From an uncultured archaeon (lineage in GTDB: Archaea; Asgardarchaeota; Jordiarchaeia; Jordiarchaeales; Jordiarchaeaceae), in the NCBI GenBank assembly GCA_964510585.1, contig CAZECW010000020.1:30001-62000 (forward strand): a stretch of DNA of 32,000 bases, read 5' to 3'. The notes beneath the pieces are model-generated. The model saw only the letters and a list, made by a program, of their open reading frames with translations. It ran no database searches and had not been told where the DNA came from. The position numbers were made by a program, and so were the translations under genes. Shown here in pieces: positions 1 through 32,000 of the stretch (within the stretch, counting starts at the first letter, position 1; every line of letters begins with the position of its first letter).

Positions 1-1
1 A

Positions 2-964
2 CTTGGGGAAATAATATCCCTCCTTAAGGAGAAATTTTTAGTGCCAGTATCAATTGATTCCATGCTTCCTTCCGAAATAGAGGTGGGGGTGGAAGCCGGG
101 GCGGACTTAGTTTTGAGTTTGGATCAGGGTAATATAGAGGAGTTGAAGTCCCTGCCTAAGGATGTAGGCGTAGTTTTGCTTCCAACCAACGTTAAGATGG
201 GGTTCCTGCCCAAAACAGCTAAGGAGCGGGTTGAAACTTTACTAAATTTGTATCAGACTGCTGAGGGATACGGATTCAAAAAAATCATTGTTGATCCCCT
301 CCTAGAATCTCCAATCAGTCCCGGCCTATCTAAATCTTTGGAGTCCTACATACTATTCAGGAGAACTAATCAGTCTCTGCCCATGATGTTTGGGGTGGGA
401 AACGTCACAGAATTTATGGATGTTGATAGTGTGGGAGTCAATGGTCTTTTAACTTGTTTAGCGGTAGAGCTTGGGGTATCTCTTCTTCTAACCACAGAGC
501 ACAGTGTGAAAACTAGGCGTAGCGTATATGAACTTAGTAGGGCGGCCATGATGGCCTTCTTAGCTTCTAAAAGGGATAAAACATTAAAGGATTTGGGGTT
601 GACATTGCTAAAATCAAAAAGTAAGACTGATTATGTAGAACCACGCGTTGAGGACGTTGAGGTGATAGAAACCGACGTAGCCGATGAGTCTTACGTTCCC
701 GACCCTAAGGGATACTTCAAGATATGGGTTAACCATGAGGAGGGAAAATTATATGTACTATTTAGTGATTCAAGCTCAAATAGGGAGCTGTTGCTCAAAG
801 GCTTGTCTGCGGAGGCTCTCGGCAAGAAAATTATTTCTTTAGGACTAGTTAGCAGAATGGATCACGCATTGTACCTTGGTAGAGAATTGAGTAAGGCTGA
901 AACATGTTTACTTTTGGGCAAGAGCTATGCTCAAGATTTGAATATTTTCGGAGAGGATGAATAG
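2..964 (+). CDS. Dihydropteroate synthase-like (pterin-binding) protein with C-terminal DUF4346; 5'-truncated by the window edge
   Basis: Frame is open from position 2 (LGEIISLLKEKFL-VPVSIDS), so it starts before the window. Contains the pterin-binding PxSIDS motif, DPLLE and GVGNVTEFMDVDSVGVNGLL, plus the DUF4346-type tail DPKGYFKI...RMDHALYLGRELSKAE. Stop overlaps the mptA GTG. Confidence 0.85.
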   Translation, partial: LGEIISLLKEKFLVPVSIDSMLPSEIEVGVEAGADLVLSLDQGNIEELKSLPKDVGVVLLPTNVKMGFLPKTAKERVETLLNLYQTAEGYGFKKIIVDPLLESPISPGLSKSLESYILFRRTNQSLPMMFGVGNVTEFMDVDSVGVNGLLTCLAVELGVSLLLTTEHSVKTRRSVYELSRAAMMAFLASKRDKTLKDLGLTLLKSKSKTDYVEPRVEDVEVIETDVADESYVPDPKGYFKIWVNHEEGKLYVLFSDSSSNRELLLKGLSAEALGKKIISLGLVSRMDHALYLGRELSKAETCLLLGKSYAQDLNIFGEDE

Positions 965-1917
965 TGGTGGAACTTCCAGATGTTCAAAACCAAGAAGCAC
1001 TGTTACCTATAGATCTGGATAAGGTGGGTCTAGTTGGAATAGTTAAACGTGTCAAAATAACTAAAGATGGCGAGGAAATTATACTATTACCTTCAATATC
1101 TGCATTCATCAATCTTCCTAGAAACATGAGGGGGATTCACATGTCTAGAAGCATTGAAACCATCGAGGAGATAATAGAGGAAATTTCCTATCGTCCCGTG
1201 GCAAGCATCGAGGAATTTTGTGAGAAACTAGTTAAGACACTTCTCGAGAAGCATGACTACGCTTCACATGCCACAGTTAATATGGAGAGCCCACTGATCT
1301 TCGATGTAAAAAGTGGAGAAACAGGGGTTAAGAGGCAAAAGAATTACATTGTGTATGTCAAAGCGGTGGGAGAAAGAAGGGAGGGAAAAATAGATACAAA
1401 AATCTTTTTGGGGGTGAGTGGCCAAGGCATGACTGTCTGTCCCTGTGGGCAAGAAATCACTAAAGACTATTCAAGAATTATGCTTAAAAATAGAGCTAGG
1501 GAACTCCAAATAAGTGATGAATCTATTGAAAAAATTTTAAACCTCGTACCCATAGCTTCACATAGCCAGAGGTGCAGGGCAAAAATAATGATAGAGGTTC
1601 CCAAAGAGCAATTAGTGGGCATGAAAGACCTTACCCAGATAATTGAGGAGTCTATGAGTGGTGTAACACAAGATGTCCTAAAGAGGCCAGACGAAGCCCA
1701 GCTAATACGCATAGCACATCTGAACCCCAAATTCGTCGAAGATACAGCTCGACAGATAATTTACCGGAGCGCTCAAAAGTTTAAAGAACTACCTGACTCC
1801 ACTGAAATAGTTGTTGAAGTGGAAAGCATGGAGTCCGTCCATGGCTACAATGCCTACGCCACAAAGGCAACCACCCTAGGAGAGATAAGAAAAGCGTTAA
1901 AACTATCCCCCAAATAA
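964..1917 (+). CDS. mptA: GTP cyclohydrolase MptA (FolE2/GTP cyclohydrolase IV family), methanopterin biosynthesis
   Basis: Motifs LPDVQ, RGIHMSRSIE, GMTVCPC, SHSQR, LKRPDE, NPKFVED and ESVHGYNAYA. TAG/GTG overlap with the upstream pterin-binding gene. Confidence 0.92.
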   Translation: MVELPDVQNQEALLPIDLDKVGLVGIVKRVKITKDGEEIILLPSISAFINLPRNMRGIHMSRSIETIEEIIEEISYRPVASIEEFCEKLVKTLLEKHDYASHATVNMESPLIFDVKSGETGVKRQKNYIVYVKAVGERREGKIDTKIFLGVSGQGMTVCPCGQEITKDYSRIMLKNRARELQISDESIEKILNLVPIASHSQRCRAKIMIEVPKEQLVGMKDLTQIIEESMSGVTQDVLKRPDEAQLIRIAHLNPKFVEDTARQIIYRSAQKFKELPDSTEIVVEVESMESVHGYNAYATKATTLGEIRKALKLSPK

Positions 1918-1961
1918 CAATCTGTAAAACTTAAAACCACCAAAAAATGTAGAAAAAATAA

Positions 1962-3014
1962 ATGATTGAGCGTGAAAAATTGAGATACGTGAAGCCCATT
2001 TTGGAGGGGGACTTCATAGAGGACAAAAATAATCTGATTTTTGATGTGAAGGGTCTAGTACATCCTCCAAATAGGGTGATAGCTTATCTGAGGTATTATC
2101 CAGATACTGAGGGGGAGAGAACTAGAAGGGATGGTCAGAAGTATAGTAAGGTTTACTCCCTAGAAGATAGAGAAAACTATCTAATTAAACACTTCCCAAG
2201 TTATGTATATTTTGACACCGTTTTTGGCTTGAAGCTTGAGGGTGTTCCAAGAAGTCAAATAAAAAGGGTTTACAAACCCATAGATAAGCTTCAAAAATTG
2301 TTGGTTGCAGAGTCCTTGAATGGTTTGGAGAGGGACACGGTACTCTTTGTGGAAATTCTCCGAGAAGAATCAAAAATTTCAACAAACAAAATAGGAGTAT
2401 CCGGCTCAATTCTAGTTGATTTGGCAAATCCAGACTCGGACATAGACATAATAGTTTATGGCGAAAAAAATTCTCGCAGGGCATACGAGGCCCTAAGAAA
2501 CCTCTTCAATAACAGCAACACTGCAATAAAACCTTATAGCGAAGAAGGTTTAAGAAAATTGTACAATTTCAGAGCCAAAGACACACTGATGAGTTATGAA
2601 GACTACCTGTTCAGCGAAAAAAGAAAGTGCATCTCGGGGGAAATTAATGGCAGAGACTTCTTTATGCGTTTCATTAAGGATCCAAGTGAAATATGCGAGA
2701 AATACGGAGACACAAAATACGTGTCCCTAAGTATTGCCAGAATAGAGGGAATAGTCACCGATGATAGTGAATCCATATTTACTCCCTGCAAATACCTCAT
2801 CGAGCATACAAAAACTTTGGAAGGTGAAGCCCCCAAAATTAGCGAAATAGTATCCTACCGAGGACGCTTCTGCGACCAAGTCAGAGAAAATGAAAAATTC
2901 ATTGCCCAAGGAAAAGTCGAGAAAGTAATCACAAAAAGCGAAACATACTACAGATTACTCTTGGGAGGAGGAAGAGAGGACTTTCTAATCGTCAAAAGAA
3001 ACCATCACAAATAA
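1962..3014 (+). CDS. Predicted nucleotidyltransferase (COG1665-type, Pol-beta superfamily), paralog 1
   Basis: N-terminal FDVKGLVHPPNRVIAYLRY; NTase motif GVSGSILV...DSDIDIIVYG; C-terminal OB-like segment IVSYRGRFCDQ...GKVEKV. Confidence 0.8.
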   Translation: MIEREKLRYVKPILEGDFIEDKNNLIFDVKGLVHPPNRVIAYLRYYPDTEGERTRRDGQKYSKVYSLEDRENYLIKHFPSYVYFDTVFGLKLEGVPRSQIKRVYKPIDKLQKLLVAESLNGLERDTVLFVEILREESKISTNKIGVSGSILVDLANPDSDIDIIVYGEKNSRRAYEALRNLFNNSNTAIKPYSEEGLRKLYNFRAKDTLMSYEDYLFSEKRKCISGEINGRDFFMRFIKDPSEICEKYGDTKYVSLSIARIEGIVTDDSESIFTPCKYLIEHTKTLEGEAPKISEIVSYRGRFCDQVRENEKFIAQGKVEKVITKSETYYRLLLGGGREDFLIVKRNHHK

Positions 3015-3042
3015 CTATTAAAAATTTTTAGGAGACTTAAAT

Positions 3043-4080
3043 TTGCGTGGAGAAAAAGATAGGGACTACCTCAAAACCCTCGAGAACCTATTCTTCTGTG
3101 TGATTGGCTACACACACCCTCCAGACAGATTTTTAGCCTATCTAAAATACATGCCGAGTCCCGAAGGAAAATGGGGAAGTACACAGCGATTCCAAAGAAT
3201 GTTAAAACAGTACGATGCCAAATCCGTGGCCGAGGGATTCAAACTATTGAGAGAAAAATATCCCCAGTACCTATACGAAGACCCAGTAAACAACATCACC
3301 ATTTCTTCAGTGCCATCACACTTTATAGCTGAGAGATACCATCCAGAGGAAAAGGTGAAGGAACTCCTTACACGTAAAGACCTCGATCCACTGGAAAAAA
3401 AGGCCATTCTGTTAATAGAAACGTTATCCAAAGAGAGTGGGGTGCCCATAGAGAAATATGGAATAACTGGCTCCATACTCATAAACATCCACAATCCCAA
3501 TTTTTCAGACATAGACCTAACCATCTACGGAAGAGAAAATTCCCTGGCAACCAAAGATGCCGTACTAGACCTAAAGAAAAGAGGGCTGCTGAAAAGTTTC
3601 CGGGGGAAAGAGGCCCAAGGGTGGATTAAAAAGAAGGAGGGAATATTCCAACTAAACTCAAAACAAGCGAGGCTCCTCCTAGAAAGGAAGTGGAACATTG
3701 GTTTTTACCAAGGAACCCGCTTCTCCATCCACCCCATAAAGGAAGAATCAGAAATCAAAGAAAAATACGGGGAGAAAAAATACAGAAGCAAAGGATTCAC
3801 ACTACTAGAAGCCACGGTGAAAAACGCCAGCGAATCCCTCTATCTACCATGCAAATACGAAATAGACAACATCAAAATATTAGAAGGAGAGAGCGCCGAA
3901 AACATAAAAGAAGTAGTGTCATACGAAGGAATCTTCTGCCACTTTGCAGAAGAAGGAGAACGAATAAGAACCAGAGGAAAACTAGAAGAAGTAACACCCC
4001 AAGAGGGAGGAAAAAAATACCACAGGATACTCGTAGGCTCTCCAGAGGCTCAAGCAAAAGACTTCATCCACTTAATCTAA
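3043..4080 (+). CDS. Predicted nucleotidyltransferase (COG1665-type), paralog 2
   Basis: FCVIGYTHPPDRFLAYLKY; GITGSILI...FSDIDLTIYG; VVSYEGIFCHF...GKLEEV. Colinear with paralog 1; TTG start. Confidence 0.8.
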   Translation: MRGEKDRDYLKTLENLFFCVIGYTHPPDRFLAYLKYMPSPEGKWGSTQRFQRMLKQYDAKSVAEGFKLLREKYPQYLYEDPVNNITISSVPSHFIAERYHPEEKVKELLTRKDLDPLEKKAILLIETLSKESGVPIEKYGITGSILINIHNPNFSDIDLTIYGRENSLATKDAVLDLKKRGLLKSFRGKEAQGWIKKKEGIFQLNSKQARLLLERKWNIGFYQGTRFSIHPIKEESEIKEKYGEKKYRSKGFTLLEATVKNASESLYLPCKYEIDNIKILEGESAENIKEVVSYEGIFCHFAEEGERIRTRGKLEEVTPQEGGKKYHRILVGSPEAQAKDFIHLI

Positions 4081-4112
4081 TATTGAAAAAGGCGCCGGAA
4101 AAAGAAAACCAA

Positions 4113-4631
4113 TTATTCTTCGATGGTCACTCCATACACTTTAAACTTTAATTTTTTATAGAGAGTTAGGGCGGGAACATTGTTCTTGAAAACCTTCATT
4201 TTAACTTCTTCAATCCCTCTATTCTTAAAATTCCTAAGTAATGTTAAGAGTAAACTGGTTCCCACCCCCCTTCTACGATACTTTGGCAAAACACCCAACT
4301 GAACCGGTAAGCCTATTTTTCCCCTAGACTCAAACATTAAAAACCCCACAAGTTTCCCATCAACCTCAGCAACAAGGGTCTGCTCCAAAGGCCACTTCTC
4401 AGCAAAGTCCAAAGTCATAGGTATGAAGGGATCCGGACAGTGAGTTAGACTCTCATTCACTAAATCCACGAATTTCTGCAGCTCGTCCCTCCTCAAGTTC
4501 CGAATTATTATTGATTTACTTATAAGGTTAAAAGGCAAATCATCTAGATTTGTCCTAGTCATATAGTAGTAAATTGTTTCCCTTTTCCCAAATTCTTCCA
4601 CCTTAACATTTTTTTCCAGTTCAGTCGCCAT
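4113..4631 (-). CDS. GNAT family N-acetyltransferase (RimI-like)
   Basis: Acetyl-CoA motif A (LGVLPKYRRRGVGTSLL) and NVPALTLYKKLKF. Start moved to ATG 4631 (MATELEK) to avoid overlap with the upstream paralog. Confidence 0.88.
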   Translation of the reverse strand: MATELEKNVKVEEFGKRETIYYYMTRTNLDDLPFNLISKSIIIRNLRRDELQKFVDLVNESLTHCPDPFIPMTLDFAEKWPLEQTLVAEVDGKLVGFLMFESRGKIGLPVQLGVLPKYRRRGVGTSLLLTLLRNFKNRGIEEVKMKVFKNNVPALTLYKKLKFKVYGVTIEE

Positions 4632-4644
4632 TTTTTTCCCTCGG

Positions 4645-5202
4645 CTAGTACTTCCTAAACTGACCAATAGGAATCTGAGAAGTTACATAAGTGGTTCTCC
4701 CAACTTCCACAAAACAGGCTTTCCTCTTCAATATGTACATGGTCTCTACATTACTCTCCAAAACTTCGCAAGTTACCTTTTCCACTTTTTCTGATTCAAA
4801 AAAGTCTAAGACCCTATTTAGAAGCGCCGAGCCCACACCCCTGTATCTATAATTTTTCAAAACTCCTAATTCTGCAATGTAGCCCTGTTTACAATTTTCT
4901 ATATTTGCAACTGCCGTAATGGCCATACCTACTGGGTAACCCTCTATCTCTGCAATAAAAGAGGTGTGTTTGGAAATTTTTTTAACAAAATCTGCATCCA
5001 TAGGTGAGAAGTCCTCACACTGAGACATTGTCCTATTATGAAGCATAGCTAGAAGACCCGCATCTTTCTCCGCATCGTATTCTCTTATACGCACATCCTC
5101 GGGAGCCTTTATGGCGGGCCTATTTTTTATGTCCAGCTCAAAAAGCACGTATGTTAATTGTGTGGTTCCCAAGCCTAGGAAATGATTCACCTTAACGTCC
5201 AC
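4645..5202 (-). CDS. GNAT family N-acetyltransferase
   Basis: LGVLKNYRYRGVGSALL motif A. Tandem with the downstream GNAT (13-nt gap). Confidence 0.88.
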   Translation of the reverse strand: MDVKVNHFLGLGTTQLTYVLFELDIKNRPAIKAPEDVRIREYDAEKDAGLLAMLHNRTMSQCEDFSPMDADFVKKISKHTSFIAEIEGYPVGMAITAVANIENCKQGYIAELGVLKNYRYRGVGSALLNRVLDFFESEKVEKVTCEVLESNVETMYILKRKACFVEVGRTTYVTSQIPIGQFRKY

Positions 5203-5346
5203 CTAATTTCTACTAAGTTAATGTAAAAAGGTTACTTTATTTAAAAATTATGTCAAAAATATATAATAATTAAAAATAGTTCATACAATATATATTTTCA
5301 ATATTTTGTTTCCAGTGCCTAACGAAACTTACTCCGCCAACTAAAC

Positions 5347-5688
5347 CTAGAGGGTGGAGTCCTTCCTTAAACCGTCTAGTAGTTTTTTTCCTTCGTTTTT
5401 AAGTCGGTTCCATACTTCTTCTATTTCAGCATTATATTTACCATTTTTTACACATTCAATGTAAAGTCCAAGGAATTTGGTGAGGCTTTCAAGTATGGGT
5501 ATGCTTAAAAGTCTTAATTGTTGGGTATTAACATTAACATAGGAGATAATGGCAGAGTTGACTTCTAAAGATGCACCTAAAATATCTCTCAGAATGACTT
5601 TTCCTTCAACTTGCTCGGCGTAAATAATATCCGTTGCCGCAATAGACGACTTCTTACCATCAGACACAGTTACTTTAAACTCACACAT
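5347..5688 (-). CDS. CooT-family nickel-binding protein with C-terminal helical extension
   Basis: N-terminal MCEFKV (Cys2) and the DIIYAEQVEGKVILRDILG...VNVNTQQLRL pattern. GGAGGTGA Shine-Dalgarno lies about 6 nt before ATG 5688. Confidence 0.65.
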   Translation of the reverse strand: MCEFKVTVSDGKKSSIAATDIIYAEQVEGKVILRDILGASLEVNSAIISYVNVNTQQLRLLSIPILESLTKFLGLYIECVKNGKYNAEIEEVWNRLKNEGKKLLDGLRKDSTL

Positions 5689-5952
5689 CCAATTCACCTC
5701 CCTTTTACATTTTTAGGTTAAATGGGTCTGAAAACTGTTATCCAGCATATTAGATTCACAGTAAATCTATGACTTTAATACTCTTTTGCTTTCAAAAATC
5801 TTTAAAATAGTTATTAGGTTGCTTATCCCACTGGAAAACTATTTCTCCTTGAATTTTTACATTTTTTGTTTATAAATGTCAATAATTGTATATTTTTATT
5901 TGAGGATTCCTTTGGGAATATTTTTTGGTTACCGAATGTTTTTTAAAGAGGA

Positions 5953-6672
5953 ATGAATAAGCATACAAGAGAAGTTTGGAGAAATAGAGGAGATCTAAAG
6001 TTGTCCAAAGCTGTTAAACTTCCAAAATGTACGTTTCACCCAGAGGTAATTGCTGTCGGGAAATGTGTTAATTGTGGACGTTACTTTTGTAATTTTTGTT
6101 TAGAGGTGGTCGAGAAGCTGGTGGGCGAGAGATGTGTAGAATGTCTTAGCGCCAACGAGTTAAAGCAAAGAACCAGCATAAAGAAATTTTCTATTCTTTA
6201 CGTCACGGGTTTTTTGGCAAGTTTAACTTTGGCTGTCCTGGGTTTCCAGTCAATACAACCGCCATTATTCATGTCGGCGTTGATGGGGGAATACTGGTGG
6301 ATTACAGTTATGGATTGGATGGAGAAAAAAACTCCTGAACCCATTGTCTGGCTGGCTGTAGTTGCTACCATCGGGTTCGTATTCTTTGCTTTCTTTGATG
6401 TTAGGGGTACTCTAAGGCTGCGTAGAACTCTTCCGGAACATGGTTTCTGTCCCAAGTGTGGTAAGGTACTTTTTGGCAATAGAGTTTGTAAAAATTGTGG
6501 AAAAGAACTCCTAATTCCTCCTCCAGAATATCCTGATATAAAATGGCTCAGGGACTATTTAAAAATGAAAGAGAAAACTATGGTTAGCTACGAGGAGGAA
6601 CTGGCTAGGAGAAGGAAAGAGATTAGGACAAAATACAGAAGACGAAAAAGAATAGTCAGACCCCCAGAGTAA
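5953..6672 (+). CDS. Membrane protein with N-terminal B-box-like zinc finger and C-terminal double-CxxC zinc ribbon
   Basis: CxxHP...CxxC...FCxxC...CxxC; two hydrophobic segments (ILYVTGFLASLTLAVLGF, IVWLAVVATIGFVFFAFF); CPKCG...CKNCG; very basic tail. Confidence 0.7.
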   Translation: MNKHTREVWRNRGDLKLSKAVKLPKCTFHPEVIAVGKCVNCGRYFCNFCLEVVEKLVGERCVECLSANELKQRTSIKKFSILYVTGFLASLTLAVLGFQSIQPPLFMSALMGEYWWITVMDWMEKKTPEPIVWLAVVATIGFVFFAFFDVRGTLRLRRTLPEHGFCPKCGKVLFGNRVCKNCGKELLIPPPEYPDIKWLRDYLKMKEKTMVSYEEELARRRKEIRTKYRRRKRIVRPPE

Positions 6673-6735
6673 CAGGCTTCCAAATTCTTGACAACTTTTC
6701 CTTTAATCCTTTTCTGTTGTGTTTAGAACAATTTT

Positions 6736-7887
6736 TTAGTAAGTGGGCGTTTCTTGAATGCTTGTGCTGGCATCCATTAAAATGTCGGGTTTTGACTCCC
6801 AAAATGCTAGACTTGCAACAGCGCCCACGATACCCCTTTTCCCAGTTACCTCAAAGACTTCTATCCCACATTTCTGTGCTACTTCCAAGGCTTCGCCGAT
6901 TTCCACTTCTTTTGCCCTAACCTTGTTGGCAAAGTCTATTAACTCTTTTGGGATTTCTAGTCCGCGGAGCACTGCAATTGCGGTATCTTCTGAGAGGGTT
7001 CTTTTTTTGAGGAAGTCCACACTGCTACTAATTATTTCCTGATATTTTTTGGGATCGGTGGCGATTTCTATGAAGCTTACAGCGTTTCCCGCAGTTTTGT
7101 ATTTAATGTTAGGATTTAGCATCACCACTTTGTGGCTAATTTTTTCTACATTTTCAGAGAGGTAATCTAAAAGTGAAAGGGATAAAGCCCAAGTGGCGCC
7201 TGCATCCTCAGTATCAGTATCGTCAATTCCCAAGGTTAAGTGTTCCAAGGGCTTGGTGAAGATTCTACCCTCAGTGTAGTTTCCCTTATCCTCAAATTCA
7301 ACTCGTAGCACACCTTTTGCATTTCTCATTGTTTCGGTCAATGAATGGGCCGGTCCACCAAAAGCCTTTAACGTTTGCACAATTTCATCACCGTGTAAAT
7401 CTACCCTCTCAACTACAACTGAGGTTCCCAGCTGTTTATCAAATTTCTCGGTTGGTTTCTCTCCCAGCTTAAATCTTTCTCTTAGCATGAGTCCCTCATA
7501 CCTAGTACTAGTTATGGCTCCCCCCGCCCTTTTGTGAGTAAACGCACAAAACATAACTGCTCCCTCACTACTACAATGGTGATAAATTTCACCAATCCCA
7601 TGGACTTTGTCCACCGTGGTGAAAATCCTTTTGCAGGCTGAGAAAGGTAAACCCAATTTTGATCTATAAGCGTACCTAGCAGGTTTACGGCCACTAGGAC
7701 TTTCCACAAGGTCAATCTGTTGCCCATCCAAAAGTCTTCTAATCCAGTCCTGAACTGTACTTCTCGGAAGACCAGTTTCAGAAATAACATCCTGCACTGT
7801 AAAGCTACCAAACTCCTCAGTTAACCTACGTACCAAACCAACACATAATTCACGTTTTTCAAGAATCTTAGACATAATCTTAATCAT
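6736..7887 (-). CDS. HTH domain fused to a TiaS/methanogenesis-marker-11-like (GIDDTD) domain
   Basis: N-terminal HTH (FTVQDVISETGLPRSTVQDWIRRL). LGIDDTDTEDAGATW, LNPNIKYKTAGN and GKRGIVGAVAS match the TiaS-FLD/Mmp11-like fold. Alternative start is ATG 7875. Confidence 0.65.
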   Translation of the reverse strand: MIKIMSKILEKRELCVGLVRRLTEEFGSFTVQDVISETGLPRSTVQDWIRRLLDGQQIDLVESPSGRKPARYAYRSKLGLPFSACKRIFTTVDKVHGIGEIYHHCSSEGAVMFCAFTHKRAGGAITSTRYEGLMLRERFKLGEKPTEKFDKQLGTSVVVERVDLHGDEIVQTLKAFGGPAHSLTETMRNAKGVLRVEFEDKGNYTEGRIFTKPLEHLTLGIDDTDTEDAGATWALSLSLLDYLSENVEKISHKVVMLNPNIKYKTAGNAVSFIEIATDPKKYQEIISSSVDFLKKRTLSEDTAIAVLRGLEIPKELIDFANKVRAKEVEIGEALEVAQKCGIEVFEVTGKRGIVGAVASLAFWESKPDILMDASTSIQETPTY

Positions 7888-8036
7888 CCGTAATTACCAT
7901 AATAGATATTTAAAGATTCAATTATTAAAAATGCGTCCCCTCCTAAAAATGTTAAACAGAAACATTAAAAACTGCACCTTGTTTATTGTGAATGCTAATT
8001 GAATACGCTTGAAGAGTAAGTTTTGGGACTAATTTT

Positions 8037-9269
8037 TCATCTTTTATGTGTGATTTGGTCCCAATTTATTACCCGCTCCTTTTGGCACCTAGATTGTAGC
8101 GGGCAATTAGGGCATACTGTTAGGTAGACTTCTTTTGTGTTCTTCTTAGATACTTTACACGCATATCCTCGGTTCACCAAATCCTCTGCGTTATCTATTA
8201 TTATTTGAACGGCGGCTTCGAGGTCTTGCGAAATCTCATTGACAGTTCTGGGTTTCTTTATCCAGAATAAATATTCCAGAATCGCAGCTTTTACTTCACC
8301 AACCATTTCCACAAGAATATCTGACATTGTAGCAGCCTTCTCTTCTCTTTCCAGCATTGTACCAGAAGGCGTACCTGAAGGGGGGGATTCCGTCGCCTGA
8401 TTAATTATTTCACTATGGACAGGTGTAGTTTCTGGAACCAAAACAGTTGACTTCTCATCATAAACCAGCTCGCTCTGCGGAGTTGATTGCTTGTATGATA
8501 TTAACTCCAATTTTTTCATCAACTCTGAAATTTCGGAACTGGTAGACTCTTTAAAGGGTTCTGGTTTTGTTTCTTCTAAGGCTTCTGCTAGTGGTTGTAG
8601 GGTAAACTCAGGAATCTGGGTATATATTTCTTGTAGTTTTACTAATTCATTTTTGAGGTTGGAGGCGTTTTCCTCGGATAACCTTTCAAGGTTTTTCTGC
8701 TCGTCGATGAGTTCTTCCAGTTCTTTCTGTTTTAATATTACTGTTTCAATTTTTCCAATAATTGAATCTGTCTCCTTCCCTTTTTCCAATTCTGCCAACA
8801 GTTGCTTTTCCTCACTGTAAAAAGTTTTCAATTGTTCTTCAAGACTATTAATCCTTCTATGTGTTTCTTCCCTGTCCTTATCTATCTCTAAGATTCTCTC
8901 CTCAATACTTTGTATTGCTCCCCTAACTATATTTTGATAACATTCTTTTAGATTAGACGAAAGATTTTTCACTCTATCTTTGAGCAATAAAAGCTCAGCC
9001 TCTTTCCTTAGTAGCGTTTCAAATAGCGTATGATCTGTCTCTGAACCGAGTATCATGCCAAGCAAATATTTACTCTCATGCCCAGCGGGGGCATAGTATA
9101 ATATTTTATATTTATCTCTAGAAAAATGACCTATAGTTCCACCTTCAATTTTCTCTTTGGAAAAAGTATCCAGAAGGCTCGTTTCGGTAATTTCACTATC
9201 ATGAATTATTGAAGCAGCAACTGAAACATTTTTTCCCGCAAAGTTGATGGCGAAGATTCCTGAGATCAT
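8037..9269 (-). CDS. Multidomain protein: longin-like N-domain, coiled coil, P/E/S/T linker, winged helix with CxxCPxxxxC cluster
   Basis: MISGIFAINFAGKNV starts like a longin domain; long heptad E/K/L helix; wHTH AILEYLFW...TVNEISQDL...LVNRGYA; CPNCPLQSRC. GAGGAG SD lies 7 nt before ATG 9269. Confidence 0.6.
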   Translation of the reverse strand: MISGIFAINFAGKNVSVAASIIHDSEITETSLLDTFSKEKIEGGTIGHFSRDKYKILYYAPAGHESKYLLGMILGSETDHTLFETLLRKEAELLLLKDRVKNLSSNLKECYQNIVRGAIQSIEERILEIDKDREETHRRINSLEEQLKTFYSEEKQLLAELEKGKETDSIIGKIETVILKQKELEELIDEQKNLERLSEENASNLKNELVKLQEIYTQIPEFTLQPLAEALEETKPEPFKESTSSEISELMKKLELISYKQSTPQSELVYDEKSTVLVPETTPVHSEIINQATESPPSGTPSGTMLEREEKAATMSDILVEMVGEVKAAILEYLFWIKKPRTVNEISQDLEAAVQIIIDNAEDLVNRGYACKVSKKNTKEVYLTVCPNCPLQSRCQKERVINWDQITHKR

Positions 9270-9594
9270 ACTCATTCTCCTCAAAAACCCTACATAAATA
9301 AGTTAATTTGATAACTAAATAACTTATCGGAAAAGTGAGTGTAAACAAATTTCCACTTGCTAAAATCAAAATTTTATAGGGCACATTTTTAATCAAAAAT
9401 TTCTGTAAATCTTAATTTTTGAGCAAAAAATATTTTTATTAGACCTTAGGCGTAATTGGTACTTCCGGATTTTTTTTCCGTTTTCAATCGTCTTTTATCA
9501 CGGTTTTTGCATTTTTCGGTAGGGTTTCTGAAGGATTTTAAACTTTTTCGCACCATTTCTGAATGAAAAATAATTACACCCAAGGTCTATTGTA

Positions 9595-10545
9595 TTAAAA
9601 GCGGAAACCTTCCAGTAGGGCCACAAAGATTGAAGAGGCTGTAAGGTCGGCGGTTGTACCGGGGTTGAGATTACCCTTAGACCTGTATAATTTTTCGTCA
9701 AGTTTCCAACACATAGTCCTCCCCTTTTCACTGGTTAAACCGCCCTGTTTAAGTACCTCAGCTGCCGCCTTGCTAACCTCTAACGCCTTCTCCATACTCG
9801 TCTTCCTTTGGATAAGAGAGTCGGGATTTTTTGACAAGATTTCTAAGAATGTGTGTACAGTGGCTGTGTTTACATCCCTAAACTCATTATAGACTCTTAA
9901 GAACGCCGGATAACCAACCTCAAAGGTAATTTCCATACCTGTTATCCACTCTTTGCTAATATTGTCCCAACCAGCGCTTATCCTAAAGACATCCTGCAGA
10001 GTCACATTCTCCTCCCTAATTAAAGATTTTGACACCTCCTTTGTAACATCATACTTTTCCACCTTCCCCAAACCCCCGGGATTAGCGATACTAATCGCTT
10101 CATAAACGGCTAATGTATCATTAGCTGTGGTGCTCTCCATAACCCTTCTAACATTTTTTCTGAGCTCGCCTGAAACAATTTTACCACAAGGATGTGCCAT
10201 TCCAGCAGCCACTGCCAGAGGAATAAAAAGAAGAATAGTCCCAAGATTGACGTTTCCCCCACGCTGCCAATTTGACGTATCAATAACCGCTCTTAGAATG
10301 TGTTGCCCCACGCCGGCTTCTTTGAGATTTATCTCCCCACAAGATACTCGGTATCCACTTAGAGCCGCATCCCTTATACTTGGACCAATGGCCACCGCGC
10401 CAGCTAGAAAGTGCTCATAGCGAGTTTTGGGCGTATCGCGAATGCGATGTACATTTCCTGGCTTAGGATAACCACTAACTTCTAATAGTACTGCTAGTGT
10501 GGCACACTGCTGAACCAAAGAAAAAAATTCACCGCTATTCTGCAA
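9595..10545 (-). CDS. citG: Triphosphoribosyl-dephospho-CoA synthase CitG-like protein (archaeal type)
   Basis: PKPGNVHR, YEHFL, NVNLGTILLFIPL, PDSLIQRK and LNPGTTADL motifs. Confidence 0.88.
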   Translation of the reverse strand: MQNSGEFFSLVQQCATLAVLLEVSGYPKPGNVHRIRDTPKTRYEHFLAGAVAIGPSIRDAALSGYRVSCGEINLKEAGVGQHILRAVIDTSNWQRGGNVNLGTILLFIPLAVAAGMAHPCGKIVSGELRKNVRRVMESTTANDTLAVYEAISIANPGGLGKVEKYDVTKEVSKSLIREENVTLQDVFRISAGWDNISKEWITGMEITFEVGYPAFLRVYNEFRDVNTATVHTFLEILSKNPDSLIQRKTSMEKALEVSKAAAEVLKQGGLTSEKGRTMCWKLDEKLYRSKGNLNPGTTADLTASSIFVALLEGFRF

Positions 10546-10554
10546 ATGGTTTCT

Positions 10555-10571
10555 ACTCCCTTAAAGGGAGT
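10555..10571. promoter_or_regulatory. 17-bp palindrome overlapping the citG Shine-Dalgarno (operator or SD-sequestering hairpin)
   Basis: ACTCCCTT-A-AAGGGAGT has perfect 8-bp arms. The minus-strand GGGAG lies about 10 nt before the citG TTG. Confidence 0.45.
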
Positions 10572-10651
10572 GATAATGTGGAAAAATTTTAAACTTTTGG
10601 TTCACTCATTTTTCCCCTCTAAAACCTCTATTCTTGTATTGTTTGTGGCCT

Positions 10652-10665
10652 CGAAAGTTTTTTAA
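10652..10665 (+). promoter_or_regulatory. Putative BRE-TATA promoter of tRNA-Gln
   Basis: CGAAAG followed by TTTTTTAA, about 40 nt upstream of the mature tRNA 5' end. Confidence 0.45.
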
Positions 10666-10704
10666 CCTTGTAAGGATAATTAGCAAAATGCTGAAATGTA
10701 CCGT

Positions 10705-10800
10705 AGCAAGGTGGTGTAGTGGTCAAGCATCGGGGCCTCTGGAGCTCTGATGAGCAGGAGATAGTCCTGGACAGCGGTTCGAATCCGCTCCTTGCTACCA
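10705..10800 (+). tRNA. tRNA-Gln(CTG) with 20-nt intron at 37/38 and encoded CCA
   Basis: Acceptor AGCAAGG/CCTTGCT (A1-U72, typical of archaeal tRNA-Gln); D arm GTGT-AGTGGTCAA-GCAT; anticodon stem GGGGC/GTCCT with CT-CTG-G|A; T arm AGCGG-TTCGAAT-CCGCT; ACCA end. Confidence 0.95.
10743..10762 (+). other. tRNA intron (relaxed BHB motif)
   Basis: Intron AGCTCTGATGAGCAGGAGAT. Central helix CTCT(10737-40)/GGAG(10757-60); bulges GG|A and AT|A; inner helix GCTC/GAGC with one extra unpaired A at 10756. Confidence 0.85.
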
Positions 10801-11090
10801 ATTAACAACTTTTTAATAAAGATTCCATCGTACTTTAAAGAGGACATAAAAAGGAAATTTATCCTTTCCCTAATTTTTCAAAAAGTTTAGAAATATCCTC
10901 CGTTTAACTGTTTACGATCTGTCTGCGAGAAGGCTCCCCGGTTTACTCGCAAGGCATTAAAATGAGTAGTTTAGCTATTACAATAGGAAAAGTTATTAGC
11001 ACTGAAGAAATAGAATAGAAAAACAAATATCTAACATGGGAGAGTAATTAAGATTTGTCTAATAAATAATTGAGGAGAGAGGCTTCCTTA

Positions 11091-11591
11091 ATGATTCATA
11101 ACGTGTATATTTTGCGCCGGGACGGTCTTTGTGTTCTTCATAGGAAGTATGGGAGTTTGGAAGTGGATGAGAATTTGGTTTCCGGATTTTTAAGTGCATT
11201 TAGTGACTTTGGTAAAAATATTAGTGGGAAGGATTTGGAAAGTATTGTTTTTGGGGATAAAAAATTTGTTTCCCTCCCTTCTGAGAACTTAATCATCGTA
11301 TCGTACTGCGACACTGAAGACAATGTGGTAAATGTTCTCAAAGATATTCGAGATGCTTTTACCCAGTCTTATGGTTCCCTGCAATGGTGGAATGGAGAGC
11401 AGGGTGCCTTTCAAGAGTTTTTGCCTAAACTTGACGAAATAGTCGGCAGAAAGGGAGAAGAAGAAATCGGCCACCGAAATGAAACAGAGCAGATTTTTAA
11501 CGAATTAAAGAAGGGCAAAATATCGGCTAAAGAGGCCGTAGAGAGAACACTAGAATATTACTTTAAAAAAGCATACAAGAACGAGAAGTAG
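11091..11591 (+). CDS. Longin-domain protein with short C-terminal SHOCT-like helical pair
   Basis: MIHNVYILRRDGLCVLHRKYG...DENLVSGFLSAFSDF...LESIVFGDKKF...LIIVSYCD fits the Asgard/eukaryotic longin pattern. Tail IFNELKKGKISAKEAVE. Start set to ATG 11091. Confidence 0.8.
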   Translation: MIHNVYILRRDGLCVLHRKYGSLEVDENLVSGFLSAFSDFGKNISGKDLESIVFGDKKFVSLPSENLIIVSYCDTEDNVVNVLKDIRDAFTQSYGSLQWWNGEQGAFQEFLPKLDEIVGRKGEEEIGHRNETEQIFNELKKGKISAKEAVERTLEYYFKKAYKNEK

Positions 11592-11662
11592 TAATGAGTC
11601 TCAGAAAAATGGGGAATGCTGTAATACCTATTTAAACTAAAATAAAAATATTTAGTGGGCAG

Positions 11663-11801
11663 TGCTGTGTTGCATAATTCTTATTTTTTTAATTTATTTA
11701 TATATTATTTTGAATTTTTTGCAATTTCACATTGTTAATTTGAAAAAATTTAAGAAAATTAAATAAATTTATTAGAAAAAGTAAAATTATACAACACAGC
11801 A
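11663..11801. mobile_element. MITE-like non-autonomous element (139 bp) with 17-bp TIRs and 8-bp target site duplication
   Basis: Left TIR TGCTGTGTTGCATAATT (11663-11679) matches the reverse complement of right TIR 11785-11801 at 16/17 positions. Flanked by exact GTGGGCAG at 11655-11662 and 11802-11809. AT-rich, non-coding, imperfectly palindromic interior. Confidence 0.72.
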
Positions 11802-11882
11802 GTGGGCAGCGCTTTTATTCGAATAATTTCCATCTATTTTTGATTCCAAGATTTGTTTTTCTCCTATATGTACAGTCCAAAA

Positions 11883-12194
11883 TTATAGATACTTTTCAGC
11901 TTTGTCTGTGGTGCTCCATACCTCTGTGAGGTTTACAAGTTCCTTGTTTTTTAATTCTTCTAAAATTTTGTGCAGTTCCTCTTTCGATAATGGTGGTTTT
12001 CCAACCGCTTTTCGGGGGGCGTTGAACTCCATATATAGGTTTTCAAATATTTTTCTTCCCTTTCCAATTATGCTTAATAAGGTTAATTCTTCTTCTGTGA
12101 GTTCTAGGGGTTCTTTAGGTGTGGGAGCTAAACTCTTTTTTACTTCTAAATACTCTTCTTTGCTATGTTCTCGAGCTTTCTCCTCTTTATGCAA
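11883..12194 (-). CDS. Small winged-helix protein (Cdc6-C-like pattern), function unknown
   Basis: LTEEELTLLSII...FENLYMEF...GKPPLSKEELHKILEELKNKELV. GGGAGG SD suggests TTG 12194 as start; the ORF is open to 12308. Confidence 0.55.
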   Translation of the reverse strand: MHKEEKAREHSKEEYLEVKKSLAPTPKEPLELTEEELTLLSIIGKGRKIFENLYMEFNAPRKAVGKPPLSKEELHKILEELKNKELVNLTEVWSTTDKAEKYL

Positions 12195-12518
12195 ATTTAT
12201 TATACCTCCCTTCTTTGAAGCATCCTTTATGATGATTGCTACTCCTATATGGTTTTTAAAAGTTATATTTTTAATGTTCTTTTTCTCTCTTGGTGCTGTT
12301 GATACCAAATAAATACCTATAAAATATTTAATAAACTAGTATAATAATTATTTTTATAATTATTAGAATTAACTTTTAGTAATAAATGAAAATAATTGTC
12401 GTTAAACAACGAATTTATTTTGGGCTTTAAACATATTGTCGAGAAGATTCTACAGTTAACTCGATAGGCATAAATAGCCTCAAATGCGAAAAGCCCCTAG
12501 AGACGTGGGGCATTAAAG

Positions 12519-13115
12519 GTGAACATTAGAAACTTAAGCAGAAAAATCTTTCACATGTTAGCCCTCATTTTTGCTGTCATATATTTGGGGGCTGGTTGGC
12601 TGCCGGCGGCTATACTCTCCATCTCAACTCTCGTGTTATTCGCGATTGTTGAGGTTTGGAGGCTGAGAGACCCAAATTTCCCCCTAAATATTATGGTTTC
12701 TAGAATAATTAAGCCAGACGAAAAAAATAGAGTTGCGGCATACTTCTACTTTGTTCTGGCTTCAACTATCCTCATATTCCTGTTTCCAGCATACATAATG
12801 ATAATTTCAGTTTTGGTGGCAGCAATTGCTGATGCTGCGGCTGCAACTGTAGGTTATGAGTGGGGGAGGCATCACTATGAAGCTAGAGGAAACTTGAAAT
12901 CTTTTGAGGGTCTCATAGCCGGGGGTGTTGCTGCTTTCCTGATTACTTTGGGGGCAATGTTTTATTTCAAAGGATTTTTCCCACTGACTTCCCTAATTGT
13001 TGCATTGGTCTTTGTAGCTCTAGACTACTTCACGCCGCCAATAAATGATAATTTACTTAATCCCATAAGTGTGGCAATAACACTAACCCTCTGCAGTCTG
13101 GTTTTCACAATTTAG
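12519..13115 (+). CDS. Dolichol/phytol kinase-like CTP-dependent membrane kinase (SEC59/DGK1/VTE5 family)
   Basis: RKIFHM, ADAAAATVG, KSFEGLIAG and DNLLNP motifs; multiple TM helices. Confidence 0.85.
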   Translation: MNIRNLSRKIFHMLALIFAVIYLGAGWLPAAILSISTLVLFAIVEVWRLRDPNFPLNIMVSRIIKPDEKNRVAAYFYFVLASTILIFLFPAYIMIISVLVAAIADAAAATVGYEWGRHHYEARGNLKSFEGLIAGGVAAFLITLGAMFYFKGFFPLTSLIVALVFVALDYFTPPINDNLLNPISVAITLTLCSLVFTI

Positions 13116-13176
13116 TTTTCCGAAAATTTTTTTATGTTATTAATCCCTTTTTTGTGCAATTTTGAATATGTTAGGA

Positions 13177-13902
13177 TTAAAAGGTTATCTCACCGCTGAT
13201 AGCATCAATTCTTGCGGCTTTGCTTTCTGTTTCCCTTTTATATGTAATGTAGTAGGCGGGCATAAAGTAAGTGGTGAGATCTATTTTGAGACTAGTACTC
13301 AATATTCTGTTGGAATCAGTGGGTTTTGCTGCTAGTGAATCCTTCAACATCTTAACTATTTTTTCTGGGGTTATTGAAGGGTCAACTATTTCTTTTTTGT
13401 GCTGATTTAGCCAGCTTGCGGTGACAGCCTGTTTTCCAGTGCTTGGAATGGACTCTAAAGGTTGGGCTCCCCCCATGGGGTTAAATAACCACTTGGCGGC
13501 TCTTGTGAGATTAACTCTCTCCACACCTGGCATCTTGATTTTTTTGCCCACATCTGCCTTTACTGGTTTAACGATTGCATCGCCTACTCGGGCGCTGTGT
13601 ACTGTTTCATCACAGTAGAACTCGAAATCCCTCCTTCTGAGGTAGTCTAGGTCGGCTTTTCCTTCTGCTAAAATGAATGGTTCGTAAAAAAGGCTCACCG
13701 CAGCCACATTTACGGAGCCTTTTCCTTTATCGAAAATTTTTGTTTTTTTAGATTCAGCTAGTCTCTCTGCATCCTTTTTACTGATTTTTGCTGGAAAATA
13801 GTATTTGTTTTTAGTACTAATTTTCTCTTTCACCTGGGGCTTAGTTTTTGCATTTAAATCATATTCACTCAATTTATATGACATTTTGGAGCTCTCCTCC
13901 AT
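13177..13902 (-). CDS. Conserved hypothetical archaeal protein
   Basis: 241-aa ORF with plausible composition. Internal motifs LFYEPF and TYFMPAYYITY...RIDAISGE. No function recognised. Confidence 0.7.
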   Translation of the reverse strand: MEESSKMSYKLSEYDLNAKTKPQVKEKISTKNKYYFPAKISKKDAERLAESKKTKIFDKGKGSVNVAAVSLFYEPFILAEGKADLDYLRRRDFEFYCDETVHSARVGDAIVKPVKADVGKKIKMPGVERVNLTRAAKWLFNPMGGAQPLESIPSTGKQAVTASWLNQHKKEIVDPSITPEKIVKMLKDSLAAKPTDSNRILSTSLKIDLTTYFMPAYYITYKRETESKAARIDAISGEITF

Positions 13903-13972
13903 ATTCCATAAATTAATTATTGTATTAAGCTTATATGCAGAATTTGATAAATGAACTTTGGGGTGTTTTTGT

Positions 13973-14548
13973 TTGAGGCTAATAGTGGCAGTTACAGGTG
14001 CAAGCGGTGTTTACTATGCCTATAATTTCCTAAAAGAGTTAAGAAAGCGAAATGTGGAAGTTTTTCTTGTTATTTCCGAAGCGGGAAAACGTATTATCGA
14101 ATTGGAGCTGGGGATACCCTCTGAAGATTTTTCTAAACTTGCGACCAGAACCTTCGACAACTCAGATTTAACAGCAAGTATAGCGAGTGGCTCTTTTCCT
14201 GCAGATGGTATGGTTATAGTGCCTTGCTCAATGACAACCTTGGCAGCAATCGCACATGGGTACTCTGATAATCTGATTCGAAGGGCTGCAAATTGCACAT
14301 TAAAAGAAAATAGGCTCCTCATACTGGTGCCTAGAGAAACACCACTAAGCCTAGCTAACCTAGAGAATCTCCTGAGGGCTAAATTGTCGGGAGCAGTAAT
14401 TCTCCCAGCTATGCCCGGCTTTTATCATAAACCTAAAAGTTTAGAAGATATGGTGAACTTTATAGTTGGAAAAATTTTAGACTTACTAAAACTGGAACAT
14501 GACCTGTATCAGAGATGGGGAACCAACGAGATTGACAACCGAGACTAA
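13973..14548 (+). CDS. ubiX: UbiX flavin prenyltransferase
   Basis: IVAVTGASG, IVPCSMTTLAAIAHG, NLIRRAA, LVPRETP and PAMPGFYHKP. TTG 13973 follows a GGGGTG SD; the ORF is open from 13958. Confidence 0.93.
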   Translation: MRLIVAVTGASGVYYAYNFLKELRKRNVEVFLVISEAGKRIIELELGIPSEDFSKLATRTFDNSDLTASIASGSFPADGMVIVPCSMTTLAAIAHGYSDNLIRRAANCTLKENRLLILVPRETPLSLANLENLLRAKLSGAVILPAMPGFYHKPKSLEDMVNFIVGKILDLLKLEHDLYQRWGTNEIDNRD

Positions 14549-14637
14549 AGTTGGGATCCTCCTCGCCAACAGTCCATAGTTTATATTAGGGAACCGCTTT
14601 TCAGCTTCGAGCCAGCCCCACGCTTTGGACAATCTTT

Positions 14638-14910
14638 TTAGAAGGCATAGAGACGTAGCACTTCTATATTTAACTCTGACAAACATCTATATAGCTCAAC
14701 TAGATTATCCGTTTTTAATGTATAATACGTGTATTTATTTTCTGAACCTTCGGGATTTTCCACCTCAATATAGAGGGTGTTTAGAGCTATAAATCCACAA
14801 TTAATTTTGGATAGAGGAATTTCAAGGAGCTCATTCTCTTTTATAATAATTATCTTATCCTTGTGAACCTCATAATTTATTCCACAGTTGAGAGCTGGCA
14901 AAGCATACAC
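14638..14910 (-). CDS. Small hypothetical protein (beta-rich with C-terminal helix, PH-like pattern)
   Basis: 90-aa ORF filling the gap between ubiX and the next gene. Strand-strand-helix pattern (KIIIIK, LEIPLSKI, YYTLKTDNLVELYRCL). Confidence 0.55.
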   Translation of the reverse strand: MYALPALNCGINYEVHKDKIIIIKENELLEIPLSKINCGFIALNTLYIEVENPEGSENKYTYYTLKTDNLVELYRCLSELNIEVLRLYAF

Positions 14911-15089
14911 CTCAAACCTAACATTACGTTTAATTTATAAATTTCAGCATCAGAGATTTAAAAATAGCCCCCCTTTAAATTTTAGTTAGAGATGATTAAA
15001 GAATAAAGTTTTATTGGAACTTTTAAGTAGTTGGATGTCCATATTTTCAGTAGTGTTTCTGTAATTTACTCATCGATTGGGGTATCCAA

Positions 15090-15830
15090 ATGTCTTCAGA
15101 AGAGGACCTGAAAAATGTAAAAAACAAATTGAAGAATGTTGCGGATACACTTCGAGATTTTATTCTTCAATTGGGCAAGCTTAGGCAAGACTTGCTTAAC
15201 TTATCCTCAAGTCTGGAAAAAATAACAGTTACCTCTTATTCAGAAAGAGAAAAAATGATGGTAAGCAAATTACCGCCTACCCCGATTCCTAAGCCACCCC
15301 TAATTTCAGAACCGGAACCAGAATTGAAAACACCCTCCTCTCAAGGAACAATTGAGACTGTAGAAACAGAAGCTCAAGTATCAGATCAGGAAGTTTCCGA
15401 AGAAATGATTACTGAATCTTTCTTATCGGAAGCAAAGGCTACTCCTACCATCGTTGAAGAAAAGGTAGAGACTCCTAAAACGGAAACCACTGAACCAGAA
15501 GTTACATTAGATCAGTTGGATTTAAAGACTGAAGCGTTAAAGCCAGTTTCCGAAATAACCACTTCGGCTCTGCCGCTCGACAAGGTAGTTAGCTTGTTAA
15601 ATGAATTAGAGCAATTCTGTGAGGGGAGTCTGCCCGCGGAGGAAGTTGCGGCAAAGATTGAGTCTACAAGAAAATCTTTGCAGTCCCTAGTTTTGTATCA
15701 CCCAATTTATTACGAAATGAATCAGATTGCCGCGAAACTTAGAGCCGATTTCCCTAAGCAGCCACTAGATCCCACCGATAAGGAGATGCTTTTATCAAAG
15801 ATTCCCCAGTGGAAGCGAAGAATGATGTAA
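15090..15830 (+). CDS. Coiled-coil / P-E-T-rich linker / C-terminal four-helix-bundle protein (possibly Vps28-CTD-like)
   Basis: N-terminal heptads LKNVKNKLKNVADTLRDFILQLGKLRQDL; PPTPIPKPP linker; about 85-aa helical C-domain ending in QWKRRMM. Confidence 0.65.
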   Translation: MSSEEDLKNVKNKLKNVADTLRDFILQLGKLRQDLLNLSSSLEKITVTSYSEREKMMVSKLPPTPIPKPPLISEPEPELKTPSSQGTIETVETEAQVSDQEVSEEMITESFLSEAKATPTIVEEKVETPKTETTEPEVTLDQLDLKTEALKPVSEITTSALPLDKVVSLLNELEQFCEGSLPAEEVAAKIESTRKSLQSLVLYHPIYYEMNQIAAKLRADFPKQPLDPTDKEMLLSKIPQWKRRMM

Positions 15831-15845
15831 ACTTTCTAATACTTG

Positions 15846-17201
15846 TTAGAGTTTAGCTTCTCCAACTATTCTCACGTTTTCGAAACTAATCCAGGGTGCT
15901 TCCAAATAAGCTAGTTGCCTGAGGTTGTTTCCGATACTTCCTATTCTTTTGAGCATTTCATAGATATTTCCAGCCAACATTGCTCCTTTGACTGGATATT
16001 TTATTTCGCCCTTTTCGATTTTCCAGCAGGGTGTTGCGACTACACTTACTTCTCCGGATTCTGGATTACTGGAGTGAGCTCCCTGTACGTCGCGGATAAA
16101 TAGTCCATTCTCTATTTCTGACACCATTTCTTCTGGATTTTTATCTCCTTTTTTTATGCATAGGTTTGTGGGCCCTATGTTTGGTGTCGCTGAATATCCC
16201 CTTCGTTTAGCGTTTCCTGTTGATTTGGCTCCCGCCCTTCTTCCAAAGTAATTGTCGAAAATAAAGTTTTTTAGGACGCCGTTTTCGATAATTGTTGTTT
16301 TTTGCCTCGGTGTACCTTCTCCATCAAAGGAGGCCGTGTTAAGGCCTCTCTCCATGATTCCGTCATCCTCTACGGTTAACATTTCGGAGGCGACCCGAGT
16401 GTTCAGTTTGTCCTTGTAAGCTGATTTGTCTCTGATGACATTGTCACCGCTTATGGTGGGGACGAGGGTGTAGCCTAGTAGGCTGGTTAGAGCGTCCTGA
16501 GCTAATATAACGGGGTAATCTCCGGTTTCTATTTTTTTGGGTTTGAGGGAGTCAATTGCTAGGCGTGCTGCCTCTCGTCCAACATTTTCAGGGTTAATGT
16601 TTAAAGAACGCTTATAGTCAGTTTCGCTGCACTCTGGTGAAACTTGGTTTCCCTCTTGAGCCACGGTTCCCATCATGCAGCCTATTACTGTGCTCTTCTC
16701 TGAACCTTCTACTCCATGACTGTTCAGGATGGCGTATATTCCGTGTGCTGAAACCGCGCCTCCCCAGTAGGGCGTTACTCTCTTATCATAATCAGCTGTT
16801 GCTTGAAGCATTCTATCTGCAATTTCAACTATATCCTCTACAGAAAGTTCGGTAATCCTTTTGTCATATATTCCTCTAACTACTGGAAAAGAACTTGGGT
16901 AGGGTAGCTCGCACCAATTTTTGTCCGGCTTACTACTTTTGGCAAGTTGCACTGCCTTTTCGGCGGTTTTTTCCAGTTTCTTTTTATCTAGGGTATTGCA
17001 ATAGCCGAACCCAACAGCTTTTTTGAGCACAACTCGAATTCCAACTCCGCTGTCTATGCTGCTGCTACTGCTAATTATTTGTCCTTGTCTAATCTCTATT
17101 TCAAATGATTTACCGTGAGTTATGAATAATTCTACTTCGTCTGCTCCCATACTTTCTGCGAGGGTAATTATGTTTTCTACCTTGCCTAAAATTTCACTCA
17201 T
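15846..17201 (-). CDS. pmbA: TldD/PmbA family protein, PmbA (TldE) subunit
   Basis: GVGIRVV, FDGEGTP, IIENGVLKNF, STGNAKR and AMLAGNIYEML; lacks the HExxH motif; directly downstream of tldD. Confidence 0.9.
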   Translation of the reverse strand: MSEILGKVENIITLAESMGADEVELFITHGKSFEIEIRQGQIISSSSSIDSGVGIRVVLKKAVGFGYCNTLDKKKLEKTAEKAVQLAKSSKPDKNWCELPYPSSFPVVRGIYDKRITELSVEDIVEIADRMLQATADYDKRVTPYWGGAVSAHGIYAILNSHGVEGSEKSTVIGCMMGTVAQEGNQVSPECSETDYKRSLNINPENVGREAARLAIDSLKPKKIETGDYPVILAQDALTSLLGYTLVPTISGDNVIRDKSAYKDKLNTRVASEMLTVEDDGIMERGLNTASFDGEGTPRQKTTIIENGVLKNFIFDNYFGRRAGAKSTGNAKRRGYSATPNIGPTNLCIKKGDKNPEEMVSEIENGLFIRDVQGAHSSNPESGEVSVVATPCWKIEKGEIKYPVKGAMLAGNIYEMLKRIGSIGNNLRQLAYLEAPWISFENVRIVGEAKL

Positions 17202-18626
17202 TCAACCAGCTCCCCCTACAATAAGCTTTTTAACCCTAATCGGGGCTCCTCCATCGCTTACGAAGGCTGTTTGTCCCTTTCCACAGCGACCGCTATGCAG
17301 TTCAAAATCTTTCCCTACAGCGTCTACCTGTCTCAGAGTTTCTAAAGTATTACCGCTTATGGAGGCGTTTCTCACGGGTTCACCGAGTTCACCATTTACG
17401 ATTTCGTAAGCCTCTTGAATTCCAACTTGAAAAGTTCCATCTAGATTAGCTTGACCGCCCATAAAACTCACCAAATAGTATCCAAAATTGATGCCTTCCA
17501 GAAGCTCTTCAAAGGTGTAATCTCGGGGTGCTATGTAGGTGTTCCTCATTCGGATTATTGGAGGCGAACGAAAATCTTCAGCTCGCGCATTTCCAGTCGG
17601 CCTTACATTGAATTGCCCAACCATTTCGGTTGGCACCATCAAGTTCTTGACCTTCTGCATTTTAGATGAGTGCTCTCTATCATACATTAACCCAACAACA
17701 TACCCCTCCTCTAGTAGAATAGTTTTCTGGGATTTTACCCCCTCATCGTCATACTTGAAGCTTCCAAATCCCCCCTCTACTGTACCGTCATCGTATATAG
17801 TTACCAGAGGCGAAGCAATTTTTGTTCCCAAATTTTTAGCTAACACGTTTCCTGAGAGGGTAAGATCAGCCTCCGCGAGGTGCCCGAAAGCTTCATGCAC
17901 AAAGGTTCCAGTTACGTCTGAGCCTAAAACAACGGTGAATGAGCCCCCTTTGGGCGGTTTTGCTTTAATCTGTTCTAGGAGGCGCTGGGCGAGACGTGTG
18001 CTTATGTTCTCAGGCGGTTCCTTTACCAAAAATCCAAAACCTTTAGTGGATCCTAGTTCCTCTCTGCTTGATGCGAATACGTCGCCCTTACGAGCAACTC
18101 CCACTATTCTGCTCCAAACATAGAGGATGTCTTGCTCGATTGCTGTTCCCTCACTGTTCACGTACCACTTCTTACCAGTAATATCCGCATAATCTATGGT
18201 GCAACTGCGAATGTGCTTGTTATAATTTAGAAGGCTGTCGTTAATTGTGAAAAAGAGTTTTAACTTTTCCTCGATATGGATCTCCTTCGGATTAATATCT
18301 GGTTTAATTGCTACACAGTCCTCCACTGTGTCGCTCTCGTAGAGGGTTACAGGTTCTTTAATATGTTTGCTTGCGCCAATCGCTATTTTAACAGCCTTTT
18401 CTGTGGCTTCTCTTAATGCTTCCTCAGTGTTGACTGTGGCGAAACCCCAGCTTCCACGAGCCAAAACTCGAATAGCGAAACCAGACTCGATTCCCTGTTT
18501 AACAGACTCTACTCTTCCATCTTCCATGTGAAACACTATATTATCAGAGCTTTGGTGTCTAACTTCCACGAAGTCCGCTCCTAATCTTTGACCGTAATCC
18601 ACAATGTTCGTCAGTAAATCCCTCAA
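17202..18626 (-). CDS. tldD: Metalloprotease TldD
   Basis: GFAIRV, VHEAFGHLAEAD (HExxxH), YDDEGV, GNARA, PIIRMRNTY and CGKGQ. TTG 18626 follows GGAGG; the ORF is open to 18659. Confidence 0.92.
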   Translation of the reverse strand: MRDLLTNIVDYGQRLGADFVEVRHQSSDNIVFHMEDGRVESVKQGIESGFAIRVLARGSWGFATVNTEEALREATEKAVKIAIGASKHIKEPVTLYESDTVEDCVAIKPDINPKEIHIEEKLKLFFTINDSLLNYNKHIRSCTIDYADITGKKWYVNSEGTAIEQDILYVWSRIVGVARKGDVFASSREELGSTKGFGFLVKEPPENISTRLAQRLLEQIKAKPPKGGSFTVVLGSDVTGTFVHEAFGHLAEADLTLSGNVLAKNLGTKIASPLVTIYDDGTVEGGFGSFKYDDEGVKSQKTILLEEGYVVGLMYDREHSSKMQKVKNLMVPTEMVGQFNVRPTGNARAEDFRSPPIIRMRNTYIAPRDYTFEELLEGINFGYYLVSFMGGQANLDGTFQVGIQEAYEIVNGELGEPVRNASISGNTLETLRQVDAVGKDFELHSGRCGKGQTAFVSDGGAPIRVKKLIVGGAG

Positions 18627-18910
18627 GGCGAAGCCTCCGAATCCAAATAGATTGACCAAAATTTGATAGAAATAATCAGGTTAGGCACATTGGTTTCTTA
18701 TTTTAAATTGGCAGCTTTAAATTTGTTTTCATTCCTACTTTCCTGATAATTTTCCTTTATGCATTGGAGAAAGGTGTTTTTTCTACTGTTTTTGGTTGTG
18801 CTTTAAATAGTGAACAGCTTAATTTAACTCGAATTAAAGGTAAGAGGGTAATATCTATAAGAGTATCGCTTAATTGTTAAGTGGAGCATAAGTCTTGGTG
18901 GTTTGAAGGA

Positions 18911-19735
18911 ATGGTGGAAATAAGGATAGCTGGAATCCAAGTTTTGAAGGAAGGAACAAAAGAGAAAAACCTACAGAAGGTTAGCAGATTAGCTCAGGAG
19001 GCAGCCCGCAATGAAGTAGACCTCATATGTCTTCCGGAGAAATGGAACATTAAAAATGGAGACCCGTTTAAAGACTCTGAGGATGAGAATGGTCCCAGCA
19101 TAAGATGTTTGGAAAGGATTGCGAGTGAAAACGGTGTCTATGTGGTGGGCGGCTCAATTTGGGAAAAGCGGGGCAACAAGTATTATAATACATCCCGATT
19201 ATTCGACAGAAAAGGAAACTGTATTGGTTTACATTCAAAAATCCATCTGTACAAATTCGAGAAAAATTTTTTTACCCCCGGAGACAGGTTGGAGCCCTGC
19301 AAAACAGAATTTGGCAGCGTAGGAATGACGGTGTGTTTCGACCTGGCTTTTCCAGAAGTTCCCAGAATATTAACGTTGAAGGGGGCGGACATAATAGTTA
19401 ATCCCGCATTTGTATCATCCTCAGGTATAGAGAATTGGCACATCTATTTGAAGGCTAGGGCACTTGAAAATAGAATTCCCATAGTTGCTGTAAATGCGGT
19501 TAGCAATGAGCGGGGCGATTTATGGACTGGCAGAAGTCTAATAATAGGTTTCAAGGAAGGATACGAAAGTCCCTCAAAGCTAGAAATAACTGAGGCCTCC
19601 AGTAATGAAGAAATTATTATAGCCAGCCTGAACCTGGATTACATCCGCAAACTCAGGGAGATCCGGCTATCGGAACGCAGCGAGATGGACAAAAATTTTT
19701 TTGGCAATCTCCAATTTAAGCAAAACTTAAAGTAA
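18911..19735 (+). CDS. Carbon-nitrogen hydrolase (nitrilase/amidase superfamily)
   Basis: Catalytic E-K-C triad in LICLPEKW, HSKIHLY and TVCFDLAFPE; also LKARALEN. Start set to ATG 18911. Confidence 0.92.
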   Translation: MVEIRIAGIQVLKEGTKEKNLQKVSRLAQEAARNEVDLICLPEKWNIKNGDPFKDSEDENGPSIRCLERIASENGVYVVGGSIWEKRGNKYYNTSRLFDRKGNCIGLHSKIHLYKFEKNFFTPGDRLEPCKTEFGSVGMTVCFDLAFPEVPRILTLKGADIIVNPAFVSSSGIENWHIYLKARALENRIPIVAVNAVSNERGDLWTGRSLIIGFKEGYESPSKLEITEASSNEEIIIASLNLDYIRKLREIRLSERSEMDKNFFGNLQFKQNLK

Positions 19736-19774
19736 GCCTTTTTTAAACAGATGAAAAATGGGCAAATTGTAGTA

Positions 19775-20284
19775 TTACTCTCCAATTTTTACTGATAGTC
19801 GGCACTGCGGCCGCTTTTTAACTGTCAACTTGCGGCAGGTAGCAATGGCCTTGGGATTAATCATCTTTGCCGCGGCATCTTCTCCCTCTGAAATAATCTC
19901 ACATATCTCAGTGGAGCCCCTAATTTTAATAATAGGGCAATCTTTTATATCCGCTTCACAATTCTTCTCGTTAAGCTCCACGATGTGATATTTTTCTCCT
20001 AGAAGAGCCCGCCTAGATAATATAACTGAGGCAATCGAAATTGCATCATCGTTTACTACTTTAAAGAAATGCCTATACCACATGAGGAGATTACTTATTC
20101 TGTTTTTGAAAAAGGCCTTACAAAATTTAAGCCCTCCCTCTCCAAACTCATCCATTGCTGAGATTATAAAGGCAAAACTCAAATCCTGCAACTCCATCCT
20201 TAACAACATTACCTTTTCCTGCTCAGAAGGTTCGTATCCCGATACGCCTTTATTCACAGATTCCTCCAAAAATTTCTCCTCCAA
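19775..20284 (-). CDS. V4R/ATC-hydrolase-like (L-2-amino-thiazoline-4-carboxylate hydrolase-like) domain protein
   Basis: C-terminal pattern CEADIKDCP...ICE...AAKMINP...C...CRLSV is typical of V4R-like folds. Confidence 0.6.
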   Translation of the reverse strand: MEEKFLEESVNKGVSGYEPSEQEKVMLLRMELQDLSFAFIISAMDEFGEGGLKFCKAFFKNRISNLLMWYRHFFKVVNDDAISIASVILSRRALLGEKYHIVELNEKNCEADIKDCPIIKIRGSTEICEIISEGEDAAAKMINPKAIATCRKLTVKKRPQCRLSVKIGE

Positions 20285-20495
20285 AATATAATGGATATAA
20301 ATTGCTTTTTGCAGCCTATTCTCAAAAAATTATTTATTTAGAACTTATCAACTATTTGTTAAAATAGTTAATCCCTCATTAATCACCAACATAGAAACTT
20401 GGTAGCAAAATCTAAAAATCGACACAGTATGATAATTGATGGAAATGCTTTTAACGAAACTGGCTCTTGTTTGTAATCAATCGGTGGTGAAAATA

Positions 20496-20825
20496 ATGAG
20501 CAAGAAAAAATGGACTAAGGAACCCAAAGCGGTGGAAAAACAAATTAGAAACATTATTGTAAGCAGTGAGCTGAAATCATCAATAGAAGAAGAAATTCCA
20601 AAAATGAAAATAATAACCCCAACCATCATCTCAGGAAAATACAACATTAGAGTAAGCGTAGCAAACGAAATAATCAAAGACTTGGAGAAAAGAGGAAAAA
20701 TAAAACTTGTAGAAGGCAACCCAAGAATAAAAATATACCAACCCGTATTAAAAGAGGAAAAAGAGATAGTAGAAAAAGTAAAAGAGGCAGAAAAGGTAGA
20801 GAAAGCGAAAAAGAAGAGAAAATAA
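20496..20825 (+). CDS. rps25e: 30S ribosomal protein S25e
   Basis: KKKWTK, EIPKMKIITP, KYNIRVSVA...IIKDLEKRGKIKLV and IY. GGTGGTGA SD precedes ATG 20496. K/E-rich C-terminal tail. Confidence 0.9.
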   Translation: MSKKKWTKEPKAVEKQIRNIIVSSELKSSIEEEIPKMKIITPTIISGKYNIRVSVANEIIKDLEKRGKIKLVEGNPRIKIYQPVLKEEKEIVEKVKEAEKVEKAKKKRK

Positions 20826-21109
20826 ATCCAATACCTGTTTCACATTTCCTACCAATGAAAAGTTTTTTGTGACAATAACGTTTTTAAAATTCCATAATTT
20901 ATTTGCCCGGGGTCCACGCTCAAAAACATTCCGAAAATTTATTAGAAATAATTCTCCACCACTTGCTTTTTAATTTATTAAACTTTATCACGAAAACAAA
21001 CTCATCTACCAATAAACAACAAACTTCTATTTACAAGTGCTAAAAAATCAAAACACAAGATACAGATTTAGATTCATAAAGTTAGCCTTTAAAAAAGAAA
21101 TACTGCAAT

Positions 21110-21601
21110 TTAAAATCTATCCTTTATTTCTTCACTTACCAGCAAGTAAACTAATACCAGCAAGCTGGCAGAAATTAAAGGAAGAGCCATCAAATCCGGT
21201 AGAAAAAGAGCAGAAAAAATAAAACCAATAATAGAATGCGTCATCGCTAGGTAATATGCCCAGCTCTTAAGATTAGAAAATGTAATAAAAACAATAATAC
21301 TAAAGATAAACCATCCCAGAAGAAAGATAAGCCTCGCAAGGTTAAGATTCACCCAAAAACCAAGCATATATTTTGAGCCAAATACCACCAAATATGTTAC
21401 AGGATCAGCTGAAAAAAGGAGAAGCGAATCACTGATAGGTAGAAAGCTCCGAAGCTGCAACCAGAAGACCCCCATGTAGATCCCAAAAATAAGCATTAAT
21501 GTCCCTTCAATTAAAATAATAAGAGAAACCAGCATTACGTTCAATGGTTGCTCCTCGGACATATAAAATCCTCTTTGGTCAGCCTTCTTATTATCAACCA
21601 T
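21110..21601 (-). CDS. Hypothetical membrane protein (about 4 TM helices)
   Basis: Four hydrophobic segments. A P-x-x-V...LIILIEG start and WAYYLA motif resemble small archaeal 4-TM families. Confidence 0.75.
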   Translation of the reverse strand: MVDNKKADQRGFYMSEEQPLNVMLVSLIILIEGTLMLIFGIYMGVFWLQLRSFLPISDSLLLFSADPVTYLVVFGSKYMLGFWVNLNLARLIFLLGWFIFSIIVFITFSNLKSWAYYLAMTHSIIGFIFSALFLPDLMALPLISASLLVLVYLLVSEEIKDRF

Positions 21602-22049
21602 TTTTATACACTAAGTTTGATTGTCCAAACCTCATTTAAATAATTCGGTCACTGAAAAAGCGAAGAAACCACCCCAACCTCTTCTTACACGTCCCACCCT
21701 TAACTTATCAAATTCATAAATAATAGATCTTCACTCAATCACAATCCAATAAACCATATACATATTAAATCCCTCATTTCGCACCCTTTTTTTGCATTTT
21801 TTTGGTTTTTCCAGCTTTAACATTTACTGGGTGTCCCTTCTGGTACAGATTCAGAGCCCACCTAAAATTTATGCGCAAAATTACTTGGCATCTTACGCAG
21901 AACTGCGAATTGCGCCGAAAAAATAAAAATGTGGAAGATTGTGCTGAGTATAGGTTAAAGGATTGAAAAGTAATTTAAAAAAGAAAAATTTAAATGGTAA
22001 ATAAAACAATAATCTAATAATAAAGGGGCATACAAGGGAGGCAATTAAA

Positions 22050-22406
22050 ATGTCCAAAAAACCAGAAAAAAAGAAGAACGATGCAGAATCCAAAGGAGAA
22101 AGATCAGAAGAGAATATGGTTTTTATAGGAAGGAAGCCGACAATGTAGATTCACTTTTGTGTTCTACGTCGATTGAGTTATGTTTTGGCTTGTGTTATCC
22201 AGTTCAATCAAGGCGCTAAAGAGGTTATAATCGTTGCTCGTGGCAGAGCTATTTCTAAGGCGGTGGATGTTGCAGAGATTGTTCGTCAGCGCTTCTTACC
22301 CGAGGGTGTAAAATTGGGTAAGATCACTACAGGCACCGAGATCATTGGTACTGGCGATGATAAGCGTAATGTTTCCACCATCGAGATTCAGTTACTAAAA
22401 GCTTAA
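22050..22406 (+). CDS. albA: DNA/RNA-binding protein Alba, split by a 30-nt intron (exons 22050-22143 and 22174-22406; 108 aa after splicing)
   Basis: Exon 1 encodes MSKK...[11 protein letters not shown] after a GGGAGG SD. Exon 2 encodes [10 protein letters not shown]...[17 protein letters not shown]...RNVSTIEI. Both halves are in the same frame, separated by a TAG-containing insert. Confidence 0.9.
22144..22173 (+). other. Putative BHB-type mRNA intron in alba
   Basis: Central 4-bp helix CGAC(22138-41)/GTCG(22168-71); 3-nt bulges AA|T (22142-44) and AT|T (22172-74); inner helix GTAGA/TCTAC plus CAC-TTTT-GTG. Joining gives ACA A|TG AGT = T-M-S. Confidence 0.85.
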
Positions 22407-22593
22407 AAGGTTTAAAGTAGATTATTTATTCAGAGAGCTTAACATTTTAAATAAGTAATAGTTTGGCCAGGGCTTATTTGGTTTTTTGAGTCGGGCTAGT
22501 CATGTTGTCTCTCCTAAACCTATTTTGTTTATAAAAAGGTATTATGAGTTGCTAAACTGGTTTGATGCAATTACAATGCAGGGATTTGTCTTG

Positions 22594-22911
22594 ATGAGTG
22601 ATAAACAGAAAAAAGCAGGAAAAATATTGGATGACCCCAATAGTTCCGTCCTTGTGGAGACTAAAAAGTTGGAAGACTTTAAATGTGGAAACTGCAGTGA
22701 ACCGCTATTAATGCATGTTTACTTAAAAGGAGATAAACATGAGCGAATAGTGGAATGTAAACATTGCGGGATAAGCTTTCCACTAGATAAAAGTAAGAGA
22801 TCCAATGGGGCCAAGGTAAACTCTTCAAATAGTGAAGACGTAAAAGGGAACAATAAGAAGGATAGCGGTAAGAAAGAGAGTATGGTGGAGCGGCTTGTTC
22901 GGTCATGGTGA
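22594..22911 (+). CDS. Zinc-ribbon protein
   Basis: CGNC...CKHC with a low-complexity charged tail. Start set to ATG 22594; the ORF is open from 22486. Overlaps the next gene start. Confidence 0.65.
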   Translation: MSDKQKKAGKILDDPNSSVLVETKKLEDFKCGNCSEPLLMHVYLKGDKHERIVECKHCGISFPLDKSKRSNGAKVNSSNSEDVKGNNKKDSGKKESMVERLVRSW

Positions 22912-23486
22912 GAAAAGTTAGATTCAAGTGCGTTAAGTGTGGTAACTGCTGCAGGGACAGGAACTCCATTGTTACCATTACGAATAGGGACATTATCCGA
23001 CTAGTGGACTACTTGAAGTGCGATCTTAAGGAACTTTTACAAAAATATGTTGGTTTCTATCAAGTTAGGAAAGAATTGGAGAACAGACTGGTTTTCCCAG
23101 CTATTTCCACATTTAGGGGCAACGCCTTCTTGGGGTTGAGAAAGAAGGACGATGGTTCATGTGTATTTTTGAAGGGTAACCTCTGCGGGATTTATGAGGG
23201 GAGACCTATGGTTTGCCGGAGTTTCCCATTTATCTTTGAGGTTAAGAAAGGTTGGCTATCCTGGGGCTTGATGGCCAGGGCTGAAAACATTTGTCTGGGA
23301 TTGGGGCGGGGAAAAAGGATTTCGGAGAAAAATCTGGAGATACTGGGAAAACAAGTAATAGAAGAGCTTGAGCAATATAGGAAAATAGTTTCGGCTTGGA
23401 ACAATCAGGAAAAGGCAGAGCAACTGGACCCCATATTGTTGGTTTCCTCATTTCTTGAAGAAGCAAAATTATTTCCTCCTCAATAA
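22905..23486 (+). CDS. YkgJ-family cysteine cluster (CxxCxxCC, putative Fe-S/Zn) protein
   Basis: FKCVKCGNCC, CVFL...CGIYEGRPMVCRSFPF and C-x-GLG. Confidence 0.9.
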   Translation: MVRKVRFKCVKCGNCCRDRNSIVTITNRDIIRLVDYLKCDLKELLQKYVGFYQVRKELENRLVFPAISTFRGNAFLGLRKKDDGSCVFLKGNLCGIYEGRPMVCRSFPFIFEVKKGWLSWGLMARAENICLGLGRGKRISEKNLEILGKQVIEELEQYRKIVSAWNNQEKAEQLDPILLVSSFLEEAKLFPPQ

Positions 23487-23645
23487 ACCTGAATTATAAT
23501 TCTCAAATTTTATCTGTAGCAGATAGTAATTGCAACAAAATTTCTTTTGGGATTATGCTTTTGTCGAAGAAAGGGGTAATATTTAATAACACAAGTTACT
23601 ATTTATACACTGGCTCTATTCTAGTTTTAGGGGAGTGAAGTTGTC

Positions 23646-24149
23646 GTGAAGTTAGAGGAAGCGGCTCGGAAGGCTATTGAGCTCTTGAGAGAAGCAGGCG
23701 ACACTGGAATATATAATACTGAACTGGCACAAAAACTCAAGGTTCCAAAAAGGCGAATATACGATATAGTGAATCCTCTTAAACCTCTGGGACTGGTAGA
23801 AATAAAAAAGGAGAGAGGAAAAACTAAGGTTTATTGGTCTGCAAAGAAGGAGTCGGTTCTCAAACAGGGAATGAGAGAACCTATGAAAGAGGAAGATAAG
23901 AAGCTAAAAATTGACACCGTTAAACTTGTTCAAGGGGAACAGATTATTGAACCCCTTTCCGAAGAGGGTATGGAAGAGGGATTCAAATTTAATTGTCAGG
24001 TTCTGAAAATAAGTTGCAACAATCCCTTAAAAACTTGTAAAGTGTACCATAATGGACTGGAGGTTGTCATCGAAACCGACGACCAAAGCCTAATAGTTAA
24101 ACCAGATACATTGAAACCCAAAACACCAAAGATAAAAACAATATTCTAA
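23646..24149 (+). CDS. E2F/DP-like winged-helix DNA-binding protein
   Basis: IELLREAGDTGIYNTELAQKLKVPKRRIYDIVNPLKPLGLVEIKK...KVYW contains the E2F/DP KRRIYD signature. GGGGAGTGA SD before the GTG. Confidence 0.78.
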   Translation: MKLEEAARKAIELLREAGDTGIYNTELAQKLKVPKRRIYDIVNPLKPLGLVEIKKERGKTKVYWSAKKESVLKQGMREPMKEEDKKLKIDTVKLVQGEQIIEPLSEEGMEEGFKFNCQVLKISCNNPLKTCKVYHNGLEVVIETDDQSLIVKPDTLKPKTPKIKTIF

Positions 24150-24276
24150 CTCATGAAATTTGCAGATTGGGAAACTCAAAGAGAACATATATGAGCTCTA
24201 AGCCTAAAAGACTCCAAACTCGTTTTCGCAGTTAAAAGTACTTTAGGAAACCGCTGAGCGCACAAGAGTGGAAAAT

Positions 24277-24654
24277 TTAGATGAGGCGCATTTCAATTTT
24301 ATTTCCCCTTTTCACCTTCTCAAATACTTGAAGGTTCTTTGTGATTTTTCCAACAATGTTCACCTCGGAGTAAGGCTCAATGGGCTTAAAGAATATGCAC
24401 AAGGCGTCACCCATGCTCCAATAAGCAATTGTCCCCTTTTCAACTTCTTTTGTGGCCTTTTCTAGTCCTTTTTTGATTCCAACATTAAAATATACTTCAC
24501 TATTCTTCCACACGTTTACTCTACCCGAGATGGGAAGTTTATCTCTGATGGCTTCTACTGTTAGGGGGGCATGAATTCTGTTAAGTTCACCCTCAGCTTC
24601 ACCTATCCCCTCAATGATAAATTTTACCTTGAACCTTGACAAACTCTCAGACAT
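24277..24654 (-). CDS. Cyclophilin-like fold protein (DUF369-type)
   Basis: APLTVEAIRDKLPI, W..EVYF and GTIAYWSMGDALCIFF...VNIVGKI. Start set to ATG 24654. Confidence 0.85.
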   Translation of the reverse strand: MSESLSRFKVKFIIEGIGEAEGELNRIHAPLTVEAIRDKLPISGRVNVWKNSEVYFNVGIKKGLEKATKEVEKGTIAYWSMGDALCIFFKPIEPYSEVNIVGKITKNLQVFEKVKRGNKIEMRLI

Positions 24655-24785
24655 AATAGATTCCCCAAAAAAAATTTTAAACTTCGCACCACACACAAAC
24701 TATGAAAATATTTTTCATAGGCAATAAAAGGTTTTTCGTACTGTTTTATGTTTGTGAACAAGGCTGGTTCCAAGAATTACAATTT

Positions 24786-26165
24786 TTATAGGTAGTCTAT
24801 GCCGCATTCTTTTTTGCCCAGGAATTTTTCGTGACACCATGTGAAGGTTTTGTGTTTCTTATAGATTCTGTCTATTGCGTCGATTATTTTTTCTGAAACA
24901 TTGGAACCATAAATTTTTGGTGCTTTTTTCATGATGCTAGGAATATCGCTTTTGTAGATGTAGTGGACAAAGTCGGCTAGATTCTCTAGTGGAGGTGTAA
25001 GTACATTTGATTCACACATTACGGATTCTGGTCTGTCTGTGTTAAAGCGGCAGGTTAATGGGATGCATTCGTCAATCAGATTGAGTTCTTCTTGTTGGGA
25101 TCCACTATCTGTTAGACTTGCCCAACAGTGTCCTGAACGGAAGAACTCAATTACGTTGCTGTAGCTTTTCCACAGAGGAGTAAATAAAAAGTTTTTATTC
25201 TCTTCAGCTAATTTTTTAATGTATTCGGTTAAACCATAGTGTTTAAGTCCAGTTTTCATTGCAGTTAATTCTACTAGGCATACGTTCATTTTGTAATCTA
25301 AAACCAGCCTTTTTATTGCGCTAACAATGTTTTTGAAGCGGGTTTCAGTAAGGTTCCCTCTACGGTGAATATCAACTCTCAGCCAGGAATCCTGTTCAAG
25401 TTGAGGATAAACATCAAAAATGCTGTTTTCAACTTTGTGATCCTTTGTGTACTCTACAGCGTCCACCACACTGTTACCACAAACTGGAATTAATTCAGGG
25501 TCATATCCTTCACGAACCAGATTCTCAAAGTTAATCCTGTGAGGCGCAATGAAGCAGAAGCAGCTTGAACCACAGATGAAGGTGTCAATCTGTTCTGGAA
25601 ATGGCTCATTTCTATCAATACTCCAATCCAAGGTCCACTGGCAATTTATAAACTCTTCAAAACCAATCTTTCCCTTCACAAAGTCGAACATGGAGTTGGG
25701 ATACATTCCCCTCAACCCAGCCTCGTTTTGGACGCATTTCTTCCCCAACCCGTAACTCCAAGCTAGGGGTACAACCCCCGCAGTTAAAGTGTCGCCATGA
25801 ACAACAGGTATGAACTCCGTTTTTGGGAAATTTTCTTTCAGGTATCTTCCAAGTTTCACCATTTTGGAGAACAGGTCAACAAACTTCTCAGATAAATCGC
25901 CACGAATTTTAAGATTGGCTACTAAACGCTCATCTAAGTGGAACTCATTCAAACCATATCCTAAAACCTCATCGAAATGCTGACCGGTGTGAACCACACC
26001 CACAGGTACTCCTCGTCTCTCACACTCAATAACTAGAGGAAACTGCTTATAAAAATCTGGTTTGGTCGCCACAGTCACTAGTATCGCATAGTCACCCGAA
26101 GCAATTTCCCTAAAACGGTCTTCGTAGATTTCCGGCTTCTCCAAATTGATATTCCAAGAAGTCAA
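24786..26165 (-). CDS. UDP-N-acetylglucosamine 2-epimerase (WecB) family protein, long archaeal form
   Basis: ATKPDFYK, HTGQHFD, VHGDTLT, EAGLRG, PEQIDT, GNSVVD, TDSGSQQEE and TDRPE. Confidence 0.88.
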   Translation of the reverse strand: MTSWNINLEKPEIYEDRFREIASGDYAILVTVATKPDFYKQFPLVIECERRGVPVGVVHTGQHFDEVLGYGLNEFHLDERLVANLKIRGDLSEKFVDLFSKMVKLGRYLKENFPKTEFIPVVHGDTLTAGVVPLAWSYGLGKKCVQNEAGLRGMYPNSMFDFVKGKIGFEEFINCQWTLDWSIDRNEPFPEQIDTFICGSSCFCFIAPHRINFENLVREGYDPELIPVCGNSVVDAVEYTKDHKVENSIFDVYPQLEQDSWLRVDIHRRGNLTETRFKNIVSAIKRLVLDYKMNVCLVELTAMKTGLKHYGLTEYIKKLAEENKNFLFTPLWKSYSNVIEFFRSGHCWASLTDSGSQQEELNLIDECIPLTCRFNTDRPESVMCESNVLTPPLENLADFVHYIYKSDIPSIMKKAPKIYGSNVSEKIIDAIDRIYKKHKTFTWCHEKFLGKKECGIDYL

Positions 26166-26689
26166 CCAAACGCACCTTAGACACTAATTTCTAATATAGG
26201 TACACTTGATAGTTATCGTATTAATATTTCAAGATTTAAGATTAACTACAATACCTGTTGAAGATTCAACTTTGGAGTGTAAATCCCTTTTTTTACAGAT
26301 TTAAGAATGTATTGGGTGGCCTTCTAGACATTTTGTATTATGCTCACGGTTTTTGTTGAGCCAAGTGAGTAATTGAAGAGAAACCCCAACAACGTTAGCC
26401 TAAATTAGGGTGAACGCGATTATCCAGATGGGCCCACCGAGTCTAAAAATATACGTTTGAAATACTATTTTTAGTAACGCTTTTTAAAATAATTACCGTT
26501 TTATTCGTCTTTTTACTCCAAATCAAGGTCATTGTGAAATGTTTCACGGACTTAATTATATCTCTTAGTGTTCGAAGAAGGCTTAATTGGCTTAAAAGCA
26601 TATAAAATTATGGTAATAATCTAAAATAATTAAAGGGTGAGGATCATTCTGTGCAGTAAGGTTCTAGGCTTGGTGCTCTCCAAAAAATT

Positions 26690-27136
26690 TTGGAAGTAAT
26701 GATGAAGAAGTGCTCTCTAAGGACCTGTGTAGCCTCTTCAGTGGAGGGCTTTGTTATTGCATCAGCGAAATCACCGGAATTTGATAAAGGAGTGGCTGCT
26801 GCAATGGCTTCATTTGCGCTATCAGCGGCTAAAAGGACAAAAAGTGAACTGGGACTGTGGAATTTGAGTGATGTGCTAATAAGGTGTTCTGGAGGCAAAG
26901 TGTTTTTCAAAGTGGTGGATGTTTCTCCAGAAGAATCATTTATACTCTCCGCTCTCATTCCTCCACTAGTTCGGTACTATAAGAGGGGAATAAATATAGC
27001 TGCTAGTGGAATTAAAGATTATTCGAACAAGATAACTTTCAAAATAGATAAATTTGTCAACTATAATTCAGGTCCAGCACTTAAAACATTACAGCCACAT
27101 TTCGATTTTTTAAATGCGAAATGGGAGAGGTTTTAG
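26690..27136 (+). CDS. Roadblock/LC7-domain protein (5' end uncertain)
   Basis: CVASSVEGFVIAS, AAAMASFALSAAKRTKSELG, VLIRCSGGKVFF and ILSAL match the roadblock pattern. Homology appears to continue upstream in frame to a TAA at 26657. Confidence 0.8.
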   Translation: MEVMMKKCSLRTCVASSVEGFVIASAKSPEFDKGVAAAMASFALSAAKRTKSELGLWNLSDVLIRCSGGKVFFKVVDVSPEESFILSALIPPLVRYYKRGINIAASGIKDYSNKITFKIDKFVNYNSGPALKTLQPHFDFLNAKWERF

Positions 27137-27849
27137 TGTATAAAAAAGCGGAAACTGTTATCTCGATTATAAAAAGGTTGAGAGAGGGGGAAGCTCTAGA
27201 TTTTGAAGAACTTAAAGATATGGTGGACGACCAAGAGCTTTTTGACCTATTAACTGCTCAGGGATTTGTTGATCCTGCTAAGCGCAGAATTAACTTTAAT
27301 TTGGAAACCAGACTTCAGCTTTCTCTAGTTGCTTTAAAATTTGGTGCGGATATAGAGAGGGTTTGTAAACTTTTAAGCTGGAAGGAATTTGAAGCCTTCT
27401 CAAGAACTGTGCTTGAGACTAACAATTTTTTCTGCATCCAAAATTTTAGATTCAGCCAAAATCAAAAAAGGTATGAAATAGATGTTGTGGGATTAAAGAA
27501 TCCTTTAATCCTATGTGTTGATTCCAAACATTACAAAAAATCTGGCAAGAATCATTTATTGAGAACTTACTGTAAAAAACAAATTGAGAGGGCTGAAGCT
27601 CTTTCAAAGGCGTTGCCTAAAATGTTTCTAAAAATGGGACTATGGGGGTGGAAGGAGGTAAAGATTATACCATTAATTGTCACCTTGCTAGCAGAGGGAG
27701 TTAGTTTTTCTGAGAGAGTTCCTATTGTCCCATTTTTCAAGTTCAACAGTTTCGTTATGGACCTACAAAACTACCTCAATCAGGTATACCAGATTTACAC
27801 TAAACTACCTATCATCAAACAGTTGGGAAAACAAAAACAGCAGCTATGA
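27136..27849 (+). CDS. Restriction-endonuclease-like (Mrr/NERD PD-(D/E)xK) protein with N-terminal helical domain
   Basis: WKEFEAF, EIDVVG and CVDSKHY. Probable GTG 27136 start overlaps the roadblock TAG; the ORF is open from ATG 27121. Confidence 0.8.
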   Translation: MYKKAETVISIIKRLREGEALDFEELKDMVDDQELFDLLTAQGFVDPAKRRINFNLETRLQLSLVALKFGADIERVCKLLSWKEFEAFSRTVLETNNFFCIQNFRFSQNQKRYEIDVVGLKNPLILCVDSKHYKKSGKNHLLRTYCKKQIERAEALSKALPKMFLKMGLWGWKEVKIIPLIVTLLAEGVSFSERVPIVPFFKFNSFVMDLQNYLNQVYQIYTKLPIIKQLGKQKQQL

Positions 27850-27938
27850 ACTCAGAAAAAAGGTACCCTTCAGGAAACTTTTTATTTGTCCTTTTCTTTG
27901 AGTTGTGCGGTTCACCAAGCGGGAACCTTTTTTGAAAT

Positions 27939-28487
27939 TTAAACCGCACCGATTATTTCAGAAAATATTCTCTTATATATCATCTCACGATTATTTCTAG
28001 TTAAGTTAATTATTTCAATGTCTCTTCTTCTTTTAATCTCTTCAACGAAGGGGTGTTGGACGTTTTTTCCAATTGTGCCAAGCACAGGTTTGGGGGAATC
28101 AAAAGCTTCGCGTACTGCAACCGCGAATTCCGGCGCCAAAAGTTCCATTTTTCCAATTTCATCTATTATAATTAAATTCGCCTTCTGAATCGCCTCTCTG
28201 ATGGCCTGCACTCCAATACCCTTTATGTTTTCAAGGATCACACCATACTTGCCAACTCTGTATTCACTTTTTAAATCCGCCTTAGCCAAAAAATCTTGCT
28301 CATTGCTAAGAAGATTAACTATGAAAAAACCTACACGAACATTTTTTCCCTGCATCAATACTCTTTGCTCAGGGGTGATAATGCCACCAACCATCATGTT
28401 GCGTTCTCGAGCCTCTCTAACAATCTGGTTTATTAGACTGCTTTTTCCAACCCCTGGAGGCCCAGTAATTAACAAATTAACCTTCAC
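27939..28487 (-). CDS. Nucleoside-triphosphatase (THEP1/COG1618 NTPase)
   Basis: LITGPPGVGKS, GGIITPE, RVGFFI, VGKYGV and IIIDEIGKMEL. GTG 28487 follows GGAGGGTG; the ORF is open to 28508. Confidence 0.92.
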   Translation of the reverse strand: MKVNLLITGPPGVGKSSLINQIVREARERNMMVGGIITPEQRVLMQGKNVRVGFFIVNLLSNEQDFLAKADLKSEYRVGKYGVILENIKGIGVQAIREAIQKANLIIIDEIGKMELLAPEFAVAVREAFDSPKPVLGTIGKNVQHPFVEEIKRRRDIEIINLTRNNREMIYKRIFSEIIGAV

Positions 28488-28674
28488 ACCTTTACACCCT
28501 CCTACCATAATTAGGGAGATAAATATACCCTTTTTTGCCTAGTATAATAGAAAATCTTCTTAATAATTGACTACAAATGACTTGATAATGCTGATTCCCT
28601 TAAATAATCTTTCAATATTATTAAATTATAAAACCACTAATCATAAATTAATAGTATATCTGGAGTGATCTTTT

Positions 28675-29313
28675 ATGAGCGAGGAGGATGAACGCGTAAG
28701 AAGAAGTGCGATTCGTCTAGTGGCAGAGATACAAAGCGTGCAGCAAAGCTCTCAATTTGAAGTGAACTCATTCTTTGAGAGCCTGCGCAGAGAACTTTTC
28801 GAAAGCGAGAAAACAACGTTCAGCAATATGGATATGAGCAGAATTTTATCCCGGTTACAAAACCTAATTATGGATCTGCTTAATCAGATAGTGGACAGGG
28901 TTTCAGTTGAAGCAGTGAAACAGATCCAGATAATTTTAGGAGATTTAAAGAACGTCCGCGAATCCGAGTTGCTAGCCGAAAAAACAACTTCAGCGGTAAG
29001 GAGAGAAGCTATGGATTATCGACTTAACAAATATATTCAAGACCTTGAAAACCACATCAAATTACTTGAAGAAAGAGAGAGCGCTAGGAAAAAAATGTTG
29101 AAAAATGTGTTAACACGGGACAAAAAGTATCAAATCCTCGCTCTACTTGAAAACGAGAAAGGATTAAGTTACACAGAAATATCCAAACAACTTTCACTCA
29201 CCAGAACAAAGGTCAACGAATACATTAAAGAGCTGGAAAAAAGCAATCTCGTTTCCGTAGATAAAAACAAAAAACCCTATCTGATAACACTCAAACAAAC
29301 CCTATGGCTTTAG
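28675..29313 (+). CDS. Coiled-coil protein with C-terminal winged HTH (putative transcription regulator)
   Basis: Long amphipathic helices followed by KYQILALLENEKGLSYTEISKQLSLTRTKVNEYIKELEKSNLV. Confidence 0.75.
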   Translation: MSEEDERVRRSAIRLVAEIQSVQQSSQFEVNSFFESLRRELFESEKTTFSNMDMSRILSRLQNLIMDLLNQIVDRVSVEAVKQIQIILGDLKNVRESELLAEKTTSAVRREAMDYRLNKYIQDLENHIKLLEERESARKKMLKNVLTRDKKYQILALLENEKGLSYTEISKQLSLTRTKVNEYIKELEKSNLVSVDKNKKPYLITLKQTLWL

Positions 29314-29422
29314 CAAACCCTTATACGCTTATGCTTCTTAGAAAGCATGAAACCAATTTTTCATGTTAAAAATGAATTAAAATTATCTTCAGTTGCTATG
29401 AGCGCATCAGGATTGTGGAGTT

Positions 29423-29749
29423 ATGAGCAGAAAAGCATCTACACCCAGTATTCGCATAGTAGTAGAGTATTTCTATAACCCGAACTCAATTGAGTGCAAG
29501 AACTTTATGAAACTCGTGGTGAACCCTCTAATGAGGAATCCCCGGAAGGATGTGGAATGGAAAATAAACAACATTTTCGATCCCAAAGTAAAAAAAGAGA
29601 TTGAAGAATACAAAATAGACGCGGTTCCCGCACTGGTAATCAACAAAAATAGAACTCTAATAGGATTCAACAGGCAAGAAACAATAAAATCCATTATAGA
29701 CGAAGAAATAGAAAAGGAAAGAAAAAGACGAGAAGTGAAACTTGAATAA
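29423..29749 (+). CDS. Thioredoxin-fold protein with SxxC active site
   Basis: VVEYFYNPNSIECKNF, EYKIDAVPALVIN (cis-Pro loop) and LIGF...IIDEE. Confidence 0.75.
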   Translation: MSRKASTPSIRIVVEYFYNPNSIECKNFMKLVVNPLMRNPRKDVEWKINNIFDPKVKKEIEEYKIDAVPALVINKNRTLIGFNRQETIKSIIDEEIEKERKRREVKLE

Positions 29750-29945
29750 CCCTTAAACTAATTAAAATTTTCACTATGCGTATCAGTACAAGGAGTACAA
29801 GTTTTGTTTTGTGGCGGCGTTCTATCTTCTTCTATGAAGGTTTGTTGCAGATCAAATAGGGTTTAATCTGTGTCCTTTTTCTAGAACAAGTTAAAAAGAT
29901 AGTGCAAAACACTCAAAAGGTATGCAGTAAGTTAAATGTTATTCG

Positions 29946-31874
29946 TTAGATTTTCTTTGAGATTTCTTGCATAATTTCGACGCAGCGGGTGCCATCCTTT
30001 ACGGTAACTTGGGGGGAGGCATTGTTGGCTGCGCACTGAACGAAGTAATTGATTTCAGCATCGTAACTGTAATGTGTTCTGCGGACTGCCATTGTTAGCT
30101 TGTTAACCAAGTCTGTGAGGGTGGACTCTACAGTGTATTTGGTTTCTCTTTTTTCGTCTTTTCTTCTCAGTTTTATAGAGAACGGGGATCTTAGGATGTC
30201 TAGTTTTAGGGTGGCTTTTTTGCCCCTTATTTCCCAGGGAAATGAGGGGATTATGCTGTCTCCGAACCAGCTTAATTCAATGTTTGCAGTTGCTCCATTT
30301 TCCATGTTAAACGTCAGGTCTGCATTGTCGTAGACGCCATACCTTTCTATGGTGGCAGTGGCTTTTTGCACTTTTTCAATTTCTCCACATAGGTATCTTA
30401 GCATGTCTATGGCGTGGGGTCCAAGGTCTGTTATGACGCCGTATTTGTCTTTGAATCTGAAGGGTGTTAGGGCCTTCCATGTCCTTTGGTCGCTCTTGAA
30501 TAGTGCCTTTATTTCTTTTATTTCTCCGATTTTTCCTCGAGAGATAATCTCATTTGCAAGTTTTACGCTTGGTGTGAATCTGTAGTTGAAGGCGGGCATG
30601 ACAATTTTTTTGATTCCATTCAAAGCTTCCATTATTGTGTAGCAGTCTCTGGCGTTGGTTGCTAGAGGTTTTTCGCATAATACGTGTTTTCCTTTTTCTA
30701 GGGCTTCTATGGTTATGGTTTTGTGGAGTTCGGGAGGGGTGCAAATGGAAACGGCATCGATTTTTCTGTTTTCCAGGAGGTCGTGGTAATCAGTGTAAAC
30801 TTCCCGCACGTTAAACTTTTTTTGAATTTCCCAGAGTCTTTCCTGATTGGGGTCTGCTGCGGCTTCTAGCCTCACGTTTTCAAGCTTTGAGTAGCCAGGG
30901 AAGTGTAGGAGTTCCGCGATTTTACCTGCACCAATGACTCCTATCCCAACCTCTTTAACTCCAGATAGCCTTGTGGTCTTGCTGGGTAGGAACAGCATTC
31001 TAAGTGTGGATGTGCCGTCTTTTACCAAGCCTGTAACTGAAATCTCTGGCCTCCTAAACTTTTTAGCGACTGATTTGGGATCAACCCCTACCACTTCGAT
31101 TTTTGATAGGTCAATTTCACCCACTCCTCCCTGGTGGGTTTTCACTATGGTCTTTATTTTTTGGGGTTTAAAGCCCATTATATGGGCTGCGACGGAATCA
31201 ACTGTAACTGGGTCTCTACCGCACAAAATCACGTTCATATCCACAGGCGTGCCGACTATGGGGCCTCTTCCCTCCATCCCTATGATTCCATCCACCACTA
31301 TAAGGTCTTGTTTTACTGCCAGATTTATTAAGGGGATGATTTCCTCCAGGATGGGGTGATAAAATGCAGCTTTACTCTTTTCAGGGAGAAGTCCATACAG
31401 GTTTTTTAGGGCAACCGTAATAACTGTGATTTCGTGAGTTTTCAGTTTTGGAACATTTATAAAGTAAGGCGCCTCCAAAACAGTTTTGGGTAAGCGAATC
31501 TTTCTCTGACCTACCTCCACGTCTACAATTTCGTCGTGGCTCAGATTAAGGAAGGAAACCTGGTTTTTTCTTATAACTCCCATAGCTCCGCTCTGTTCCA
31601 TTCTTATCTCAGCTGGATTTGATGTGCTGTCGCTTTCAACAACCAAGACTTTGTTTGAATGATCCTTAGCCACATGAATAACCGCATCAAGGACACGCAA
31701 ATCAGTATTCACATTACCATAAATGTCCTTATGATAACAAATGTTAGGCTTTATTACTATCTGGTCACCATAATCTACATCTATTCCGCCGATTAGTTCA
31801 ATTCCCTTCCTAACTGTTGCTTCCACATCCTTAACTTTCAACAAACTTACTTTGGGCAAACTGTACGCCTCCAT
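29946..31874 (-). CDS. Fusion of DUF362 (Fe-S associated) and Gfo/Idh/MocA NAD(P)-dependent oxidoreductase
   Basis: N-half has IVIKPNI, FINVPKLKTH, VALKNLYG, VVDGIIGMEGRGP and DPVTVD. C-half has GIGVIGAG, AVSICTPPELH, KHVLCEKP and DLGPHAID. Single uninterrupted ORF. Confidence 0.88.
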   Translation of the reverse strand: MEAYSLPKVSLLKVKDVEATVRKGIELIGGIDVDYGDQIVIKPNICYHKDIYGNVNTDLRVLDAVIHVAKDHSNKVLVVESDSTSNPAEIRMEQSGAMGVIRKNQVSFLNLSHDEIVDVEVGQRKIRLPKTVLEAPYFINVPKLKTHEITVITVALKNLYGLLPEKSKAAFYHPILEEIIPLINLAVKQDLIVVDGIIGMEGRGPIVGTPVDMNVILCGRDPVTVDSVAAHIMGFKPQKIKTIVKTHQGGVGEIDLSKIEVVGVDPKSVAKKFRRPEISVTGLVKDGTSTLRMLFLPSKTTRLSGVKEVGIGVIGAGKIAELLHFPGYSKLENVRLEAAADPNQERLWEIQKKFNVREVYTDYHDLLENRKIDAVSICTPPELHKTITIEALEKGKHVLCEKPLATNARDCYTIMEALNGIKKIVMPAFNYRFTPSVKLANEIISRGKIGEIKEIKALFKSDQRTWKALTPFRFKDKYGVITDLGPHAIDMLRYLCGEIEKVQKATATIERYGVYDNADLTFNMENGATANIELSWFGDSIIPSFPWEIRGKKATLKLDILRSPFSIKLRRKDEKRETKYTVESTLTDLVNKLTMAVRRTHYSYDAEINYFVQCAANNASPQVTVKDGTRCVEIMQEISKKI

Positions 31875-32000
31875 AGCAAGCTACGCCAGAAGATATCCTA
31901 GTCCTCAAACATGCTGTACCTGCTTTAGTTAACAGATATACTATTCACACGGCGCTTTTTATTTTTGAGTTTTTTCCCACTTTATTTCCTTTCTTCTTAC

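Follow-up and report, generated by a model that had tools for sequence, protein, structure and literature searches.

The window, that is the whole 32,000-nt stretch of DNA analysed here, carries on its plus strand an alba gene (22050–22406), encoding the chromatin- and RNA-binding protein Alba, that is interrupted by 30 nt (22144–22173) with an in-frame TAG. The initial annotation had taken these 30 nt for a bulge–helix–bulge (BHB) intron in the mRNA of a probable Asgard archaeon. On re-reading the sequence, all of its coordinates and letters for the split gene proved correct, and the organism is indeed an Asgard archaeon (Jordarchaeia/‘Freyarchaeia’). The DNA sequencing runs that contain the locus are hot-spring metagenomes. 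The parts of the gene are as follows.

22036–22041, plus strand: Shine–Dalgarno-like GGGAGG, read from the sequence, 8 nt 5′ of the exon-1 ATG (22050)
22050–22143, plus strand: exon 1 of alba, encoding a lysine-rich N-terminal tail, strand β1 and the first base of a methionine codon
22144–22173, plus strand: 30-nt predicted BHB intron, with an in-frame TAG at 22146–22148
22174–22406, plus strand: exon 2 of alba, opening with TG AGT TAT and ending with TAA at 22404–22406

Exon 1 ends with AAG CCG ACA A at 22143, and the Alba sequence resumes as SYVLACV in the same frame 30 nt after it. An AGGGAGG also precedes the ATG in the orthologues, and no Shine–Dalgarno-like motif was read in front of the TTG at 22173. 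The genome contains four alba genes, the other three of which are uninterrupted. A search of the genome for further copies of the alba intron found none, showing that it does not belong to a repeated or mobile sequence family here, and no Rfam family was found at the locus, as expected.

In the transcript, the two exon–intron boundaries are predicted to come together in a BHB made up of the following elements.

22138–22141, plus strand: 5′ strand of the central helix, CGAC, which pairs with 22168–22171 and sits within the codons CCG ACA
22142–22144, plus strand: 5′ bulge, AAU, with the predicted EndA cut at 22143/22144
22145–22167, plus strand: inner helix h′, GUAGA/UCUAC, with its hairpin; 22145–22149 pairs with 22163–22167
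22168–22171, plus strand: 3′ strand of the central helix, GUCG, the last four helix-forming bases of the intron and the same in all nine intron-bearing orthologues
22172–22174, plus strand: 3′ bulge, AUU, with the predicted cut at 22173/22174

The central helix consists of the pairs C22138–G22171, G22139–C22170, A22140–U22169 and C22141–G22168, and the apical hairpin CAC-UUUU-GUG occupies 22152–22161. Thus two 3-nt bulges lie on opposite strands with a 4-bp helix between them, which is the BHB arrangement; its helix, bulges, inner stem and hairpin had all been named in the initial annotation and were confirmed base by base. The same holds for the weakness of the exon-side helix, in which one C–G pair is followed by two mismatches and then by an A–U and a G·U pair. 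Because this outer exon–exon helix is weak, the motif is of the relaxed HBh′ type rather than the strict hBHBh′ type with helices flanking both sides. The chance of a BHB this strong at one exact pair of boundaries is approximately 5e-5 in this genome. Minimum-free-energy folding retained the hairpin within the intron, missed the BHB and gave the region no exceptional stability (z = −1.33); since the energy model penalises 3-nt bulges, this outcome is uninformative. In the mechanism that we propose, folding of the pre-mRNA would pair the CGAC of exon 1 with the GUCG at the end of the intron, EndA would cleave each bulge between its second and third bases, and RtcB would then join the exons, recreating the methionine codon from A and UG and giving a 108-aa Alba with its β1 strand.

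An intron-containing tRNA gene elsewhere in the window served as a control for this cut rule.

10705–10800 of the window: tRNA-Gln(CUG), with a 20-nt intron at 10743–10762 in the canonical 37/38 position

Its BHB, read from the sequence, has the helix CUCU/GGAG, the bulges GGA and AUA and the inner stem GCUC/GAGC, and the rule used for alba gives the correct junction between positions 37 and 38. In this tRNA motif an additional A separates the inner stem from the central helix.

The genome encodes the enzymes needed by the proposed mechanism, namely an RtcB (578 bits) and a pair of EndA paralogues, 192 and 198 aa long, both of which have an N-terminal and a catalytic C-terminal domain. The EndA genes lie at L121:1468–2046 (minus strand) and L122:1192–1788 (plus strand). 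Asgard archaea have an (αβ)2 EndA with an L1 loop, and relaxed HBh′ motifs need EndA types of broad specificity (PMC5829648). The presence of two paralogues fits the broad-specificity heteromeric type, and since an (αβ)2 EndA cuts relaxed motifs, it suits the weak outer helix of the alba BHB. In Freyarchaeia and Atabeyarchaeia, 92–95% of tRNA genes contain introns, often at non-canonical positions (PMC11291895).

We compared the locus across 11 species genomes of the Jordarchaeales, each of which has an orthologue of 74–99% identity. Nine of the 11 species carry an insert at the same site, of 30 nt in six of them and of 28, 27 and 40 nt in the others. The 30-nt insert is present in the genome under study and in all five other species of its genus, as well as in a JGI metagenome contig of the same genus (L118). 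Three species of the sister family have the 28-, 27- and 40-nt inserts, with different inner stems. The same cut rule applied to all nine inserts gives a full-length Alba each time, including the 28- and 40-nt ones. These two lengths put the exons in different frames, and read-through is therefore ruled out for those two genes. The remaining two species are without the insert and read CC(G/A)ACAA followed directly by TGAGTTATG, which is exactly the predicted junction. The initial annotation had placed the cut after the second bulge base, so that A and TG are rejoined, and it is this very junction that the intron-less relatives possess. The proline codon that contributes to the central helix (22137–22139) is CCG in 9/9 intron-bearing species and CCA in one of the intron-less species.

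A gene tree of the spliced coding sequences, based on no more than 267 columns, groups the two intron-less species as sisters (98/98 support) within the intron-bearing set, which is most simply explained by a single ancient gain and a single exact loss. The intron would then have been present in the ancestor of the order and have been lost precisely at least once. A pattern scan of JGI contigs found no intron-less allele within the genus: the sole contig of the genus that it returned carries the intron, and its five intron-less matches all fall outside the genus, in the sister family or other lineages. These natural intron-bearing and intron-less orthologues offer a means to study intron loss.

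The alignment of the junction region revealed that 97.4% of cells are paired, compared with 18–44% when the 3′ partners are slid. The initial annotation had suggested looking for covariation in CGAC/GTCG among relatives. The central helix turned out to be invariant, and it is the inner helix that covaries instead, with two pairs that switch between A–U and G–C across the families in a compensatory manner. The bulges are always 3 nt long; in relatives the 5′ bulge is AAA, with only its third base varying, the 3′ bulge is AAU or AGU, and the hairpin has either UUUU or GUUA as its loop. Among the intron-bearers, T, A and G occur as the second base of the 3′ bulge but C never does, so that exon 2 always opens with TTG, ATG or GTG (22173–22175).

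Within the genus (seven sequences), 4/30 intron positions vary compared with 40/60 third-codon positions of exon 2 (Fisher p 1.5e-6), and none of the four variable intron positions is paired: two are in the loop, one is the third base of the 5′ bulge and one the second base of the 3′ bulge. Variable sites at the first, second and third codon positions number 0/1/6 in the last 11 codons of exon 1 and 7/4/40 in exon 2. Judged by these substitution patterns, selection on the fold maintains the insert, and the joined frame is the one in which both exons are translated.

Excision of 22144–22173 gives a protein with KPTMSYV at the junction, as the initial annotation had predicted, and this product was compared with its alternatives using a custom HMM derived from 73 Alba proteins that have no interruption. 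End to end (positions 1–88), the match of the spliced product to this model reached 135.4 bits and thus outscored both the read-through product (122.0 bits) and the 77-aa ORF (111.9 bits, positions 13–88), in agreement with the predicted product. Exon 1 alone matched positions 1–13 (E 1.4e-5). With the Pfam Alba profile (PF01918), exon 2 or the 77-aa ORF scored 75.3 bits (cut-off 25) but covered profile positions 12–65 only, whereas an intron-less orthologue covers positions 2–65.

The expectation that standard gene callers would truncate the gene to 77 aa is borne out in a complete Freyarchaeia genome, whose orthologue is annotated as a 78-aa AlbA from exon 2; WXG40211.1 is such a public 78-aa call starting at exon 2, and public annotation calls the intron-less orthologues at 105 aa. 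Other genes in these genomes are probably mis-called too. Intron-aware gene calling is therefore needed for Asgard proteomes. The further suggestion that Alba synthesis depends on the tRNA splicing machinery stands for this paralogue and does not extend to the genome as a whole, given its three uninterrupted alba genes.

Sequencing runs covering the locus were examined as assembled contigs only. DNA run X4 has a 32.7-kb contig that retains the intron. Two runs of one study, X11 and X16, are labelled metatranscriptomic/WGS and contain contigs of up to 85 kb; both libraries are probably DNA. Their samples hold nearly the same strain, and the X11 contig has the intron. A 1,057-nt contig from X16, a library of uncertain type and probably DNA, omits exactly 30 nt at 22144. 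The ligated junction expected at this locus is CCGACAA followed by UGAGUUAU. The intron-less X16 contig represents either spliced mRNA, if the library is cDNA, or a second, very recent exact loss, if it is DNA. Whichever type X16 is, the predicted junction exists in nature.

Run X17 is true RNA-seq, and its contigs are short and come from related strains that are 90–99% alike. In these contigs the intron is still joined to exon 2. No library that is certainly RNA yielded an exon 1–exon 2 junction, and the X17 contigs do not cover exon 1. Two of them contain back-joins. In record 5, a 90-nt contig, 22407–22439 is joined back to 22144–22200, and the acceptor is exactly the first base of the intron. 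The donor of this join is the following feature.

22439, plus strand: back-join donor in the 3′ UTR, directly following a T-rich tract (X17 record 5)

This position may be the 3′ end of the mRNA. In record 7, approximately 22387 is joined back to approximately 22174, with a 4-nt ambiguity (GATT) that is compatible with T22174 as the acceptor. Pairing was sought by eye around 22434–22440 for a second BHB that would account for the join of 22439 to 22144, and none was found; nor was a BHB found that explains the donor ends of the X17 back-joins. Exon circularisation junctions adjoin the cbf5 splice sites in Sulfolobus (Danan et al., PMC3326292). The X17 back-joins are suggestive of circularised cleavage products, with both sites cut in vivo, rather than proof of them.

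Could the insert stay in the mRNA, with translation starting at the TTG, ATG or GTG of exon 2 to give nothing but the 77-aa protein, and with exon 1 decaying as a remnant? An NTG codon is found at the start of exon 2 in all ten intron-bearing sequences, and the 78-aa form is what public annotation calls. We nevertheless regard this as very unlikely, as exon 1 is under coding purifying selection (0/1/6 by codon position) and encodes the β1 strand of Alba, a ribosome-binding site precedes exon 1 with nothing comparable before the internal start, and base-paired sites of the intron change far less than synonymous sites do, a constraint that would be needless for an unspliced spacer. The truncated protein from the exon-2 NTG codon may be made as a by-product. 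Decay of the whole gene, that is a pseudogene broken by a small insertion while three intact paralogues supply the function, is less probable again and hardly credible. The uninterrupted paralogues could make the split copy dispensable, but both exons are under strong purifying selection across the insert-bearing species (7/4/40 by codon position in exon 2), two families have retained the insert at one and the same site, and no accumulation of frameshifts or stops was seen in the exons of the relatives.

Programmed translational bypassing of the phage T4 gene 60 type, in which the ribosome would leave an uncut RNA at the codon preceding the TAG, hop over the hairpin and land where exon 2 opens, is likewise extremely improbable. 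In its favour, the sequence does have a stop directly after the would-be take-off codon, followed by a stable hairpin. However, the take-off and landing codons are neither matched nor conserved (AUG/UUG here, and AAG/UUG, AAG/AUG and AAG/GUG in relatives), and a hop from AAG would yield lysine where every intron-less orthologue has methionine. The conserved feature is instead the 4-bp helix with its two 3-nt bulges, and a contig without exactly the 30 nt exists (X16). That the insert is an artefact of assembly or sequencing has a negligible probability: independent assemblies of nine species genomes contain it, as do the JGI contig L118 and independent DNA runs including X4. Nothing was found in favour of an artefact, and these assemblies refute it.

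Taken together, what was observed here comprises the BHB with its conservation and covariation, intron-less relatives that read the exact junction, and genes for the enzymes, and 22144–22173 is very probably a real mRNA intron in the coding region of alba that is spliced by EndA and RtcB, with cleavage and ligation presumably taking place in vivo. A regulatory role, coupling this alba paralogue to the splicing capacity of the cell, is possible.

Similar inserts were found in further genes of the same genome. In rtcB, 30 nt that include an in-frame TGA are inserted between LPD and AHQGYG (L123:1561–1590; G000:C58:3762–3791). The flanks of this insert, CCCG[ACA]...CGGG[AAG], are BHB-like, and excision by the BHB cut rule brings back the canonical LPDAHQGYGFPIGG motif; if this is true, the RtcB ligase would have to join its own mRNA. 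In the adenosylhomocysteinase gene, a stop-bearing insert of approximately 30 nt lies within the ND..TK..FDN motif, between TK and FDN (L124; G000:C4, around 20571), and in hypD a 28-nt frame-shifting insert, flanked by CGGG[ACA]...CCCG[AAA], lies within the CGxHxH motif (L125; G000:C97:2590–2625). The adenosylhomocysteinase and hypD inserts are candidates for further mRNA introns in this genome. A genome-wide scan combining BHB motifs with ORF fusions was dropped, as 89,074 relaxed motif matches made it too noisy without gene models; in-phase ORF fusions were barely above the out-of-phase control (204 compared with 164 expected, and 485 compared with 386).

Two more alba genes split by a BHB were present among 80 alba loci of other archaea, at sites that are nearby but different. 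An alba gene of a Thermoproteota MAG (L066:1458–1493) has a 36-nt BHB intron 7 nt before the conserved methionine codon, and that of a groundwater (DPANN-like) archaeon (L098:1462–1489) has a 28-nt BHB intron 11 nt before it. Both were apparently gained independently within one short segment of the gene. Alba introns in three phyla thus lie within approximately 13 nt of one another. Relative to the methionine codon, the sites are +1, −7 and −11 nt (Asgard, Thermoproteota and DPANN respectively), and the gains appear to have been independent. We lean, with some reserve, towards the view that the alba intron is one of a genome-wide set of EndA-spliced mRNA introns and that the stretch encoding GKKPxM is a hot spot for intron gain. 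If this is true, protein enzymes would splice mRNA as a regular part of gene expression in an Asgard lineage, one in which nearly all tRNA genes and, to judge from the candidates above, several other protein genes are interrupted likewise. With a conserved and selected intron in alba, the use of the tRNA machinery for splicing mRNA would reach the prokaryotes most closely related to eukaryotes, and the alba junction provides a compact test substrate of approximately 60 nt for the specificity of an Asgard EndA.

The initial annotation could match the alba intron to no described case, and our full-text literature searches likewise found no report of an alba intron or of mRNA BHB introns in Asgard archaea. 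According to a study of 2020 (PMC7714728), cbf5 is, besides that study's own 5′ UTR case, the sole gene for which a BHB intron in mRNA is on record. The papers searched contain no BHB intron within an archaeal coding region other than that of crenarchaeal cbf5. The introns of the tRNA genes of Freyarchaeia and Atabeyarchaeia (PMC11291895), together with that of the tRNA-Gln in the window, share with the alba intron the 4-bp helix, the two 3-nt bulges, the intron hairpin, the size class of 20–40 nt and the presumed enzymes. The alba intron differs from them in that its host is an mRNA and in that its outer helix is a codon-limited pairing between exons rather than a tRNA stem.

The closest likeness in a protein gene is the cbf5 intron of Crenarchaeota (Aeropyrum, Sulfolobales and Desulfurococcales), which is also a short BHB intron inside a coding region (Watanabe 2002; Yoshinari 2006; Yokobori 2009, PMC2738675). 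Both introns are tied to a hetero-oligomeric EndA of broad specificity and have been gained and lost with exact junctions among relatives, and the exon circularisation junctions beside the cbf5 splice sites (PMC3326292) resemble the alba back-joins in X17. The host gene here is alba, and the intron is thus not that of the crenarchaeal cbf5 gene and site; the TruB_N match in this genome begins at profile position 17 and has no internal stop. As the gene, the site and the phylum (Asgard) all differ from those of cbf5, the alba intron would be of independent origin. Splicing of cbf5 was proven by RT-PCR and in vitro cleavage, whereas the RNA support for alba is indirect.

The BHB intron in the HVO_1309 mRNA of Haloferax volcanii (PMC7714728) is similar to that of alba in being an EndA substrate within an mRNA. 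It differs in that it lies in the 5′ UTR, where it interrupts no reading frame, and in that it has been verified experimentally. In eukaryotes, HAC1/XBP1 mRNA is spliced by Ire1 cleavage, with ligation by RtcB in animals. A passage in PMC5829648 refers to RtcB as acting on HAC1 (its ref. 5). That system depends on Ire1 and twin stem-loops and is regulated by stress, unlike alba, and no homology of the introns is implied. What it has in common with the model proposed for alba is the removal of a short intron from a coding mRNA by proteins only, independently of the spliceosome, with joining of the tRNA-ligase type.

Follow-up and report, generated by a model that had tools for sequence, protein, structure and literature searches.

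A Jordarchaeia member of the Asgard E2F/DP family with a winged helix and a constrained C-terminal beta domain

Eme et al. 2023 (Nature 618:992, Suppl. 4.1.5) reported homologues of the eukaryotic E2F/DP transcription factors, with conserved base-contact residues, in most groups of Asgard archaea and in no other archaea. The homology was described as confined to the DNA-binding domain (DBD), the dimerisation domain being missing in the Asgard proteins (Eme et al. 2023, Nature 618:992). Asgard E2F homologues are also mentioned, as reported, in a review. In E2F/DP proteins the RRxYD motif contacts the GCGC core (PMC4862756, citing Zheng 1999). The ESP sequence table of Eme et al. 2023 contains an entry, Jordarchaeia_QZMA23B3_12990, which is ~95% identical over all 167 residues to the protein described here, and a second Jordarchaeia entry, Jordarchaeia_GBS06_19740, is identical or nearly so to one of our homologues, P0014. 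The E2F/DP-like gene was therefore already known, from the published family and from this Jordarchaeia orthologue, and the preliminary description of this DNA had been right to caution that novelty needed checking. Judged by its sequence, the protein belongs to the published Asgard E2F/DP family (arCOG02749), in which it is the single member from Jordarchaeia. It does not itself differ from the Asgard homologues of Eme et al. 2023, having the same PF02319 domain and the same conserved base-contact residues. As compared to the description given there, we find a constrained C-terminal beta domain throughout the family, with a coiled coil ahead of it in most long forms.

The gene lies in a stretch of 32,000 nucleotides (the window) from a hot-spring Asgard archaeon whose genome has 3.78 Mb and is 96% complete. 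The names of close homologues and the near-identical published entry assign this archaeon to the class Jordarchaeia. The gene and its upstream signals are as follows.

23578..23589 (+), putative BRE/TATA promoter element AATATTTAATAA, ~57 nt upstream of the start codon; an invariant block in four Jordarchaeia-type loci
23630..23637 (+), Shine-Dalgarno-like ribosome-binding site GGGGAGTG, 8 nt 5' of the GTG; invariant in 4/4 aligned orthologous loci
23646..24149 (+), E2F/DP-like CDS, 167 aa, complete, GTG start and TAA stop

The GTG codon, GGGGAGTG and AATATTTAATAA were all kept in the orthologous loci, while the spacer was otherwise only ~73% identical; the AATATTTAATAA box would serve as the promoter. 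We obtained 16 full-length homologues of the 167-aa protein, with 60-99% identity. The ratio dN/dS, determined by the Nei-Gojobori method against a same-genus orthologue and also against a still closer one, was 0.17 for the whole gene in the same-genus comparison. On the evidence of the conserved start, the ribosome-binding site, the TATA-like box and dN/dS, 23646-24149 is a genuine gene. Near-identical DNA is present in hot-spring metagenomes from independent studies. An RNA-seq library of another study yielded a contig of 341 nt, 96% identical, that spans 23629-23966; it covers the gene only in part, is no proof of transcription and hints only weakly at expression in a relative.

The N-terminal part of the protein was assigned as follows.

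23646..23843 (+), E2F_TDP winged-helix DNA-binding domain, residues 1-66: helices 3-17 and 24-31, recognition helix 35-45, wing strands 51-56 and 59-64
23751..23765 (+), RRIYD (R36-D40) on helix 3, the motif by which E2F/DP proteins recognise DNA

From the string LAQKLKVPKRRIYDIVNPLKPLGLVEIKK...VYW, which we located at residues 27-64, an E2F/DP-type winged helix with RRxYD had been proposed in an archaeon, and profile, PDB, reciprocal and tree analyses now back this proposal. In the Pfam search, E2F_TDP (PF02319) was the top profile, matching residues 4-64 with 40.4 bits against a gathering cut-off of 25.7 (E 2.4e-10), and the whole-genome scan scored the same match at 41.9 bits. TrmB, the second-best profile, reached 26.7 bits (cut-off 25.6), and the remaining HTH families all stayed below their cut-offs. 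The outcome named beforehand as speaking against the proposal, a best match to TrmB or another wHTH family and none to E2F_TDP, did not occur. NCBIfam has no model for an E2F/DP-like protein, and its TrmB and Lrs14 matches were weak. When the protein was compared with the PDB by phmmer, the only significant matches were E2F8 (4yo2, 1.1e-5) and E2F4 (1cf7, 1.6e-4), with KRRIYDIVNPL aligned against RRRIYDIVNVL and KRRIYDITNVL of these proteins. R36, R37, D40 and W64 were invariant and Y39 was at least 90% conserved in the 47 aligned sequences; R36-R37-I38-Y39-D40 lies within the predicted helix 35-45, and W64 closes the wing.

Comparison with the E2F4 structure, as had been suggested, gave a superposition of the modelled DBD with an rmsd of 1.5 A over 62 residues at 40% identity, the highest identity and a near-lowest rmsd among the fold-search matches. 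The top fold matches overall, in Foldseek as well as VIA, were ArsR, MarR and IclR proteins, in searches that cannot discriminate among winged helices. Their rows cover residues 1-79, and the beta domain thus fell outside this test. A family profile searched against 1.8 billion representative proteins retrieved ~36 clusters of small archaeal proteins (72-257 aa) at E below 1e-10, followed mostly by E2Fs of eukaryotes, both typical and atypical, in nearly all of which RRxYDxxN is present.

Typical E2F/DP proteins (1cf7; CC-MB, e.g. 5tuu) share with the archaeal protein the winged helix, RRxYD and the wing Trp, and with most archaeal relatives the order of DBD, coiled coil and then a beta-rich domain. 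In contrast, the archaeal protein has 167 aa, as compared to 300-450 aa; it lacks a match to PF16421 or PF08781 and, by search, the CC-MB module; it has no transactivation or pocket-protein-binding tail, since the chain stops 12 residues past the beta domain; and the host genome has no Rb_A match above cut-off. As the gene is single-copy, there is no partner for an E2F/DP heterodimer. The atypical E2Fs (E2F7/E2F8/DEL) provided the best PDB sequence match (4yo2, 1.1e-5), the helix-3 string RRIYDIVN is that of their first DBD, and they and the archaeal protein alike work without DP. However, atypical E2Fs carry two tandem DBDs per chain and the archaeal protein carries one, which groups in the tree with archaeal sequences, outside both atypical DBD clades.

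Small proteins of the family were found under the names of Thor-, Hel-, Loki-, Odin-, Baldr-, Ran-, Jord- and Kari-archaea, and NCBI labels some small Asgard relatives 'E2F family transcription factor'. PF02319 was above cut-off in 136 of 400 Asgard species genomes, representing 40 of 85 genera and many classes, and in none of 14 control genomes, mostly as a single copy per Asgard genome. The distribution is patchy by family (f8 0/31, f11 0/22, f20 3/135). The genome under study holds one E2F_TDP copy, and its scan gave no E2F_CC-MB, DP (PF08781) or RB_A match above cut-off. In a tree of the DBD, from which the N-terminally truncated P0048 was excluded, all 46 archaeal rows fell on one side of a 99/95 branch, apart from the sampled eukaryotic E2Fs, and the Jord rows formed a 95/90 clade. 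The tree was built without DP sequences and hence cannot place the family as E2F against DP.

A second, divergent E2F_TDP subfamily with KKRRIYDVLDVL was seen at L012:1495-1953, L026:1932-2405 and L028:4241-4684. Its C-terminus differs, beginning with CVVNVDV/LFPSxDYK. The subfamily resembles the Hermodarchaeia entry in the table of Eme et al. In family f26 a divergent copy occurs alongside a copy of the coiled-coil type, and the two could be an archaeal two-paralogue pair.

The rest of the chain consists of two parts.

23844..23975 (+), linker, acidic and lysine-rich, residues 67-110; predicted disordered except for a short helix at 66-73
23976..24110 (+), family-specific C-terminal beta domain, residues 111-155; strands 120-124, 131-135, 140-144 and 149-153

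The AlphaFold model, made with a 47-sequence alignment, placed the beta domain as a four-strand meander with pLDDT 80-86, and pLDDT was <50 at residues 76-109 of the linker. By part, dN/dS against the same-genus orthologue was ~0.09 for residues 1-66, ~0.45 for residues 67-110 and ~0.04 for residues 111-155; against the closer orthologue the values were 0 for the winged helix, ~0.96 for the linker and ~0.04 for the beta domain. Thus, the protein comprises two constrained domains with a nearly neutral linker between them, and purifying selection on the C-terminal beta domain is as strong as that on the DNA-binding domain. The ~45-residue C-terminal domain is common to all 46 aligned relatives, of the long, short and Jord types, with the consensus hKFxxxxlxI...I..V...G.EVvIE....G.iV.P. 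Within it, C123, C131 and H135 are conserved in the Jordarchaeia form alone, and C116 varies within Jordarchaeia, being Tyr in P0013.

Family members differ only in the segment ahead of this domain. A heptad coiled coil of ~40 residues precedes the beta domain in 25 of 26 long non-Jordarchaeia forms, and weak bZIP, HALZ and YabA-type matches were obtained with coiled-coil-type relatives. The ~115-aa Heimdall/Kari-type forms have no segment at all between the DBD and the C-terminal domain. The Jordarchaeia linker, which is acidic and contains Pro/Gly, had heptad scores of 0.40-0.60, as compared to 0.66-0.93 in the same 25 of 26 long homologues. From these sequences, Jordarchaeia would appear to have exchanged the coiled coil of other Asgard lineages for a fast-evolving linker.

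The C-terminal ~45 aa (FKFNCQVLKISC...VYHNGLEVVIETD..LIVKP, located at residues 112-153) had been described as beta-rich and as a possible counterpart of the marked box. The four predicted strands bear out the first half of this statement; hhalign, Pfam, PDB-profile and stand-alone Atlas searches did not uphold the second. In the Pfam search the 167-aa protein matched neither PF16421 (E2F_CC-MB) nor PF08781 (DP), and neither profile matched at E<=10 in a search of 10 coiled-coil-type relatives. Comparison of C-terminal and beta-domain alignments by hhalign with eukaryotic marked-box/CC-MB alignments, built from the E2F sequences matched in the analysis, gave a Prob of <1% for the beta domain against the marked box (E 0.17-0.6) and of <1.5% for the beta parts overall, and coil against coil alone gave E 0.005. 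The PDB profile search with the beta domain returned no significant match (best E 0.27), and with coil plus beta it returned generic coiled coils only, E2F4 (5tuu_B, E 0.31) being matched in its coil part only. With the C-terminus as a stand-alone sequence, the Atlas language-model search found no usable match. When residues 105-167 were searched in whole-protein context, E2F_CC-MB clusters appeared at 0.78 and 0.76, below the reliability line of 0.9; this match, a lead only, may borrow its context from the DBD. Homology of the beta domain with the marked box thus received no support from profile-profile, Pfam, PDB-profile or stand-alone language-model tests. By eye, a likeness can be seen between the C-terminal domain and the closing strands of the E2F marked box. 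The non-significant match at E 0.27 is to a KH region of archaeal CPSF (2ycb), with the likeness at residues 136-153 (24051-24104) and the shared string EV-IE---PG--V.

The gene order, fully conserved in Jordarchaeia, runs Alba, a small Zn-ribbon gene, a CxxCxxCC gene, the E2F-like gene, a cyclophilin-like gene and a 2-epimerase-like gene. Upstream of the E2F-like gene, the Zn-ribbon gene (22486-22911, +) overlaps the CxxCxxCC (PF03692) gene (22905-23486, +) by 7 nt, and this order is kept in other Jordarchaeia-type loci (L001, L002). The downstream neighbour is convergent.

24277..24696 (-), cyclophilin-like protein (PF04126, TM1367-like), Pfam 98.4 bits

The PDB matches of this protein, 1zx8, 2ka0 and 2nnz, are all hypothetical proteins. 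Synteny across Asgard genomes, a comparison that had been suggested earlier, placed the PF04126 gene next to the E2F-like gene in 11 families, nine with the pair tail-to-tail and two with it co-directional (loci L006, L016-L018, L020, L025, L027, L030, L033 and L035); it is the sole neighbour that persists across the phylum. The gaps in tail-to-tail pairs range from tens to ~400 nt. In four families, all with short or divergent forms, the two genes lie apart, and so they do in f16, which has the long form. PF04126 was found in 269 of 400 Asgard genomes, much more widely than the E2F-like gene; the link between the two is therefore positional, and phyletic co-occurrence of the two families fails. 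Within the cyclophilin-like gene, extra short contigs from two hot-spring runs, of much higher depth (40-57 as compared to 13-14), matched the 45-nt stretch 24582-24626 only, which suggests a short sequence that is repeated elsewhere or present in other organisms.

Searches for target sites were carried out near the gene, in the window and genome-wide. Neither CGC nor GCG occurs in the 160 nt upstream of the E2F/DP-like gene; no E2F-type site was found upstream of it, and self-regulation through such sites was not seen here. GCGC-type words stand upstream of the E2F-like gene in some other lineages only. Genome-wide, canonical E2F consensus words were at expectation, with no enrichment. TTTSSCGC occurred six times in the 32,000-nt window against 2.5 expected, and all six sites were judged to lie inside ORFs. 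The over-represented intergenic 8-mers were repeat-derived and CRISPR-like, none of them operator-like. In crude intergenic DNA of the same genome outside the window, such 8-mers merged into longer strings, among them GGGAACGGCGTCT and CTCCGCGACTA, with about 50-88 copies, and a further merged string, AAGTCGGGGGC, had 84-139 copies; all three are probably CRISPR or other repeat families.

We consider it probable, with good confidence, that the protein is a small sequence-specific DNA-binding regulator which recognises a GC-rich core through RRIYD and forms a homodimer through its C-terminal part. By analogy with E2F/DP, the recognition helix would read a GC-rich, GCGC-like core in the major groove. 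The form most likely to bind would be a homodimer held by the C-terminal part, on a two-half-site operator near archaeal promoters; we infer a homodimer because the gene is single-copy, matches to DP, CC-MB and Rb are lacking, and most long relatives have a leucine-zipper-like coil. In Jordarchaeia a flexible tether would stand in place of the zipper, and pairing would be left to the beta domain. Against this reading, the Jord protein lacks the very coiled coil that makes pairing plausible in its relatives. The 160 nt upstream without CGC or GCG, the canonical E2F sites at expectation in the genome and the six window sites judged to lie inside ORFs also count against it. The homodimer prediction for residues 80-167 gave a score of 0.40 (mark 0.42), which is counted neither for nor against pairing. 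A cell-cycle role for the archaeal protein is only an analogy.

If the E2F likeness had arisen by chance or convergence, the protein would be an ordinary archaeal regulator of the TrmB, MarR or Lrs14 type, as might be read from the TrmB profile just over its Pfam cut-off, the weak NCBIfam TrmB and Lrs14 matches and the ArsR, MarR and IclR proteins heading the fold matches. This account is largely refuted and has very little probability left: E2F_TDP is ahead of TrmB by 14 bits, the PDB sequence matches are to E2Fs only, the reciprocal profile search leads, after the archaeal family, mostly to eukaryotic E2Fs, RRxYD and the wing Trp are invariant, and E2F4 combines the best identity with a near-lowest rmsd. 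Nor does a recent horizontal transfer from a eukaryote, which would make the gene uninformative on Asgard ancestry, appear at all credible. The patchy occurrence in Asgard families (f8, f11, f20) would fit it, but members of the family occur in many Asgard classes and in 40 of 85 genera, a well-supported branch sets all archaeal DBDs apart from the sampled eukaryotic E2Fs, both the C-terminal domain and the conserved neighbour are peculiar to archaea, and the gene has a typical archaeal promoter, a Shine-Dalgarno sequence and a GTG start.

The beta domain may instead be a sensor or partner-binding module, taking up a metal through C123/C131/H135 or binding the cyclophilin-like protein, with DNA bound as a monomer or wing-to-wing; we regard this as unlikely, though clearly less so than transfer or convergence. 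The Cys/His residues conserved in the Jordarchaeia form, the cyclophilin-like gene adjacent in 11 Asgard families and the missing coiled coil of the Jord protein are in its favour. However, those Cys/His residues are missing in all other lineages with the beta domain, C116 is not invariant even in Jordarchaeia (Tyr in P0013), PF04126 is common in families poor in E2F (f2 5/5, f11 20/22, f20 104/135), and the pair is mostly convergent and thus not an operon. A doubtful further reading, about as improbable as a sensor, takes the coil and the four-stranded beta domain to be an archaeal forerunner of the eukaryotic coiled-coil/marked-box pairing module; the DBD-CC-MB layout would then be pre-eukaryotic and at first homodimeric, and Jordarchaeia would have lost the coil secondarily. 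The same order of parts and the Atlas matches in whole-protein context (0.78, 0.76) are compatible with a forerunner, which, if true, would be at odds with the published description of the Asgard homologues as lacking the dimerisation domain. Our preferred reading remains the homodimeric, sequence-specific regulator.

Few transcription factors of the eukaryotic cell cycle have relatives among prokaryotes. E2F/DP is one that does, in Asgard archaea alone; any Asgard member of the family is thus a handle on the origin of G1/S-type control. The Jordarchaeia copy makes no addition to the published catalogue. The analysis goes slightly past the published account in the swap of coil for linker, in the single copy without a DP or Rb match, and in the cyclophilin-like neighbour in 11 families. 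The C-terminal domain, the coiled coil and the cyclophilin-like neighbour open the family to cheap tests of oligomeric state, DNA site and partner binding.
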